From positions 1 through 64,000 of IMG/VR virus record IMGVR_UViG_641201006_000001: a stretch of DNA of 64,000 nucleotides; one strand, written 5' to 3'. This DNA comes from a virus. Taxonomy: Duplodnaviria > Caudoviricetes. The notes under the pieces were generated by a model. The model was not told the DNA's origin. It ran no database searches and saw nothing but the letters and a program-made list of their open reading frames with translations. This document shows, piece by piece, positions 1 through 64,000 of the stretch (its first letter is position 1; each line of letters starts with the position of its first letter). Position numbers and translations under genes: made by a program.

Positions 1-353
1 GGAGCAGGGAGAGAAAGGGACGAAAAGAAAACTATTTCGCCCATATACGTTCGTCGATTGCCCGATGATGCGTGCGAACGCAATCATATAAAGCATCAAG
101 CGTGCGAATGCGTTTCGAATGAAAGCAATGCGACGCAAAATGAAGATGCCATATATACAGGGACGACGAACCATAACTGGTAGAGCGTACCAGTTGTACA
201 AGAACGACGCTGGGTGGTGAACGGCTCGCTCTGCTCGCCGTCGTAGGTCACTGCGTTTCCCCACAACACCCTTCCTGCGAATACGCCGGAGGCGGGGTAT
301 CACACAAGCAGAACCTCTATTGACTGCGAACACGGTCTGAATGTACGACCGTA

Positions 354-1100
354 CTACGCTCCACATCTTAACCATGCATCTCTTATTTCATAACCGGTTG
401 GCTGACGTTCATTGTTGCTAACGAACAACTCACGAAATTCGACCAACCACGATGCATCTACTGTTCCGCTGTATCTTGTCACTAGAGTATTTTCCTTACG
501 CTCCGCAGGACTCACATTCTCCTGCTTCGGTTTATTATGCGTCTGTACTCGCTTACGCTCCTCTTGTTTTACTCGTACGGATGCTGGCATCTTACGTACT
601 CGGACTAACGCTTTTACTATGCGTGCAATGTCACCATGCACTCCATTACTGAATGGCTTAAATGAATCAATCGCTGACTGTATCATCATTGGTTTCATAG
701 GTTTCCCATCCACCTTTATATATGGTCGTGCATCAGATGGATTCCATCCAATCTTAACTGTTACTCCCTTTTGTTTGAAGACAACGCCCAGCTCGTTGCT
801 ACGCACATACTCAAATACTTTCGTGTACGCTGGTGCTGTCTTTTCTTCCGGCTCGCTGTCGCTCGCCGAATCATATCCTAGTTCCTCTGCTACATAGAAG
901 TCATTCAGACACTCTATGCAAATGTGTCCATCATCCTCTGTGTAACATAGGTGACGAGACTCCTCATTGCAGAGTTCACATTGCTCGCTGACGCTCGCAA
1001 GTTTTACAGTCATCACTTTATAACTACGACCAAGTTTCTTTGTTTTCCAATCCATCCATAATACATATCTCTCTTCATTCACTACTGTTAAATTCATCAT
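354..1100 (-). CDS. Hypothetical early protein with a Cys/His Zn-finger-like motif
   Basis: ORF 354..1115; GGAGG SD precedes ATG at 1100 (MMNLTVV). Motif CELC..HLC..HICIEC. Confidence 0.8.
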   Translation of the reverse strand: MMNLTVVNEERYVLWMDWKTKKLGRSYKVMTVKLASVSEQCELCNEESRHLCYTEDDGHICIECLNDFYVAEELGYDSASDSEPEEKTAPAYTKVFEYVRSNELGVVFKQKGVTVKIGWNPSDARPYIKVDGKPMKPMMIQSAIDSFKPFSNGVHGDIARIVKALVRVRKMPASVRVKQEERKRVQTHNKPKQENVSPAERKENTLVTRYSGTVDASWLVEFRELFVSNNERQPTGYEIRDAWLRCGA

Positions 1101-1135
1101 TTTAAATTCCTCCAATTTATATGTTTTTTGTTTAA

Positions 1136-1835
1136 AGCCGGGGACTCATTAGTGGTAGCCTGTTCAGGGCATCTCAGACTTCACCAATCGTGTCCATGAA
1201 GTTGCTAGGTCAACTGACACTGACTGAACAACTCCGTAGAGATTGTTTTCACATGTGCGTGCGTTATGTCTTCTAGTCATGACGTACTCTCCCTCGACCA
1301 AGAGTTAGAGTCGGCGTCCTAGCTTCTTGCACTTCCCTCGAAAGGGTGGCTATCCACTAGGGGCGTCCTCCATTCTTGTTAGTACGGAGAGCAGCAATGA
1401 CATACATGATGTCACGCAATGAGGACTCGTGTTGTCTTAACCCGAAGCAATCTGTGTCCTCACTGCTTCGGGATGTTAGCTGGTTGCTAAGTTTCCTAGT
1501 ACCATGTTTGTCCGCTACCCTATCGCGCTATCACTGATTACGGAGTGACCATCCGGGATACTGAATAAATGCTACATATATCTCACGACATACTGCATTG
1601 CCTGATTCCTCAACAGATCTCTTGTTTATACCGACGTTGATTCAGACGTCGAGGCATACTTGTGAAACGGTGGATGCTTACCGTGCCTGATAGGTCGCTA
1701 CTCGTCTACTGTTATGAGTAACAACGATGTTAGGTCTGATGATTCTACGAGGGCAACCAACCCTCCTCTCTGGTGTAGTTATAGTTGACACCATAAGAGA
1801 CACGATATGCTCATGTCTCCTAGCTACCAACTATA
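1136..1835 (-). ncRNA. Putative large structured non-coding RNA (family not recognised)
   Basis: No ORF >=60 aa; GC-richer than flanking genes; more than 12 stems. G-U pairs and UUCG/GUGA loops favour the minus strand. Long-range helix 1150-1160/1348-1359; pseudoknot 1420-1426/1456-1462. Confidence 0.65.
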
Positions 1836-3488
1836 TTACTGACGACCTAACAACATAGCTTCTAACTGTGTATTTAACGCTTCTTCATCTCCTGTCTCAT
1901 GGAATAGTGCCATCGCATCACACAATGGTGTTGATACTAACTTCTCTGCTGTCATTCTTAATACGCCGTTGTCATCGAAGTCTACATCAGCTACTTGTTC
2001 ATGATTGTTGTACGGCCATAACACTAAGTCTTTTGATACGAAGCCACTGTTCATCATGTTCTCTTTTGTATATACGGTGTATCCTCTCTTACGTAATGTA
2101 TCAGCAACGATTTCCACACTGCCTTTATACTCAACACGACCTGTATATAACTCTTCAATGAATAAGGAATGATCTTCACCAATGCGGATTAAGAATCTAC
2201 CACCCCATCTGTTTTCACCTTCATCGAAATAGCCAACGATTGTCGCACCGGATACATTACCCAACACACCGATGTTGTTGTCATTCACCTTACCTAGTTC
2301 CCACTTCATACATGACGTCCACTCCTTATCTGTTGATACACGTAGTAGATCATCCTTCATACCACTGAACTTCACATGACCTGTCTTCTTCGTATTACGT
2401 GTTTCTACAATGTGTTTTACTTTGCCTAATGGAATACGAATGTCATCACCCAATATTTCCATCACTTGCGGAAACTCTTTTTCAATTCTGTTGATATACT
2501 TCACGACGCTGATCTTTCTGCCATCATCTAGTTGTACCTTGTTCTCCATGAAATCATCCTCATCTAATCGTTGTAATCGTAATAGTCTCATTTGGAATAT
2601 TACTGTGTGTTTGTGTAATGGATTCTCATAATCGACACGCAATGCACTTGATACATCTCGCAATGCTGAATGGAACATCTCATGTGAGTGATTGATTAAC
2701 TCAATGTCGAATGAATCTACAAGCAATGGATGTGCTGCTACTTGTTTGTGATTCGCTATCTTCATCATGTGATTGATTAATACTCTTGGATTGTTATCTA
2801 ATCGTGCTAAGTAATACATATCAACCATCATCACATTACCGATGTCGTACTTACCTGTGAATGTCATCTCTCTATCTACGTATGCATACTTCTTAGTTAC
2901 ATAGTTTTGTAGAACACCTTGTTCATATAGATACTCACAATAGTCTCTGCTTAACTTGTATTCATGTCCGAGTTTGAATCCATACTTCTTCGCACATAAT
3001 GATGCTCTGATATAACCTGTTGGTTCGAACTTGAGTGGACGAATGATACGTTGTTTGAATCCAATCTCTGCTGGTTCTGTGATAACAACCTTGCCGTCGT
3101 AGTAACATGCAGTGATGTTAATGTCGAAGTCCTCTTGTACATACTGACGAATATCATCTGTGTTCACCATCATGATCTCTACACGATACTTACCTATCGT
3201 ACCTTTTAATACTGATACAATTTTACTGATCTCAATGACACGTACTGATTCATCATCATCTTCTACTGTGATACTTGGACGTTCTCTGATTACCTCGCTG
3301 AACATAAAGCCCTTGCTTAATACGTGATATAATACCTCTGACTTACATGCGTCGGATGTAGATACGAACACATCAATGTCATTAGGTTCTTTACCCATCA
3401 ATGCATCTAATACACATCCACCTGCGATAATACCTTTGAAACCTTTTACCACTTTGTATACTTCTTTAATACCTGTACTTGCTGTCAT
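1836..3488 (-). CDS. Class II nucleotidyltransferase (CCA-adding/poly(A) polymerase head-like) fused to an uncharacterised C-terminal domain
   Basis: IIAGGCVLDALMGKEPNDIDVFV matches the GG.VRD...P.DxD motif A; EDFDINITACYYD corresponds to RRDFTINA. AAGGAG SD upstream. Confidence 0.8.
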   Translation of the reverse strand: MTASTGIKEVYKVVKGFKGIIAGGCVLDALMGKEPNDIDVFVSTSDACKSEVLYHVLSKGFMFSEVIRERPSITVEDDDESVRVIEISKIVSVLKGTIGKYRVEIMMVNTDDIRQYVQEDFDINITACYYDGKVVITEPAEIGFKQRIIRPLKFEPTGYIRASLCAKKYGFKLGHEYKLSRDYCEYLYEQGVLQNYVTKKYAYVDREMTFTGKYDIGNVMMVDMYYLARLDNNPRVLINHMMKIANHKQVAAHPLLVDSFDIELINHSHEMFHSALRDVSSALRVDYENPLHKHTVIFQMRLLRLQRLDEDDFMENKVQLDDGRKISVVKYINRIEKEFPQVMEILGDDIRIPLGKVKHIVETRNTKKTGHVKFSGMKDDLLRVSTDKEWTSCMKWELGKVNDNNIGVLGNVSGATIVGYFDEGENRWGGRFLIRIGEDHSLFIEELYTGRVEYKGSVEIVADTLRKRGYTVYTKENMMNSGFVSKDLVLWPYNNHEQVADVDFDDNGVLRMTAEKLVSTPLCDAMALFHETGDEEALNTQLEAMLLGRQ

Positions 3489-3516
3489 GTTTATTCTCTC
3501 CTTTTAATTTAAATAA

Positions 3517-3539
3517 GGAGCCGAGATATACCCGACTCC
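3517..3539 (-). terminator. Hairpin / possible intrinsic terminator
   Basis: Minus strand GGAGTCGGG-TATAT-CTCGGCTCC followed by TTATTT. Confidence 0.5.
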
Positions 3540-3550
3540 GATGATTGTTA

Positions 3551-4225
3551 TTATTTATTTAATACTTCTGCTACTTTCAGTTTCCATACACCTCTTGTTG
3601 GCTTACCTTGTTTACCTAAGTCTCTCATGTATGCTTGATACCCACTGTTGAACTTACTACCTACCTTCTTGAACTTGTTCGCTGCATATACTTCTGCACC
3701 AATCTCTTTATGTGCTTCGATGATAAGATTAGAGATTCTTTCATCCATTGCTGATTCATATACTTTAACTTCCTTCACTTCCTCTTCTTCTTCCTGTGGA
3801 GTGATAACAGGCTCTTCTTGTTGTGGCACGATACTTACTTGTCCTTGCATCATACCTTCCACGATACCACGCATGATACCTTGTACTGCATCTGCTAATT
3901 CCTCTTGTACAACTTCTCTTACTGTTGCTCTGATCTCCTCTTTAAACACTGGCATTACATCCTCTCTAACTGTTTTGATGATTGTATTCTGTACGTTGTT
4001 TGCCCACATTTGTGTTAGTGTCCCAATACTATCACGAGCGATAACAGCGAATATATCCTCTGTTGATACTGGCTTCTTCTTAATAGTTGATACGATTTCT
4101 TTTGCTACTTCCATTTCAGTTTTCTGTTTTAACTTACCTGCACGAATGATTTCTTCATCACGCTTGTTTGCACCATAACGTTTATTCCATCTGTCTAACC
4201 CTGATTGTGTATTCTTCATAGTCAT
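3551..4225 (-). CDS. Hypothetical early protein (helical, acidic linker)
   Basis: 224-aa ORF, GGAGG SD, start overlaps the upstream stop. Confidence 0.85.
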   Translation of the reverse strand: MTMKNTQSGLDRWNKRYGANKRDEEIIRAGKLKQKTEMEVAKEIVSTIKKKPVSTEDIFAVIARDSIGTLTQMWANNVQNTIIKTVREDVMPVFKEEIRATVREVVQEELADAVQGIMRGIVEGMMQGQVSIVPQQEEPVITPQEEEEEVKEVKVYESAMDERISNLIIEAHKEIGAEVYAANKFKKVGSKFNSGYQAYMRDLGKQGKPTRGVWKLKVAEVLNK

Positions 4226-4569
4226 TAGATTGTATCCTCCTGTGTAGATGCTGTTTCAGCCATCATCATTATTTGTTCAAACATAATCTCGAATCTTACT
4301 TCACTTCCTCCATTACCTTGTGCATTCAGTCGAATACCATGATGTGCATACATTTGTTTAATAATCTTTGCTTCATTTGTGCTTTTTAATCTTACGTTTG
4401 TTTTGATTCTTGTTACAGTCAATCTGTCGATACCAAGAGATAACATGTACGATACGCAATCTTTTAAATAAGCCTTAGCTTCTTGTTGTTGGTCTAGGAT
4501 TAGCTTTTGTGCTACGTTGTGTGATAATACCCCTTCAATCATTGAGATTGTTTCATTTGACAACTTCAT
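4225..4569 (-). CDS. Hypothetical early protein
   Basis: 114-aa ORF coupled to both neighbours by TAATG overlaps. Confidence 0.8.
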   Translation of the reverse strand: MKLSNETISMIEGVLSHNVAQKLILDQQQEAKAYLKDCVSYMLSLGIDRLTVTRIKTNVRLKSTNEAKIIKQMYAHHGIRLNAQGNGGSEVRFEIMFEQIMMMAETASTQEDTI

Positions 4570-5594
4570 TATTCCTTATCCCCTTTACTAATTAGTTCAC
4601 TTGTTGCACGTAATGTTCCTGATGCTAAATCCACTCCTGCATGACCTACTTCTCCGCCTAGCTTGATAACTGTTCTACCGGCACGTTCTGTTACATTCAA
4701 TACTTCTCTTGTTAAGCCGAGTGCAGATTCTAATACACTGTTTAATAATTGTGTTCCTCTGTCTACACCTGCATGACCGTACTTATCTACTACAGCAGCT
4801 CCTTTCAATAGCCCTTGTGCGGCACTTAATGTTAAACCTTTGTACTTCGTTCTGATTAATTCCTGTACATCACCTCCCTTCAATGCATGTAATTTCTCTT
4901 CCACTGAACGGTACTCTAATACTAGTTCGTTGTACTTTTGAGGCTTAGTGATATTCTTGTTCATCTCTTGTTGAATATGACCTAGTTGTTTATCTAGCCC
5001 ATCAATGACCTTTTGCTTATCCCCTTCTGTTAATACCAATTCCTGTACTGCTTCTTCTACTACCTGTATGCTATCCTCTGCTACTGCCTGTGCTGTTGCA
5101 TCTGTTACTTGTTGCATCTTCTCTGCTGCCATAGCCAATACTTCTTGTTCTTTCTTAGCTAGTGCTTGTTTCGTTAACTCTCTATGCTGTGCTGTTAGTT
5201 CTTCCTGCATTGCTTTAACCTCTTCCTCTGTGTATACCTTACCTTCTGTTGTTGCTGCTACTTGTTCTTTAGCCATGTTCATTACCTCCATTTGTTGTTG
5301 TATTGCAGTGAATTGATTGATGATCTCTTTCAGTATCTCTGTACGCATACCCATGTTGACGTTAGCACCTAAGTTGTTAGCCTGTTGTACTAGTGATAAT
5401 CGTTGACTATGCATTACTGTTACTCGTTGATATAGCTTGATGATGTTCTCTTTCTTTGTTCTATCACCTTGATACTCTACTAATTGTTTTTCTGCTACTA
5501 CCTTGATGTTTAAGCCCATATCCTTACATAGCGCCCCTGTAATACGGTTAATATCCTTTACTGTCATACCTTCGATTGTTTTTAAGTCTGTCAT
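4569..5594 (-). CDS. Hypothetical coiled-coil protein
   Basis: 341 aa, E/Q/A/K-rich helical sequence, AAGGAG SD. Confidence 0.85.
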   Translation of the reverse strand: MTDLKTIEGMTVKDINRITGALCKDMGLNIKVVAEKQLVEYQGDRTKKENIIKLYQRVTVMHSQRLSLVQQANNLGANVNMGMRTEILKEIINQFTAIQQQMEVMNMAKEQVAATTEGKVYTEEEVKAMQEELTAQHRELTKQALAKKEQEVLAMAAEKMQQVTDATAQAVAEDSIQVVEEAVQELVLTEGDKQKVIDGLDKQLGHIQQEMNKNITKPQKYNELVLEYRSVEEKLHALKGGDVQELIRTKYKGLTLSAAQGLLKGAAVVDKYGHAGVDRGTQLLNSVLESALGLTREVLNVTERAGRTVIKLGGEVGHAGVDLASGTLRATSELISKGDKE

Positions 5595-5615
5595 AATAAT
5601 TAGCTCCTTTTATAA

Positions 5616-5762
5616 TTAGTTGTTTTTGTTTTTATTGATTAACTCACCTAGTGTTGGTGCTAGTTTAATACCTTGTTTCTTTTTGACTATGCTAGTTGAT
5701 ACCTTACCGATACCTGCTTTCTCCACTGTGTTAATGAATGTAACTACTGCTCTCTTCTTCAT
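5616..5762 (-). CDS. Small basic hypothetical protein (48 aa, below the ORF-track cutoff)
   Basis: GGAGGAG SD then ATG at 5762: MKKRAVVTFINTVEKAGIGKVSTSIVKKKQGIKLAPTLGELINKNKNN*. Fills the gap between two minus-strand genes. Confidence 0.7.
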   Translation of the reverse strand: MKKRAVVTFINTVEKAGIGKVSTSIVKKKQGIKLAPTLGELINKNKNN

Positions 5763-5774
5763 ACCTAACTCCTC

Positions 5775-6395
5775 CTATGCAAATAAGTTTTTAATCTTAC
5801 CTAATAGACTACTGAATACACCCTGCTTACCTTCTCCTGGTGGTAATTCATTGTTGTCCTTTAGTCTCTTGATGTAGATGATACGTTTCTCTAACTCAGG
5901 TACTAGATGATGGATACCTAGTCTGATACCCTCTGCTCTCATGATGTTAAGCATTAGTAATACACTCTCCTTTCCACACTGTTGTACTGCATACTCATCA
6001 CACTTAAACTCTTGCTCTGTCACCTCGTGCTGTTCTGTTAGATGTCCAGTAGGATACATGATATGACCTAGTTCATGAGATACTAGTGCTTGTCTTACAT
6101 ACTGGTTACTGTTGAATGATTTATAGTCATATACAATAATCATGTAATCTAAGTAGTATCCTGTTAGTTCAGCGATTTGTTCATTGTCATACACTGTCAT
6201 CATTACAGTTAAGATACGAGTGTCGATGTGGTGCTTCTCGATGTCCTCAATGGATAGTTGATGATGACTTGCTAAGTCTTGTGGTTGTTCGATGATAGCA
6301 ACATGTTCTGTCTTGCCGTTGATGTTTACAGTGAATACTTCTTTCACCGATTGTCTTACTTCCATTACTTCTGCTTGCGTTAGTTTGTCTGTCAT
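5775..6395 (-). CDS. Zincin metallopeptidase (HExxH; M48/ImmA-IrrE-like)
   Basis: ALVSHELGHI...EFKCDEYA = HExxH plus downstream E..(A/C)D..A; GGAGG SD. Confidence 0.8.
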   Translation of the reverse strand: MTDKLTQAEVMEVRQSVKEVFTVNINGKTEHVAIIEQPQDLASHHQLSIEDIEKHHIDTRILTVMMTVYDNEQIAELTGYYLDYMIIVYDYKSFNSNQYVRQALVSHELGHIMYPTGHLTEQHEVTEQEFKCDEYAVQQCGKESVLLMLNIMRAEGIRLGIHHLVPELEKRIIYIKRLKDNNELPPGEGKQGVFSSLLGKIKNLFA

Positions 6396-6606
6396 TTGTC
6401 ATTCCTCCATTAGTTTAGGTGTAGTCAAAAGGGGTGGGGCATGAAACAACCCTATACCCCCATTGCTATATATAAGACGTGGTACTCCCCAAAAATATCT
6501 GTAATTTTTTCGCCTATAGGGAATTTCCATATCGTACCAGCCGACTCCTCTTCTTTAGCATGTTGTCGTCGTCGGCTGTAGAATGTTACAAATATGTGCC
6601 GAACTG

Positions 6607-6636
6607 TTGTCAGAAGACTGTATCCTGTGCTACGCT
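6607..6636 (+). promoter_or_regulatory. Putative sigma-A-type promoter
   Basis: TTGTCA-18 nt-TACGCT with extended TG, upstream of the first plus-strand gene. Confidence 0.45.
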
Positions 6637-6670
6637 AGGTGCAGGGAGATAATCGAGGAGGACTGTAACA

Positions 6671-7285
6671 ATGGATGGAGATACTATCGGTGGAGAAGAA
6701 TCGTTTGTAGAGGTTAAGGTAGCGATGGATCACGAAGAGAAGAAGTCGTTCATGTCTCGTCCGGGACTGGATGCGAATGGAGTAAGTAGGTTTGTATTAC
6801 CAAACGGTGGAGATATGAATGTCATCGTCCACGGCAGGGTCGCACACGAGGTAGACGAGATTCTATTCGAAGAGAAATTACCTAGTATGATGAAGACGTC
6901 GAATGAAGACGGTACATTAGAAGCGCCGATAAAAGGTTGTATGACTACAATCTTAGATGGCTCTCACGATCAGATACGTGATGATATTCGTCAAGGCATT
7001 ATGCGTACCGAAGAAACGATTCTCGGTAAACCGGACTCTATACTTGTCGCTGACTTTTGGGTAGAAGAAACTCAAAGAGGTTATCGTGCATCATTCCGTG
7101 ATGTGAAGTTTACGAAAGTAAAGAATGATTTCAATCGTATGGATATCGTATTGACGAATCGTTTCTTCTTTGAAGCGCAGGACGTTGTGTTTACGCCGTA
7201 CAAACGTGATGAAACTGGATGTGTCTCCGTAGCGTTAAGCAAGGAGACAGAAGAAAGATTAAAGAGGATGGTGCTAAATGGCTAA
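6671..7285 (+). CDS. Hypothetical protein
   Basis: 204-aa ORF with GAGGAGG SD. Confidence 0.8.
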   Translation: MDGDTIGGEESFVEVKVAMDHEEKKSFMSRPGLDANGVSRFVLPNGGDMNVIVHGRVAHEVDEILFEEKLPSMMKTSNEDGTLEAPIKGCMTTILDGSHDQIRDDIRQGIMRTEETILGKPDSILVADFWVEETQRGYRASFRDVKFTKVKNDFNRMDIVLTNRFFFEAQDVVFTPYKRDETGCVSVALSKETEERLKRMVLNG

Positions 7286-7547
7286 CATTCAATTCTTTCG
7301 TAAGATGTTAGATGAAGACTTAGGTCATCCTGAGAAGATCATCTTGCCTGATGGCAAAGAGGTTTTATGGAACGAGGAGAGTCAGACGATAGACTTAGAC
7401 TCATTACAGCCGTACATCGGAGAGCAATTGGATTACTACGAAGATGGCGTGTATAAATGGTCTGCGAAGATCGAAGTGATTAAGCCGACTAAAGATGGCG
7501 TGAACGCAGTTCACGTTGATATTAATAGTATTAAAAAGAACGATTAA
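7278..7547 (+). CDS. Hypothetical protein
   Basis: 89-aa ORF overlapping the upstream stop. Confidence 0.75.
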   Translation: MANIQFFRKMLDEDLGHPEKIILPDGKEVLWNEESQTIDLDSLQPYIGEQLDYYEDGVYKWSAKIEVIKPTKDGVNAVHVDINSIKKND

Positions 7548-7558
7548 GTATATATGGG

Positions 7559-7912
7559 GTGATGACGATGACTGAGCAAGACATCAATCGCATCCGTTAT
7601 CTCTCGCAGGAACTCGGATTATTTGACGATGAAATTGCAGAGCAGATGGATGTTCACCGAGTTACGGTGAATCGTGTACGTATCAAACACAATATACCCC
7701 GCCCAAATTTAAGTAATAGAGTAGATAAAAAACAAGTTTGTAAACGTTGCGGTCACGTTGATCTGATACCACGACATAGACGTAGAAGGAACTTATGTGT
7801 ACTATGTAAATCGGATTCGTTACAGGAGTTGCAACAGAAGAAAAGGGACTATATGAGAGACTACAATAAAATTAAAAAACATTCCGCAGGAATGTTGCAA
7901 AATGGTAGTTAA
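7559..7912 (+). CDS. HTH plus Zn-ribbon DNA-binding protein (putative regulator)
   Basis: DDEIAEQMDVHRVTVNRVR HTH; CKRC...CVLC. Likely start ATG 7568. Confidence 0.75.
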   Translation: MMTMTEQDINRIRYLSQELGLFDDEIAEQMDVHRVTVNRVRIKHNIPRPNLSNRVDKKQVCKRCGHVDLIPRHRRRRNLCVLCKSDSLQELQQKKRDYMRDYNKIKKHSAGMLQNGS

Positions 7913-7924
7913 ACTAGGTATAGT
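7895..7924 (+). promoter_or_regulatory. Putative sigma-A-type promoter
   Basis: TTGCAA-18 nt-TATAGT; -35 overlapped by inverted repeat AACATTCC-GCA-GGAATGTT. Confidence 0.5.
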
Positions 7925-8055
7925 AGAAGATGAGGAGCGGTCTATCCTCATTACATAATGAGAGAAGAATAAAGGGCGACTCTAGTCTCGAACAAACCAT
8001 TGTGGAAGTGTCGAAGGAACTAGTAGTCGTCTTTTATGTTATGGAGGGATAAGTT

Positions 8056-8235
8056 ATGAGCCAAGACATGAAGTACAAGCCATCTCCAAAGAAATGCCCT
8101 CCTCCATTACCTGTTGCACCGAAAGTACGCATCGTAGAAGATGGAATGAGCGCAACTGCTATGGTAATCCTTTCGTTATCAATACCTTTATTGATTATGT
8201 TGGTTGCCGGCATTCTTGAGGTTATAGGAGGATAA
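8056..8235 (+). CDS. Small membrane protein (59 aa, below the ORF-track cutoff)
   Basis: GGAGG SD; MSQDMKYKPSPKKCPPPLPVAPKVRIVEDGMSATAMVILSLSIPLLIMLVAGILEVIGG* with a C-terminal hydrophobic helix. Confidence 0.65.
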   Translation: MSQDMKYKPSPKKCPPPLPVAPKVRIVEDGMSATAMVILSLSIPLLIMLVAGILEVIGG

Positions 8236-8237
8236 TT

Positions 8238-8966
8238 ATGGAAATCGAGAAAGAAGAAATCATTGACGACGAAGAAGTATGGGATGATGAAGAAGAACAG
8301 AATGTTCCTGTCCTCGTCACAAAGGTAGACGGTGTTCAGCTCCCTATGGGCTGGGGTCAATCCGCAACGAATATGGACGAAGTACGCAAGCATAGACAGT
8401 CGTTTAACTTGAAGCATGGTATGTTTGCAAACGTACCGATGGTGTGTAAAGGTGCAGACTGTCCGATGCACGCTATGTGTACTGTCCCTCTAAACAATCG
8501 TCCTGTCGGTGGTCGTTGTCCGATTGAGATAGCGGCGATCATTGATAGATACGATAAGTATTATGAGGAACTTGGACTTGGCCCCGAAGATTACTTTGAC
8601 CAATCACAGGTAAAAGACCTTGTAGATGTCGAAGTAAAACTCCTACGTGCAAACGGTCATCTCGCAACGAGTGCTAGTTTCATAGAACAAGTTGTCACTG
8701 CTGTTGACGAGAACGGTAATGCTCACTACCGTCCGGAACTAAACAAAGCAACAGAGTACGAAGAGAAACTGTTATCACGTAAGAGTAAGATACTATCTGA
8801 CCTAAACGCTACACGTAAAGCGAACAAGTCAGATACTAGCGTCAATGACCCATCATCATTCGCAGCGGACTTAATGCGTCGTGCGCAGAAAGCTCGACAA
8901 GCTACAGTTATTGATGTCGATGATGAGAATGTCGATGACGACTCACAATATGGTGGTGAAGAATAA
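8238..8966 (+). CDS. Cys-motif helical protein; candidate terminase small subunit
   Basis: CKGADCPMHAMC..RCPIE then helical segments, upstream of terL. The function is positional inference only. Confidence 0.6.
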   Translation: MEIEKEEIIDDEEVWDDEEEQNVPVLVTKVDGVQLPMGWGQSATNMDEVRKHRQSFNLKHGMFANVPMVCKGADCPMHAMCTVPLNNRPVGGRCPIEIAAIIDRYDKYYEELGLGPEDYFDQSQVKDLVDVEVKLLRANGHLATSASFIEQVVTAVDENGNAHYRPELNKATEYEEKLLSRKSKILSDLNATRKANKSDTSVNDPSSFAADLMRRAQKARQATVIDVDDENVDDDSQYGGEE

Positions 8967-9550
8967 TGGGAGCAAAAACAGGTTTCTTAAAAGGGTTAGT
9001 TAGTAACCAAGCAATCGAGAATGTACCAGTATTCAATAAGTTACTTCCGCAAGGGAACTTAGGTATTCGAGATGGTGGCGCTCAAATCAAAGGCGCATAC
9101 GCTGGCGCTCGCGCCGACAAAGCTCGTATCAAAGGATATAAGCAACGTGCTGCGGAACAAGACAAGAACTTAGCAGAAGCAGTTGCACTCAATGAAAAAG
9201 GTGTAACGAGTGACGACATGTTAGCGATGCAACGAACTGCTTTCGATGCGAAGAAAGAACGTTACTTACAACGTGTAAAAGATAACGAAAATCGTTTAAC
9301 AAACCTAGCAGAAGACCGTGGCGGTATGGTATCTAGTGGTATCGCTGGTATGGCAAAAGGTGTCGGCGGTTACTTCGCTGCTTCTGATATGCGTGGTATG
9401 AGTGGTCGTGCGATGACGGCGGCAGTTCGTACAGGTACAGCCGGTGCTGCTTATATGGGAGCAAATGCAGGATTACGTTACTTGTCCGGCGGAGGCTTAA
9501 CATACAACAATCAGGGAGAGCGTGACATCGCAGGTATCCCATTCATTTAA
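8966..9550 (+). CDS. Gly/Ala-rich putative membrane-active virion protein
   Basis: 194 aa with a Gly/Ala-rich hydrophobic C-terminus. Confidence 0.75.
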   Translation: MGAKTGFLKGLVSNQAIENVPVFNKLLPQGNLGIRDGGAQIKGAYAGARADKARIKGYKQRAAEQDKNLAEAVALNEKGVTSDDMLAMQRTAFDAKKERYLQRVKDNENRLTNLAEDRGGMVSSGIAGMAKGVGGYFAASDMRGMSGRAMTAAVRTGTAGAAYMGANAGLRYLSGGGLTYNNQGERDIAGIPFI

Positions 9551-9563
9551 GAGGTGATTCCAT

Positions 9564-10310
9564 ATGATAATGTGGGCAATAAACAAAACTATGGAAGCCG
9601 CTATGAAGACCGCTTGGAAACCAGTACGTAGTTTCTACGATGGTGCAAGTGGAACGAAGAAGTTTTTGAACGAAGCAGGGGAACAGGTAAAACTGAACCC
9701 TGCTCAAAAACTTGCACAGCGGTTGAAGAATGATGTAAAACAAATCGGGTCAGGGAAACGTCGTGACCTAAAAGGGAATATCATTGAGGAAGACTTAAAT
9801 GCATTCGACAGACATGTAACCAACCGCATTGGCGGAGCATTACACTTAGTCGGTGATGCTACGGTAGGTACACTAGCTACTGGTCTAGGCTGGGGCGCTC
9901 GTACAATTGGAGGCGGAGCTTTAGCGATGGGAGCAATGGCATTTAGACCTACGATGAAAGGTGTCGGTCATGTAACCAAACAGTCGATTGATTTAGTTGG
10001 TGATACAGCGTTAGGTGCTGCTGATCTTGTTCATCAAATGAATAAGTCTACGACAGGACGTAACTTACTATTCGGCGCAGGGTTTGCTGGTGTCGCAGGA
10101 ACAAGTGCATTCAATTCGAATATGCTCGCTCCTGAGAACTATCGTGGAGGAGAAAGTGCAATCAAACTCGCAATGAAGAACATGTACGACGGAGAGAAGT
10201 TAGATGCCCTTCCGGGTACGATAGGGGATACGCAAGTCGTACAACGTAATCCACTAGACAATATGGGTGCAGATGGAGACTTAGTGTTTGCTATGCACAA
10301 TATGAGGTGA
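9564..10310 (+). CDS. Gly/Ala-rich putative membrane-active virion protein
   Basis: 248 aa, GAGGTGA SD, Gly-rich hydrophobic helices. Confidence 0.75.
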   Translation: MIMWAINKTMEAAMKTAWKPVRSFYDGASGTKKFLNEAGEQVKLNPAQKLAQRLKNDVKQIGSGKRRDLKGNIIEEDLNAFDRHVTNRIGGALHLVGDATVGTLATGLGWGARTIGGGALAMGAMAFRPTMKGVGHVTKQSIDLVGDTALGAADLVHQMNKSTTGRNLLFGAGFAGVAGTSAFNSNMLAPENYRGGESAIKLAMKNMYDGEKLDALPGTIGDTQVVQRNPLDNMGADGDLVFAMHNMR

Positions 10311-10315
10311 TGTAA

Positions 10316-10795
10316 GTGGGAGCAATTAAAAGTTTCGTATCAGGTATGAGAGGTGCGGGAAAAGGTAGAGGAGCTTCTAACATCGGTGTTATGGCAATCG
10401 GAGGAGCCGGTCTTGATGGTGTAACCACATACGCAATGGAACGTGCAGAGAATCCTGACGAATCCAAACTATGGGCTGGAACAAAAGCAGTCGGTACGGC
10501 GGCGGCATGGTTATTCGCTGAACCGTTAATGTGGGGTATTACACTTGGAGAAGGTGCGGCCGCTCTTGGAGGCATGGCACTTGATGAAGCAGAACGAAAT
10601 CGTAAACAACGTAACGAAATTAATATGCACGTACGAGAAGGACGAAGTGGTGAAATGGGAGGAACACTCGGTGGGAACTTCCAAGATTCACAACAAGCGG
10701 CGACGATGCGTCAGAGACAGATGGATTTATTACGTCAGCATCGTATGTCTACCGAAGCTGTACTCGGTAGCGAGGCACGACAACTACATAGGTAG
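10316..10795 (+). CDS. Gly/Ala-rich putative membrane-active virion protein
   Basis: 159 aa, GTG start after GAGGTGA, hydrophobic segments. Confidence 0.75.
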   Translation: MGAIKSFVSGMRGAGKGRGASNIGVMAIGGAGLDGVTTYAMERAENPDESKLWAGTKAVGTAAAWLFAEPLMWGITLGEGAAALGGMALDEAERNRKQRNEINMHVREGRSGEMGGTLGGNFQDSQQAATMRQRQMDLLRQHRMSTEAVLGSEARQLHR

Positions 10796-10805
10796 GTGAG
10801 GAGTA

Positions 10806-11351
10806 ATGTGGGGGCCAACAGCAGTTGAACTAGGAGAAAAAGAGTACAATAGTTTCAGCATGAGTTCTATCACATCCAATGATACTGTACAGAATTTAGG
10901 TATTTATGCAGGTCTTATGGCGGGTGCAGGTGCAGTCGGATTAGCATACGGCGTTGAAGCGTCGAGTCCTGTGTATGCAGAACAACGACGACAAAATCAA
11001 CAAAGAATGTTAGAAGCACGAAATACGGCGGCACTTCCTGCGCCTGTAGCCGAAGAACCAAAAGATAGTTTAATAGCAAAGGCAGTAGCGTGGAATGACA
11101 ATCGTAGGGAGCAACGTGAAATTAACCAAGCAAAGAAACGTATGGAGAAAAACATGAGTGGTATTAACACGGATGCGCTCCTTAACGTAGATGAGTCAAG
11201 ATACGCTGATGACCTAGCTAGATTAAATCAACAGGCAGATGAGGCATTAAGACAAGAAAAACACTACTACTCTAAAAAGTCTGTTCAACAACTACAAGCG
11301 AAGAATCGTAATGCACTCAAGAATCTAAGAGCGATTACGAGAGCTTTATGA
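10806..11351 (+). CDS. Hypothetical protein with N-terminal TM helix and coiled coil
   Basis: LGIYAGLMAGAGAVGLAYGV then Q/R/K-rich helix. Confidence 0.75.
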   Translation: MWGPTAVELGEKEYNSFSMSSITSNDTVQNLGIYAGLMAGAGAVGLAYGVEASSPVYAEQRRQNQQRMLEARNTAALPAPVAEEPKDSLIAKAVAWNDNRREQREINQAKKRMEKNMSGINTDALLNVDESRYADDLARLNQQADEALRQEKHYYSKKSVQQLQAKNRNALKNLRAITRAL

Positions 11352-11356
11352 AATAG

Positions 11357-13273
11357 GTGTCGGCTATGAAAATACTACAAAACGTTTCAGATGAAGTATT
11401 ATCACCTTCCGAGCGTCAGCTATGGGAGACAGAGTATGATGATCTAATTGTACGAACGAAGAAGTGGGCGAGAAGTACAGGTGAGAAATTCACCGAAGAA
11501 GAACTTCACTATTTAGCGATTCTAGATAAACCGAAGTTTTGGGCTGCCGAAACATTGAAATGGTTCTGTCGTGACTATCAAGAACCAATGCTACAAGAGA
11601 TGGCAGACAGTAAACGTACGGTACTACGTCTTGGTCGTCGTCTTGGTAAAACCGAGACGATGTGTATCATGATTCTATGGCACGCCTTTACGCAACCGAA
11701 TAAAGGGCCGAATAACCAGTACGATATTCTTATCATTGCGCCGTATGAGGAACAGGTCGATCTGATATTTAAACGTCTGTCCCAGCTTATTGATATGTCG
11801 GGCGACGTGAATCCTTCTCGTGACATTGATAAACATATCGAACTTCCAAACGGAACTGTTATTCATGGTATCACTGCCGGTTCTAAATCAGGTAGTGGTG
11901 CGGCGAATACCCGTGGACAACGTGCCGACTTAATCGTACTCGATGAGATGGACTACATGGGTGAGTCTGAGATTACCAACATCATGAACATTCGTAACGA
12001 AGCGCCGGAGCGTATCAAGATGATTGTTGCTTCTACGCCATCCGGTCGTCGTGATTCTTATTACAAATGGTGTGTTGGTGCGACAAAGACATATGCACAA
12101 GATGATGAACTAACAAGACAAAACGGTGGTCGTGTTACATACAATGTGAAGATGAAGCCGTGGAAGACACTTGCTGATGGTTCATACGAGTTAAACCAAC
12201 TTGGTGACAAGATGCGTGAAGGTAACGGTTGGACGACGATACATGCACCATCTACCGTTAACCCTGAGTTACTGAAAGTCAACCCGGATACAGGTTTAAC
12301 ATACATCGAAGAGTTACGTCTAGACTTAACAGAGATGCGTTTCATCCAAGAGGTTATGGCGGAGTTTGGCGAAAGTATCTCCGGTGTATTCTTGAAGAAA
12401 CATATCGACATTGCCATCTCTCATGGTGAACGATTAAAGCTAGACTATGCGAAGAAGAAAACTGACCGTGTGAAGAAAGGCCCTCGTATTCTCGGCGTGG
12501 ACTGGGATAAACGTAAAGCCGATACAAACATGGTCGGCGTAGAGTGGGATCCACAAGAACAGTTATTTATTCCGTTCTTCCGTAAAGCAATACCTCGTGG
12601 AGAATTTACATACTCCAATGCGGTAGATGCCATCAAGGAAGCACACTACGACTTTGATTTTGACTACATGATGATTGACGCTGGTCACGGTGAATATCAG
12701 ATTGAACAATTACACATATGGGCTGACAAGTATCAGAAAGGTTTAGCGAAGCGAATCATTCGTCTGAACTTATCTGAGAAAGTAAAAGTAATGGATCCTA
12801 TCACGAAGAAGATGGAGAGCAATCATATTAAGCCATTCATGGTCAATAATGCCGTTCTCATGTTTGAGAGGGAGATGGTTGCACTTGCTCCGAAGGATAG
12901 AGATACCATTGTACAATTTGAATCATATGAGGTAAAATCATGGGGTAGCGATGGACGACCTACGTATACAGATGAGAACGAGCATATTTTAGACTGTATC
13001 GTTTTCGCTTTGTATGGATTTACAAAGTATTATGATGATATACTAAAGGTAACGAAATCGGCAGCAGTTCGAACAATTAACCAACCGCTTGACCGTATGA
13101 GAAGTGACATCAAAGATAGGGACATACAGAAAGAAACAAAGGATGAGAAACAGACACGACGTGTAGCCGCAGCATTAGGTATTAAGCCGAATCGACAACG
13201 CAGTACAGAGAGTAGAAGAGGATATACATCTGTACGTCGGTCTATGGGAATGCCAGCACGGAAGTCCTTCTAA
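11357..13273 (+). CDS. terL: Terminase large subunit
   Basis: Q motif RDYQ, Walker A LGRRLGKT, Walker B LIVLDE, motif C ASTP, RNase H-like nuclease GVDW...MIDAG...HILD. Probable start ATG 11366. Confidence 0.95.
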   Translation: MSAMKILQNVSDEVLSPSERQLWETEYDDLIVRTKKWARSTGEKFTEEELHYLAILDKPKFWAAETLKWFCRDYQEPMLQEMADSKRTVLRLGRRLGKTETMCIMILWHAFTQPNKGPNNQYDILIIAPYEEQVDLIFKRLSQLIDMSGDVNPSRDIDKHIELPNGTVIHGITAGSKSGSGAANTRGQRADLIVLDEMDYMGESEITNIMNIRNEAPERIKMIVASTPSGRRDSYYKWCVGATKTYAQDDELTRQNGGRVTYNVKMKPWKTLADGSYELNQLGDKMREGNGWTTIHAPSTVNPELLKVNPDTGLTYIEELRLDLTEMRFIQEVMAEFGESISGVFLKKHIDIAISHGERLKLDYAKKKTDRVKKGPRILGVDWDKRKADTNMVGVEWDPQEQLFIPFFRKAIPRGEFTYSNAVDAIKEAHYDFDFDYMMIDAGHGEYQIEQLHIWADKYQKGLAKRIIRLNLSEKVKVMDPITKKMESNHIKPFMVNNAVLMFEREMVALAPKDRDTIVQFESYEVKSWGSDGRPTYTDENEHILDCIVFALYGFTKYYDDILKVTKSAAVRTINQPLDRMRSDIKDRDIQKETKDEKQTRRVAAALGIKPNRQRSTESRRGYTSVRRSMGMPARKSF

Positions 13274-13363
13274 GGGCTTCCTATTTACGGGGAAGAAAAC
13301 TTCCCCATCTAATGGCTAACATGGTGGCTGTCCTCCACCATGATTGACTGCTTTTCTCTGATA

Positions 13364-13401
13364 GGCTAGGTGGACACCTCCTCGATCCATCTAGCCCTTT
13401 T
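13364..13401 (+). terminator. Hairpin with T tail after terL (last of four hairpins in 13260-13401)
   Basis: GGCTAGGTGGA-loop-TCCATCTAGCC-CTTTT. Confidence 0.55.
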
Positions 13402-13420
13402 CTATTTAGGAGGGTGAATT

Positions 13421-14716
13421 ATGTCAGGAATGAAACAATGGGAACGGGAGATAATTGAATACCGTCCGTATCTCGGACTTCATCGTGATATATTAAGCTC
13501 GGTTATGAGTAGGAAAGATGAAGACGGACGTATCCCGCCTCCCACACAAGTTGTAAAGAAGGCAGCCTCGCTTCTTGGAATTGATGTAATTGAAAACATT
13601 ATTGCATCACTCAATCGTATCACTCGTTTACTAGAACAACTGGAAACAGCACTAGCCAATGACGAAACATTCTTGGCGTACAAGCAAGCATTAGCAGAGA
13701 AGGACATTGTGAAGGCACGAGAGATTTATACAGACCATCTGTCTAATCTTCACGGGAATCCCGACTTCGATGCGTATCCGATTCTATTAGATGCGGCAAC
13801 AGAGATTGAGAATTATCTCACCTTCTTAAACGGAGAACTGTACGGTGGTAAAGCCGACTTCGGCAACATATCAAGTGTACGCTCACAAGAAGAAGATGAG
13901 GTACTAACGCTGGTGCAGTTTGAATCCGAAGACTTGCAACCGATATTGCTTGAGAATCTAACAGACGATCAACGACAGTTAATCGAGAAGATTATATGGC
14001 AGAACAACGGCGGTGCGCAGACAGTTGAAGAGTATATCGAGATGCTGACGAAAGAGAAGTATGAAAGCGGAAGTCCTCGCATTAACTACAACGAAGTGGC
14101 GATCCGTACGCAAATCATTGCAACAGCAAATGAGAAGTCAGAGTTCTTCAAGAAGATTGCGGACAATACAGATGCGTATGTAGGAAAACGAATGGAAGAA
14201 CATCTCGGCGGTGATATGAAAGGTTCTCTATCGTACCTCGTGAACATAGAAACATCTCTAGAGGATATTAAAGGTTCACTGGCGATTGGATTCAATCATA
14301 GTGCCGACAAGTCAAAAGAAGCATACGTCAATCAGGTTCGTTTAACGAATCAATCGGTGCGTGAGTTCTTAGACATGAAGATGAGTCAGACTCGTAAGAG
14401 GAAGCAGGACTTATCCAATAAGGTTAAGACATTCTATAAGCCGGATGATTATCCTGATAAGGGTGCGCAGTATTTAATGAGTGCCATTGCTGACGGCGTA
14501 GAATCCGTTAACGGTGCATGGACGATGATACTCACTGAGAATATCGGTGCAACGCATATGGCGGCTGACCAAAACGATGTCATATTTGACAACCTACATA
14601 AGAAGCGTCGTAATCAAGAACTCTATAGATACGTCGATGTCGTAGATAAAGAGTTTGATTACGAGAACAAAGAGAAAGAGATGCAGAACTTCTTGAACTC
14701 TCGTAACTTACAATAG
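13421..14716 (+). CDS. Hypothetical helical protein in head module
   Basis: 431-aa ORF, AGGAGGGTG SD. Confidence 0.85.
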   Translation: MSGMKQWEREIIEYRPYLGLHRDILSSVMSRKDEDGRIPPPTQVVKKAASLLGIDVIENIIASLNRITRLLEQLETALANDETFLAYKQALAEKDIVKAREIYTDHLSNLHGNPDFDAYPILLDAATEIENYLTFLNGELYGGKADFGNISSVRSQEEDEVLTLVQFESEDLQPILLENLTDDQRQLIEKIIWQNNGGAQTVEEYIEMLTKEKYESGSPRINYNEVAIRTQIIATANEKSEFFKKIADNTDAYVGKRMEEHLGGDMKGSLSYLVNIETSLEDIKGSLAIGFNHSADKSKEAYVNQVRLTNQSVREFLDMKMSQTRKRKQDLSNKVKTFYKPDDYPDKGAQYLMSAIADGVESVNGAWTMILTENIGATHMAADQNDVIFDNLHKKRRNQELYRYVDVVDKEFDYENKEKEMQNFLNSRNLQ

Positions 14717-14786
14717 ACCCACACAATATGTGTGTTTCTATATAGGGGCTAACCCGCTCCATGTTTTACTCGAAGGAGTGTTGTAT

Positions 14787-15992
14787 ATGTCTTACAACAA
14801 ACTTAGCGGCAAACAAATTAAACCGGGCGCACTTGACCAAACGCATTTATCTCCATCTACGAAAATCTCTGAGTCTATGTTAAACGTAGACTGGGCGGCG
14901 AAGGCAAATGAAGCATTAGCATCTAAGCTTATCATTGACTTCGTACAAGTAGCTGGCGTAAAAGCAAACGGAAAGAGTGTCGATGTCACAGCATCTATCT
15001 CTGCTCCGGCTGCTGATGCAGATAACAAAAAAGGTGCAGTTGTTCAAGCCGGTAAAAACAAAGTTATCCTTCGTGATAGCGTAACAGGTGACCCTGTTAT
15101 CTCTGCTGACCATACAGAGGTATACGGTAAACTTGGTTACAGTGGCTCTGTATTCACGGTAGCATTCTTCTACAAAGATGCATCCAAAGCAGAGAAAGAG
15201 TACACATTCGCTTCTGAGAAAACAATCGACTTCCAGTTCCCACAGCGATTCGACTTAGCGACGATTGTAGAAACATTCGCTTCTAACGAGAAGTTCGTTG
15301 ATGGTGCATCTGATGTATCAGCTCGCCTTGATCTTGAGCAAATCGCAAAAGATGCTTTCGGCACAAGCTATACATTAGACCACGACGGAACAGCAAACCG
15401 TGGAAAGTCTCTTGTAGAATCTCTTACAGAAAAGACACAAGGTACATTAAACACGCAGGTAACTGCATCTGATTTAATTGACGAAGTTGTCACTGCAAGA
15501 GGCGGAGAAGATACGCTTGAAGACAGATTGGTGAAACTGGCTGGTAGCAATCAAGAAGTCATTGATGCTCGTAAGTCTACGACATTAGGAGACAAGGCGA
15601 CACTTGATGAGCGACTAGAAGCAGGAGAGCTGATTGTTGATACTATCAAGAAGGACATTACGGCGGCAGTTGGTAATAGTACATTAGCAGCAGTCATCAG
15701 TGACCTTCAAGGTGCAATGGAACAAGCAGGACATTCTCACTTCGCAGAAGATAAGCAAGTATTAGCGGGCGACCCATTGATCGACACAAAACAATATATT
15801 TTACCTGAGGGACGTTTCTACGCTCCGGGTAATAAATCATTGTCTGTTTACATCAACGGTCAGTTGCAAATGGAAGGTGTACATTACACTGAGGTGAAGG
15901 ACTCACAAGACCCTACGAAGGGGATTGGTGTCGATTTCACGCCGGAAGTAATCGTGCAAGATATGGTCATCCAGTTACGCTGGTATAGATAA
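14787..15992 (+). CDS. Virion fibre-like structural protein
   Basis: AAGGAG SD before ATG 14787. Two EV..AR...TL..RL coiled-coil fibre motifs; C-terminal VYINGQLQ..G.HY.E beta module. Confidence 0.8.
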   Translation: MSYNKLSGKQIKPGALDQTHLSPSTKISESMLNVDWAAKANEALASKLIIDFVQVAGVKANGKSVDVTASISAPAADADNKKGAVVQAGKNKVILRDSVTGDPVISADHTEVYGKLGYSGSVFTVAFFYKDASKAEKEYTFASEKTIDFQFPQRFDLATIVETFASNEKFVDGASDVSARLDLEQIAKDAFGTSYTLDHDGTANRGKSLVESLTEKTQGTLNTQVTASDLIDEVVTARGGEDTLEDRLVKLAGSNQEVIDARKSTTLGDKATLDERLEAGELIVDTIKKDITAAVGNSTLAAVISDLQGAMEQAGHSHFAEDKQVLAGDPLIDTKQYILPEGRFYAPGNKSLSVYINGQLQMEGVHYTEVKDSQDPTKGIGVDFTPEVIVQDMVIQLRWYR

Positions 15993-15999
15993 AATGATT

Positions 16000-16027
16000 G
16001 CTCCGCTAGGATTCTAGCGGGGTTTTT
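16000..16027 (+). terminator. Rho-independent terminator
   Basis: CCGCTAG-GATT-CTAGCGG then GGTTTTT. Confidence 0.8.
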
Positions 16028-16040
16028 CATGTTTTCCTCC

Positions 16041-16070
16041 TTGTTTTCTATCGTAAAGTCACGGTATAGT
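16041..16070 (+). promoter_or_regulatory. Putative sigma-A-type promoter
   Basis: TTGTTT-18 nt-TATAGT right after a terminator. Confidence 0.45.
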
Positions 16071-16128
16071 GGAATCAGAGCTATGTCAATTCTGACAGTG
16101 TATGCTGTCGAAAGGAGGAGAGAGAAGG

Positions 16129-16326
16129 ATGGAACCTACATTAACAAGTGAAAAAGCTGTTAAGATTAAGTGTTGTTTCTGCGAACTAAAAGATACTTGT
16201 ATCCGCCGTGCGCAGAAGGAGAAGTACGAAGAATCCGGCTGGACGACTCGCTGTACTGTTACACCAAACCGTCCGGGAGCAAAGCGTAAGAGCCGTAAAA
16301 AGCGAAAGAAAGCCTTAAAATCGTAA
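16129..16326 (+). CDS. Small Cys-rich, very basic protein (possible Zn-binding nucleic-acid binder)
   Basis: AGGAGG SD; KCCFCELKDTC...RC and tail KRKSRKKRKK. Confidence 0.7.
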   Translation: MEPTLTSEKAVKIKCCFCELKDTCIRRAQKEKYEESGWTTRCTVTPNRPGAKRKSRKKRKKALKS

Positions 16327-16430
16327 TGTCATTATTGTTATTCATAGTTACATAGGATAAGATAACAATAGAGGAATGATTGTCGAACCATATACATAGC
16401 TCCATCACTACGTAAGAGGGAGGTGGGAAT

Positions 16431-16733
16431 ATGAACTTTATGGCTGACATGAGTAATCTTGTCGTGATGTTACTTCTTGTGGCATTTCTGACAGAGACAT
16501 TTGTGGAGTGCATTAAGAACTTCGTGATTCAATCGAAGATGAGCGCAAACGTTACTAACGGTGTTGCTGCAATCTTTGGTGTCATGATGTCATTTGTACT
16601 CAAGGTGAGTCTATTCACAGATGAGAATACTGCTGCTTATTACATTGGTATCGTCATCTGCGGATTGGTAGCATCTCGTGGTGCGAACTACGTACATAAC
16701 TTTGTAGGTAACTTACCGAAGAAAGACAAATAG
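16431..16733 (+). CDS. Holin-like membrane protein
   Basis: 100 aa, three hydrophobic helices, basic C-terminus, G...SRGANYVHN ending typical of Firmicute phage holins. Confidence 0.7.
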   Translation: MNFMADMSNLVVMLLLVAFLTETFVECIKNFVIQSKMSANVTNGVAAIFGVMMSFVLKVSLFTDENTAAYYIGIVICGLVASRGANYVHNFVGNLPKKDK

Positions 16734-16738
16734 TTTAT

Positions 16739-16768
16739 AGCCTCCGGCTCCTCGGCCGGGGTTATATT
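16739..16768 (+). terminator. Hairpin / weak terminator
   Basis: CCGGC-TCCTCG-GCCGG then GGTTATATT. Confidence 0.5.
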
Positions 16769-16792
16769 CATTGATTCATAGGAGGTTATCAA

Positions 16793-18739
16793 ATGGCGAG
16801 AAAAGTGTGGGGTCGTGGTTTTTGGTCACGTATATCTCTGATGTGGCGTGATGAAGACGACGATAAAGAACCACTAGTCCTCGAAGAATCCATGCAGTTA
16901 GGTGAAGCTCCCGGAGCGATGCCAAAAGGTGGAGGCGGCGGGGGTAGTGCAAAGCGTGACCCTAAGATGTCCCTCGTCAAAAGAATCGGTCTAGCTATCA
17001 TGGATGGTGGCGGTGGAGGTCGAGACTTTGAAGAACCCGAATTTGATTTCAATGAAATTACAAGTGCTTATAACACAGAAGGATATGTACGTCAGGCTGT
17101 CGATAAATACATCGAGATGATGTTTAAAGCAGACTGGGATTTCGTCAGTAAGAATCCAAATGCGGTTGAATATATCCGTATGCGTTTTACACTGATGGCA
17201 GAAGCAACGCAGATTCCTACGAATCAACTCTTCATCGAGATTGCGGAAGACCTTGTAAAGTATTGCAACGTCGTTATCGCAAAATCACGAGCGAAGGATG
17301 CCTTGCCGTTTCAGGGTATGAACGTAATGGGTGTAGGTGACAGTATGCCAGTTGCCGGTTACTTCCCGCTGAACTTAGCTTCCATGAAAGTGAAGCGTGA
17401 TAAGTTCGGTATGATTAAGGGTTGGCAACAAGAGCAAGAGGGTCAAGACAAACCGCAGAAATTCAAACCTGAGGATATTGTACATATTTACTACAAACGA
17501 GAAAAAGGTCGTGCTTTTGGTACACCGTGGTTACTACCTGCACTAGATGATATTCGTGCTTTACGTCAAGTAGAGGAGAATGTCTTACGTCTAGTCTACC
17601 GAAACTTACATCCATTATGGCATGTAAAGGTCGGACTCGAACAAGAGGGCTTCGGCGCAGAAGAGGGCGAAGTAGATTTAGTTCGTGGTGAGGTAGAGAA
17701 CATGGATGTTGAAGGTGGGATGGTAACGACGGAGCGTGTAAACATTTCGTCTATTGCATCTAATCAAATCATCGACGCTAAAGAATACCTGAAACATTTC
17801 GAACAACGTGCCTTTACGGTACTAGGCGTGTCCGAACTGATGATGGGTCGTGGTGGTACTGCTTCCCGTTCAACAGGCGATAACTTATCTAGTGATTTCA
17901 AAGATAGAATCAAAGCCCTGCAAAAAGTTATGGCGACATTCATCAATGAGTTCATGGTAAAAGAAATCTTGATGGAAGGCGGGTTCGATCCCGTACTAAA
18001 CCCTGACGACAAAGTAGAGTTTCGATTCAATGAAATCGACATGGATTCCAAGATTAAACTTGAGAATCAGGCAGTGTTCTTGTATGAACATAATGCTATC
18101 AGTGAAGATGAGATGCGAGAACTTATCGGACGAGATCCAGTTGACGATGGCGAAGGTAGAGCGAAGATGCACTTACAAATGGTTACTATCGCACAGGCTA
18201 CTGCACTGGCGGCTCTTGCTCCAACACCAGCAGGTGGTTCATCTGCATCGGCGTCAGGAGACAAGAAGAAGAAAGCAACCGACAACAAAACCAAGCCGAC
18301 AAACCAACACGGTACAAAGACATCTCCTAAGAAACAAACCAATGGTCGTCATGTACGATACATGCAGGAGATGCTCTTAGAATATACAACGCTGAATGAA
18401 GCAATCAAGGCGCTGATTGAACGCTACTACCAATACGGTTCTAAGGAACACTTAAAATCTATCAACGGTTCTCTTATGTATACAGAGGGACGCTTGTTAG
18501 AACTTACGACTCAATACTGGGGCGAAGAGGTAACCGAAAAGGTTCGTATTCCATTCCATCGTATGACAGAAAATCTTCGTGAAGAAGTCATGTCAACGAT
18601 TGATAAAGTGGAGGGTGTAGCAGAAGCATCTGATATTGCACAAGCAGTGTTTGATGTATTCACAGACCGTTTGGGACACATCTCAAACGAAGCATTTGCA
18701 ATTTCAGAATCACTTGCGGAGGTGAATGGCGATGGATAA
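16793..18739 (+). CDS. Portal protein
   Basis: Position between terL and protease; PEDIVHI...AFGTPWL, VLGVSELMMG, ISEDEMRELIG motifs typical of portals. Confidence 0.9.
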   Translation: MARKVWGRGFWSRISLMWRDEDDDKEPLVLEESMQLGEAPGAMPKGGGGGGSAKRDPKMSLVKRIGLAIMDGGGGGRDFEEPEFDFNEITSAYNTEGYVRQAVDKYIEMMFKADWDFVSKNPNAVEYIRMRFTLMAEATQIPTNQLFIEIAEDLVKYCNVVIAKSRAKDALPFQGMNVMGVGDSMPVAGYFPLNLASMKVKRDKFGMIKGWQQEQEGQDKPQKFKPEDIVHIYYKREKGRAFGTPWLLPALDDIRALRQVEENVLRLVYRNLHPLWHVKVGLEQEGFGAEEGEVDLVRGEVENMDVEGGMVTTERVNISSIASNQIIDAKEYLKHFEQRAFTVLGVSELMMGRGGTASRSTGDNLSSDFKDRIKALQKVMATFINEFMVKEILMEGGFDPVLNPDDKVEFRFNEIDMDSKIKLENQAVFLYEHNAISEDEMRELIGRDPVDDGEGRAKMHLQMVTIAQATALAALAPTPAGGSSASASGDKKKKATDNKTKPTNQHGTKTSPKKQTNGRHVRYMQEMLLEYTTLNEAIKALIERYYQYGSKEHLKSINGSLMYTEGRLLELTTQYWGEEVTEKVRIPFHRMTENLREEVMSTIDKVEGVAEASDIAQAVFDVFTDRLGHISNEAFAISESLAEVNGDG

Positions 18740-20195
18740 AAATAATTTAACACTAGAAGAACAGTTTAAACATGGTATGATAGAACCGGGGCAACCAATT
18801 AAGTTCAATCAGACAATTGAATTACAATTCCAAGATGGACAGATTGCTGACCTAAAAGAATCATATCAACAAATCAATCTTACAGAATCGTCTACAGGGA
18901 AGAAGAACGAAAAGAAACATTTGATTGTAACAGTAGAGGGTATCCATACTGGTATGACGAAGAACATGACGTTCTATCCCGGCAGTGCATTAGAGGAAAG
19001 CGTACCGACTTGGACGGCTCCTCATTACAAACCTGTACTGAAAAATCACAACGTTTCTACTGAGCCTTTAGGAAGAATTATCGGCGCAGAGTATGTTGAG
19101 TCTACCCTTACGGACAAATATACGGTAAGATTGAAATTAAGAGTAACTGATCCGGATGCAATTGAGAAATTGATGGATGGTCGTTACCTTACATTATCTG
19201 TTGGTGGCTCTGCAAAACGAGTGAACTGTAGTATCTGTGGTAAAGACCTGATTCAAGAAGGTTGGTGCGGTCATGCTCGTGGTCGTACGTACGAAGGAAA
19301 ACAAGCACACTGGACAATAGGTAACTATACTGGTGATGAGATTTCATTCGTAAATATGCCAGCAGATGTATACTCACAAGTTATCGCTGTAGAGATGGTA
19401 ACAGGCGAAGGAGGGAAGAACATGGATGGGAAGAATACGGAAGGCACTCAAACGGGCGCTGAACAAACACCTGAAAACCAAACTCCCGCATCGCAAACCG
19501 AAGGAAGTATTATCGACAACTTACTAGGTGGCGAAGGAGAAGGTGCAACTCAAACTCAAGAAGGTGACAATCCTGAGAGTGGCGAAGCTGGAACACAAGT
19601 TCAAGAAGGCGCAGGTGCTACTGATCCTGAACCGGAAACTGGTGGACAAGCAGAAGAAACACTTGAAGAGAAAGTTGCTCGATTAGAGGGCGAACTTACA
19701 GAAGCAAACGAACAAGTAACTGCAATCACAAAAGAACGTGATAACGCACTTGCGGAAAATGCTACTCTTACTGCACAACTAAGTGAGAAGGATGCACACA
19801 TCAAATCAGCAGAGTCAGAGCGTGATAGTTTCAAAGAGCAAGCTATTACTCTTGCGAAATACTCTCGTAAACACTTAGCTGAACGTGTGGCTGATCTTCG
19901 CATCTTCAAAGGCAAAGAGCAAGCGGAAAACCGCGAATCACTTGTTGCCGAGTGGTCAACATCTAGTACGAAAGTGTTAGAATCTCAAATCACTGACTTA
20001 CTAGCGGCTCCTCGTCAAATCGCTACCGTTCCAAATCCGGGTCTTGCTGTTACAGATAACAACAGCATCTTGGTTGATGATAATGGTAACGAAGTACATA
20101 CAGAAGAGTCTACACCGGCTGCTAACAAACCTAAGATTAAAACATTAGGTGACTTAACAGAAGGTATGACGAAATTCATGACTCGCAAAATTTAA
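18726..20195 (+). CDS. Prohead protease with C-terminal scaffold
   Basis: PVLKNH..EPLGR, LSVG, EISFVNMPAD protease motifs; CSICG..CGH insert; acidic linker and coiled coil. Start may be ATG 18732. Confidence 0.9.
   Translation: MAMDKNNLTLEEQFKHGMIEPGQPIKFNQTIELQFQDGQIADLKESYQQINLTESSTGKKNEKKHLIVTVEGIHTGMTKNMTFYPGSALEESVPTWTAPHYKPVLKNHNVSTEPLGRIIGAEYVESTLTDKYTVRLKLRVTDPDAIEKLMDGRYLTLSVGGSAKRVNCSICGKDLIQEGWCGHARGRTYEGKQAHWTIGNYTGDEISFVNMPADVYSQVIAVEMVTGEGGKNMDGKNTEGTQTGAEQTPENQTPASQTEGSIIDNLLGGEGEGATQTQEGDNPESGEAGTQVQEGAGATDPEPETGGQAEETLEEKVARLEGELTEANEQVTAITKERDNALAENATLTAQLSEKDAHIKSAESERDSFKEQAITLAKYSRKHLAERVADLRIFKGKEQAENRESLVAEWSTSSTKVLESQITDLLAAPRQIATVPNPGLAVTDNNSILVDDNGNEVHTEESTPAANKPKIKTLGDLTEGMTKFMTRKI
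19422..20195 (+). CDS. Nested in-frame scaffold protein (internal start)
   Basis: GGAGGG SD before in-frame ATG 19422 (MDGKNTEG), exactly at the protease/scaffold boundary. Confidence 0.7.
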   Translation: MDGKNTEGTQTGAEQTPENQTPASQTEGSIIDNLLGGEGEGATQTQEGDNPESGEAGTQVQEGAGATDPEPETGGQAEETLEEKVARLEGELTEANEQVTAITKERDNALAENATLTAQLSEKDAHIKSAESERDSFKEQAITLAKYSRKHLAERVADLRIFKGKEQAENRESLVAEWSTSSTKVLESQITDLLAAPRQIATVPNPGLAVTDNNSILVDDNGNEVHTEESTPAANKPKIKTLGDLTEGMTKFMTRKI

Positions 20196-20214
20196 TTACT
20201 AGGAGGCAATACCG

Positions 20215-21309
20215 ATGGCTATTTTTGAAGCAGATGCACGTCGTAAGCCGGGTACACGTTCTAATACGAAACTTGTAGTATCTGGCGGTTCTTCACCAGC
20301 AGGACAATGGGTCACTGACCCTAACTTACCAATGTTATTCCACTATGATTATGGTGGGCCGGGACAAAAAGAAGTAGTAGTATCAAAAGGTTTACTAGTA
20401 GGGGTTGCTCCTCAACGTTACCTAGACGATGCACTAGGATATAAAAAGAATGCTTTAACAATTGCGACTGACAAGATTCGTCCAATTGGTATGGCTCCTT
20501 ATAACTTTACAAAACACACTCGTGACTTCTTAGATGGTAACCAACCTTCTATCATCACTCGTGAATATGTAGAGTTACCATTGATCCGTAACGCAGATGA
20601 CGCTGCCGAAGTTAAATGGGGCGCTGCTTACAATACAGCAGGTGCAGAATTACAACCAAATGATTTAGTTACTTGGAGCCGTGATACTCACAACTTCGGT
20701 AAAGTAATCAAGTGGGATGAAACAAAACACTCTGTTGCTGACATCATCGGACAAGTTGGGGAAGTCGAAGACGACCAAGAACCGTTCGGTTGGTTAAAGT
20801 GGGCAATGTGGGATGAGGCTGCTCGTCGTCAAGACGAAGGGCCGGGTAACAAATCAGGATACAACGCACCGGGCGATGAGGGTTACCCTTACGATCCTGA
20901 GTATGTTCGTCTTGGTAAAAACGGTGAGAATGGTTACTTAGATCAATACACTACATTAAACGATGCACAAGGTATTCCGGGATTACTTGATGGTCGTAAC
21001 AAAGCGTTAACACCACAAACCCGTGACTTCACTGTTGGAACTATTCCAGCAGACGGTACGATTGCACAATTCAACTTAGGATTGAAAAACGTAATCGAAG
21101 GTACGGTTAAAGTGTTCGTTGATAACATTGAAGTACCTCGTGACCGTTACACAGTTGACTACGGTCGTGGCGCATTAAACTTCATCGGTAACGTAGCTGA
21201 TAGCGGCAAGCCAATGAAAGTAGACTTCCGTGCAGAGTTCTTCGGTACTCCTGCTGGATGGGATCACAAAGGTGCTGTAGCAGCAATTCGTATCTTACTG
21301 AAAATGTAG
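20215..21309 (+). CDS. Head decoration / capsid accessory protein
   Basis: Between scaffold and major capsid; beta-rich with C-terminal VKVFVD...YTVDYGRG module. Confidence 0.75.
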   Translation: MAIFEADARRKPGTRSNTKLVVSGGSSPAGQWVTDPNLPMLFHYDYGGPGQKEVVVSKGLLVGVAPQRYLDDALGYKKNALTIATDKIRPIGMAPYNFTKHTRDFLDGNQPSIITREYVELPLIRNADDAAEVKWGAAYNTAGAELQPNDLVTWSRDTHNFGKVIKWDETKHSVADIIGQVGEVEDDQEPFGWLKWAMWDEAARRQDEGPGNKSGYNAPGDEGYPYDPEYVRLGKNGENGYLDQYTTLNDAQGIPGLLDGRNKALTPQTRDFTVGTIPADGTIAQFNLGLKNVIEGTVKVFVDNIEVPRDRYTVDYGRGALNFIGNVADSGKPMKVDFRAEFFGTPAGWDHKGAVAAIRILLKM

Positions 21310-21380
21310 TTCGGAGGGAGTTCGCTCCCTCTCAATTCTGACAATGACAATAGGGTAACCTATTAAGGAGGATATACATA

Positions 21381-22562
21381 ATGGAGAACTGGTTAAAGCA
21401 ACTTAAAGAGTCAGGCTTTACAGAAACACAAGTACAAGAGCAAAAGAGTTTACGTACACGCATGGAGCGTGGCGAAACATTAGCGGAAGCTGATGCAAAC
21501 AAGTTAGCTCTTAACGAGGAAGAGACACAAATCTTAGAATCATTCGCTAAAATGATGGAAGGCGAAACGCCAACGAACGAAGTAAACTTACGTGAGTTCA
21601 TGGCTACTCCATCAGCACAAATTTTAATTCCTCGTGTAATCGTAGGAACTATGCGTGAAGCTGCTGAACCATTATACATTGGTACAAAAATGCTTCAAAA
21701 GATTCGACTTAAATCAGGTCAATCAATGATCTTCCCTAGTATCGGAATCATGCGTGCTTACGATGTAGCCGAAGGTCAAGAGATTCCAGAAGACAGCATC
21801 GACTGGCAAACTCACGAGTCTCCTGAGATTCGTGTAGGAAAATCAGGTATTCGTCTTCGCTTCACTGATGAAATGATCTCTGACTCTCAATGGGACTTAA
21901 TGAGCATGATGATTAAACAAGCAGGTCGTGCAATGGGTCGTCACAAAGAGCAAAAAGCGTATCACCAATTCCGTTCTCACGGACACACTGTATTCGATAA
22001 CTACAGCACAAACAAACTTGCTCATACAACGGGTCTTGATAAGAACGGTGTACAAAACGATACATTCTCTGCGGAAGACTTCTTAGACTTAATCATCGCA
22101 GTAATGGCAAACGAGTACACTCCATCTGACTTAATGATGCACCCGTTAGCATGGACAGTATTCGCTAAGAACGAATTAATGGGTAGCCTACAAGCTAATC
22201 CTTACGGCAACTACCCAGCGAAAGGCGCTCCAAGTTCAATGGCGTTAGGCCCTGATTCAATTCAAGGTCGTCTACCATTCAACTTCAACGTGAACCTTTC
22301 ACCATTCATTCCATTAGACAAGAAGTCTCGTCGCTTCGATGTATATGCTGTTGACCGTAACAACGTCGGCGTATTACTGGTACGTGATGACCTTAAAACT
22401 GACCAATGGGATGAGAAAGCTCGTGGCTTACAGAACATCAAGATGATCGAACGCTACGGCATCGGTATCCTAAACGAAGGTAAAGCAATCGCTGTTGCGA
22501 AGAATATCTCAATGGATAAATCTTACGCAGAGCCAATGTTAATTAAAAACGTAGGTAACTAA
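21381..22562 (+). CDS. Major capsid protein (HK97 fold)
   Basis: 393 aa, strongly biased codons, strong SD; VAEGQEIPE, K.G....TDEMISDS, LMMHPLAW, ERYGIGILN motifs. Confidence 0.92.
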   Translation: MENWLKQLKESGFTETQVQEQKSLRTRMERGETLAEADANKLALNEEETQILESFAKMMEGETPTNEVNLREFMATPSAQILIPRVIVGTMREAAEPLYIGTKMLQKIRLKSGQSMIFPSIGIMRAYDVAEGQEIPEDSIDWQTHESPEIRVGKSGIRLRFTDEMISDSQWDLMSMMIKQAGRAMGRHKEQKAYHQFRSHGHTVFDNYSTNKLAHTTGLDKNGVQNDTFSAEDFLDLIIAVMANEYTPSDLMMHPLAWTVFAKNELMGSLQANPYGNYPAKGAPSSMALGPDSIQGRLPFNFNVNLSPFIPLDKKSRRFDVYAVDRNNVGVLLVRDDLKTDQWDEKARGLQNIKMIERYGIGILNEGKAIAVAKNISMDKSYAEPMLIKNVGN

Positions 22563-22574
22563 TACACCTAATTG

Positions 22575-22606
22575 CTAGGGTGCTAGGCTTCTAGCACCCT
22601 AGTTTT
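22575..22606 (+). terminator. Rho-independent terminator after major capsid gene
   Basis: Perfect 12-bp stem CTAGGGTGCTAG-GCTT-CTAGCACCCTAG then TTTT. Confidence 0.85.
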
Positions 22607-22633
22607 ATATCTAAATGAGGAGAGTGCTGAACA

Positions 22634-23140
22634 ATGGCAGAAGTACAAAACGTAGAACAAAAGGACATTCTATTTGCATTAGGTCGTGGGTATAATGGTT
22701 TCTATTGCCCTGAGTCTGGATTCCATCTTATCGGTGTAGTTCGACCTCAAGGTTTCTGGCCGAAAGGTTTCCCATTAACAGATGATGCAAAACGTGCGCT
22801 TGCTGGCGGTACGATTGTTGATGTAAACAAAGTATTAACGGAAGAAGATATGAAGTTTCGTATCCACGGATCGACTCCAACTTCATCCGCTGATCGCAAG
22901 AAGATTCAACAAATCCAAGCCGAAGAAGTAATCGCTGAACAAGGTGAAGAACCTGTTGCTGTAGATAAAGAGAAGAATGTTTTATCTGAGCCAGACATCG
23001 ACACTGCTACAAAGAAAGAGTTAGATGCATTCATGAAAGAGAACGAAATTACTCTTGAAGGTGTAAACTCTCGTACAAAATTAGAAGACTTACAAGAAGC
23101 TCTTAAAGTACACTTCGGTTACAAAGAAGCTGCTAAGTAA
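22634..23140 (+). CDS. Hypothetical protein with C-terminal HeH/Rho-N-like helical motif
   Basis: TKKELDAFMKENEITLEG...TKLEDL. Confidence 0.75.
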   Translation: MAEVQNVEQKDILFALGRGYNGFYCPESGFHLIGVVRPQGFWPKGFPLTDDAKRALAGGTIVDVNKVLTEEDMKFRIHGSTPTSSADRKKIQQIQAEEVIAEQGEEPVAVDKEKNVLSEPDIDTATKKELDAFMKENEITLEGVNSRTKLEDLQEALKVHFGYKEAAK

Positions 23141-23160
23141 TCTATAAGGGGTGAACCTAC

Positions 23161-24156
23161 ATGGCAGGAAGACCTACCATCGTATCGCTTTCACCTACGA
23201 AATATCAAAAGTCTGTGCCGATAAGTACATCTATCCGTGCGGACTTTAGTATTGACCTCGACTCTCGCTATATCGACGGGAACGTCTTTATGACAGACGG
23301 CAAAGGTCAACGTGTTGATATTCGAACTTCATACCGTGCGAAGGCGCTGACTGTCATGCCGCTCCAACCTCTTAGTATGGGTACGACGTATCAAGTAACG
23401 TTCGTAGGTGATTCGAACTTAGATGATGATGTGAAGCAAGGACTTCGAAGTATCATCGGAGACTGCATGGGTGGGAATGAGGTATTAACCTTTACTACCG
23501 AAGTCGATGAGTCTCTTACAGTTCCCGAAGTATTGCTACCGGTACAAGGTGCAGTATTAAAAGCAAAGCCTACGTTCAAATGGAATCCAGTAAATACAGC
23601 GAAGGGGTATCATATTGAAATATCCAAAACCAATACGTTTGCCTCGCTGATCTATCCGAAAGAACAACAAGTCATTACAACGACAGAACTTGACGTCGAT
23701 GTTGTAATGGAAGATGGATTATACTACTGGCGCATCCGTTCTGTTCGTAATGATGGAGCGACGGGAGAATGGAGTAAGGCTTACCAGTTTAACATAGATA
23801 CACTCGAAGAAGGAAAGGTATCAGAAGAAGACGATGACTCTGCGACTGATGATTTCCTTGAGTATGATGAGAACGACTTTGAACTTGAGATTGTTGAACG
23901 ATTCCCAAAAGAACTAGAAGCGTTAGTTCCTACGAACATTAAATGCATGTTCTTCCGAATCATCGGCAAGTTCGATTTAAAGTTAATCACTCCTGACAGC
24001 ATTACATTAACAGGTCATCACATTTCAGGTGACTTCCAAGAAGAATCACATGGTACTGTCAAAGGCGACATTACAGTGGTTCAATCAAAAGATGGTACGT
24101 CGTATATTATTTTTACGCCGGAACCTATCCCTGATAAAGAGGCAGGTGAGGTATAA
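23161..24156 (+). CDS. Virion protein with Ig-like (Big_5-like) and FN3-like domains
   Basis: PTIVSLSP...LTVMPLQPL..GTTYQV; FKWNPVNTAKGYHIEI...YYWRIRSV..GEWS. Confidence 0.8.
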   Translation: MAGRPTIVSLSPTKYQKSVPISTSIRADFSIDLDSRYIDGNVFMTDGKGQRVDIRTSYRAKALTVMPLQPLSMGTTYQVTFVGDSNLDDDVKQGLRSIIGDCMGGNEVLTFTTEVDESLTVPEVLLPVQGAVLKAKPTFKWNPVNTAKGYHIEISKTNTFASLIYPKEQQVITTTELDVDVVMEDGLYYWRIRSVRNDGATGEWSKAYQFNIDTLEEGKVSEEDDDSATDDFLEYDENDFELEIVERFPKELEALVPTNIKCMFFRIIGKFDLKLITPDSITLTGHHISGDFQEESHGTVKGDITVVQSKDGTSYIIFTPEPIPDKEAGEV

Positions 24157-24587
24157 TGGGTGTTGTACAGAACTATAACGTCGGTGGATGGATAGATGAG
24201 ATTAAGAAGATTAACTTCCCGCCTCATTTATTCCCACGTAAAATGCGCCCCTATGTGAAAGGCTTCAAGATTGAAGTCCCTGCTTTGCCCGGTATCCATT
24301 CCGTTCAGTATATGTGCGAAGAAGACATGGAGTTGATTAACATCTCTCTAGCGTGTTCCGGTTACAAGGACGGCGACTACTGGGAAGCATACACAACCGA
24401 ACCCGGCAAGAAAGAGTATTGCGCAGTGGAAACAATGCCAACACGAGAACTTGCTGAATCTATTAACATGGGTAACGTGCTTTACATCGTTCACCGATTA
24501 CCAAAAGGTAGTATGGTACGATTTGATTTTCATAACACATCGGGAACCAGTAAAACGGTTTGGCCGTCTTTACGATTCCTAAGATAA
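24156..24587 (+). CDS. Putative virion structural protein
   Basis: 143-aa beta-rich ORF, translationally coupled. Confidence 0.8.
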   Translation: MGVVQNYNVGGWIDEIKKINFPPHLFPRKMRPYVKGFKIEVPALPGIHSVQYMCEEDMELINISLACSGYKDGDYWEAYTTEPGKKEYCAVETMPTRELAESINMGNVLYIVHRLPKGSMVRFDFHNTSGTSKTVWPSLRFLR

Positions 24588-24605
24588 TCAAAAGGAGTGA
24601 AATAC

Positions 24606-27575
24606 ATGTCATCATTAAAACGTGCAAAGTGGATTGAAGGTATTACCCAGTCTAAACGTATTTTACGTGATATGGCTGAAATCTTAACAACTGCAATTCG
24701 TGATGAAGAATCAGTTGTACCCGAAGAGAACTGGAGCCTTGTGTATCCACGACCATTCTCTGATGAGAAGTTAACTCGTACTCGCATGATGCAAGATACA
24801 ACAAACAAACGTAAGTATGTCCCTGTTGCATCTCGTACTGACCGTGGTACATTAGTTGGCACAACTGCTATGAAACTAACAGAAAAAGAACCTGTAGAAT
24901 CTAGCATTGTTGTGAAGAGTGAAGATGGTTCTGTTACATATACGGTAACGAAGGACTATACATACAATAAAACAGAGAAGAGTATTGTGCGTACGGCTGC
25001 TTCTACTATCCCTGATGGTAGTAAAGTACAAGTCATCTATGATGCGAAATTGTTTGCTATCTTAGATACAGTACCAGTTATCGTAGAGAAATCATTAAAG
25101 ATTGCGGAACCAAACCGTGAGCTTGCTCGCTCTACATACAATATTGATTATGCTGGAAAGCGTATCATGTTCTTAGGCGATGCTCCTGCTGATGCAGAAT
25201 ACTTCGCATTAACATTCACTGAGGTTACTGGTACATATGACCGTATCGAACGTGAACTATTACGTCTTGAAAAAGACTTACTAGATCCGGACGGACGTAC
25301 ATTCCGATTACCAGCAGGATACGGCGAAATCGCACAAACTCCTGATACTCGTGAAGTAGCCGGAACAATCTCTGGTGGCGCACTTGGTTCTAACGGTAGC
25401 GGAAATATCCAATACACATTAGACGGTAAGAATCACACAGTGAAATTCACAACTGGTTCTAAAACGTTACTAGAAACACAAACACTTTACATCAACTGTT
25501 CAGAGTATACGGACGCTTCTAAGTCTGCGACTCGTAAGATTCGTGTACAGCTTGCAATTGATACAAGTGATAGCACAAACAAAACGTATAAACTTGTTGG
25601 TACATTCAATGAGTTAAACGATGGTGAAGCTCACAATGTTGAGATTGTCACTCAAACAACTGCACCTGCTTTATTCAAGCATCTAAGTTCTTTACATGCT
25701 GGATATGAGTTAGTTGCATCTGATGAAATCGTTGTAGATTACAAAGGTTGCGTTATTACAACAATCCCTGAAATCACAGATGACTTAGTGGCTACATTCA
25801 CTGCACGTCGTGAAGATGATGTAAAAGCAGGTCTTGAGCGCATCAAGGATCGTGTTGTATTAAAAACAACTACGAAGCCGGAACAGGAATATAAACCAGT
25901 TATCGGTGACCAGTATGGTGCAAAAGATACAGCGAAGGAATTAACAATGTACGTTGAGATTGTAAAACCTGAACGTCTTGTCAATCCTGAGACTGGTCTA
26001 GAACGCTACAAGAACTGGAAAGGTGTTATGGTTCAGACTGGTGCAAACAATCACTACATTCAAACTCGTATGTTTGATGCATGGGATGATGCACAACAAA
26101 AACCAAAAGATGCTGTATACGATAAAGACGGCAAGCTAACAGAGAAAGGCGCATTCGTTTCAGACTGGACGAAGTTCTCTTGGTTCAAAGACTGGAAAGA
26201 ATACATGGTCGATGAGTTAGATGATGACGCTGGTATCAGTGACGTATCTGATGGTATCGTATTCCAAGAAGTTGTAACGCAAGGTATGACAGAAGAGTTC
26301 CCGATTCAGTTCTGGATTTCTACAAACAATAACCGTGCTGCTGTTGTGTTAATGGGTGACCCTACTCTTGACCAAGATAACTTCTTAACATCATTCGGTT
26401 ACTTAGGACGTATTCATCCGTTCTACGACTCACAATGTGTTGTGAAGAAAACAGAAGACGGACAAATCGTTCTTGACCAAAAAGGCGACCCAGTTGTAGA
26501 AGAGAAACGTACGTACTTCGAAAACGACGTTGCGGGTAACTTCGCAATGACATTCGGTTCATCTACAATGCCAGCCGCTATCGGTACACCACCTCGTGGA
26601 TTGCCATTAGTAGAAGGTATCGAGCTGAACGTTGATCGCTCTACTTCTCCTGCAAAACCAATCGTTGGTGAGTTATACGATAAGACAGTATTCTCTTACG
26701 TTATCTCTTACTTAACAGAGGTTGGGGAATCTAAACCAACTGCACTTGACGGCGCACGCTTAGTTGTTCCTGCTGGTACAGTGACAAAAGGTGCTGTAAA
26801 TCCGGAACAAGGTATCAGCGTTAAACTTCGCTTCCGCTTACCGGATGAAGCAACTGGTTACCGTATCTATCGTTACCACAATGCAGGTGTAACTTCATTT
26901 GGTTCTGATGCGAATAAATACGAAAACCACAAACTTGTAACGTCTGTTGAAAAACTAGACCGCTCAAGAATAATTGAATACATTGATGAAGGTACTGCGT
27001 TACCAATGGCGGAAGCAAAAGTAAATGCTTCTGATGGAACGAAGACATTCACATTACTTACTGATTCACTAAACGTGTTCTACAAAAATGTACAGGCTGC
27101 TTCTAATACTGCTCGTTCATTCGAGGCAGTACGTCGTGACCTTTACACTGGTGCAATCATGGATGTGAAGTTCTCGAACAAGTTTGGTAAAGATACAGGT
27201 ACAGGCGTAAATGATATTATGATGTATCAAACACGCTCTGGTCTGAAATACCAACGTCACCAAGCTGCATTCATTACGACAGAGGAGTTTATGCGTAAGG
27301 AAAAATCAGGACAGTCTCGCTGGACTGGTAAGTTCCACTTATCTCCGATCTACATCGAACACAGCTACGATAAACAACGTGGTTGGTTAGATGGTGTAAT
27401 GGCAGTAGACGATAGCGGTATTGAGCATTTGGATGAATTAATCGTAGACAAAGATACGCCAGAAGAAGAAGTGTACAAGTTCTTCCGTATCAATGCACCG
27501 TTTAGCTTATTCAATAACTCACCAAACTACGGATACGGCATTGCCATCATCAAATCATCTTTAAAGTGGAAGTAA
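24606..27575 (+). CDS. Large virion structural protein (fibre candidate)
   Basis: ~990 aa, high-expression codon usage, repeated beta modules; AAGGAG SD before ATG 24606. Confidence 0.8.
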   Translation: MSSLKRAKWIEGITQSKRILRDMAEILTTAIRDEESVVPEENWSLVYPRPFSDEKLTRTRMMQDTTNKRKYVPVASRTDRGTLVGTTAMKLTEKEPVESSIVVKSEDGSVTYTVTKDYTYNKTEKSIVRTAASTIPDGSKVQVIYDAKLFAILDTVPVIVEKSLKIAEPNRELARSTYNIDYAGKRIMFLGDAPADAEYFALTFTEVTGTYDRIERELLRLEKDLLDPDGRTFRLPAGYGEIAQTPDTREVAGTISGGALGSNGSGNIQYTLDGKNHTVKFTTGSKTLLETQTLYINCSEYTDASKSATRKIRVQLAIDTSDSTNKTYKLVGTFNELNDGEAHNVEIVTQTTAPALFKHLSSLHAGYELVASDEIVVDYKGCVITTIPEITDDLVATFTARREDDVKAGLERIKDRVVLKTTTKPEQEYKPVIGDQYGAKDTAKELTMYVEIVKPERLVNPETGLERYKNWKGVMVQTGANNHYIQTRMFDAWDDAQQKPKDAVYDKDGKLTEKGAFVSDWTKFSWFKDWKEYMVDELDDDAGISDVSDGIVFQEVVTQGMTEEFPIQFWISTNNNRAAVVLMGDPTLDQDNFLTSFGYLGRIHPFYDSQCVVKKTEDGQIVLDQKGDPVVEEKRTYFENDVAGNFAMTFGSSTMPAAIGTPPRGLPLVEGIELNVDRSTSPAKPIVGELYDKTVFSYVISYLTEVGESKPTALDGARLVVPAGTVTKGAVNPEQGISVKLRFRLPDEATGYRIYRYHNAGVTSFGSDANKYENHKLVTSVEKLDRSRIIEYIDEGTALPMAEAKVNASDGTKTFTLLTDSLNVFYKNVQAASNTARSFEAVRRDLYTGAIMDVKFSNKFGKDTGTGVNDIMMYQTRSGLKYQRHQAAFITTEEFMRKEKSGQSRWTGKFHLSPIYIEHSYDKQRGWLDGVMAVDDSGIEHLDELIVDKDTPEEEVYKFFRINAPFSLFNNSPNYGYGIAIIKSSLKWK

Positions 27576-27595
27576 GCTAAAAGGAGAGTGCAGGA

Positions 27596-30500
27596 ATGAA
27601 AACTTCATATGACCTTTCGTTCTTGAACTCCTCAAAGAACCCACGGCAGGATAATTGGATAGGACAACCATTTGTGTTGTCCTATCTTCTTTCTGAGCCG
27701 GGTACAAACTTCATGTTCCGTTACCAACCTTACTCTCTAAGTCACAGTCGTATTACGCAAGACCGCATCTATGCAGGTCGTCATTCTAAAGAAGGAGATG
27801 TAAATGGTACGTATGTAGATGGAGTTGTAAACCGGGATCAACGAGGAATCAAACTAACAGAACGACCAATGGTGGAAGTAAACCGGGTATTAGAAGCAAT
27901 CACGCAACATGGATTCCATGCCACACTTGAAGATGCAAGTGCCGTCATTGAATCGCTACTGATGATTGATAAGAATAACAAGAATGGTGGCATCGACATA
28001 ACGCCTGTTGTTTCAGAGCAGCATATCATCGACAAATACATTAATCCTGTTCTCTTACGTTCTTATATCAGTGGTTCTCGTGCGGAGCAAGTAAAAGATA
28101 CCATCCTACATATCTACCGAATCGCTTCGATGAATACAGACCGCATTGGTCACGTATCGCTTGTAGAAATTATGAAACGCATAGATGAGACAGATGAAGT
28201 AACTCGCATGGGGCAATACATACTTGGTTACATGGATCAGCTACATGATGGTACGAAGTCTGTTCATAAATTAGGTCTTCGTGATAATGACAATGTAGCA
28301 CGCATTACGGGACTGCTAAACAATGTAGAGAAACGGGAAAAGTATTTACAGGTGACGAAACTTCAATTCGCTAGTAGATACAAAGAACGTACCGGACATA
28401 AGCAGTTCTTCTACGATACAAGTGCTAGGCTCATTACGCATGATGGTATTGTGATAAAAGGTGTTATGGAAGGTATTACGTCAGAGCAATATGCGTGGGT
28501 GTCTCCGTTACCTATCATGGTACAGAAACGTATTACACTAGAAGGTTTGGAAACAACGCATACACTTGTGGACGCTCTCGTCCCGAATGAGGCTCGTATA
28601 ACTGAAGACGACACATTATATGCCTACGGCGTGTCACAAATGTCAGCGAGGCTAATAAGCCCCTTAAACGTAGCGTCACACGGTAGAGGAAAAGAAGTAC
28701 GCATGGAAGAGACTATTTATGCGACGATGCAGAAAACAGCCGGTGCAAGAATAGATATGCAAACCTCTCTACTAGATGGCAAGAATACGAAGGAGTCTGA
28801 CATTATAGAGCATGACGAAAAGAAAGCAGACCATCACGGCAGAGATGCAGGTAAAGGTGATTATAACAAGGTCGCACTATTCGATGAGAAAGTAGCGAAG
28901 GATTCTGCGAACAATCAGCCCTATAGTTTTATTGACGAGATTGTAAAGAAAGATGCATGGATGCAAGATGTATTCTTTTATGTAGACGAGAAGCTAGATA
29001 AAGACGCACGTATCATCGAACAAGACATCGAGTTCTTCGATAAGCAAAAGAGTGCAGATGCATGGATTATATCTGACCGTACGTGGCTCGATTTATTACC
29101 GCAAAACTCTCGCATTGATTGGGACGCATCTGTTAAGTTAGCTAAGATGAATAAAGATGCTTGGATTGTAGATGAGGTTCGCTGGTCTACAATGATAGAT
29201 GAGAAGGTAGACAATGGTGCGTGGATTGAACATCGCTTCCAGTTCTTCGAGAAGGTAAATAAATCAGCACTAGAGGAGAAGGAACTTATCGTTCGTGTTG
29301 ATAAATTGCATAAAGAAGGATGGAAGAAAGTTGCTGTTCACCTGATGGATCGTCAAGAAAAAGTATCTCTATTATCAAAGCACTGGACGATTGCATCTAA
29401 GATGTTACTTGAGGCCTACGAGATTGAGGAGAATATTCGTCAGCAGATTTCAACGCTCATGGATAAAGAAGCAAAAGCAGGACGACTCATTAATGATGTA
29501 GAAAAAGTCGTGAAGGAAATGAAACCTGCACTCATCATTGAAGAACTGCGTTCAGATGAAGTACGACTAAATGCCATGATAAACAAACTGATTGATTACG
29601 GTGATAGACCGGATAACTTTAGTTCGGTTGTGCAGAAGGTATTATTGTCACCGGAACAACAGCGACGAAGCATTGCGCTAACGGAGATGAACTTTGCTGA
29701 TAGAGATATTAACCTTGCACTCGTTGAACAAATGATTATCGCTAACGATGAAGCAGAAGACAATGGTCGTGACGCAATGATTGTAGAAGGTCACTTCCTG
29801 ATTCAAGACCAATCGGACTGGGATGAGATTTGGAACAAACGAGTAACAGGTGTCGATATTCTTGACCCACCTGATTCAGACTACGATTATAGTAAGCTCG
29901 CTTCACAAGTCTACAATTTAGAGACTGGTGTTCCGTATAAACCAATGTCGCCAACGAATGTACCGGACGTACGTGTACGCACGCCACTGCATCATCCGAT
30001 GCCGGAGCATTTCGATATAGGGGTAGACCCGACACGAGAACTGGTTGTAGATAATAACATCTTCAAAGATGTCGTGCTTGCGATTGAATCACTCAAGTTC
30101 CGTAACAAATTGCGGTATGCAGGTATGCCAGCAGAGAAAGCAATGCGCGAACTATTCTCGAAACTATTCCTTTGGATCCAAGAAGCAAACCCGGATAGTG
30201 CAGAGTATAAGCGTATGTTCCGTTTTGCGAGATGGTATGCAGAGTCAGCCGTATTAAAACTAAGTGAACACATTCTTCATCGTACGTATGATTCATGGGT
30301 ATCGGAAATCGAGACAGGTAAAGGATTAGGTGTACAGTATACGAATAAAGGCTGGTTCTATTTTGCTCCGGCTTATGCGATGCAGACACAATCCACATAC
30401 GCTGTCATGAGTTTTGAAAAAGAAAACTACATTGATGGACAAATTATTCTCATGGGATACTTTGATAATCCATTAGCACAAGGTACAATGGAACTAAAGG

Positions 30501-30817
30501 TCGATGGCGAGACAGTAGATTCATGGAGTTCACGAGGTACTTTTAAAAGAGTCATAGACGTAGAGCAAGGCTCTCACAAATATGACATTGTTTTTAAAGG
30601 AGACAGTGGAGTCGTATCTATATCTCGTATCGAAGTCACCGGGTGCGAATTTGTTTCGGCATATACGTCATCCGATGATAGTAATACGAATGGGTTAAAA
30701 GCCATTCAGACTTTAATTGATATGCTGTTATCTTACTTCGACCTGCATCATGGCGACGATAAGATTAAGGGTACAATGGAAGTCAAACAAAGACGAGTTT
30801 GGAATGTCCAAACATAA
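27596..30817 (+). CDS. Large virion protein with central quasi-repeats
   Basis: 1073 aa; repeated D(E/K)..KDAWI-like units in the middle third. Confidence 0.8.
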   Translation: MKTSYDLSFLNSSKNPRQDNWIGQPFVLSYLLSEPGTNFMFRYQPYSLSHSRITQDRIYAGRHSKEGDVNGTYVDGVVNRDQRGIKLTERPMVEVNRVLEAITQHGFHATLEDASAVIESLLMIDKNNKNGGIDITPVVSEQHIIDKYINPVLLRSYISGSRAEQVKDTILHIYRIASMNTDRIGHVSLVEIMKRIDETDEVTRMGQYILGYMDQLHDGTKSVHKLGLRDNDNVARITGLLNNVEKREKYLQVTKLQFASRYKERTGHKQFFYDTSARLITHDGIVIKGVMEGITSEQYAWVSPLPIMVQKRITLEGLETTHTLVDALVPNEARITEDDTLYAYGVSQMSARLISPLNVASHGRGKEVRMEETIYATMQKTAGARIDMQTSLLDGKNTKESDIIEHDEKKADHHGRDAGKGDYNKVALFDEKVAKDSANNQPYSFIDEIVKKDAWMQDVFFYVDEKLDKDARIIEQDIEFFDKQKSADAWIISDRTWLDLLPQNSRIDWDASVKLAKMNKDAWIVDEVRWSTMIDEKVDNGAWIEHRFQFFEKVNKSALEEKELIVRVDKLHKEGWKKVAVHLMDRQEKVSLLSKHWTIASKMLLEAYEIEENIRQQISTLMDKEAKAGRLINDVEKVVKEMKPALIIEELRSDEVRLNAMINKLIDYGDRPDNFSSVVQKVLLSPEQQRRSIALTEMNFADRDINLALVEQMIIANDEAEDNGRDAMIVEGHFLIQDQSDWDEIWNKRVTGVDILDPPDSDYDYSKLASQVYNLETGVPYKPMSPTNVPDVRVRTPLHHPMPEHFDIGVDPTRELVVDNNIFKDVVLAIESLKFRNKLRYAGMPAEKAMRELFSKLFLWIQEANPDSAEYKRMFRFARWYAESAVLKLSEHILHRTYDSWVSEIETGKGLGVQYTNKGWFYFAPAYAMQTQSTYAVMSFEKENYIDGQIILMGYFDNPLAQGTMELKVDGETVDSWSSRGTFKRVIDVEQGSHKYDIVFKGDSGVVSISRIEVTGCEFVSAYTSSDDSNTNGLKAIQTLIDMLLSYFDLHHGDDKIKGTMEVKQRRVWNVQT

Positions 30818-30830
30818 GGAGGAAATACAT

Positions 30831-31190
30831 ATGGTAGTGAAATATCAAGTAGAGCGTCGTCCTATCGGATCGAACGGTAAAATCTTTCGAGGCACAAGCA
30901 AGGAAGACCGTATTGCTGTAATCGAACCAACGGCTCGTAAAACAATGACGTCAGGTACATCTATGGGTGACGTAGCATTCTACGACATTCAAGATATTAA
31001 TAAGCCAACGTACAGCTCTGATTACTCTCGTGTGCAAGCACAGAATGGTGAGCCGTGGTTAGTTCACTCTACTCACTTCTCTGTTGATTCTGCTACGGAA
31101 TCTGCTGCTCCACTTGCGAGTGCAATTGGTTCTGAGAACGTACGTATCGTACAAGTATTAAGCCATAAAACATTCTTCAAATTAAACTAA
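30831..31190 (+). CDS. Small virion structural protein
   Basis: AAGGAGG SD before ATG 30831 (MVVKYQV). Confidence 0.8.
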   Translation: MVVKYQVERRPIGSNGKIFRGTSKEDRIAVIEPTARKTMTSGTSMGDVAFYDIQDINKPTYSSDYSRVQAQNGEPWLVHSTHFSVDSATESAAPLASAIGSENVRIVQVLSHKTFFKLN

Positions 31191-31199
31191 CGGGATGAG

Positions 31200-32318
31200 G
31201 TGAGAATCTTGGCACTAGTTAACCGCATTTCTAATGGACTTGTTTTTCAAGATACATTTGATAGTGATGTGTTAGATGCGAAGTGGCAAGTTTCTCCGTC
31301 TGATGATACTCGTTATAGCCTTACAGAGAGTCGGGGTACACTTCGTTTAAAACACGGCGACCCCGATCTTTTTGTTCTCATGCTTGCTCCACGATATGAT
31401 TTCGTGTTTGAAGCAGAAACAAATTATGCACCGACCCGTGCTTCGGATCAGGGAGGCATTGTTGCTTTCCGTGATAAGGACACTCGTTTAGAACTACTTG
31501 AATACTTTGACCCTGCAACTGGTACACGGTTTGGGTACGATAAAATCCGCATGATTCGTAAGGCGGATTTATTTGAAGGATACGGTAGTAATGACGGCGG
31601 TAAAACGTGGGAGCTTATCGGTGTAAGTTATTTGTCTGCGCCAAAGATTGGATTCGTACTGCACGGTATCAAGGAAGCACAATCTGTGAACTTAGATATT
31701 CCGGAAGTACGTATGTATCGTTCAACGACGGTTCAAGTCGGGAACTTAATTCCCGGTCAATCGGTAAAGCTATGTGATGAAAAGGGAACAGTTATCAAGA
31801 CGGATACTTGCAAAGACAATAGCGACCATGTGGATTTAGATTGTACCAATGTAGTATTCCCGTTAAAAGGTAAGATTCAGATATACGATACGACAGGTCA
31901 TCTCTTGGAGGACGGCGAAGTCGTAGAAGATATTTGGGGCGGAGATGTATTTTGGTATGGTGTAAAACTAGACTTAGAAGTAGATGGCGTACTGATGCGA
32001 CAAGACCGTGAGTACCAATTAGGTAACATGGAACAAGGTATTATCGAGCGTGCGATGTACGTAATCAATAACAATGACATTCCAATCACAAACGTCCGTG
32101 TTAGCATCGCTGCACTTGGCGGGTATCATGGTTGGGAATGGACGGATGTAGCGCAAGATGTGTTTGGACAGCCGGGTACATATCAGGATAAAGTCTTCCT
32201 CGGTACAATCCGACCAGGAGAGAAAGTTCCGTTATGGTGTAAGATTACAAGGCAACCCGCACAACAGCTTGCAAGTTTACAAGATTACAAATTCCGTATC
32301 ATGTTTGAAAGTGGGTGA
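31200..32318 (+). CDS. Virion protein with ConA-like (beta-xylosidase C-terminal-like) domain
   Basis: FQDTFDSDVLDAKW...DQGGIV..IRMIRK..F.GYGSNDGGKTWELIG. Confidence 0.75.
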   Translation: MRILALVNRISNGLVFQDTFDSDVLDAKWQVSPSDDTRYSLTESRGTLRLKHGDPDLFVLMLAPRYDFVFEAETNYAPTRASDQGGIVAFRDKDTRLELLEYFDPATGTRFGYDKIRMIRKADLFEGYGSNDGGKTWELIGVSYLSAPKIGFVLHGIKEAQSVNLDIPEVRMYRSTTVQVGNLIPGQSVKLCDEKGTVIKTDTCKDNSDHVDLDCTNVVFPLKGKIQIYDTTGHLLEDGEVVEDIWGGDVFWYGVKLDLEVDGVLMRQDREYQLGNMEQGIIERAMYVINNNDIPITNVRVSIAALGGYHGWEWTDVAQDVFGQPGTYQDKVFLGTIRPGEKVPLWCKITRQPAQQLASLQDYKFRIMFESG

Positions 32319-32324
32319 TGAGAG

Positions 32325-35027
32325 ATGGCATTGAAGTTCGTACAAACAGGTAATAATGCCGGCGGTAGTGGAAGTGGTACATATGACCATAGCCTATTAA
32401 TCAACCGTGGTATGCCTGACCAACATACAATTGAATCTATTACAGGACTGCGTGATGTTCTGAATAAGAAATACGAAAAGCCATATGGTGGTATCCCTCG
32501 AACAGATTTAGGATTCGAAGTGGTAACTCCGCATGACTTCTCTGTATTTAAGCAGACGGCACTGCGTGATGTAGAAGATAATGTCGCTCTTATCACAAAA
32601 GAAATTGTCGATGCACGAGGAGATAAGAAAACACTTCGTGAATACATTGATACGAAAATCTCACAAGAGAACTGGACTGGTGGGGGAGGTACTGGCGGAT
32701 CAGAGTCATCTGTCGGGTATCCAATCTATGAAGAGTTCACTGTACAAAATAAACAACGCCGTTTCCAAACGGATAAAACGTATCGCATGGGTACTCGTCA
32801 ACTTGAGGTGTATGTAGAAGGCTTGAAGATGATTGAAAAACGTGACTACGTAGAAGTGGATGAACATACGATTGAGTTTCTGTATGATTTAGAAGAAGGC
32901 TTCGTTGTACTGATGATGGTGCGTGCTGTTGTAAATAGCGGACTCCATGAAGAGTACACGGCAACTGCTGGTCAAACAAACTTCTCGTTAGTATCTCCGT
33001 ATGCGATTAACCAAAACATGTTGCAGGTATATCGCAATGGTCAGCTTCAACATAAGGGGCGTGACTACAAAGAGGTCAACGATAAGCTCATTGTATTCCA
33101 GTTTCCGCTTGAAGAAGGAATGCTGGTTACCTTCCATCAATCCGGTTCAAGTGACCCCATACAAGGTAGTATCTATCAAGGTATGTTAAATAGTATGCGC
33201 ATGAATAATGCGTACCTAGCTATCTCGATGCAGGATGCAATGAAGTCGGATGTTGTGAAACACTTCGATATGTATGCAGATAGTCTTGTTACGCTGTCTC
33301 ATATCGACATGAATGCTTCGGATAATTTCCTATTCGAGAATGGATCTATTTCCGTAAAAGAAATGAATCGTACACTCTTAAATAGAAAAGACTTCGAGAC
33401 TGGTAGTGCATCATATGTAGACTTCATTACCTATCCGGATGAGATTCGCTTACTGAATGTACCGGGCGGAGAAGCACGAGACTTTGCCGTGCATGAACAA
33501 ATCTCGGATAAAGTAATCGGTGACCTTGTTCCGTTTACAAACAACCAGCACCAGCGCATGTTCTTCGTTGCAGAAGAAACAGCAGCCGGACAATGTATAC
33601 TGCAAGCAAACATTAACGGCATGATATATGAACTAGCGACAACAGATGGTCACTTCTTCTCGCTGAATGTAGCAGGTGATAGTGACGGGAATGCACACCT
33701 CGTCTTCCACGAACAAGGAAGTGCAAAGGGTGTCTCTATTGTGTACTACCTCAAGTTCAATACGACTACATTCCAAGTTGAGTATCAGCGTACGCTAAGT
33801 GATACGAAGCTAGATGCAATGCGACCTGATATAGATGTAGATGCTGACGGTAGAGCGCATGTTGTGTTTAGTTCAAAGCGTGCCAATCCGAATACGTTCA
33901 ATGTTGAGTACCGTACGATTAAAAGCGGAACGGTATCAGCAAGCCGTAACATTACATCGGATGAGTTAGTCGCAGGACTGAATCCACGTATCTCCGTTGG
34001 ATACGGTCAGCGTCCTAACATTGTATATGAACAAAACAAAACGATTTACTTCGTTCACTTAAATGGTGACGTCATCGAGAAGCAAATCAAATTAACAGAT
34101 AGTGATTGTGTACAGCCTGATATTGATACTGACCCGAACTGTACTTCTCATATTGTATGGAAGTCAAAACGACTCGGCACAAACTACGGCGTAGATTACA
34201 CAACGATCTCGAAGGATTATATCGTAAGTGGTACGAAGAGTGTTGCAACTGGTTCCTTCTCTTGTGACTATCCAGCCGTTGGTGCAGACTACAATAACAT
34301 TGCACATGTCGTGTTCCAAGCTAATAGCGTTAGAGCCGACCATGAAAACATTTGTTATGCAAGGGTGTACCCAAATGGGGACGTTCTTCCGTTCGTTGAT
34401 ATTGCATCCCGTGTGGGCGTGCAGTACCGAGAACCGAAGCTGGCTATCTACGGTGAGTCATTCATCTGCGGATTCTTAGGCGACGACCACGGATATGAAA
34501 CATGGAAGTTACTTGCGAACTATTCAGATACAGGTAGTTACGATTATGTAGTAGATGGTGGATCAAAAGAAGCCGAGTGGCGCAAAGTAACAGTTGCCTC
34601 CCTTGCTCCGGCTGGTACATCGGTTATTGCTGAATACAGGTTGAGCGATGATAAACTATCATGGTCAGCATGGAAACCTGTAGAAGAATTAACAGGGCAG
34701 GGACAATACTTACATATTCGTGTTACGCTAAAAACAACGGACAATACGATGACACCTTCTGTTGAAGCGATTGATATTACATATCTTCCTGCATTCGTAG
34801 AAGTACAATCCGTGAAGAACTATGTAGAGAGAAATGTGGATTCGGTAATCGTCGTTGGTACACCGGGAGTTACATATCAAGTATCTCGTGATGGCGGGAA
34901 AACATTTGTAAATGCAGACCTGCACGTACCAACAAGTGTTGTGCAAACGCCGGATGGACATGACATTGTACTCCGTGCGAAAATCACGAACGGTTCTAAG
35001 CTAGAAGCATGGGGCGTTCTATGGTAG
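32325..35027 (+). CDS. Fibre/receptor-binding-like protein with beta-propeller repeats
   Basis: EIVDARG fibre motif, two VY.NG..DY.EV modules, repeated P.I.VD..G.AH(V/I)V(F/W) blades. Confidence 0.8.
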   Translation: MALKFVQTGNNAGGSGSGTYDHSLLINRGMPDQHTIESITGLRDVLNKKYEKPYGGIPRTDLGFEVVTPHDFSVFKQTALRDVEDNVALITKEIVDARGDKKTLREYIDTKISQENWTGGGGTGGSESSVGYPIYEEFTVQNKQRRFQTDKTYRMGTRQLEVYVEGLKMIEKRDYVEVDEHTIEFLYDLEEGFVVLMMVRAVVNSGLHEEYTATAGQTNFSLVSPYAINQNMLQVYRNGQLQHKGRDYKEVNDKLIVFQFPLEEGMLVTFHQSGSSDPIQGSIYQGMLNSMRMNNAYLAISMQDAMKSDVVKHFDMYADSLVTLSHIDMNASDNFLFENGSISVKEMNRTLLNRKDFETGSASYVDFITYPDEIRLLNVPGGEARDFAVHEQISDKVIGDLVPFTNNQHQRMFFVAEETAAGQCILQANINGMIYELATTDGHFFSLNVAGDSDGNAHLVFHEQGSAKGVSIVYYLKFNTTTFQVEYQRTLSDTKLDAMRPDIDVDADGRAHVVFSSKRANPNTFNVEYRTIKSGTVSASRNITSDELVAGLNPRISVGYGQRPNIVYEQNKTIYFVHLNGDVIEKQIKLTDSDCVQPDIDTDPNCTSHIVWKSKRLGTNYGVDYTTISKDYIVSGTKSVATGSFSCDYPAVGADYNNIAHVVFQANSVRADHENICYARVYPNGDVLPFVDIASRVGVQYREPKLAIYGESFICGFLGDDHGYETWKLLANYSDTGSYDYVVDGGSKEAEWRKVTVASLAPAGTSVIAEYRLSDDKLSWSAWKPVEELTGQGQYLHIRVTLKTTDNTMTPSVEAIDITYLPAFVEVQSVKNYVERNVDSVIVVGTPGVTYQVSRDGGKTFVNADLHVPTSVVQTPDGHDIVLRAKITNGSKLEAWGVLW

Positions 35028-35036
35028 GTGAATCAG

Positions 35037-35408
35037 ATGAACCATATACTAGAAGCACTGCGAGAAGGTATGAAGAACAAATTAATTATCGGCAAGGGAC
35101 AGACGGATGTCGTCCCTGCTGGTAGTGAACAAGTTTGGTTCGTACCACTAGAAACAAACAAACTACTTGTAAAGTCTATTGAAGTCGTAGCCAACAAACA
35201 GGCTACATTCTATGTCGAGTTCTTTGAAAATAGTAAGCTCGAAGACTCTCGTTACAATAGCGGGGAAGTAGCAGGGCGATGCTATGACAATCTCGACCTA
35301 CCGTTTGTGAATGGAGACGATACAAAGCAAATGTATGTTGTCATTCACAATACAAGTACATTCGACACTTCGTACCGCATCGAGGTACGGGGAACTGAAA
35401 TGAAATAG
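35037..35408 (+). CDS. Putative virion structural protein
   Basis: AGGTGA SD before ATG 35037; beta-rich. Confidence 0.75.
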   Translation: MNHILEALREGMKNKLIIGKGQTDVVPAGSEQVWFVPLETNKLLVKSIEVVANKQATFYVEFFENSKLEDSRYNSGEVAGRCYDNLDLPFVNGDDTKQMYVVIHNTSTFDTSYRIEVRGTEMK

Positions 35409-35419
35409 GAGGATATACA

Positions 35420-36286
35420 ATGGCTACTTTTTCTCCGCAAGAAGTGTACCTTGTCGAAGATGGACAGGTAGAAATCATATTAGATTCACCATACGTTGTT
35501 GGTAGTAACACGGTGCAGGTATATCTAAATGGGATGCTATCGTTACTCGGTAAGGACTATCAAGAAGCAAGCGAAACAACACTCAAGTTCCAGTACCAAC
35601 TGAGCAGTGAAGATGTTGTTATCGTTCAACGTAAAGTCGATGTAGAAGGTGCGAGTGTTTCTGTTATCGGGAAAGCCGGTAGTTCATTGTATCAGAAGTA
35701 CGGTGACAAACAAACACTACTGCCGAACCAAAAGTATACACTGACGTTCCGCTATGGTGACCAAGTACATGAGACAGGATTCTCTACTCGCATTGATCCG
35801 CTGTACTCTACATTTGAGACAATCAACTTTGACTTAGGTGAGATCGCAGATGACATTCCGATGGAGCGTATCTTATTCCTGATTTTCCAAAACAGTATCC
35901 TGTCGCAAAACATTGCGTCCGAAGAGAACCTTGAGTTACTAAAGACACAAGCGAAGACACCATATGTATTTAAGCAGTTCGTTCGTTACCGTACGGAGCT
36001 TGATATTATGACGGCAGTCTACTTCGCACTATCCGGACGACAAGGTATCGAGAATAAGATACTAGGTGAATTAACAATCATGCGTCGTAAAGAATTTGGT
36101 ATGGCTGACCTTCGTACCATCTTAGCTGACTTAAAGAATAAGCTACGAGAATGGGAACGAAAACTTCGTGGTTCGGATAAAGTATCACCACTACGTAGTG
36201 CGGTTCGAGGCGGTACAGCAAATCCATATCCACTGAATACACCTCGTCGTAGTTACGACCCAGTACAGAAAGGAGCGAGTTCATAA
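35420..36286 (+). CDS. Putative neck/head-tail adaptor protein
   Basis: N-terminal VYLNG..GKDY.E module, helical C-terminal part with LGELTI motif; position before the tail genes. Confidence 0.65.
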   Translation: MATFSPQEVYLVEDGQVEIILDSPYVVGSNTVQVYLNGMLSLLGKDYQEASETTLKFQYQLSSEDVVIVQRKVDVEGASVSVIGKAGSSLYQKYGDKQTLLPNQKYTLTFRYGDQVHETGFSTRIDPLYSTFETINFDLGEIADDIPMERILFLIFQNSILSQNIASEENLELLKTQAKTPYVFKQFVRYRTELDIMTAVYFALSGRQGIENKILGELTIMRRKEFGMADLRTILADLKNKLREWERKLRGSDKVSPLRSAVRGGTANPYPLNTPRRSYDPVQKGASS

Positions 36287-36819
36287 TGGCAATTAATTTA
36301 CGACAAGAGATTACGAAGCTCATTGAAGATACAGGTCATTATGTTCTGCTTCAACGTACGAGCCGTAAGATACGATGCAGTTGTTGGAATGAGAAACATC
36401 AAGAGGCAGACCCTTCGTGTCCATATTGTTTAGGACTCGGATGGGTAAGCCGTATTGAGCGACATAAGATTCGCCGACAAACAGCAGTCAATGTAATCTC
36501 ACTGCCAAACAACATTCAGCAAACACCAATCGGTCAGCTATCGACAGATACACGATTGTTCTTCTTCAAGCATGATACGATGCCGAAGAAAGGTGACATC
36601 ATCATGGAGGTTGGCTGGAAAGGACAACGACCAACACATCTCATTACGACGCACGAGATTTCGCACTCCGATGATATGCGTGAACAAAATGGTCGTATTG
36701 AGTTCTTTCAAGTGACGACGAAGGAAAAGAGTGTCGATACAAAGATACGAGGATTCTCCGTACGTAAGATTGGGCCGGTACGAAACTACGAACCTATTTT
36801 TAAGAAGGTGACATTATGA
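36286..36819 (+). CDS. Putative head-closure/neck protein with Cys motif
   Basis: RCSCW...CPYCLGLG; position in neck region. Confidence 0.65.
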   Translation: MAINLRQEITKLIEDTGHYVLLQRTSRKIRCSCWNEKHQEADPSCPYCLGLGWVSRIERHKIRRQTAVNVISLPNNIQQTPIGQLSTDTRLFFFKHDTMPKKGDIIMEVGWKGQRPTHLITTHEISHSDDMREQNGRIEFFQVTTKEKSVDTKIRGFSVRKIGPVRNYEPIFKKVTL

Positions 36820-38408
36820 TGCGTTATGACTTTCTACTAGATAGAGATGTTCCGAAAGGTATTGGTAACCGGTTGTTCCTACTTGGCGTAAGTGAAGATG
36901 GCCCCTACATGGAGCCTCTTCTTATACGTACAAAAGAACAAGCACGCAAGGTCTTCGGCGACGAGAATAAGGGTACGCTTGTAAAAGCATTTGATGAAGC
37001 GTATGATAGAAAAGAAGATATTTCAATTTATTTAATGCGAATCACCGGAAATTTTGCTACATTAGAAGTAGAAGGTTTTCCGACTGATCCATTAGATCGT
37101 CAGCATCTCTTTATACTCCGAAGTGTTTACGCTGGTGAAAAGTATAACAAGCTCTCCATTAAGCTAAACAACGACGATAAAAGAGAGATACATTCCTTCA
37201 CTCTGAAAACACTCGATCATGAGTTTGTTTATGAAATTCCATACGACATGACAGTCGGTGCATTCGTCAAAGGCATTAATGAAGATTGCAGAATGGGTCG
37301 TCATAAAATCATGGCTTCCACAGACTATCCGCAAGCAGACATTGGTTTCCTTGCAGGTATGTTGTCAGAAGACGAAGAAGTTCGCTCCTTCGATGATGGT
37401 GACGACGGGCTACATCCAACAAGAAACGAACTGTATCTTGCTTGTGATTTAGCGTATCAGATTTTGCAAGGACGACAGGTAGACATTGTTGTACCTGTTG
37501 GCATGTATGTCGATGATGTACATCCGGCTTACTTGTATGGTAAGGCAATTTACGGTAGCTCTTATTATTCATCTTCGTCTGACTATCTTCAATTGATAGA
37601 TACGCAGAATGGTAATAAGGTAGTAAGTTTCCACGAACAACTTATCGAGTTTTGCAGAGAGCAGATGAGACTCGGATATATGTCGAAGGGCGTGATAGGG
37701 ATTCGTCCTTTTACTCATGTTCCTAAGAATATAGAAGAGGACAACACTGCATACATATCTCGACTGGCACAATCCTCTGCGTTTCGTGACCGTCATGGAT
37801 TTACTGACTACAAGAATGGTCTTTGGTATGATAAGGGATATTTCGTATCCGTTGTCGGACATGAACTTATATATCATCCGGGTAAACCGGATGAGTACAC
37901 TGCAAATGGCGCTGTTCGTTACGCTGCAATTCTAGCAGGAAACTTCGATACTACTACGAACGTTGAAATTGGTGATGACGTTGAACTACGTTACGAACTA
38001 TCCAATTACACACTACAAGAACTCAGTCGCATTGGTGTGGTAACTTTCCGCAACAGCATTCGTCGTGGTAACGTGGTTACTAGCGGGGTGACTGCCGGTA
38101 GTCCTGAAAGTGAATTGCATAGTGTGGCAAATGTGAGAATGGTTCAAATAACACTAGCTTATGTGAATCAGGCAGTCGAAATGATATATGAAGGCGAGTT
38201 CGATGCAGGTATGCGCCGTAACTATTTGGAGGAGTTGTTAAGGAAGTTCCTTGATGACTTACAAAAGGAAGGCGTGATCTTGCAGTACGACTACAAAATT
38301 CAGTTCAGAAACGATGACGTCAAAGGCGAAATCCTTTTATTCCTTGAAGGTAAACATACAATAGAGGGCATTCAAACTTCTGCGGAAGTGACCCAACAGG
38401 AGGTATAA
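36816..38408 (+). CDS. Tail sheath paralog (minor sheath-like protein)
   Basis: LLGVSEDGPYMEP..ARKVFG..YLMRITG aligns with LLGTATDGPVMQP..AYNIFG..RLMRTTG of 39105..41258; sheath-like C-terminus. Confidence 0.8.
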   Translation: MMRYDFLLDRDVPKGIGNRLFLLGVSEDGPYMEPLLIRTKEQARKVFGDENKGTLVKAFDEAYDRKEDISIYLMRITGNFATLEVEGFPTDPLDRQHLFILRSVYAGEKYNKLSIKLNNDDKREIHSFTLKTLDHEFVYEIPYDMTVGAFVKGINEDCRMGRHKIMASTDYPQADIGFLAGMLSEDEEVRSFDDGDDGLHPTRNELYLACDLAYQILQGRQVDIVVPVGMYVDDVHPAYLYGKAIYGSSYYSSSSDYLQLIDTQNGNKVVSFHEQLIEFCREQMRLGYMSKGVIGIRPFTHVPKNIEEDNTAYISRLAQSSAFRDRHGFTDYKNGLWYDKGYFVSVVGHELIYHPGKPDEYTANGAVRYAAILAGNFDTTTNVEIGDDVELRYELSNYTLQELSRIGVVTFRNSIRRGNVVTSGVTAGSPESELHSVANVRMVQITLAYVNQAVEMIYEGEFDAGMRRNYLEELLRKFLDDLQKEGVILQYDYKIQFRNDDVKGEILLFLEGKHTIEGIQTSAEVTQQEV

Positions 38409-38409
38409 C

Positions 38410-39090
38410 ATGGCTAACGAAGTACGAAGAGGAATGCAGACGGCAGAGGGTTCATTGGACTACGACCAGTTTACGGATGAGATTAATCGTCTTCTCCGTT
38501 TAGCTTGGGGAGATGATTGGGGTACTTTCACAGAGGACGAGCCTACAGGTACAGACGGAAACGATGTTCCTGTTCCGGTGATTACGTTCGACTTAGAAAG
38601 TAGGAAGAGAACGAAGTATGGCGTCAAGTCATTGGAGCCTGTTCACTTCGATACGATTCCTGACCCTGAGAATCCAGCGCACTCTATGAAACTATATCGT
38701 CAGTGGTTTGATGTTGAAATGGTCTTCCGAGTATTTCACAACACAAACCGTGCTGCTCGCCTCCTCATGGAAGAGTTTGAAGACTTCCTATTTACATATA
38801 AGAGTCATCTTAAACACATAGGAATCTCGGAGCTTATTTTCCAAGAGGAGAAGAAACCAACGGTTGAATCGAGATGGAGTCAAAAGCTTGCAGCTAGAAC
38901 ACTCCTATATCTCGTTCGCATAGAACGAATCACTACGGTTCGTTCAAACAATTTCGTTGAAATTGAGACTACGGTTAAGGATGCGAAAATCACAAACCCT
39001 CCTATGGATGGTGTACGTGAGACAATTGTTGGTTCCAAAATGGATCCGATGATTGCGCAGTACCGTAGTCAAATGAAGATCACAGAATAA
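38410..39090 (+). CDS. Putative tail completion/terminator protein
   Basis: Directly upstream of the sheath gene; PVITF...F.VF....A..LMEEFE pattern. Confidence 0.6.
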   Translation: MANEVRRGMQTAEGSLDYDQFTDEINRLLRLAWGDDWGTFTEDEPTGTDGNDVPVPVITFDLESRKRTKYGVKSLEPVHFDTIPDPENPAHSMKLYRQWFDVEMVFRVFHNTNRAARLLMEEFEDFLFTYKSHLKHIGISELIFQEEKKPTVESRWSQKLAARTLLYLVRIERITTVRSNNFVEIETTVKDAKITNPPMDGVRETIVGSKMDPMIAQYRSQMKITE

Positions 39091-39104
39091 GGGAGGATTT
39101 CAAC

Positions 39105-41258
39105 ATGGCTGGATTCGATCAATATCAAGCTATTCCGGGTCATAACGCCCGCTTCAAAGACGGGAACTTAAACTTAAAGTCCGACCCGAATCCAAGAGAA
39201 ACTGAATCAGTTGTACTCTTAGGTACGGCGACTGACGGCCCTGTAATGCAACCTGTTCGTGTAACACCTGAGACTGCTTACAACATCTTCGGTAAAGTTG
39301 CACACGAGAACGGTGTATACAATGGTGCTACATTGCTTCCTAAATTCGAAGAACTTTGGGCAGCAGGTAACCGTGACATTCGCTTAATGCGTACGACTGG
39401 TGTGAACGCTGTTTCTAGTTTACTAGGTACTTCTTACAGCAAGAATAGTAAAGAAGTTGCAGAGGACAAGCTAGGTGGCGCTCAAGCTCGTGGTAACGTA
39501 GCAGCAACATTTACTTTACCTAACGGTGGTATCGTTGAAGCAACGTTCCTATTAAAAGCACGAGGCGTAATCATTCCTCCAAACAACTACACGCTTGATG
39601 TAGGTACTGAGGAAGATATGAAAGCTGGTACACAACCAACATTCGCACAAGTGCTATTAAATGAAAACGTAGCAGACATGGAATCTGAGATTACAGTAAG
39701 CTATGAGTTCACTTATAAAGATGCACAAGGCGAAACAAAAACATCTGAGGTGTTAGACAATAACACTGATAAAGATGGTAAACCGATGATTGCGAAAGGC
39801 GCTGACGTAACAATCAAACTTGAGCATGTTGCTTTAGCTGGCTTGAAGCTATACGCTGATGGCATTGAAGTAGTAGATGCAAAAGCATTCACTGTTGCTG
39901 GTGACCAATTAACAATCCACTCAAACAGCAAGATGAAGTTAGGTGCGTCACTAGAAGCACAGTACGCTTACAATCTTGTGGAAGTGATCCAACCGGTTAT
40001 CGAGCTAGAATCTATCTTCGGTGGTGGCGTGTACAACGACATCATGCGCAAAGTAGAATCTAAAGACGGTGCGGTTACGGTTACAATCACAAAACCTGAA
40101 AGCAAACGTGGCATGATTAGTGAAGACCCACTTGTATTCAAATCAGGAGATTACACGAACTTCAAGATGTTAGTTGACGCAATCAACAACCATCCGTTTA
40201 ACAACGTAGTTCGTGCAAGAACAAAGCCTGAGTTTGAAGCAACGTTCACTAGCACGCTTCAAGCTGCTGCTGATGCAAAATTCTCTGGCGGTAAAGACGA
40301 GCTTTCTCTTGATAAAGAGGAAATGTACAAACGTCTTGGCGGAGAGAAAAACGAAGAAGGCTTCGTAACGAAACAAGGTGCTTACCAGTACCTAGAGAAC
40401 TACGAAGTGGACTACGTAATTCCTTTAGGTGTTCACGCTGATACAAAGTTAATCGGTAAATACGATGACTTCGCTTACCAATTAGCATTAGCGTGTGCTG
40501 TAATGTCTCATTATAACAGTGTCACAATTGGAATCATTCCAACGACAACACCATCTGACATCTCACTTGCTGGGGTTGAAGAACACGTTAAGAAGTTAGA
40601 GAACTATGCGAACGAGTTCTACATGCGTGACCGTTTCGGTAACATCATCTTTGATGCTGACCGTAACAAGATTGACTTAGGTCAATTCATTGAAGTTGTG
40701 GCTGGCCCTGACTTCATCGTTCGTAACACTCGTTTAGGACAGATGGCTTCAACGCCTGACGCTTCATACATCGGTATGGTGTCACAATTGAAAACACAAT
40801 CTGCTCCAACGAACAAACCATTACCATCTGTTACAGCATTACGTTATACGTACTCTGCTAACCAATTGAACCGCTTAACGAAAGCTCGTTTCGCAACGTT
40901 CAAGTACAAGCAAGATGGTTCTATCGGCGTAGTAGATGCACCGACATCTGCACATGCAGGTAGTGACTACACTCGCTTATCTACTGCTCGTATCGTAAAA
41001 GAAGCAGTAAACGCTGTGCGTGAAGTGGCTGATCCATTCATCGGGGAACCGAATGATACTGGTAACCGTAACGCATTAACGGCTGCTGTTGACAAACGAT
41101 TAAGCAAGATGATCGAGAACAAAGCTTTACTGGGCTTTGACTTCCGACTTGTTGTGACTCCTCAACAAGAGTTACTTGGCGAAGGTTCAATCGAACTTAG
41201 CTTAGAGGCTCCAAACGAGTTACGTCGCTTAACAACAATCGTTAGCTTGAGCGCATAA
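39105..41258 (+). CDS. Major tail sheath protein
   Basis: IPG N-terminus, FSGGKD, RLSTARIVKEAVNAVR...FIGEPND C-terminal sheath signature. Confidence 0.92.
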   Translation: MAGFDQYQAIPGHNARFKDGNLNLKSDPNPRETESVVLLGTATDGPVMQPVRVTPETAYNIFGKVAHENGVYNGATLLPKFEELWAAGNRDIRLMRTTGVNAVSSLLGTSYSKNSKEVAEDKLGGAQARGNVAATFTLPNGGIVEATFLLKARGVIIPPNNYTLDVGTEEDMKAGTQPTFAQVLLNENVADMESEITVSYEFTYKDAQGETKTSEVLDNNTDKDGKPMIAKGADVTIKLEHVALAGLKLYADGIEVVDAKAFTVAGDQLTIHSNSKMKLGASLEAQYAYNLVEVIQPVIELESIFGGGVYNDIMRKVESKDGAVTVTITKPESKRGMISEDPLVFKSGDYTNFKMLVDAINNHPFNNVVRARTKPEFEATFTSTLQAAADAKFSGGKDELSLDKEEMYKRLGGEKNEEGFVTKQGAYQYLENYEVDYVIPLGVHADTKLIGKYDDFAYQLALACAVMSHYNSVTIGIIPTTTPSDISLAGVEEHVKKLENYANEFYMRDRFGNIIFDADRNKIDLGQFIEVVAGPDFIVRNTRLGQMASTPDASYIGMVSQLKTQSAPTNKPLPSVTALRYTYSANQLNRLTKARFATFKYKQDGSIGVVDAPTSAHAGSDYTRLSTARIVKEAVNAVREVADPFIGEPNDTGNRNALTAAVDKRLSKMIENKALLGFDFRLVVTPQQELLGEGSIELSLEAPNELRRLTTIVSLSA

Positions 41259-41260
41259 TA

Positions 41261-41282
41261 CATGGGGGTTAACGCCCCCGTG
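41261..41282 (+). terminator. Intergenic hairpin between sheath and tube genes
   Basis: CATGGGGGT-TAAC-GCCCCCGTG; weak U tail. Confidence 0.45.
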
Positions 41283-41317
41283 TTATACAAATACCTCATT
41301 TAAGGGAGGCTACATAG

Positions 41318-42100
41318 ATGGCTGGTAAGGATTACGCAAAAACACTAACAAGTTTCTCCGGTTCTGACTTAGTAGTAAACTTCGGGCCGAAAACAATTGG
41401 TGAATTACAGCAAATCTCATGGGGTATCAAACGTGAGAAAGCGCCAGTATTCACATTAGGTTCTCCTGATGCACGTTCATTCTCTCGTGGTAAACGTGGT
41501 ATCGGTGGGTCATTAGTAATGGCTCAATTCAACCGTGACGCTCTTATGGAAGAGTTAGTAGACGATGCAAACGTATGGAAGCAAATTGCTCCGGTTGCAA
41601 TGTTTACAGCGGCGGGTAACTTATCTCAACGTAGTAATGAAATGTTCGAGAACGCATTACATGCTGCTGGTTGGGGTGACTACGCTGACTATACTCGTTC
41701 TAATCCTACTCCGGATATTCCGGGTGTTACTGTAGGTGCAGCGCAGTACGGTTACACAGGCGGTACACAAATTACAGCAGGAACAACAATCGGTAACGAT
41801 GGTGCGACTACTGTACGTGTTCCACCGGGCTTCGCTCAAATCCGCGCGAAGAACATTATCTATGCTGATATGATTCCAGCATTCGACGTAACGTTAACGT
41901 TTGCGAACGAATACGGTCAAGCAGCATTCCAAAAAATCTATGACATTGATATTCTAGATGAGCAGTCTGGTGTATCTGTAGACTCTATCATCATGGAACG
42001 TTCTATGAGCTATGTTGCTCGTCGTATCTCTCCATTAATGACAGGTGTTTATGACCGTGCTACAGGCGGTAGTGTTACAGGACGAGGCGTTTACGCCTAA
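41318..42100 (+). CDS. Major tail tube protein
   Basis: Immediately after sheath; SFSGSD..LQQISW..REKAPVFTLG..GKRGIGGSL. Confidence 0.8.
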   Translation: MAGKDYAKTLTSFSGSDLVVNFGPKTIGELQQISWGIKREKAPVFTLGSPDARSFSRGKRGIGGSLVMAQFNRDALMEELVDDANVWKQIAPVAMFTAAGNLSQRSNEMFENALHAAGWGDYADYTRSNPTPDIPGVTVGAAQYGYTGGTQITAGTTIGNDGATTVRVPPGFAQIRAKNIIYADMIPAFDVTLTFANEYGQAAFQKIYDIDILDEQSGVSVDSIIMERSMSYVARRISPLMTGVYDRATGGSVTGRGVYA

Positions 42101-42108
42101 TTAACAAG

Positions 42109-42137
42109 TAGCCCGGCTGAGATGCCGGGTTATTTTT
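42109..42137 (+). terminator. Rho-independent terminator
   Basis: TAGCCCGGC-TGAGAT-GCCGGGTTA-TTTTT. Confidence 0.75.
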
Positions 42138-42151
42138 ATAGGAGGAATACT

Positions 42152-43660
42152 ATGTATGTTCGAGGTGGAGCAAAAGCTCCTGAGGTAAGTCGCTTTGAAA
42201 GTGCTGATAGATTCGGAGAAACATATTCCGGTGCAGACATGAACGTATATATGGCGTTCCCCGGCTACAAGCCATTATGGGTAGGAACCGTATCGACTGT
42301 TAGCTACACGGTATATCGTGAGAAGAAACAAGTACGTACATTAGGGAAGATCAATGCGAAGGGAATTGTAAAAGGCCCTCGTACAATTAGTGGTCGATTA
42401 ATCTTTACTGTTATATCGGAACACATCGTAGAAAGCATTCGCCAAGAGATTCCGTACCTTCGTAGCTATAAAGTATTACTAATGGATGAACTACCTCCAT
42501 TTGATTTATTGGTTAGCTTCGGTAATGAATACGGCGCAGGTGCAGGTCTAGTTGTCGAAGGTGTAACAACAGTTGATGAACAGAAAACAATGTCTATCGA
42601 AGATTTATTTACAGAGAACATCTTTACGTATCTAGCACGAGGACTACAGCCGATGCGAGACATCTTTGCAAGTAATGCGAAGAAACCATACAATCCGCTT
42701 GATTGGTATACATCAGACTTCCGTCACCCGCAGAGTGAAGTCATGGCGAAGTTCAAAGTAAATGACTTGATGGTAGCAAAAGAAAGCTTACTACTTGCTG
42801 ACCCGACTCCGTTCTTAGGTGGGCCGGACGAATGGGATTCAGAAGCCGCACCGACGATGGATATTACAAACGTCAATATTAATAACGGTGGTGGCAGTAA
42901 CGGGAACACGAGCTGGGGCGGTAAAGGTTCGAAAGTATTTGTACAGGTATACGATGGATCGAAATCAGCGCAACCTCCGATTGAAGGAGCTACCGTTGTA
43001 TGTGCAGGTCAGTCTTTAACGACAGATAAGAAAGGTGAGGTATCGTTCTTCACGCAGAGTGCTGAACTCGAAGTATCTGCAACAAAGGATGGATTCAAAC
43101 AAGGAGGCGGAAACCCAACGACGATTAAGACAGATAAAACGGATGTATCGAAATATGTTCGTCTGCCATTAATCCCTCGTGGCGGTGTCGCAAATCCGGG
43201 CGGAGGAGCTTGCGGTGGTAGTGATAAAACAATCATTGGTGAAGTTCGTCCGATTGGTGTATGGTTTAAAGAGGGAGCAACAACGCACTACATTGTTCCT
43301 CGTGATTCGAAGGGTAAGAAGTACCTGTATCCGAAACCATCTGTACAAGTATTAAACCGATGCGGTGAACCTGTTAAAGATGCGAAAGTAATGTGGCGCT
43401 ATGAGATTGCAAACTTCTCATCTGTTAAGAAGAATGATTGCTGGGGAGATACATGGCTACCATTCTCTTGTATCGGTCAGATCAAACAGTCGTCAGGTTT
43501 TATTACAAAAGGTGTGTCGGTAGATAAAGATGGTACATCAACAATGCCGGAGTTTAACTTTGGTAAATTCCCAACAGGTGCAGGAGTCAAGATTATCGGT
43601 GAGTCCGGTGACTATGGTATCCATGCAACATACTACTTTGAATTATCAGAGGGAGATTAA
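42152..43660 (+). CDS. Tail tube paralog with C-terminal Ig-like extension
   Basis: AGGAGG SD before ATG 42152; YSGAD..REKKQVRTLG..GPRTISGRL; PIEGATV...TTDKKG Ig-like motif. Confidence 0.8.
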   Translation: MYVRGGAKAPEVSRFESADRFGETYSGADMNVYMAFPGYKPLWVGTVSTVSYTVYREKKQVRTLGKINAKGIVKGPRTISGRLIFTVISEHIVESIRQEIPYLRSYKVLLMDELPPFDLLVSFGNEYGAGAGLVVEGVTTVDEQKTMSIEDLFTENIFTYLARGLQPMRDIFASNAKKPYNPLDWYTSDFRHPQSEVMAKFKVNDLMVAKESLLLADPTPFLGGPDEWDSEAAPTMDITNVNINNGGGSNGNTSWGGKGSKVFVQVYDGSKSAQPPIEGATVVCAGQSLTTDKKGEVSFFTQSAELEVSATKDGFKQGGGNPTTIKTDKTDVSKYVRLPLIPRGGVANPGGGACGGSDKTIIGEVRPIGVWFKEGATTHYIVPRDSKGKKYLYPKPSVQVLNRCGEPVKDAKVMWRYEIANFSSVKKNDCWGDTWLPFSCIGQIKQSSGFITKGVSVDKDGTSTMPEFNFGKFPTGAGVKIIGESGDYGIHATYYFELSEGD

Positions 43661-43672
43661 GGGGTGAAGTAA

Positions 43673-45349
43673 ATGCCGGATACAACGCCGAATCAGGTCA
43701 AGCTAGAAGACCTGCAATCCACGAAGCTACTTCGTGAATATAAGAAATCTGTATACGAACCGCAAGGTATCGACTTTAATAAACGACAAGTAGACTATCA
43801 GTTATTCCCGGAAGAATACTTCACAGGGACAGACGTATTCGTTTACTTCAATGACTTATGGCTAGATGAAATCGTAAGTCTTAGTTTTACACTATCTGAA
43901 AACGTAAAGGGTATCTTTGGATATGCGTCGAATACATGGGACTATGTAGGTCGTGGTAAACGACAAGTAGTTGGTCAGTTCCGAATCGCATTCAAAGAAG
44001 CTGGCTATATGTTCGCCGTACTTGACCATATTGGTAAGCAGGGCAACCATAAGAAGACAGCGATAAGCTGGATTGAGAATAAGGATGCGAAAGTAGAGAA
44101 TGGTATCGACGGCGTACCGGCTGGCTATGCTGATGTACTGGAACGCATTGAGGATGCACTTGGTCGTATCTATGGTGATCCGGGGGCGAAAGCACAGGAT
44201 AAGTCTTACCAAGAGAAGTATCGTCGTGACTTCGAATGGAACTTACCAATGCAGTTAGGCTCTCCGAATACAAACATGGGTGAACCACGTACAAGTACAA
44301 ATCAAACGGGTCAAGTATCACAATTACAACAGCGACTCATTGACCTCGGCTTTGGATTCCCTGAGGCGAAGTTCAACTGGGGTAAACATTATGCAGGTGA
44401 TAGCTGGACTGGTTCGAAAGGACAATGGGTATCGCCGGGTACAACACAAGCATCCATTGATTATATCAACAAACGTACAGGGCAACACCTCGGTACATCC
44501 AGTGGTGATTGGTATGTATGTCTTCGTTACTTCCCTGAGGGTGGTATGATTCATAAATCTATCGGTGCAAAAGATGCGATGAGTCAGTTCGAAGTACAAC
44601 TTCAAAAACGTTTAGACCGTTATCCGGGTGAACTGTCCGGCTTAAACATGGGTGGTATGTACGGACGATACGATGGACGTTACGGTTCGGGGCCATTAAA
44701 AGGTGTGCAGTTATTCCAAAAGTTAGCGGGCATCAATGATGGATCGCAAGGGTATTACATCACATCTCAAACGAAGCGTGCGCTAGAAGCTGGCTTAAAA
44801 GTAACAGGTGAATATGATGTAGCGACACGAGTAGCTGTATGGCTTTATCAAGCGAAGCAAATTGCAAGCGGTAATCCCTATAATATTCGTGAAGCTAATG
44901 GTATAGTAGATAAAGAGACTCTACTCGCAATGGGTGAAGATTCAGACCGTACAGTAGTTGTTCCCGGTGAGAACCGATACAAACCTACAGAGATGGCTGA
45001 ACATTTATATGCAACCTATGAGCGTGAAGTATGGGGACGACCATTTGTGGAGCGTGCAGAGAACGTACGAAGAGAGGACAGCTTCTTCTACCGTAGCCGA
45101 CGTAATGAGAATGGTGACCGTCACCTTGAGTCCTTATCGCAAAACGGGTTTGATATTTATATCAACTATGGCCCGTTGCCGCAGTACATACAAAACAAAC
45201 TCAATAAGTTACCTGATGGCGGAAGTTTTAACACAACCGTCAAAGCGATTCGTAACGTACAGCTTACTGATGTTCAGCAAGTGATAGATGCGAATACAGG
45301 GCAACCGATTGAGGAGATTTATAGTTTCGTAGCAAAAGATTTAGACTAG
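43673..45349 (+). CDS. Tail tube paralog with inserted peptidoglycan-binding domains
   Basis: YFTGTD..GKRQVVGQF tube motif; VSQLQQRLIDLGF, DGRYG..VQLFQKLAGI, TGEYD.ATRVAV..YQ...NGIVDKET are PG_binding_1-like. Confidence 0.78.
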   Translation: MPDTTPNQVKLEDLQSTKLLREYKKSVYEPQGIDFNKRQVDYQLFPEEYFTGTDVFVYFNDLWLDEIVSLSFTLSENVKGIFGYASNTWDYVGRGKRQVVGQFRIAFKEAGYMFAVLDHIGKQGNHKKTAISWIENKDAKVENGIDGVPAGYADVLERIEDALGRIYGDPGAKAQDKSYQEKYRRDFEWNLPMQLGSPNTNMGEPRTSTNQTGQVSQLQQRLIDLGFGFPEAKFNWGKHYAGDSWTGSKGQWVSPGTTQASIDYINKRTGQHLGTSSGDWYVCLRYFPEGGMIHKSIGAKDAMSQFEVQLQKRLDRYPGELSGLNMGGMYGRYDGRYGSGPLKGVQLFQKLAGINDGSQGYYITSQTKRALEAGLKVTGEYDVATRVAVWLYQAKQIASGNPYNIREANGIVDKETLLAMGEDSDRTVVVPGENRYKPTEMAEHLYATYEREVWGRPFVERAENVRREDSFFYRSRRNENGDRHLESLSQNGFDIYINYGPLPQYIQNKLNKLPDGGSFNTTVKAIRNVQLTDVQQVIDANTGQPIEEIYSFVAKDLD

Positions 45350-45383
45350 TCAATTGTGAGAGTGACAAAGAGGAGGATGTTAC

Positions 45384-46040
45384 ATGTTACCACCAAAAGA
45401 ACAAATGCAAGCGATGAAAGCAGATCAATCTAGATTCGAAGCGCCGAACCCAAATGCAAAGATGCCGGGCTTCGGGCCTCCTGATATTGGCGGTGAACCA
45501 AAAGGATACAATCCGCAGGAAGTACAAGATGCATGGGCAAACATGGATGATGAAGAAGGATTGGAACAACCAATTCCTGATGATGCAGATATGGGACAAG
45601 AAACAGGTGAAGTATTCTTCACAGAGCCTCCTGCATGGGAAGGTGTTGGCGAATATCCTGAACCAGTAAGTCTAAAACAAAAGGGCAACTCCTTCTTACA
45701 AGAAGAATTGATTTGTCCGGGCGGGCCACCAGTTCATCAAGTAAACTCATGGAAGAAACAGTTTAGTGAAGATGGTCATGGTGTATTCTTATCTACCCTA
45801 TACGATGAAGTATTCATTTGGCGTACATTATCTCGTACAGAGTACCGTGAAATTATGGCACTGCCTAATACTGACCCTCTTCAACGTGAAGAAGTTATCT
45901 GCGAGATTTGCGTACTATTCCCGTACGATTACAACTTCACTGAGATGGCGAACCGTAAAGCTGGTATCCCTGCTCAAATCGCAGAAGATATTATGAAAGA
46001 ATCAGGATTCGAAAAAGCTGCTCCTCCAATCAGACTGTAG
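45384..46040 (+). CDS. Putative tail assembly chaperone
   Basis: Position after tube genes; FIWRTLSRTEYREI..CVLFP..ESGF. Confidence 0.7.
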   Translation: MLPPKEQMQAMKADQSRFEAPNPNAKMPGFGPPDIGGEPKGYNPQEVQDAWANMDDEEGLEQPIPDDADMGQETGEVFFTEPPAWEGVGEYPEPVSLKQKGNSFLQEELICPGGPPVHQVNSWKKQFSEDGHGVFLSTLYDEVFIWRTLSRTEYREIMALPNTDPLQREEVICEICVLFPYDYNFTEMANRKAGIPAQIAEDIMKESGFEKAAPPIRL

Positions 46041-46049
46041 GTGATATAT

Positions 46050-46838
46050 ATGAATCCACAACAGATTGAAGCAATGATTCTTAGCTTCCGGAATGAGTAC
46101 AAGGAAGTATATCTCACTACAGTTGGTAACGAGGATTATATATGGAGAACATTAACACGAAAAGAACATCGTGAGATTGCGGAGTTTGCACCGGATGAAT
46201 ACAGTGCATTCGAACGTATCTGTCAGACATGCGTGCTATATCCGGTAATGGATTGGACAAGAACTCTTGCCTACTTACCGGAAGAACTTGCACCGCAGAT
46301 CATTGAGGAGTCAGGGTTTGGTAGCTTCCGTAAAGAGAAGCCCCTCCTTGACATCTTCCGAAAAGAATTAGAATCATTTGAGGCACAGGCGGAAATCATC
46401 GTCAATCGTGCCTTTCCTTATATCACATTCGAGATGATGGAGAACTGGACAAAAGAGAAGCTACTCAAGTATGTAGCGAAAGCAGAATGGCAACTCATCA
46501 ACATCGAAGGATATAAACATATGGCGCTTGTAACCGATGAGGAGATTCGTCAAATGAAGGAAGAAGAAGGAGAAGAGGTTGAGGAAACAGAAGAGGAAGA
46601 GGAGTTCGACATTATGGTCATTGCCAACGAGATGCGTAAAGCAGGGCAAGACCCAATGTTCGCATTACGCTCCCTGTACCAAAAACCAAAGACTCCTTAT
46701 GTAGAACGACCTATGATTGGTGGATTCCATCAAGTAGATACAATGATTGCAGGGACAACGGCTTGGAGAGGACGTGGCATGAACTATGGCAGATACGACG
46801 CAATACAGGAACAAGTACAGAGGGTATCTCGAAGATGA
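46050..46838 (+). CDS. Putative tail assembly chaperone paralog
   Basis: YIWRTLTRKEHREI..CVLYP..EESGF, paralogous to the upstream gene; AGGTGA SD before ATG 46050. Confidence 0.7.
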   Translation: MNPQQIEAMILSFRNEYKEVYLTTVGNEDYIWRTLTRKEHREIAEFAPDEYSAFERICQTCVLYPVMDWTRTLAYLPEELAPQIIEESGFGSFRKEKPLLDIFRKELESFEAQAEIIVNRAFPYITFEMMENWTKEKLLKYVAKAEWQLINIEGYKHMALVTDEEIRQMKEEEGEEVEETEEEEEFDIMVIANEMRKAGQDPMFALRSLYQKPKTPYVERPMIGGFHQVDTMIAGTTAWRGRGMNYGRYDAIQEQVQRVSRR

Positions 46839-49800
46839 CGCTGACACATATCTAAGTCCCGAAATGGATCCTACAGCAAAAGTAATAATGGGAGGAATAG
46901 CCACTGTCGGTCTTGTTGCCGGTGGCTATTTAGCTTTCAAGAAGGGTGCGCTAAAGGATGTCATGCACTCTACGATTGCGAAGGCAGGTAGTTTCCGTAG
47001 AGGGAAAACAATTGCAATGAATGATGCGGTTCGGAAATGGTCACAAGATGACCGCATGGATGAACTAGGCAACGCCGTGATGAACTTAATGAAAGGCAAG
47101 CCGAAGGAAAGTAAGAAGAGTGCAAAAGAGTTTTTAGATGTCATGAGAGACTTTAAGCGTCACAAAGATGGTGCATTGCAAGAACATGCTGACCGTGTGG
47201 CTCGTATGAAGGAGTCTCAATTACGTGATAGAGAAATCGAAATCAAGACAGAGATGGCTTCTCATAAAGCGATGCAAGAACGCTTCCGTAAAGATAATAA
47301 TGATGAGAAAGCTGTACAGCGTGTATCGAAGTTATTTGACCAAACAATATTCGATAGACGTAACCTTGATAAGAAACTAGAGAAAGCTCGCGAACTGCAA
47401 ACAGGATTCCGTCATGCGACAATCAACGACCTGATTCGTTTAGGTGAGATCAACGAGGCAGAGGATTGGGTGCAAGAAGGGATTACTATCTCGACTCGTG
47501 AGTTTATGAAGAAAGCACAAGGCGAAGAGGCGATTAAGAAAGCTGGCGAGGATGGACGCAGACACTTCTTAAACAAAGTAGCTGACAACAGCATACTAAT
47601 TGATAAGAAGGATAAGATTGCTGACCTGCGTGACTTCCGTGATACATTCGAAGGTATGGTACATAGTTTAACAACAGACTTTACGATTCCACTTGTAAAG
47701 ATTAACCCGCTTCGTATGTTTTACATGGATCACTTCTTCACAGATAAATCAAAGCCATTGTTCCACGTTGCTACGTCTGATACAAAGAATCCAATTGTAA
47801 CGGGTCACAACGGTGCGCAAGGTAAACCGATTGTCTTTGCTGACGGAAAACTATTTGATGTGATGCACAAAGATGAAGCCGGTAATATGGTGACGAAACA
47901 AATCGACGGTGACTACTTCTTAGCAGACGCACAGAAGGGGCCTGTCGCACGATTACTTCGTAACATGTCCGGTATATCTATTTCAGAGTTCAGTAAGCCT
48001 GAGGCGAACGCTCCGTTCATCAAAAAGGCAAAGTATCATCTAGGTTCATTCTTTGATGTAGGTTTCCAAGATGAGCCGGGAGGACAATTAGATTTACTTG
48101 ACCCGACGAGTTGGGGTACATCCTTAATCAATACGGTAACAGGACGCTTCCGTCAAAGTGAATATGTAAAACGTATGGACTATTTATCAAATGCCTTCGG
48201 TAAAGATAAAGACTTCATCTACATGCGTAGACACATGGACTTAAAGGATGCGCCTAGCTATAAGGATTACCTGAATCAGTTCCGTGCAGGTCGAGACAAT
48301 ATGGATGAAGTAACAATGTCTACGATGTTTGGATATGGATTCTTCGAACGTCTAAACGCTACGCTGAACCAAGTGAACTTAGGTCTATCGAACAAAGCGC
48401 TCGGTTCTGCTTACGATGTATTCGAAGGACTGTTATTAAAACGTGTCGCTCCAATATGGGCTGGTATGGAACTATGGGATTACATGAACTATGAATCTGA
48501 GAATCTATTAGGGTTCCAATTCGAAGACCGATTCGCACAGATGTATGCAAACAGTTCTGTAGAGATTGCGAAGGTTCGTGATAACCTCGGCATTACAGAT
48601 TGGGCGAAAGGTGTTGCGCCGTTATTAGTAGGCGGTAGCGAACTTGCGGAGATTCCAATACTCGGTAACCTGCTAGACTGGAATGATACAGCAGAAGAAA
48701 CGCAGGACTACTGGGAGAATGGTGAAGTCGCTGTTCGTAAAGGTCGTTGGTGGCAATTAGGTAATACACCATACATCGGTGGTAAAACAGAATACTACCA
48801 ACCGAACTGGGTACGAAGAACATTAGCTGATGTGAAGTTCTCTGAATCACAGTATGGATCCCGTGAAGAATATTATGAGAATAGCTGGATGCCATCACTA
48901 CGTCATCCATTCGCACCAATCAAACACTTCTTTACTGACCAGTATCACTGGGAGGAGAAGCACTATCAAGACAGACCGTACATGATTACCGGTGGTATTC
49001 CTGAGATTGAAAACTTCCCGTTAATTGGGCCTATCTTAAATAGTACAATTGGTCAGCTATTAAAACCGCAACGTCAGATGCATATGGAAGCGTGGAACGG
49101 AGATGTACAAGGTATGCCGTTACCAGTCCCTCCTGAAACACTTGAGTATGCACAAGAGCGTACTGTGCCGATGACATTTGATAATGACGGGAATGCATCC
49201 TTCGGTTTCGCTTCAAATGAAGATAACGAGACAGATGAAGATGGCAATACGGAAATTGATCCGGGCGCAAGCGTACCTATCTTAACGCAGGGTGCTGCTT
49301 ATAATATGTTGCCTCCTGAAACGAAGGAACAAAACCAAGCCTTACAAGAGAAGCTATTCTCTTACATTACGGCTGGCGGTCAAGTGCAATTACTTCGTGG
49401 TGATCCAGGGGCAACAATATGGGATGCAACTTCTGTTATGGATACGAAGGCTCCAATGAGTACCGGTCTATTCAAACAGGAACGTCTGCCGATGAATAAG
49501 GATAAAGTAGAGACAGGTGCGCCACTAGAGACAGATGTACAACTACATCAAATGTTAGGGAACCTGCACTACAACATGACAGAGATGGGCGGATTCTACG
49601 GATTCATTACGACAAGTATCTTTGGTCAAGTCGGTAACAGCAATCCTATCCTGCAATCATCATCTGACCTGTCATCTTATACTCGTGCCTTTTGGGATAA
49701 TGACATCGGTGGTTTCGGAGGAGATGCCAATGAGATATTCCGTCGTTTCTTACCATCGGAAACATTTGAACATAAACAAAATGAAATCAACCCTGTAGCA

Positions 49801-52578
49801 AATACGATGCCGGACTGGTTACCGGGTAGCGATTACTTCGTTAACTTCCAAACAGGTGACCCCTACATCAAAGTGAAGAAGGGTGAATCACGTTTACCGG
49901 GCGAAGGGTATGAACGTTTATACAACATTGATTCTGAGAAGATGATGAAGCTAGATATTGGTGCATCCTTCATTGGATATGACGAACAACAGATTCGTGA
50001 CCATATGTTAAAGCGTGATGCCTATAAAGCAGAAGCCTTCAATAAGATTCTAAAAGCTGGTACGAAGATACATGAGCAAGTAGAGAAAGACTTACTGGCA
50101 AAAGGCGTAGCAGATGCGTCTGAGGAATATGTAAAGGATGAAGCAACAGGCATTGGCGGATTCTTCGACTTGTATGCAAACAATACAAAGCTACTCGACT
50201 GGGCGTTACAACAGAACGTAGCAGAGTTTAAATTCTATCAAACGCCACGAGAGGAAAGCGGAAGAGAACCGTCAGAAGCACTCGGCGGATTCTATGAAGA
50301 GGTCGATGTATTAAATGACATGGATAATACCCAGCGTCAAAGTTTCCTTGAACAATTCGTAGATGTGTATGGACAGGAAAGTGCGACAGTCGATATTAAG
50401 ACCCGTGGTGCAAAAGCATTCGCTAAAGAAGGGATGCACTTTGAGAACGTACAACAGCTTAACTTCTATGCAAAGCAAAAGGGTACACGCATGAACTACT
50501 TCATTGAGTTAAACCGTGACAACCCCGATGCAGGGATTAAGATATTTGCGTTCCAACAAAGTGATGACCTGCTGAACTATACGACGGAAAAAGTACAACG
50601 AGTGCGAGAAGGTATCCGTCAAGACATGGAATCCGGTAAGCTACATCGTGGTGACCTCTATGATCCAATCGACAGATTCAGAATACTAGCTGACGTTGCG
50701 CCGTACTCACAAGAGTATCGTGATATGAAAGGTCAGCTATCGAATATGAACTTAGATGAAGATGATATGAAGGAAGCGCAGGAGATTAAGAAGCAAGTAT
50801 CAGAACGAAAGCACAAGTATCGTTTCTATGACTACCGCTTCAAGACTGCGAATGTCGATGAAAAGATGGTTACAGTAGACCATGTAATCGACAGTAATAC
50901 ATTCGTATCTATGGAGTTTCCTGATAATCCAATCCGTCTGGCTGGGGTTCGTGTAAGTACCGCAAAGGATAACCCGATTGCAGACGAGGCGGCTCGTGTC
51001 ATTGGTCAAACCATCAAGGAAGGTTCGAAGATTCGTATACAGTATGATGCTGACGAGCAGAACCAAATCAAGGATGATACGTATAAGACGCTCCAAGCGG
51101 TTGTATACGACCACAAAGGACGTAACCTAAACAAATACCTTATCGACAATGAACTCGCAAAAGAGAAAGAGAATGACTACTCTGCGGCTGCGGTTCATGC
51201 ACGATTTACACCGGGTGAAATTAAGTTCGGTTCGATGTGGGAAAGCTTTGCTCATATGGATACTATCCTGCATACAAAGTTACTACAAGTTCGTTCTCCG
51301 CTTGAGTCTTATGAGCGCCGTGAAGTATACGGAAAAGACTGGCAAGAATGGACTGACCCAATTGAAGACTTCCTGATTCCTGCGATTCAGAGTTCTGCTA
51401 TTCATAATCCCGTTGTCGCAATCGGCGGTGGAGCAATTGCTGGTATGATGTTTGGTTCTCTAAAACCATCTGATATTGGCGGAGAGAAAGTTATTGGTCG
51501 TTACGGGAAGATCGTCGGCGGATTCATCGGTGCATCTGTTATGGGTATCGCTGTACTGAACCGTATGCTTACAGAAGCCATAACAGGAGAAGCATGGATT
51601 CCAGAACGTAGACAGAAAGAGCGTGACACAGAAGAATACTTCGATGTGTTAGAGTACATTAAGTACAACGCACTGTATGACCAGTATTCAAGAAAGGCAT
51701 TAAAGGAAGAAGGCATCAACGTTGAATCGTATTTAAGCAACGAGAAGTTCGAAGGAGATAAGCGTAAGCAAGATAAGACTGCCTTACAGGAAATCAAGAA
51801 AGAACTGTATCGTTCTCGTGCGAATCAAGTTGGGCCACTCATTGCGAAACTACGTGAGCAGTATGGCATCGAAGCAGAGACAAAAGAAGAAGCGATGAAA
51901 GCCATCAATAAAGAAATCACGAGTCTTACAACGCACAGGGAGATTAAAGAACTGTCTCCCATTGCAGCAAAAGCAATCATGTATAAACAGGCTGCGAAAC
52001 AAACGATGTATGGATACGAAGCAGGTGACCCAATTGCGAATATCTTATCGGCATTGCCGAAGAAAGACCGTGAGTACCTGACTCCATTTATCAAAGCGCC
52101 TGAGGAAGAAAGACAGAGAATCCTAGACATCGTGCCGAATTACATGAAACGTGTACTACAATCAGCATGGGGATTAGATGTAGATGAAAAGACACCACTG
52201 AAAGATTACTTTAAGAAACATGCACTGCCGGGTGCGAACTGGGAAGGTTGGAGAGAGAACGTATCTCTTGATGACATAAAGGTCAAGTTTGTTGACCGAG
52301 TGGGACTCGACCCGTCAGAATTTAATATATGGGAAAATGACAAACAACGTGCTGATAGGCTGAACGTACCAACGCCTGATGTGTTCAATGGACGAGAAAG
52401 TGCAGAAGAGTATTCTCGTAAGTTAAAAGAAATTTTAACAGGCTCTAATATTCATGGACTAAATATTGATATAATAGAGTCAGACAAACCGGGAACACAT
52501 ATAAATATGAACATTGCGCATGATCGACGTGACGATGTTCAGAAAATTATCAACCGTGATGGTCATTACATGTTATAA
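46786..52578 (+). CDS. Giant virion protein (1930 aa) with TM helices, PD-(D/E)xK (RecB/Cas4-like) and thermonuclease-like domains
   Basis: GTKIHEQVE..GFFD..VDIKT..QQLNFY; VDHVIDSNT..IRLAGV..DTYKTLQAVVY..NLNKYLIDNELA; hydrophobic helices near the N-terminus and at ~51410-51560. Confidence 0.8.
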   Translation: MADTTQYRNKYRGYLEDDADTYLSPEMDPTAKVIMGGIATVGLVAGGYLAFKKGALKDVMHSTIAKAGSFRRGKTIAMNDAVRKWSQDDRMDELGNAVMNLMKGKPKESKKSAKEFLDVMRDFKRHKDGALQEHADRVARMKESQLRDREIEIKTEMASHKAMQERFRKDNNDEKAVQRVSKLFDQTIFDRRNLDKKLEKARELQTGFRHATINDLIRLGEINEAEDWVQEGITISTREFMKKAQGEEAIKKAGEDGRRHFLNKVADNSILIDKKDKIADLRDFRDTFEGMVHSLTTDFTIPLVKINPLRMFYMDHFFTDKSKPLFHVATSDTKNPIVTGHNGAQGKPIVFADGKLFDVMHKDEAGNMVTKQIDGDYFLADAQKGPVARLLRNMSGISISEFSKPEANAPFIKKAKYHLGSFFDVGFQDEPGGQLDLLDPTSWGTSLINTVTGRFRQSEYVKRMDYLSNAFGKDKDFIYMRRHMDLKDAPSYKDYLNQFRAGRDNMDEVTMSTMFGYGFFERLNATLNQVNLGLSNKALGSAYDVFEGLLLKRVAPIWAGMELWDYMNYESENLLGFQFEDRFAQMYANSSVEIAKVRDNLGITDWAKGVAPLLVGGSELAEIPILGNLLDWNDTAEETQDYWENGEVAVRKGRWWQLGNTPYIGGKTEYYQPNWVRRTLADVKFSESQYGSREEYYENSWMPSLRHPFAPIKHFFTDQYHWEEKHYQDRPYMITGGIPEIENFPLIGPILNSTIGQLLKPQRQMHMEAWNGDVQGMPLPVPPETLEYAQERTVPMTFDNDGNASFGFASNEDNETDEDGNTEIDPGASVPILTQGAAYNMLPPETKEQNQALQEKLFSYITAGGQVQLLRGDPGATIWDATSVMDTKAPMSTGLFKQERLPMNKDKVETGAPLETDVQLHQMLGNLHYNMTEMGGFYGFITTSIFGQVGNSNPILQSSSDLSSYTRAFWDNDIGGFGGDANEIFRRFLPSETFEHKQNEINPVANTMPDWLPGSDYFVNFQTGDPYIKVKKGESRLPGEGYERLYNIDSEKMMKLDIGASFIGYDEQQIRDHMLKRDAYKAEAFNKILKAGTKIHEQVEKDLLAKGVADASEEYVKDEATGIGGFFDLYANNTKLLDWALQQNVAEFKFYQTPREESGREPSEALGGFYEEVDVLNDMDNTQRQSFLEQFVDVYGQESATVDIKTRGAKAFAKEGMHFENVQQLNFYAKQKGTRMNYFIELNRDNPDAGIKIFAFQQSDDLLNYTTEKVQRVREGIRQDMESGKLHRGDLYDPIDRFRILADVAPYSQEYRDMKGQLSNMNLDEDDMKEAQEIKKQVSERKHKYRFYDYRFKTANVDEKMVTVDHVIDSNTFVSMEFPDNPIRLAGVRVSTAKDNPIADEAARVIGQTIKEGSKIRIQYDADEQNQIKDDTYKTLQAVVYDHKGRNLNKYLIDNELAKEKENDYSAAAVHARFTPGEIKFGSMWESFAHMDTILHTKLLQVRSPLESYERREVYGKDWQEWTDPIEDFLIPAIQSSAIHNPVVAIGGGAIAGMMFGSLKPSDIGGEKVIGRYGKIVGGFIGASVMGIAVLNRMLTEAITGEAWIPERRQKERDTEEYFDVLEYIKYNALYDQYSRKALKEEGINVESYLSNEKFEGDKRKQDKTALQEIKKELYRSRANQVGPLIAKLREQYGIEAETKEEAMKAINKEITSLTTHREIKELSPIAAKAIMYKQAAKQTMYGYEAGDPIANILSALPKKDREYLTPFIKAPEEERQRILDIVPNYMKRVLQSAWGLDVDEKTPLKDYFKKHALPGANWEGWRENVSLDDIKVKFVDRVGLDPSEFNIWENDKQRADRLNVPTPDVFNGRESAEEYSRKLKEILTGSNIHGLNIDIIESDKPGTHINMNIAHDRRDDVQKIINRDGHYML

Positions 52579-52604
52579 GGAGTTCGGTTGCGGACTCCTT
52601 TTTT
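52577..52604 (+). terminator. Rho-independent terminator
   Basis: AAGGAGTTCG-GTTG-CGGACTCCTT-TTTT. Confidence 0.8.
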
Positions 52605-52622
52605 ATACAGAAAGGGGTTGCG

Positions 52623-55600
52623 ATGATGAATAACTATAACGAAAACTATGCACGAGAAATATTCTTCAACCGCATGATGTACTTTATCAATGAGATAAAG
52701 ACTGGCATGGTGAAAGATGGTGTTCAGAATCCTGCGGCTGAACAACAACTATTAACACAGGCGCACAATGTGATACAAGCGCAGACGATGGCGGATACAA
52801 ACTACAAGTTCCAACTGAATAACATCTATGCATTAACACGAAACTCTGACCCGGTTACATTAGGGAATACAATGGCAAACAATATCAAGGACTTAGGTTA
52901 CTTACCTGATTCGATGAAACGTGTTGCCGAACGACAAGCGGTATCCTTTACGGAGGAACTAAACTCATTTATGTCAGGGTTACAATCGAGAGGTTTAACG
53001 AATACGTCAACATCCGTTGTAAAAGCAAATAGTATGTTAACGAATACCGAAACATTTATCCGTCATGATCTGTATCAAAGCGTGGAGGACATCGGTATCA
53101 TTGGTCGTCGTATTCATGACCAAAACTTCTATCACGATAATGTATTCGCACAAGTTAACGAGGCAATCTTCCAGTATACACAGGGAGCTGATGCAGTTGA
53201 CCAGCAAGGACGTAAAGTTGGATTCTCCGACTTAGAAAGAAGCTATCGTGATTATCTCATGACACAATCTATTACAGCGCAAGAGATGGATAGATGGGGC
53301 GTAATCGGGTATACCGACGACAAGATTAATAAGGTACTTGCCAACATTGACCATGACCCTGCTTCCTTCCGTATCTTCGCTCATGATTTACAACAAGGTG
53401 TGAATCAATACACTCGTTTAATCAAAGGCGACAGACAACAGCTAAACGGCGTGCGACAAATCTTAAAGGATGCAGAAGCGCAAAAGAAACCTTTAGTTGA
53501 AGTTATTGAGAAGTCGTATGCGAATACGAAGATCGGGCAAGAGGTATTAAAGAAAGTACGAGCAAGTGGGAATAAGACAGATGATTACGTTCGTAACATG
53601 ATGCGTAACTTCATGATGATGAAAGGCAATATGGAAGTACCGGTGGTTCTTGCATCTAGTGTCACTGACCAAACGCAACGTATGGTAGATGCTATCGGCG
53701 GAGCAATGAAAGAGATGAACAATCCGAAGAATCCTGACTATGCCTTGTATCAAAAGTACCGTGGCATCAAAGGTGAGCATACGAAGTTTATGAACGAACT
53801 GTACACGATTCGTAAAGAGGCGAACGTAGAAGGTAGCTTATACATAAACAATCAAGAGAGTTTATCTCACCGTGCAAACAGTATGAATATGAATGAAGAT
53901 ACGAACGTTGCTTACAAGAAGGAAACTCTCCCTGATGTAAACGGTGAAGACCGTCCACGATTAAATGGAGAGAAACGTTCAACACTACCATCGCAAAGCA
54001 ATGAGTATGTATCGAGAACATATGATACGAAAATGGGTTCTGTTATTCATATTGATGAAGCAAACAATACGTACTATGAATCCAATCGTCTTGCTATGAT
54101 CTTGGATGCAAATGACGAAGCGGAACGTAAACATAAACGAGCAATCGAGGAACAATTGGCAGAAGGTCGTGAACGTCCACAACAACCAATGAATAGATTC
54201 CGTAATATCTTCGCCCAGTATTTTGTAGAGACAGGAAGCGAAGAAGCAAAACGATTAGCTGGCAAAGCAGAAGCAGACCTATCGGTGGTATTCAATAAGG
54301 ATAAGTATGACCCGTCTATGCGTAACGTTATATCGGAAGCTACCTTCAATGATATTAAGGAACGTATTGCTAACAAAGAAGTATCATACGAAAACTTTAG
54401 CATCACTCGTTATCAAGCGAAAGACCGTAACCAACGTAGCGTTGATAAGTGGGAATCGGCACTAGAGAATAACGAGTCCATTCGTATGAAGGGTAGCGAG
54501 GTTGGTCACCGCATCGTTCCGAATAAAGATGGTCGTGCCGTAAGTTCAGATGGCTACGTTACATTAGAACGTGAACATGAACTGGTAGAGAATGCACGTA
54601 TCAAGATGAAGGTTGAACAGGAGAATGTACAAGACCTACTCGACCAAATGGATGAACGACGTAGACGAGCGAAGGTTACAGAAGAAGCGTCTCGTAAAGT
54701 TGTAGAAGAAATCCAAGACGACGCATTCATTAACATTCGATACAAGCAAGAGGCTGTAAGCGAAGACCTGAAAAACCGTAGTGAGTTCTTGTACGAACGA
54801 CTATCGAATACAGATAAATACTTACAAGATAATGACCTAACGAAGTACGGCATTAAAGAAGCGAACGTTCGAGCAATTGATATTGCGAATGAGTTCAATG
54901 TATATCGTAAGAATTTAACGGAATTGGATCCGGAAGGTATCGAGCATCGTAAGTCATTACCGAAGTTCTTATTACGTATGGCAGAATCTCATGCGCCGTG
55001 GATGATGGATGATACATCTGAACTGGTGAGTCATTCTGAGGTTGCACTTCGTGAAGTATTAAACCGTATGGCGAATGGTCAACAGACTATCGACTTAACG
55101 GACGAAGGTTTACTAAAAGAGTTCGATGTATATGCAGAACGTGATGCAATGGGGCAACTCACACAGCGTGCTGAAAAGCAACGTAACCAGTTCATTGAAA
55201 ACCTAGCAGGTCGTAATATCTCGCAACGACTAGAAGATAATTTATTCTTAAAAGTGCTTGGCGAGATGGTACAACAGAACTTCCAAGACAAGGGTACAAA
55301 TGGCGGAGTTGAAAGTTTAATCCGTGCGGCTGCTGATATGGCAGAGCAAAATGACCGCCGTGGGATTGCGCATGATATTCATTCCATGATTAAGTCTCCA
55401 ACAATGGAGTTCTTATTTAAAGAACACGGATACTATGCACAGGCAAGATCATTAACACCTGACCAAATTGGACGTATCATTCGTGAACGAGAAATGACAG
55501 AAGCATCAATGGTATCGTTCGAACGACTAATACAGAATGATGTGGACTTTAGCACGGCTGATGAGATATGGTCACAGCGTGGTATCAACCCAATGGAGGG

Positions 55601-58600
55601 TCAAGAAGTTCGTGTAGGCGGAGATGCTTACATCAAGCAAGCCTATGACGAAGTATATGATACTCGAATAGCGAATGCTTACGGTAATCCTGAACAAAGC
55701 GTTGTAACAAAACTAGGTAGCTTAACAGATACAGACTACAAAGGTGGTCGTGTCACAGATGAAGCTGAGATTATGGAACGCTCGAAGGCACAGCTATTAC
55801 GAGTAAAAGAAGAAGAGTTAACGATGGAGTACAAGGCAAACAAAATGAATACCTTCATCGAAGACCTGAAAACAAAAGGTGTATCCTTCAATCATATTGA
55901 TGATGTTAACACGATGCTTGATTTAGCGAAGGAACAAGGTATGGAACATATCGAGGCTACGGTTCGTGACCAACCTGCTTACATCTACAAAGGTGAGAAG
56001 GGCGATGTTATCGCTCACTTACTTCGTGATGATCGTCGTATTCAGTTAGTAAACTCCTCTGCTGGATTACAAGACAGCGTGCATGTGGACGATAAGTATC
56101 CAACAAAGTTATACGGCGGAGCGCAGATTCAATATGACTACGGTGATGGTGGTGTACCAGTTCGTCACCAATACACTTCTTACGATACGATTCAAGGTAG
56201 TGGTAAGTTTGCTCGTAGTTCCAATCCATCTGTTACGGTAGAAGGCTTCCAGCGATTCCTACGAGGTACAGATAAGATGACGTACCTTGATATAGAAACA
56301 ACAGGTTTATCGGGTTCTACTTTACCGGAAGAAGTTATTCAGCCTCTTGAGGTTCATATGCAGAAGGTTCAGTGGGATAGAAGAAACGGACGTTTATTAC
56401 AGAACGAGGATGGAGAGTTCGTGATTCGTCACGCTGGTCGTGAGACTGTTCGTGAGCAACAGCTTATCATGGGTCTGAAACCTGAGACAAAAGCATTCAT
56501 GGAAGATGTTATTGCGAACGAGGACTTCCGATTCACCGTTGGTGATAGAAGCTATGACCTGATTGATTACGAACATCACAAGGGTCGTATTAATGACTTA
56601 ATCAACAAGTCCGAAAATGCGGTAGACATTCGCAGACAAATCGTAGAGAAGCAAGATAAGTTATGGTTCCTACGTAACATTGCGAAGTATGCATTCCCTG
56701 ATACAGAAGATCATGGAGAGATTATGCGATACCAACAGTATGCAGGTAACATGGAACTTCCGAAGAGTGGTTCTGAGTTCCTGACTGTATTGCGAGAAGA
56801 TGTACAAAAGGCTGCTGATAACTTAGCGAGCGCAGGTACATCCGGTGGTGTGAAGTTCTCACCAGTGCAGGTTGGTACGACAGAAGAAGGTATGATTAAA
56901 CACGTATCTCGATTCGTCGGAAAAGGAATGCTTGCAGGTCAGAACGTAGCAGATGCCGATTGGAGTAAGTTCGTTAACATCTCAAATAAGTTAGTGCAGG
57001 AGGCGACGTTACCATTTAAGACAGCGCAGAAAGCGTTGATGGATGGTATCACAGATGTAGCCAACACACATGTACTGGATACACTTCGTGACATTCAATT
57101 AGCCGCGAACTTATCTGATGTAAATGGATTCGACAAAGCAACGAAAGCCTATATCGAACCAGTCATCAAACAGATGATGAAAGAAGATACAGGTTACAAG
57201 TCACTGAGCGACGTATTTGACGATATACGTAAAGCTAATAGCGAAGGTATGGGACATGAACGATTCACTGCTATGCTAGATTCTCTGCAAGCTGGCAAAG
57301 ATGTAGACGGATTCGATAGCAAGTTAACGATGAACCTACATCGTAGAATCGAAGACTTCGCTCACATTGATGATTTATATCAAAGTGCAAGTGAAGGAAA
57401 CTCTATGCCGAAGTGGGCGAAGAAGGGTAAACTTAACCACTTCAATGATGAGTCCACAAAAGAAATGCTAACAGGTATTGATAAGCTAGTTAAAGATGTG
57501 AATGTAACTGGTGACGAATTGCGACGTGTACAGAAGATACAAGCAGACTTACCACGACCTAAGATTGTAGAGCAAATGTACTTATACAATATGGTCAATC
57601 CAAATGCGGTAGGACGTAGTGCAGAAGCACAGTTCGAAGCAATGAATATAAAAGTAGATGATGCAACAGGTCTTCACTTGGCTCGTGCCGATGTTCGAAA
57701 CAACTTAAAGTTAATTGAACGATACGGACAAGAGTTAGGTTATGACCCTGACTTCATGTTCTTTGATACAACGCCACTACAAAAAGGTGATGTCGTTGAC
57801 CTACATACATCATTCGATGACCGTATTGCACGAGGCGTATACTCGGTAGACAGTATTGATAAAGCAAAGCATACAATGACATTCGGACGTACACTAGAAG
57901 ATGGTACAGAAGAGATGCATACGATATACGGGAAATCAAGTGCTGACCTTTCTCGTAAAGTAAACAACCACTTCGCTTTCATTGGTACAGGTGGTGACGC
58001 AGGTGCGACAGAGTTAGCTATTGACCGATTCACACAAGATAATGCAAGACGACAAGTGAATCGTGCGATGCGACATGCTGATGTATTTGATAAGTACAAC
58101 AATGAGATTGATGAACTGGTTGAGAATAACAAACTGACGCACGACCCTCTTCGTAAGATGCAAGCTATTTATGAAGAAGCACAGGATAAAGTAAATCCTG
58201 AATATGGCCCAGCGATGCATCCAAAAGATTTATCACTAGCAGAGCAAGTCGCCCTGCATAAAGATAACGTCAACTTCTTTGAAGGTACGGCGGTGCAAGA
58301 AGCATTAGATGAAACAGCATCGAATACAAAGCGTCTTGCCTTTGATAAGACGGAAGACTGGATGTTATCACCTGAGGGTAGACAGCGTTATACTTTCTTA
58401 GATGAGGTTCGCTCAATGGAAGCAGCCGGAGCATTGGATCCGAAGATGAGTAATACACTTGTGAAACAATGGAACGATGCGATTAAAGAAGAGGGATTAA
58501 GACGAGGAGCAAAACACTCTGTCTTCAACCGTGCGAATCTTGGTACACTCGATAACCGATTCGGATATATGAATGGTCGTCAGTTTGTATTAGATACATC

Positions 58601-60236
58601 TGATCCATCTCGTATCTCGAACGGATTATGGAGAATGGCAGAAGGGTTAAAAGGATTAACAAACGAACCGGATGAAGTAAAGGCAAAAGCGAAGGCTCTT
58701 AATTCCCTTGTACTTCCGTTCTTACAGGAACAAGGATTCATTAAAGAGTTTGACCAAGCGTCACCTCCGGGAATGGTCAGCGTTGTAAATCAGCTTATGA
58801 AGAATAAACATAACCTTCCGGCTTATGAAGACTATGACCCAATCGTAAGTGCTGAAATGAGTAAGAGTGATATGGGATACCAAAAGTTCTTACAAGATAA
58901 GCATGATGAAATCCTTGAACCACACCGTCAATCGTTAACGACTCTGCAACGTAGTAAGCAACAAGTGTATCAAAGTCAGTTATCGGAGTTACGTGAACAA
59001 GGACTCTATGATCCACGGCTGACAGTTGAGCCACGCATTAGTGGATTCGATTTAGATACAATGCGCTTTGGTCGTAACGGCAGTGTATCAACTATGCAAG
59101 CAGATGAACTAGGACGATTGCTACAAGTGATTGACCCAAGAACAAGTGCTGATGCAGTTGACGCACGTAATACCATTGCTGGTGAATTATTTAACCGTGC
59201 GATTGGTGATGGACGTTTCAATATCCAAGACGTTATCGACGCTGGTGAGAGCGACAGACTTGCAGCAATGCGTGCCTTAAACTGGGTGACACCTGATAAC
59301 CAAGTGAACACGAACGTTGCCACTCACTTAGTCGGTGAGCCGGGCATTCATGCAAGTGAACCTCTTGGTATGCAAAGTGTTCAGATGTTAGATAAGATTG
59401 CTGAACAAGATGTCGGAAAGTATACTAGAGATAACGGATATAGTTCTTACCAAGATAAGATTCGTAACTGGAAAGGATACGAAGATACGGATGGTAAATG
59501 GGTAGGTGCGTATGATACAAGCGGTAACCGTCTTGAATATCCGGGTCGATTCCCTGAGGCTCCCGACAATGAATCACGAAGAGTATCCACCTTCGATCCG
59601 AAGGAAGCATCTCGTGCTTCGAATGAACAGATTAAAGCTGATGGACAAGGACGACGCACGCAAACACCAACGCCGGGTGAGGGCGGTCAGAATGCTCTAC
59701 GTTACTACCGTACAGAGAACCTTGACCCGAATACCAATTACCAACACAGCAATGCGATTAGTGAAGCCCTGCATTCTGCAAAAGAGAAAGCTACTAATCT
59801 AGCATCTGAAATGTGGCACGGCACACCGGGTAAAGCAATGAAGTGGATGGCCGGTATCGGTGCTGCTGCTTTTGCGGTGAACCAGTTTATGAATGCCGCT
59901 TCTCCTGTTCAGTTGCAACGTAAACCTATGGGTCACGGCGTTGAAGGTGCAACAGGTCAAGCGAACGACGGATTAAATCAACAGCAGAACCAACCTGCTA
60001 CTGGCGGTAAAACATACGTCAATAGCGGAGAGAGTCAACCACCTGCTGGTTATGAAGTGAATGTAAAAGGTACGGCTAAAGGAGATGTCGATTACAATGC
60101 GATGCAGGAGAAGGTTAATCAGACCATCGGTAACTTCAACGCTAACATCTCGGATGACCGTTCTACATTCAACCGTTCATGGCTAGAGAAACAGTTCGGT
60201 GACTACATTGATAGAGGATACGTGGGGCAGGAATAA
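52623..60236 (+). CDS. Giant virion protein (2537 aa), tape-measure candidate with DEDDh exonuclease-like motifs
   Basis: Mostly helical; YLDIETTGL (ExoI), AGQNVADAD (ExoII), HLARADV (ExoIII); hydrophobic helix near the C-terminus; position before the hub gene. Confidence 0.75.
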   Translation: MMNNYNENYAREIFFNRMMYFINEIKTGMVKDGVQNPAAEQQLLTQAHNVIQAQTMADTNYKFQLNNIYALTRNSDPVTLGNTMANNIKDLGYLPDSMKRVAERQAVSFTEELNSFMSGLQSRGLTNTSTSVVKANSMLTNTETFIRHDLYQSVEDIGIIGRRIHDQNFYHDNVFAQVNEAIFQYTQGADAVDQQGRKVGFSDLERSYRDYLMTQSITAQEMDRWGVIGYTDDKINKVLANIDHDPASFRIFAHDLQQGVNQYTRLIKGDRQQLNGVRQILKDAEAQKKPLVEVIEKSYANTKIGQEVLKKVRASGNKTDDYVRNMMRNFMMMKGNMEVPVVLASSVTDQTQRMVDAIGGAMKEMNNPKNPDYALYQKYRGIKGEHTKFMNELYTIRKEANVEGSLYINNQESLSHRANSMNMNEDTNVAYKKETLPDVNGEDRPRLNGEKRSTLPSQSNEYVSRTYDTKMGSVIHIDEANNTYYESNRLAMILDANDEAERKHKRAIEEQLAEGRERPQQPMNRFRNIFAQYFVETGSEEAKRLAGKAEADLSVVFNKDKYDPSMRNVISEATFNDIKERIANKEVSYENFSITRYQAKDRNQRSVDKWESALENNESIRMKGSEVGHRIVPNKDGRAVSSDGYVTLEREHELVENARIKMKVEQENVQDLLDQMDERRRRAKVTEEASRKVVEEIQDDAFINIRYKQEAVSEDLKNRSEFLYERLSNTDKYLQDNDLTKYGIKEANVRAIDIANEFNVYRKNLTELDPEGIEHRKSLPKFLLRMAESHAPWMMDDTSELVSHSEVALREVLNRMANGQQTIDLTDEGLLKEFDVYAERDAMGQLTQRAEKQRNQFIENLAGRNISQRLEDNLFLKVLGEMVQQNFQDKGTNGGVESLIRAAADMAEQNDRRGIAHDIHSMIKSPTMEFLFKEHGYYAQARSLTPDQIGRIIREREMTEASMVSFERLIQNDVDFSTADEIWSQRGINPMEGQEVRVGGDAYIKQAYDEVYDTRIANAYGNPEQSVVTKLGSLTDTDYKGGRVTDEAEIMERSKAQLLRVKEEELTMEYKANKMNTFIEDLKTKGVSFNHIDDVNTMLDLAKEQGMEHIEATVRDQPAYIYKGEKGDVIAHLLRDDRRIQLVNSSAGLQDSVHVDDKYPTKLYGGAQIQYDYGDGGVPVRHQYTSYDTIQGSGKFARSSNPSVTVEGFQRFLRGTDKMTYLDIETTGLSGSTLPEEVIQPLEVHMQKVQWDRRNGRLLQNEDGEFVIRHAGRETVREQQLIMGLKPETKAFMEDVIANEDFRFTVGDRSYDLIDYEHHKGRINDLINKSENAVDIRRQIVEKQDKLWFLRNIAKYAFPDTEDHGEIMRYQQYAGNMELPKSGSEFLTVLREDVQKAADNLASAGTSGGVKFSPVQVGTTEEGMIKHVSRFVGKGMLAGQNVADADWSKFVNISNKLVQEATLPFKTAQKALMDGITDVANTHVLDTLRDIQLAANLSDVNGFDKATKAYIEPVIKQMMKEDTGYKSLSDVFDDIRKANSEGMGHERFTAMLDSLQAGKDVDGFDSKLTMNLHRRIEDFAHIDDLYQSASEGNSMPKWAKKGKLNHFNDESTKEMLTGIDKLVKDVNVTGDELRRVQKIQADLPRPKIVEQMYLYNMVNPNAVGRSAEAQFEAMNIKVDDATGLHLARADVRNNLKLIERYGQELGYDPDFMFFDTTPLQKGDVVDLHTSFDDRIARGVYSVDSIDKAKHTMTFGRTLEDGTEEMHTIYGKSSADLSRKVNNHFAFIGTGGDAGATELAIDRFTQDNARRQVNRAMRHADVFDKYNNEIDELVENNKLTHDPLRKMQAIYEEAQDKVNPEYGPAMHPKDLSLAEQVALHKDNVNFFEGTAVQEALDETASNTKRLAFDKTEDWMLSPEGRQRYTFLDEVRSMEAAGALDPKMSNTLVKQWNDAIKEEGLRRGAKHSVFNRANLGTLDNRFGYMNGRQFVLDTSDPSRISNGLWRMAEGLKGLTNEPDEVKAKAKALNSLVLPFLQEQGFIKEFDQASPPGMVSVVNQLMKNKHNLPAYEDYDPIVSAEMSKSDMGYQKFLQDKHDEILEPHRQSLTTLQRSKQQVYQSQLSELREQGLYDPRLTVEPRISGFDLDTMRFGRNGSVSTMQADELGRLLQVIDPRTSADAVDARNTIAGELFNRAIGDGRFNIQDVIDAGESDRLAAMRALNWVTPDNQVNTNVATHLVGEPGIHASEPLGMQSVQMLDKIAEQDVGKYTRDNGYSSYQDKIRNWKGYEDTDGKWVGAYDTSGNRLEYPGRFPEAPDNESRRVSTFDPKEASRASNEQIKADGQGRRTQTPTPGEGGQNALRYYRTENLDPNTNYQHSNAISEALHSAKEKATNLASEMWHGTPGKAMKWMAGIGAAAFAVNQFMNAASPVQLQRKPMGHGVEGATGQANDGLNQQQNQPATGGKTYVNSGESQPPAGYEVNVKGTAKGDVDYNAMQEKVNQTIGNFNANISDDRSTFNRSWLEKQFGDYIDRGYVGQE

Positions 60237-60244
60237 ACTGCCCC
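60224..60244 (+). terminator. Hairpin over stop codon
   Basis: GGGGCAG-GAATAAA-CTGCCCC; no U tract. Confidence 0.35.
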
Positions 60245-60267
60245 TATCTATAAAAGAGGTGAGGAAT

Positions 60268-63200
60268 ATGGCATTAGCAACATCGGCTAATTATCATGGC
60301 CCCGAAAGTAATAGTTACCAAACCGGTTTCCGGGCAAAGCTCGCCGGTACAGATAAATATAATGCACTAATTGAAAAAGTAGCGGCAGAGACAGGATGTA
60401 ACCCACTACTGATGAAAGTTCTGATGGCTATGGAATCGGGCGGACAGATGCTTGGAACAAACAGTCTCGGATACTTCGGTCTGATGCAGACGAACTACAA
60501 ACGATTCAGTAAAGAACTTGGTGCAGCCTATCGAACTGACCCGTACCTACAAATCAAATCGGGTGCGATCGAGTTAATCGAGAAGAAAGATTACATCATG
60601 GGTGTAATCAAACGTGGTAACGGTAAAGGCCCGAAAGAAAAATGGACAGAAGAAATCTTCCAAACAGCATGGGCTTACAATGGATATACAATCAACGCAA
60701 GTTCTAAGATGATGGATGGATATAGATATGCACAAACCTTCCAAGCTGTATACGAAGGTATGGGCGGTAGCATGGCTGATAAAGTTTCGTCTGGTCAGAT
60801 GGGCGGAGGCACTGGAACTGGCGGTGGTGGCGGTACTGGTGGAGAAGTAGCCAAGCCAAAGTATGACGGCGGTGCGCCGGACTGGAAAGGTGGAGGCGAA
60901 CGAGGTATCGGCGGAACAGGGCCGGGAACAAGTACGAAGATGGATGACTATGAGAAGAATGATCCGAACAGCGCAATGTTCATCGGTATGTCACCTGAGG
61001 TAGAAGAGGATGATTATCCGAAGCATCGTTATGCAGGGAATCCATTCGTTCTTCGTATTGGTGATAGTCAGTTCTTTATTCCGCCAACGTCCATTAAAAC
61101 AGATAAAACGTCGAGTATCGCAGAGCAACATATACTGCGTGCGAAGACACCTATCATGACGAAATCCGGTTACACTTTACATACGCTTTCGATTCAGATG
61201 TACTTCTTCGGTGAAGAACAAATCAATGGATACCCAATAGAGGGGCCGGGCGGGAAGACGTATTATATGGATGGTCTTCGTCCTTTACTAGCGCAGTTCT
61301 ATAAGAATCCATTCTTACCGATTCGAAATGAGTTAATCAATAACCAGCACAACATTTATAACGTTGCCTTGCAGGACATTTCTTACACAGTTGACCCTGA
61401 CTTCTCGGACGCAATTGTCGTAAATCTAACACTGATTGAATGTTGCGTGGAACCATACATCAACTACCCTGAGTTTGTATACGATAGAATCTTTGTCTAT
61501 CCGTTATTCCGTTGGTGGTATCAACAACAGATGCTCGGCAAAGAGACAGAGCGTTATTCGGGTACATGGCTAAAGCCTGTTAACAAACATCTAAACGGGA
61601 AAGCATTCTTTAAAGTATTAGACCGTGACCTCATTGAACAAATGAAGGACGATGTAATGAAGAAGAATGACGGGAAGACAACGAAGGATGGTCAAACGAT
61701 TAATCCGGAGTACGCACTTGCTCGCATGAAGATCGGCGACATACGAAAACTGATGGTCGAATGGGAGACTGGGGATGCGGTACTTACAAACGTCACGGTA
61801 TCCGTTGGTAAAAACTTAACACCAATGTATATGGACGATTATGAGAAACCATTGTTCCAAGACTTAGGCGGAATGGTACGTGGCTTTACGCTAGAGTATT
61901 ATTGTACAAACCGTGGAGAGTTAGAATCCTTCCAAGCACTTGCGTCACACTTAGAAGAGTTAAGCCGTGACTATCGTTTCCGATTCGTATCGGGTTACCT
62001 TGCGATTGATAATGAACTGATTAACTTAGCCGGGATCCAAAACGCTATGATAACAAATATCCAAACAAGTACCGTTGAAGGTATGTCGGATAACTATATC
62101 GTTCGTATCACATGTCGTGAGTTTAATGCGAACCAAAAGAATGAGGAGCGCTTAAACGGTATCAACTACACAATGAAAGAATCCCTAAACAAATACGGAT
62201 TCGTAGATGCGATACCAACGAAGACAAACCGTAAGAGCGAGATTGCATACGAAGCAGAGGTTATGAAAATCCTAAACGACTTAGAGCTATATCCTGACCT
62301 TGAGTTACCTACATTCGAAGTAGCGAACAAAGCGGTAGCAGAAATCAATGCGTACCGTGAGAAGAGAGGTCAATCGAAGTTACCATACGATAAGCTCAAA
62401 CAACCTGACAATGCGACGTGGTGTGACCCTGACTTCTATATGGCATATCCATCTACGAAGCAAGCCTATTCTCATATGCAGTTAGGAGATATGGGTGACA
62501 AGATTATCAACCAACTTCGTAACGGATCCTATGATGAAATTAAAAACATGAGTAACGACGAAGGCTTTTGGAAAACAGCAGATGACATTCAGCAGTTATT
62601 CACAAAAGGTGTTGTCGATAATTCATGGGATGCAGATGCAGACGGAAAACGTAAGTTACTCAAGAGTTCATCTGTCACATTTGAGAATGCCACAAAAGAC
62701 TTCTTAGTGGATGCAGGACAAAGCTGGGGCGATGACAATAGTATTCCGGAAGACAAACAACTTGTTGAGATGATGACACATGACATGCTTAAATACAGTC
62801 ACCGTGGTCGTATGACTCGTGCCTTCCCTTCTTACATGCTACTATTCGTAGATGAAGGACAATGGGTAGACGGCAAGCGATTATGGAATAACTATTATAC
62901 CTATCATGCGATTCAGCAGATGGATATTATATCGGATAAAGAGAATCCAGTTGACCTTGCGTTTGTTACTTTATCAAACGTATACGGTACATTCGACTTC
63001 CAAGCGAAGATGAGTGACCCACGTAAGTATGCAAAAGAACCAATTGGATTACCGGGTCGTATCGGTGCATTAATCGACGACTTTAGTTTCACCGTTACCG
63101 CTAAAGTAATGGCAGAACGCTCGCAGTTAATGGAGCAAGTGAAACTGCGTGAAGGCGCACGAGTACATATGCGAATGGGTTATAGTGCAACAGCAGGTAA

Positions 63201-64000
63201 TATGCCGATTGTATTTAACGGTAAGATTGCTTCTGTTAATGAAGGGGAAGTTATTCAGATGCTATGTCAAGGCGACGGCGCAGAACTGATTAACCAATAC
63301 TACAGCACAGATCCAAAAGGTGATACGCCAAATGAACCGCACAATACATTCCAAGAGATGCTAACGAAACGTACAAGTAACTACTGGTTCACTGTATCAG
63401 AGGACTGGGAATTCGGTGACAACTATCTAAGTTACTACGGCATTGAACACTTTGGATTCGTAGAGAGTGAAGCAGGTGGTTTCTGGAAAGGTCTAGGCAA
63501 GAACTTCGAAATCCTAAAGAGCTTCCTAACGGACTCTGTACCGTTCTCTGCTTACGACATTATGAAGAACATCTATAAGGGTTCGAACTCACCAGTAACA
63601 GGACAGGAGACAGGATGGAGTCCATTTGACGGCGAGAAGAATATTAACATCGCTGCTTACAATAAGACGCCGTGGGATATTGGACAGATACTATCTATGT
63701 TCGTTCCGGAATTTATCTGCGCCCCTCATCATCACGGATTCCGTAGTACCTTGTTCTTCGGTATGCCACACTGGCCTGTGAAATATGAATACATTTTAAA
63801 AGACGGCAAAGAAGGAAACAGCTACACGGATTATCAAGAGAAGGTAAAACCATTCCAGCAGTTCCATATGATTACGTCGGGTAATGATATTATCGCCAAC
63901 AAAATACAGGCAAGCAGTGAGAAGTTAAAACACATTGCAGTCGGTATGTATAAGATGGGTAGCGGGCAAGATGCTGCTGAGTCCTATACAGTATGGGCGG
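60268..64000 (+). CDS. Tail lysin / baseplate hub protein with N-terminal lytic transglycosylase (SLT) domain; runs off the window
   Basis: GAGGTGAGG SD then ATG 60268, frame open to 64000 (so absent from the ORF track). MAMESGG..GLMQ..AWAYNG SLT motifs; RMGY..IVFNGKI..QGDG hub-like motif at ~63170-63280. Confidence 0.85.
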   Translation, partial: MALATSANYHGPESNSYQTGFRAKLAGTDKYNALIEKVAAETGCNPLLMKVLMAMESGGQMLGTNSLGYFGLMQTNYKRFSKELGAAYRTDPYLQIKSGAIELIEKKDYIMGVIKRGNGKGPKEKWTEEIFQTAWAYNGYTINASSKMMDGYRYAQTFQAVYEGMGGSMADKVSSGQMGGGTGTGGGGGTGGEVAKPKYDGGAPDWKGGGERGIGGTGPGTSTKMDDYEKNDPNSAMFIGMSPEVEEDDYPKHRYAGNPFVLRIGDSQFFIPPTSIKTDKTSSIAEQHILRAKTPIMTKSGYTLHTLSIQMYFFGEEQINGYPIEGPGGKTYYMDGLRPLLAQFYKNPFLPIRNELINNQHNIYNVALQDISYTVDPDFSDAIVVNLTLIECCVEPYINYPEFVYDRIFVYPLFRWWYQQQMLGKETERYSGTWLKPVNKHLNGKAFFKVLDRDLIEQMKDDVMKKNDGKTTKDGQTINPEYALARMKIGDIRKLMVEWETGDAVLTNVTVSVGKNLTPMYMDDYEKPLFQDLGGMVRGFTLEYYCTNRGELESFQALASHLEELSRDYRFRFVSGYLAIDNELINLAGIQNAMITNIQTSTVEGMSDNYIVRITCREFNANQKNEERLNGINYTMKESLNKYGFVDAIPTKTNRKSEIAYEAEVMKILNDLELYPDLELPTFEVANKAVAEINAYREKRGQSKLPYDKLKQPDNATWCDPDFYMAYPSTKQAYSHMQLGDMGDKIINQLRNGSYDEIKNMSNDEGFWKTADDIQQLFTKGVVDNSWDADADGKRKLLKSSSVTFENATKDFLVDAGQSWGDDNSIPEDKQLVEMMTHDMLKYSHRGRMTRAFPSYMLLFVDEGQWVDGKRLWNNYYTYHAIQQMDIISDKENPVDLAFVTLSNVYGTFDFQAKMSDPRKYAKEPIGLPGRIGALIDDFSFTVTAKVMAERSQLMEQVKLREGARVHMRMGYSATAGNMPIVFNGKIASVNEGEVIQMLCQGDGAELINQYYSTDPKGDTPNEPHNTFQEMLTKRTSNYWFTVSEDWEFGDNYLSYYGIEHFGFVESEAGGFWKGLGKNFEILKSFLTDSVPFSAYDIMKNIYKGSNSPVTGQETGWSPFDGEKNINIAAYNKTPWDIGQILSMFVPEFICAPHHHGFRSTLFFGMPHWPVKYEYILKDGKEGNSYTDYQEKVKPFQQFHMITSGNDIIANKIQASSEKLKHIAVGMYKMGSGQDAAESYTVWA

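Follow-up and report, generated by a model that had tools for sequence, protein, structure and literature searches.

A long non-coding interval in the terminal repeat

The phage genome studied here is 218,948 bp long and carries an exact direct terminal repeat of 6,479 bp; the window, that is the whole stretch of DNA that was analysed, is its first 64,000 nucleotides. All six open reading frames (ORFs) of the terminal repeat lie on the minus strand, and between two of them, listed as ORF 354-1115(-) and ORF 1836-3488(-), there is a gap that sits inside the repeat about 1.1 kb from the genome end. ATG 1100 is the most likely start of the downstream gene, since a Shine-Dalgarno sequence (GGAGG, 1109-1113) stands 8 nt before that codon, the PHROG profile match begins at residue 6 and the relatives of the protein are 248 amino acids long. 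The whole non-coding stretch therefore runs on the minus strand from the stop codon of the upstream gene to the start of the 248-codon gene, 1101-1835, or 735 nt. It has a second, identical copy in the other terminal repeat at 213585-214304, and the slightly shorter interval 1136-1835, to which an earlier, sequence-only reading had drawn attention, recurs at 213605-214304. That reading's claim of an ORF-less gap is confirmed, as in a greedy ORF map (gaps of at least 250 nt) this is the longest ORF-free interval in the genome, 720 nt versus 514 nt for the next, and all six frames are without coding signal. With dicodon log-odds trained on 61 long ORFs of this genome and scored in 96-nt windows, the best-frame score in windows starting at 1105-1777 is at most 8.0 and mostly negative, whereas scores reach +27 in ORF 354-1100 and +34 in the upstream gene. 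The gap is thus truly non-coding, and it has no paralog elsewhere in the genome. Its base composition was overdrawn in the same reading, which put GC at about 50% against about 30% in the neighbouring gene; measured values are 46.5% for the gap, 36-44% for the neighbouring gene (200-nt windows) and 41.8% for the genome, and the raised GC spans the entire block 1-1835.

The gene upstream of the gap (1836-3488, minus strand) encodes a 550-amino acid nucleotidyltransferase (NTase) with a predicted class II CCA-adding-enzyme-like fold and a family-specific C-terminal domain. Its head matches Pfam PolyA_pol weakly (E 4.8e-4, 20.9 bits, cut-off 23) and the nucleotidyltransferase family phrog_1614 at 2.2e-14, and G23, G24, D37 and D39 of the GG...DxD head motif are invariant in 11 sequences. 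An AF2 model (pLDDT 76) found 46 PDB chains at E 0.001 or better with Foldseek, the best of them CCA-adding or tRNA-processing enzymes; the top E value is 1.8e-7, but TM scores for the tRNA nucleotidyltransferases are only 0.2-0.36 and rmsd values 12-25 Å. The family is rare, with 34 homologs among 1.84 billion protein representatives. The NTase has one 90%-identity cluster of close relatives, and remote homologs are found at 32-37% identity. Many of the remote homologs end in an acidic ...DLPF tail, which the NTase of the window does not have. The downstream gene (354-1100, minus strand; phrog_36578) encodes a 248-amino acid protein of unknown function with a CxxC...CxxC pattern near its N-terminus and a strongly conserved C-terminal half. 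It has 10 homolog clusters at 51-99% identity, the more distant ones at 51-61%; Pfam, NCBIfam and PADLOC do not place it in any family, nothing useful came from the ESM Atlas (best score 0.79), and its AF2 model is poor (pLDDT 57). Searches with PADLOC and NCBIfam returned nothing meaningful for five repeat-encoded proteins.

Folding is strand-specific and patchy

The sequence-only reading had described the gap as an RNA that folds almost end to end. We compared predicted folding with that of 150 dinucleotide shuffles per strand for the whole stretch. The minus strand of 1136-1835 gives z -3.72 (matched in stability by 1 of 150 shuffles), and the plus strand z -2.03 (by 4 of 150); in 120-nt windows over the hairpin at the upstream edge of the gap the corresponding values are -7.0 and -2.9. 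The folding excess is specific to the minus strand, which is the sense strand of both flanking genes, as the earlier reading had proposed. Five 700-nt coding controls from the same strand of the repeat give z -1.81, +1.68, +2.64, +0.82 and +0.38, the first of these being the gene next to the gap. When the gap is divided, the excess proves to be uneven: it falls to z -2.42 without the first hairpin, that hairpin itself (1776-1840) gives z -6.62 (0 of 200 shuffles as stable), the part beside the downstream gene (1101-1425) gives z -2.56 (0 of 100), and the central 354 nt (1426-1779) give z -1.59 (11 of 100). The folding signal is therefore patchy, concentrated in the gene-end hairpin and in the part beside the downstream gene, with a middle that is indistinguishable from shuffles. 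End-to-end folding thus fails for the middle of the gap, even though the minus strand as a whole does beat its shuffles; a z-score for a whole region can mask a mixture of significant and non-significant parts.

A hairpin at the end of the NTase gene

The strongest of these elements is a 56-nt irregular hairpin (1780-1835, minus strand) that begins right after the NTase stop codon. It is made of a basal stem of 11 bp (1835-1825/1790-1780) and an apical stem of 12 bp (1822-1811/1805-1794) with a GCAUA loop, all with pair probabilities of 0.92-0.98, and the difference between the strands in this region fits its G-U pairs. No U tract follows it, the next letters being ACUACACC, so we set aside the idea that it is an intrinsic (rho-independent) terminator. 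Such strong hairpins are no rarity behind the genes of this phage: z is below -3 in 12% of the 224 gene 3' flanks, among which this one comes 9th; the strongest element of the gap is thus an ordinary-looking gene-end hairpin.

RNase III processing hairpins lie between the cistrons of phage early mRNAs, as in the R sites of T7 and in SP82 and SPO1 of Bacillus. Such sites are irregular duplexes of about 20 bp or more at a cistron boundary, and the 1780-1835 hairpin has 23 predicted pairs in two stems. The likeness extends to its length and irregularity, its internal loop and G-U pairs, its exact placement at a gene boundary in an early terminal-repeat unit, and the lack of a U tract. It differs in that it is the single such hairpin in the gap and accounts for 56 of the 735 nt, and cleavage here would be by analogy.

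Local hairpins in the central part

On the minus strand of 1426-1779 several local hairpins are predicted (1765-1749, 1725-1694, 1684-1667, 1657-1628, 1599-1568, 1489-1477 and 1472-1441), although this part as a whole is no more stable than shuffles. The individual stems named in the sequence-only reading are all recovered: 1725-1716/1703-1694 (10 bp, P 0.99), 1650-1646/1637-1633 (P 0.97), 1684-1680/1671-1667 (P 0.88), a GUGA-loop stem at 1593-1587/1582-1576 (P 0.98) and 1472-1462/1451-1441 (11 bp, P 0.95). The last of these forms the hairpin 1441-1472, whose loop GAGGACACAG could pair with GUCCUCA at 1426-1420, and a pseudoknot between UGAGGAC (1462-1456) and that heptamer had been proposed. 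The 7-bp complementarity is present in the sequence but occurs at about the level expected by chance: a rough estimate over about 12 hairpins puts the chance of a 7-bp match between loop and flank at about 0.1-0.2, and when loop-to-flank 7-mers were compared in 2000 shuffles, 11% of these had one match or more, a count that does not include the loop as it was drawn at 1462-1456. The significance of the pseudoknot is therefore doubtful.

The part beside the downstream gene

Predicted within 1101-1425 is an extended irregular stem of about 160 nt on the minus strand (1256-1418), with seven helical segments at P 0.68-0.99. It is capped by a UUCG hairpin (1346-1335), the CCCU-UUCG-AGGG element of the sequence-only reading, which is found at P 0.88; the isolated segment 1101-1425 reproduces this fold. 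The long-range helix 1150-1160/1348-1359, which was said to close a multibranch domain, fared less well: the two strands are complementary (5 + 5 bp with a bulge), but the helix is absent from those with P of at least 0.6, and by rough estimates the complementarity is about what chance gives. Closer to the gene there is a predicted hairpin of 9 + 5 bp (1198-1235, minus strand; P 0.93 and 0.87). The Shine-Dalgarno sequence of the 248-codon gene is predicted to pair with 1138-1144 (P 0.8-0.84) when the segment 1080-1840 is folded, and takes other partners in shorter segments; according to these models it may be masked by pairing.

These features invite comparison with the long structured 5' leaders of Bacillota. 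The roughly 325 nt beside the gene fold better than shuffles, an island within them (described below) accompanies the downstream gene in a divergent contig, and the Shine-Dalgarno sequence is possibly masked. Unlike such leaders, the gap matches no Rfam riboswitch, T-box or leader, and has neither a terminator/antiterminator pair nor an identified upstream promoter.

Relatives of the region

The relatives compared here are 96-99% identical, and 20 public runs from 11 studies contain the stretch wholly or partly. A blastn search with 1100-1860 found no match among GenBank phages or among plasmids, and a tblastn search of phages with the two flanking proteins returned nothing beyond two weak matches to the NTase N-terminus. 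Searching with the NTase yielded three loci (L004-L006) at 98-100% protein identity in metagenome contigs, one irrelevant locus (L003) in viral contigs and none in genome contigs; viral contigs searched with ORF253, with a 512-amino acid structural protein and with alignments A1 and A2 yielded none. Three distant Bacillus jumbo phages, found by way of the structural protein, have neither the NTase nor the gap, the matches to the gap in them being of 15-23 nt (best E 0.07).

The metagenome contig L004 is 96.6% identical to the whole repeat, and the differences are unevenly spread. There is 1 in 1-353, 4 in the downstream gene and 1 in the gap, against 62 in the 1653 nt of the NTase gene and 117 in a 341-codon gene; the block 1-1835 has 6 differences in 1835 nt, and is near-identical in L004 and L005 and apparently in other contigs. 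Synonymous differences from L004 number 3 in the 747 nt of the downstream gene and 42 in the 1653 nt of the NTase gene. The near-identity of the gap is thus shared by the entire 1-1835 block and carries no information on the gap in particular, and we rejected conservation as evidence for a function of the gap, the synonymous sites of the neighbouring gene being equally quiet. Close relatives have three substitutions in the gap: 1809 G>A lies in the loop of the 1780-1835 hairpin, on the minus strand 1360 G>A replaces the C-G pair that involves G1319 by U-G, and 1564 A>T falls on a weakly paired base. All three are compatible with the fold and are far too few to test it.

More divergent sequence comes from a contig in runs X15 and X10 that aligns with nothing but parts of the downstream gene and an 81-nt island, 1345-1425, which is the only part of the gap alignable in it at 80% likeness or more. 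Over this island the X15 contig differs at 11 of 81 letters, counted among the 40 of 156 differences listed for that run; 251 unlike letters replace 1092-1344, and the sequence past 1425 is also unlike. On alignment this contig would represent a relative that keeps the island and the downstream gene and not the NTase, with the proviso that its joints are set at 80% likeness and that such joints can come from other organisms; if so, 1345-1425 would go with the downstream gene instead of the NTase. DNA patterns made from the island gave no match, or one 21-nt chance match (L007).

Four public runs were compared as contigs. In run X19 (its kind given as 'RNA?', a guess) 1225-1456 is covered by a 233-nt contig whose word depth exceeds that of the neighbouring-gene contigs, and 1509-2558 is uncovered; in the RNA-library run X15 one 3832-nt contig bridges 354-3488 and may be DNA carry-over. 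Cover in X19 and X15 shows neither transcription, ends nor level.

Known RNA families and DNA-level signals

The sequence-only reading had recognised no RNA family in the gap, and the searches agree with it. Rfam 15 at gathering scores gave 0 matches in the whole 64-kb window, and over 1-2200 at E up to 10 it gave only noise (U8 at E 0.34, inside the NTase gene, and mir-30 at E 9.7). The models for GOLLD, ROOL, OLE, HEARO and raiA, which we take to be among Rfam's 4227, did not match the gap even at E up to 10. ARAGORN finds neither tRNA nor tmRNA in the 64-kb window and makes one call in the whole genome, at 183 kb with an odd 4-base anticodon; the phage genome has no credible tRNA genes. Relaxed ARAGORN settings gave scattered low-quality calls on the gap, which we treated as noise, and a T-loop search, made with a consensus as its pattern, gave a single T-loop-like motif with 3 of 5 stem pairs and no tRNA-like or YrlA-like acceptor/T-arm module. 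The group I intron model (RF00028) finds nothing over 1-2200 at E up to 10, and the gap stands between two complete genes, not within one. The same model served as a positive control at 161026-161274 of the genome (E 1.7e-7, 32 bits, below the cut-off), a site that fits the recA intron named in the abstract of PMC3239194. One figure legend of PMC2147016 mentions a table of 'tRNA-like sequences', which might bear on the gap region.

No sigma-70-like promoter was found in 1101-1835, and the terminal repeat is poor in promoter-like sites (5 versus 20.3 +/- 4.5 in shuffles). Intrinsic terminator-like sites are absent from the gap as well; the one such site in 1-6700 is at 3539-3517. The genome has 18 minus-strand copies of CGTTCGCACG inside hairpins with covarying outer stems, most of them preceding a T-rich run that ends in GTA, and these hairpins are probably the 'phage-specific promoter candidates' of PMC2147016; one copy lies at 59-80 of the window and 0 in the gap. 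As the gap contains no promoter, terminator or repeated hairpin motif, transcription that reads through it fits better than a separate gene. We also found no DnaA-box-like site within one mismatch in the gap and no iterons or tandem repeats, apart from one 17-nt imperfect direct repeat at chance level.

Interpretation

Our leading explanation, put forward tentatively, is that the gap is a composite intercistronic RNA, co-transcribed with its neighbours and made of a processing or terminator hairpin followed by a long structured leader of the downstream gene. The minus-strand genes of the terminal repeat would form one operon, in which the gap is transcribed together with the NTase gene and the 248-codon gene. 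The 56-nt hairpin at the NTase stop would form or process a 3' end, whether through RNase III-type cleavage, by stabilising the transcript or as a terminator that works without a U tract; about 350 nt of loosely structured spacer would come after it, and the 325 nt or so beside the downstream gene, with the 1256-1418 stem, the 1345-1425 island and a possibly masked Shine-Dalgarno sequence, would be a long 5' leader that controls the stability or translation of the 248-codon gene. Co-transcription, processing and leader function are the parts of this scheme that we infer; what favours it is that the strand-specific folding excess is concentrated in just the gene-end hairpin and 1101-1425. Against it, a spacer of 735 nt between cistrons is very long for a phage whose genes are otherwise tightly packed, the hairpin has no U tract, and RNase III cleavage is an analogy with T7, SP82 and SPO1; moreover, the predicted masking of the Shine-Dalgarno sequence varies with the segment folded, and what the divergent contig suggests depends on joints set at 80% likeness. 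The z of -3.7 for the whole stretch and its strand asymmetry are just as compatible with a stable processed RNA.

It is conceivable, though we think it rather unlikely, that the gap is largely a spacer without function, left behind by a lost gene or mobile insert, or that it acts at the DNA level as a replication, injection or packaging signal; its hairpins would then be incidental, except for the one at the gene end. The higher GC over the whole 1-1835 block does suggest a compositionally distinct segment, the middle of the gap behaves like shuffles, and the adjoining coding gene itself has z -1.81. Low divergence, too, belongs to the block and not to the gap, most of which cannot be aligned in the divergent contig. 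A lost gene or insert, however, has left no residual coding signal in any frame and no paralog in the genome. For a DNA-level element the gap offers neither iterons or tandem repeats nor a DnaA-box-like site, it is GC-richer instead of AT-rich and lies 1.1 kb from the genome end, and its folding excess favours one strand, which such an element would not require. The authors of PMC2147016 argue that the phage removes low-value DNA.

We regard as unlikely the reading of the gap as a large non-coding RNA, free-standing or processed, that would belong to a new family, derive from a pre-early transcript and serve the NTase as substrate, scaffold or decoy. Much about the locus makes it attractive: this is the largest non-coding interval of the genome, the minus-strand folding excess extends over 700 nt (z -3.72, 1 of 150), and the predicted fold includes GNRA and UUCG loops besides long stems. 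The upstream gene product is predicted to fold like tRNA nucleotidyltransferases, enzymes that act on structured RNA 3' ends, in a genome with no credible tRNA for it to serve, and the hairpin at the 5' edge could be a processing site that frees the RNA. The claim of a single RNA of about 700 nt in the manner of ROOL or GOLLD is nevertheless not supported, since the central half is like shuffles, no promoter or terminator brackets the gap, and its strongest element is an ordinary-looking gene-end hairpin. GOLLD and ROOL RNAs often neighbour tRNA genes in phages or prophages. The gap resembles them in size class, phage context, lack of an ORF and number of hairpins, but it has no Rfam match to these or to OLE, HEARO, raiA or others at E up to 10, half of it is not significantly structured, and no tRNA genes lie beside it (none in the 64-kb window). 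Nothing places it in GOLLD, ROOL or any other described family. There is also no tRNA-like or T-loop module in the gap and no homolog among GenBank phages, plasmids or the three distant Bacillus jumbo phages, and the divergent contig keeps 81 nt only, on the side of the downstream gene and without a recognisable NTase. Improbable, in our estimate, is the more specific form in which an RNA of about 650-700 nt is cut free at the hairpin as a dedicated partner of the NTase (its substrate, a scaffold or a tRNA-end decoy), making a pre-early RNA-protein module, encoded in both repeats of a jumbo phage devoid of tRNAs.

Hidden micro-ORFs (38 amino acids on the minus strand from ATG 1280 and 46 on the plus strand from ATG 1397) are a very remote prospect, for although a GGAG-type Shine-Dalgarno-like motif precedes each and the plus-strand start and its motif lie inside the 1345-1425 island, their dicodon scores are about zero or negative, together they make up less than a third of the gap, and the match to the divergent contig ends nine codons into the plus-strand frame.

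Should the composite intercistronic RNA prove to be only a processing hairpin and a long leader, the result would add little beyond a helpful annotation of an unusual jumbo phage. The possible link between the NTase and an RNA is of interest on account of the rarity of the family, its predicted tRNA 3'-end-enzyme fold and the absence of credible tRNA genes from the phage; together with a discrete stable RNA tied to it, the NTase would make up an early phage RNA-protein module of a new kind, possibly aimed at host tRNA-directed defences.

Repeated hairpins and transcription signals

The 10-mer CGTTCGCACG is present in 18 copies on the phage genome's minus strand, and every copy lies inside a hairpin whose outer 3–4 stem pairs vary from copy to copy while their complementarity is kept. 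Minus-strand hairpin sites of this kind are present at positions 59–80 and 89–110 of the window, and 17 more are found in the 144–212 kb part of the genome. After most copies comes a T-rich run that ends in GTA, and they are positioned upstream of right-arm genes. It is likely that these hairpins are the 21-bp elements called "phage-specific promoter candidates" in PMC2147016; that paper uses the word "hairpin" once only, of a terminator. A YonO-like single-chain RNA polymerase is among the proteins encoded by the phage (PMC7824862). Sigma-70-like promoter matches are scarce in the terminal repeat (5 observed in window 1–6700, against 20.3 ± 4.5 expected from shuffles), and the sole terminator-like hairpin in those 6700 nt, at 3539–3517 on the minus strand, lies immediately upstream of the nucleotidyltransferase gene.

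The genome end and the 248-aa gene

The genome end (1–480) is likewise non-coding by dicodon score, our in-genome coding log-odds measure, and it is GC-rich (51.6% over 1–353). The coding score is about zero over the final ~130 nt (354–480) of the frame annotated as the 248-aa gene. Within this same gene the 120-nt window 841–960 has a minus-strand z of −3.8, and one copy of a 16-nt direct repeat, GCTCGCTG(T/A)CGCTCGC, falls inside it (851–866), the other copy being at 983–998.

The nucleotidyltransferase family

The family of the nucleotidyltransferase encoded at 1836–3488 is rare: a set of 1.84 billion representatives yields 34 matches, of which about 10 are full-length. Its members share a conserved C-terminal domain with the motifs WTSCQ.W and GRFLVR.GED (family alignment A1), and many carry an acidic tail at their end, ...D(D/E)DLPF, similar to the C-terminal tip of bacterial SSB. 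This tail is missing from the window's own protein.

Divergence and distribution

Divergence from L004, a metagenome contig that matches the whole terminal repeat, is mosaic: it is 0.3% over 1–1835, rises to 3.75% in the nucleotidyltransferase gene and reaches 11.4% across the 341-aa gene (4569–5594), with a hot spot at 5201–5600. This sequence pattern suggests that the terminal repeat contains recombination blocks or fast-evolving early genes. Near-identical copies of 354–3488 are present in 20 public sequencing runs (X1–X20) from 11 studies, and since the record labels of these runs include sediment, food-fermentation, rhizosphere, biofilm and wastewater metagenomes, the phage lineage seems to be widespread.

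Follow-up and report, generated by a model that had tools for sequence, protein, structure and literature searches.

An atypical class II-type nucleotidyltransferase beside a candidate large non-coding RNA in the terminal repeat of a giant Bacillus phage

In a giant Bacillus phage, the terminal repeat encodes a protein that is most likely an active-looking, non-canonical class II-type nucleotidyltransferase, as judged from its motifs and structure model, and directly beside this gene lies a 735-nt non-coding stretch which is a plausible new phage RNA. The reading preferred here, held with roughly even confidence, is that there are two things here, not evidently one system: a non-canonical transferase, and a minus-strand non-coding stretch that acts as RNA. 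The window, that is the whole 64,000 nucleotides analysed, forms the left end of a phage record of 218,948 bp, and the features relevant to the argument are the following.

1..6479, no strand assigned: left copy of the direct terminal repeat, an exact 6,479 bp, identical to 212470..218948 with 0 mismatches
354..1100, minus strand: downstream gene, 248 aa, with a CxxC...CxxC zinc-ribbon-like motif, GGAGGA 7 nt before ATG 1100, and a match to phrog_36578
1101..1835, minus strand: candidate large RNA, an ORF-free, GC-richer, near-invariant stretch (from frames, GC, conservation and folding)
1312..1425, minus strand: core of the stretch still recognisable in more distant relatives (X19 record 20, X9 record 26, an X19 loose end)
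1335..1346, minus strand: predicted hairpin CCCU-UUCG-AGGG inside the core, pair probability 0.79
1836..3488, minus strand: atypical class II-type nucleotidyltransferase, 550 aa (from the ORF list, phrog_1614 'nucleotidyltransferase' at 2.2e-14, fold and motifs)
1989..2843, minus strand: C-terminal module of the enzyme, residues 216-500, about 285 residues, a helical bundle plus a beta-rich sub-domain
2844..3488, minus strand: head and neck domains of the enzyme, residues 1-215, with GGCVLD (23), D37-I-D39, E103 and QEDFDIN (118-124)
3517..3539, minus strand: terminator-like hairpin, 9 pairs and a T-rich tail, separating the enzyme gene from the upstream gene

The genome and repeat lengths agree with those of the Bacillus thuringiensis phage 0305phi8-36, which is described as lytic and cultivable, with a non-permuted genome and with selected deletion mutants (PMC3357382). 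All ORFs of at least 114 aa in the terminal repeat lie on the minus strand and read leftward, and each of the six larger ones matches its own PHROG (E<1e-78). ARAGORN finds 0 tRNA genes in the 64-kb window, while two odd tRNA-like genes occur elsewhere in the phage genome with the same tools (ARAGORN/Rfam).

The assignment of the enzyme is carried by its N-terminal domains. In the model structure, residues 1-214 align to eight class II enzymes with VIA-align Z scores of 13.5-9.2, the best head and neck alignment being to 3aql_A (Z 13.5, rmsd 2.8, 162 aligned), followed by 4wby_A (12.5) and 1miv_A (12.4). A Foldseek search against the PDB returns 46 matches at E<=0.001, which are CCA-adding, A-adding or poly(A) enzymes throughout, down to rank 46, so that structure comparison identifies the N-terminal domain as a class II head and neck. 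All eight alignments end at about residue 214 and do not extend over the body and tail domains. Head-domain motif A is present: GGCVLD begins at residue 23, with the R of GG-x-V-R-D changed to L, and DID occupies residues 37-39. Together with the head and neck fold (Z 13.5-12.4), this bears out the proposal of the first-pass annotation that the gene encodes a class II nucleotidyltransferase which keeps the catalytic DxD. Across 11 aligned sequences G23, G24, D28, D37, D39, F121 and D122 are invariant, and position 103 is a conserved acidic residue, E in the window enzyme and D in most homologs.

In class II CCA-adding enzymes motif B is RRD, and motif D, EDxxR, is the nucleotide template. The former had been described at first pass as altered to QEDFDIN and the latter as not clearly present, and both descriptions hold for the entire protein. 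QEDFDIN stands at residues 118-124 and 'RRD' is absent from all 550 residues, with QED in its place; a regular-expression search for 'ED..R' is likewise empty, the sole [DE]D..R being DDLLR at residue 379, outside the neck. QEDFDIN aligns to xCDFTIN, and DFDIN to the DFTIN of the canonical PolyA_pol domain in the homolog P0015, while the two positions preceding F121 are not conserved across the enzyme family. At the expected EDxxR position the family consensus reads GY[IV]RA. Profile scores are correspondingly low: PF01743 gives 20.9 bits, under its 23-bit cut-off, and in NCBIfam the CCA tRNA nucleotidyltransferase model NF009814 gives 13.5 bits against 290 and the PcnB model TIGR01942 gives 15.8 against 305.65. 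PADLOC has no match for the enzyme.

The C-terminal domain with WTSC and GRF, recognised earlier as fused to the transferase, is found with WTSC at residue 390 and GRF at residue 430. Its beta-rich sub-domain carries the invariant residues W-x-S-C and R..R.G..E. The structure model of the module has a pLDDT of 83 and its search yields weak GNAT-like matches (best E 0.02, none at <=0.001), together with generic helical-bundle matches at Z<=9.2. Atlas pointers, which are leads only, name PcfJ (score 0.91, on 38% of cluster members) and GNAT folds (TM 0.43-0.51). Pfam has no match in 12 of the 16 homologs and chance-level matches in the others, except for the canonical multi-domain P0015. The module also occurs without the transferase domain, P0012-P0014 matching only residues 213-499. 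It is uncharacterised, and the architecture of the enzyme appears to be new.

Members of the enzyme family are very rare: of 1.84 billion representative proteins, 34 are relatives at E<=0.001, 10 of them full-length (P0001-P0010), with P0002-P0010 at 32-37% identity. No homologs occur in 50,697 phage records or in GTDB genomes, IMG/VR holds none but L001, a 45-residue head-domain match, and a word-index protein search recovers P0001 only. The metagenome scan for the enzyme adds L004 only, which is 96.8% identical over 7 kb, and this near-identity makes its shared order of enzyme and stretch trivial. An acidic C-terminal tail of the form [DE]x[LFI]P[FM] (e.g. ..DDLPF) is carried by 8 of the 9 homologs P0002-P0010, as well as by P0013 and P0014, and is absent from the window enzyme. 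Such tails presumably resemble the C-terminus of bacterial SSB, a likeness which hints at a DNA-replication or other DNA-side role in those homologs. The 25-residue tail of P0004 gives nothing meaningful against PDB sequences, and the phage genome contains no PF00436 SSB gene.

The window enzyme shares with class II tRNA nucleotidyltransferases and poly(A) polymerase (PF01743; 1miv, 4wby, 3h37, 3aql) the head and neck fold (Z 13.5-11.0 over 162-184 residues), GG-x-V-x-D...D-x-D, an acidic residue on the following strand and D-F-x-I-N. Unlike them, it is without the RR of RRD and without EDxxR, has no apparent body or tail match, falls below the PF01743 and NCBIfam cut-offs and has a different 285-residue C-terminal module. 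It also has the same head domain as short phage 'poly A polymerase head domain' proteins, the phrog_1614 match covering residues 15-144, and BFVD models such as A0A2I7RNN9 (Vibrio phage, 167 aa), also phage-borne, give target-normalised TM-scores of 0.55-0.69. Those proteins, however, are stand-alone head domains of 170-230 aa, whereas the window enzyme adds the neck and a large module and belongs to a far rarer family. RRD, which holds the ribose and triphosphate, and EDxxR, which templates CTP or ATP, are both absent, and the tRNA-binding body and tail appear to have been swapped for an uncharacterised helical plus GNAT-like module. Because of these changes, the enzyme most likely adds nucleotides to a 3' end or other acceptor different from the standard tRNA-CCA end.

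The non-coding stretch fills the 735 nt between the enzyme's stop codon (1836) and the start of the downstream gene. That start is most likely ATG 1100 and not TTG 1115, because the phrog_36578 match covers residues 6-253; the downstream gene has no homologs in IMG/VR. Within 1101-1835 the longest stop-to-stop frame is 58 aa, 0 of 11 peptides match PHROG at E<=0.01, and the stretch is tied as the largest gap in the genome without an ORF of at least 70 aa. Its GC content is 0.461, compared with 0.385 for the enzyme gene, 0.435 for the downstream gene and 0.418 for the genome. Rfam 15, a set of 4227 models including GOLLD, ROOL, OLE, HEARO, introns, RNase P and tmRNA, gives no match at gathering score anywhere in the 64-kb window, nor in L002 and L004; at E<=10 it places only a chance-level mir-30 in 1050-1900 (15 bits against 50.2). 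Neither ARAGORN nor the Rfam tRNA model at E<=10 finds a tRNA or tRNA-like element in the stretch. By blastn it has no relatives among phages or plasmids, two 20-nt core patterns have no match in IMG/VR, and the record behind L001 yields no relative either. In literature other than the original genome paper (Thomas et al. 2007, Virology), which may carry an annotation there, the search returned no report of non-coding RNA for this phage; the matches listed concern phage PA5oct.

Several identities for the stretch were rejected on these grounds. A known RNA family is contradicted by the empty Rfam result at gathering score, with chance-level mir-30 alone at E<=10, and by the empty ARAGORN result. 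A hidden or decayed gene finds frames of at most 58 aa and nothing convincing against PHROGs. An intron splitting one gene does not fit the downstream ORF, which is unlike the longer C-termini of P0007 and P0010 (best E 4.4 and 0.36), and no Rfam intron model matches the stretch.

L004 differs from the window by 1 substitution in 720 nt of the stretch, against 62 of 1653 in the enzyme gene (3.75%), 4 of 762 in the downstream gene and 96 of 1026 in ORF 4569-5594. The whole left end has 6 substitutions in 1835 nt, 5 of them in 1-1100, and the longest run free of differences in the 7 kb compared spans 907-1563 (657 nt). A metatranscriptome contig, X9, spans 1-3740 with 107 differences; among those listed, up to 2076, one falls in the stretch (1809), ten in 1-762 and eighteen in 1870-2076. 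The near-invariant block extends from the end of the genome across the downstream gene and the stretch, and it reaches about 5 (L004) to 34 (X9) nt into the enzyme gene at its 3' side. Since the whole left 1.8 kb is conserved, recent recombination or a sweep could account for a large part of the invariance. Among more distant relatives, 1345-1425 survives with 8 and 11 differences in 81 nt (X19 record 20 and X9 record 26), and the 30 nt adjoining 1345 are alike in one X19 loose end. Besides 1345-1425, X9 record 26 aligns over 63 nt up to 1091, the start of the downstream gene, and the gap between the two matches is 253 nt on the window and about 251 nt by the record's coordinates. The spacing between the downstream-gene start and the core thus appears to have been kept while the sequence diverged, and the core of about 110 nt (1312-1425) most likely carries the main constraint of the stretch.

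The minus strand of the stretch reaches -232/-236 kcal/mol, with z of -5.0 (20 shuffles) and -4.0 (60 shuffles), while the plus strand has z of -2.45/-2.1. Among 14 random 735-nt windows of the genome z averages -1.01 (sd 1.58), with a minimum of -5.13; thermodynamic stability was accordingly discarded as proof of structure, with 1 of the 14 controls at this minimum. The energy of -236 kcal/mol is below both strands of all 14 controls (-146 to -207), and 300-nt tiles have z of -1.5 to -2.8, within the spread of 40 control windows (mean -0.99, sd 1.38). Between the two strands the minus has an advantage of 16 kcal/mol, with equal shuffled means, and the mean absolute difference between strands in the controls is larger, at 19.4. 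GNRA (GUGA) and UUCG loops cap two predicted stems, and an X19 relative, to judge from its 30-nt loose end, appears to keep the UUCG loop on a stem two pairs shorter. The two known substitutions in the stretch are at 1564 (L004), in a predicted pair with no compensating change, and at 1809 (X9, among the differences listed), in a predicted hairpin loop. The large structured RNA proposed at first pass beside the enzyme gene is therefore partly confirmed: the absence of ORFs, the GC-richer composition and the near-invariance stand and are what the term 'structured RNA' rests on for 1101-1835, whereas the folding z lies within the genome background.

In the preferred reading, the stretch would be transcribed from the minus strand within the leftward early operon of the terminal repeat. 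Since no sigma-A-type promoter or terminator belonging to the stretch was found, it would probably be co-transcribed with the flanking genes. It would most likely function as RNA, whether as a large RNA processed to stand on its own or as a long structured leader preceding the zinc-ribbon gene. We infer the transcription, predicted fold and function of the stretch, as well as any contact with the enzyme. RNA-library contigs span the whole terminal repeat evenly and may derive from DNA, which makes them uninformative on expression.

It is unlikely that the stretch has no dedicated function, being a spacer or decayed remnant made invariant by recent exchange of the left 1.8 kb, or else a hidden small gene. 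The adjoining 1-1100 is also nearly invariant (5 substitutions in L004, ten among those listed in X9), the folding statistics lie within the genome background and no RNA family matches. However, differences per base are about fivefold rarer in the stretch than in its already conserved flanks (2 in 2x720 against 15 in 2x1100, L004 and the listed X9 differences), its core and overall spacing survive in more distant relatives, and decay leaves the GC enrichment unexplained. Furthermore, as argued in the genome paper, 0.7 kb of useless DNA is rarely kept in tightly packed phage genomes (PMC2147016). The small-gene variant can point to a 38-aa frame from ATG 1280 to 1164, with a Shine-Dalgarno-like GGGAGAG 6 nt before the ATG, but the 46-aa frame holding it matches only phrog_2800, at E 0.031.

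Function as DNA is unlikely; the stretch would then be a replication origin, a site where the terminal repeat is made or cut, or an injection-pause region like that of T5. The long terminal repeat of T5 contains a non-coding 'injection stop' region built of many direct and inverted repeats, and the two are alike in forming a sizeable non-coding segment of a long direct terminal repeat with pre-early genes. The window stretch, unlike that region, is without repeat arrays. It does form part of the terminal repeat, at a distance of 1.1-1.8 kb from the physical end, it is conserved while lacking coding capacity, and both of its strands fold better than shuffles. In the genome paper, non-coding segments are presumed to have non-coding functions and special replication steps for the terminal repeat are discussed (PMC2147016). 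Against a DNA element, neither tandem nor dispersed repeat arrays are present, nor any long palindrome: each repeat family consists of two copies, 10-17 nt long, the best inverted repeat (20 nt) reaches 75%, and a repeat-built element was rejected because nothing beyond such short two-copy repeats turned up. In base composition the stretch is richer in GC than the sequence around it and not AT-rich, a single partial DnaA-box-like heptamer was seen by eye, and the minus strand folds better than the plus strand at equal shuffled means.

Rather improbable, in our estimate, is the two-component unit proposed at first pass, in which the RNA of the stretch would be substrate, guide or scaffold of the enzyme, for example in the repair of tRNA ends, in RNA tailing or in nucleotidylating a host target in early infection. 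Enzyme gene and stretch abut on one strand and no terminator intervenes, and the enzyme combines a head and neck fold that handles RNA 3' ends with the absence of CCA-templating motifs, so that it would need another acceptor. In addition, the last codons of the enzyme (1844-1863 arm) have 9-bp complementarity to a 1717-1736 arm in the stretch, X9 lists no difference at 1836-1869, and the phage has only the two odd tRNA-like genes. However, the co-occurrence is seen only in near-identical phages across the phage records, IMG/VR, GTDB and metagenomes searched, no tRNA-like element was detected in the stretch, and the presumed SSB-like tail of most homologs, itself missing from the window enzyme, suggests a DNA-side role in those homologs. 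What the conserved block links to the RNA is the downstream gene, and the enzyme gene is 3.75% divergent in L004; this, with the occurrence of the C-terminal module without a transferase domain, leans against a tight enzyme-RNA pair, and neither refutes it. Improbable too is the reading in which the stretch represents a novel class of large, ornate RNAs of phages, produced early from the two terminal repeats, with the transferase as dedicated partner that tails or charges its 3' end or uses it as scaffold, in a ribonucleoprotein for host take-over or counter-defence.

As a candidate RNA under the preferred reading, the stretch can be set beside known phage RNAs. The prohead RNA of phi29 is about 170 nt long, with a defined fold, and serves a protein-primed packaging motor. 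Both are Bacillus phage sequences near the left genome end, transcribed, or in the window presumably so, toward that end; the size, motor role and defined fold of the phi29 RNA set it apart. GOLLD and ROOL are large phage-associated non-coding RNAs (PMC12286853), and Staphylococcus phage K has two long non-coding RNAs, lnc001 and lnc002, which are described as early, abundant and of no assigned function (PMC9241854). They share with the stretch an ORF-free length of several hundred nucleotides in large Firmicutes phages, in a size class of 0.6-0.8 kb. Unlike GOLLD and ROOL, the stretch matches no Rfam model even at E<=10, save the chance-level mir-30; unlike these and the phage K RNAs, it is not beside tRNA genes and no promoter of its own was found.

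Should both elements prove ordinary, the one would be a spacer of the early operon and the other a generic transferase. Should the stretch be a real RNA, it would be a new and experimentally tractable addition to the handful of large bacterial and phage RNAs of unknown function. The enzyme is notable on its own account, with a CCA-adding-type core that has lost both nucleotide-selecting motifs and acquired a new module, and its acceptor, once worked out, would widen the known activities of this enzyme class.

Searching the genome to which the window belongs showed a record of 218,948 bases that carries direct terminal repeats. Positions 1-6479 are identical to 212470-218948 (0 mismatches), which places the enzyme gene and the non-coding stretch beside it inside the repeat. 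All repeat ORFs of at least 114 aa lie on the minus strand and read leftward, while the non-coding stretch between the nucleotidyltransferase gene and the downstream zinc-ribbon gene is present twice (1116-1835 and 213585-214304). The features concerned are as follows.

5775-6395, minus strand: first gene of the terminal-repeat operon, with a HELGH (HExxH) motif
3539-3517 (within 3489-3550), minus strand: terminator-like hairpin of 9 pairs
1836..3488, minus strand: the enzyme, 550 aa (ORF list)
Enzyme residues ~216-500, minus strand: C-terminal module (separate model, partial homologs)
182565-182668 of the full record (1566-1669 of L005, its piece around these genes), minus strand: tRNA-like gene outside the window
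183122-183193 of the full record (2123-2194 of L005), minus strand: tRNA-like gene outside the window

The product of 5775-6395 (minus strand) scores 21.3 bits against PF18894, "putative phage metallopeptidase", below the threshold of 23.7. At the other end, the final bases before the physical end (1-353) hold no ORF and have the highest GC in the repeat (0.52), and the right-arm end is fused directly to base 1 in contigs of two public sequencing runs, X9 and X18.

ATG 1100 is the most likely start of the downstream gene, judging by a GGAGGA 7 nt upstream and a PHROG profile covering residues 6-253 of the longer frame, and the gap accordingly runs from 1101 to 1835. It holds stop-to-stop frames of up to 58 aa and ties for the largest gap in the genome without an ORF of at least 70 aa. 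None of 11 peptides from the stretch matched a PHROG at E<=0.01, compared with E<1e-78 for every larger repeat ORF against its own PHROG. A 38-aa frame lies at 1164-1280 (minus strand; ATG 1280, GGGAGAG 6 nt upstream), and the 46-aa frame enclosing it matched phrog_2800 only, at E 0.031. That the stretch has no dedicated function, or hides a small gene, is considered unlikely. GC is 0.461, against 0.385 in the enzyme gene, 0.435 in the downstream gene and 0.418 genome-wide. Rfam gave no match at gathering score in the 64-kb window and, at E<=10 on the stretch, none except mir-30 (15 bits); ARAGORN found no tRNA, and neither tandem nor dispersed repeat arrays were found in the stretch.

L004, a contig from a metagenome, matches the window at 96.8% identity over 7 kb; the longest run without differences is 907-1563.

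Substitutions per bases compared between the window and L004
Positions 1-353: 1 / 353 (nearly invariant)
Downstream gene: 4 / 762
Non-coding stretch: 1 / 720
Enzyme gene: 62 / 1653
ORF 3551-4225: 12 / 675
ORF 4569-5594: 96 / 1026

ORF 4569-5594 has 21 indel columns in addition. Within it lies a hypervariable patch (5101-5550, minus strand) holding, in 450 bases, 113 of the ~230 differences from L004 (substitutions plus indel columns over 7 kb); the product is Q/E/K-rich and coiled-coil-like, with no family.

The stretch was found in 20 public runs from 9 studies (fermented food, sediment, root, wastewater), four of which were compared in detail over 1-7000. A 3,943-nt X9 contig covers 1-3740 and shows 107 differences; of those listed up to 2076, ten fall in 1-762, one in the stretch and eighteen in 1870-2076. 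The single one, at 1809, falls in a predicted hairpin loop and recurs in runs X18 and X17, for which counts are "at least" values among the differences listed. In L004, the substitution at 1564 falls on a predicted pair and has no compensating change. A 469-nt X9 contig from a more distant relative matches 63 nt ending at 1091, at the downstream gene start, and then 1345-1425 with 11 differences; the two matches are separated by 253 nt on the window and by ~251 unlike bases on the contig, as inferred from record coordinates. A contig of a further run, X19, matches 1345-1425 with 8 differences, and its loose end resembles 1315-1344, where the UUCG-capped hairpin is seemingly kept with a shorter stem. 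In this one observation from contig fragments, a core of ~110 nt and its spacing appear to persist while the flanks diverge, which would fit a functional RNA or DNA element. An element acting at the DNA level is judged improbable.

Folding of the minus strand gave -232/-236 kcal/mol; its z was -5.0 over 20 shuffles and -4.0 over 60, against -2.45/-2.1 for the plus strand. Fourteen random 735-nt genome windows had a mean z of -1.01 (sd 1.58, min -5.13), so that the stretch lies at the low end of, but within, the genome background; its 300-nt tiles (z -1.5 to -2.8) compare with a mean of -0.99 (sd 1.38, min -5.1) in forty random 300-nt windows. The strand asymmetry is unremarkable against the controls (mean difference 19.4 kcal/mol in the fourteen 735-nt windows). 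Absolute energy is below both strands of all 14 controls (-146 to -207), owing to the higher GC. Two predicted stems carry GUGA and UUCG loops. Thermodynamic support for structure is suggestive only. The conserved, ORF-free and GC-enriched stretch is real; a large structured RNA, as proposed in the first-pass annotation, is a reasonable but unproven interpretation of it. That the stretch acts as RNA, either a processed large RNA or a structured leader, is given about an even chance. The literature searched, comprising sources other than the original genome paper, held no mention of an RNA here.

The same annotation proposed enzyme and RNA as one unit, which is judged an improbable reading. The near-invariant block ends just within the enzyme gene 3' end (first difference beyond the gap at 1841 in L004 and, among differences listed, at 1870 in X9) and extends through the downstream gene as far as the genome end, so by linkage the stretch travels no less with the zinc-ribbon gene than with the enzyme gene. 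The last codons of the enzyme gene share 9 bp of complementarity with 1728-1736, which could mark an RNA start inside the enzyme ORF or be due to chance. Since neither a sigma-A-type promoter nor a terminator was found flanking the stretch, its simplest reading is co-transcription with both neighbours. Only ~28 nt separate the terminator-like hairpin from the ribosome-binding site of the enzyme gene, leaving no room for a standard promoter, and the gene may depend on read-through.

Elsewhere, CGTGCGAACG occurs in 19 copies in one orientation, one at window positions 71-80 and 16 of the 18 others at 144-212 kb of the full record. Its 3-4-base flanks are complementary and differ among copies (GTG..CAC, GGG..CCC, AGC..GCT), which indicates a hairpin with a GCGA loop and co-varying stem. 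A promoter in hairpin form would be reminiscent of phage N4. Most copies lie just upstream of minus-strand ribosome-binding sites, beside a TnTTwTGTA-like box, and the element is probably the "phage-specific promoter" logo described in the Fig. 6 legend of PMC2147016. The tRNA-like genes, one of 36 bits with a 4-base anticodon call and the other of 30.5 bits with a ~35-nt insertion, lie within and next to the second gap of ~730 bp in the genome that holds no ORF (182253-182986); neither encodes a CCA end.

Family evidence for the enzyme at the sequence level is weak. PolyA_pol (PF01743) was the sole Pfam match (20.9 bits, cut-off 23), phrog_1614 "nucleotidyltransferase" matched residues 15-144 (2.2e-14), and the NCBIfam CCA-transferase and PcnB models scored 13.5 and 15.8 bits (cut-offs 290 and 305.65). 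The fold is settled by an AlphaFold model (11 input sequences, pLDDT 76) as a predicted class II head and neck. Foldseek returned 46 PDB chains at E<=0.001, to rank 46 all CCA-, A- or CC-adding enzymes or poly(A) polymerase, and an exhaustive structural aligner gave Z 13.5 against 3aql_A (rmsd 2.8 A, 162 aligned), 12.5 against 4wby_A and 12.4 against 1miv_A, alignments being confined to model residues 1..214. The suggested structural check thus bore out the transferase domain.

The enzyme carries GGCVLD at 23, DID at 37-39 and QEDFDIN at 118-124, the last aligned to xCDFTIN of the canonical domain in homolog P0015. A motif search found neither RRD nor ED..R in the entire 550 aa, upholding the earlier description of a kept DxD, an RRD altered to QEDFDIN and no EDxxR. 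Across the enzyme and ten homologs, G23, G24, D28, D37, D39, F121 and D122, together with D131, G132, Y159, R161 and A162, are fully or almost fully conserved, and the catalytic core therefore looks intact; conservation is missing at the two arginine positions (RR of RRD). The residues lost are those that select and template CTP/ATP. The protein is of class II type yet, on its motifs and family scores, does not qualify as a CCA-adding enzyme, in line with the suspicion that it may not be a standard one. The family is very rare. No distant homolog was placed in a genomic context: there was none in phage records or GTDB genomes, and an IMG/VR search returned only one record (L001), a 45-residue head-domain match.

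The fused WTSC-bearing C-terminal domain was likewise recovered, with W390, S392, C393 (WTSC), R431 and E445 invariant in 17 sequences. It also occurs without the transferase, homologs P0012-P0014 matching residues 213-499 only. Modelled separately (pLDDT 83), it forms a helical bundle, with generic structural matches only (Z<=9.2), and a beta-rich sub-domain with weak GNAT-type matches (TM 0.43-0.51 in Atlas; best Foldseek E 0.02, none <=0.001). The view of the enzyme as a class II head and neck that has lost its specificity motifs and carries a new module at the C-terminus is confirmed and sharpened. An acidic C-terminal tail, ..[DE]x[LFI]P[FM] (e.g. ..DDLPF), ends eight of the nine full-length homologs P0002-P0010 (not P0006) as well as P0013 and P0014, in most homologs in the longer form ...DPF...(D/E)(D/E)LPF; the window enzyme and its 91%-identical homolog P0001 are without it. 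The tail seems similar to the extreme C-terminus of bacterial SSB, and by this analogy it would point the homologs to a replication-fork setting.
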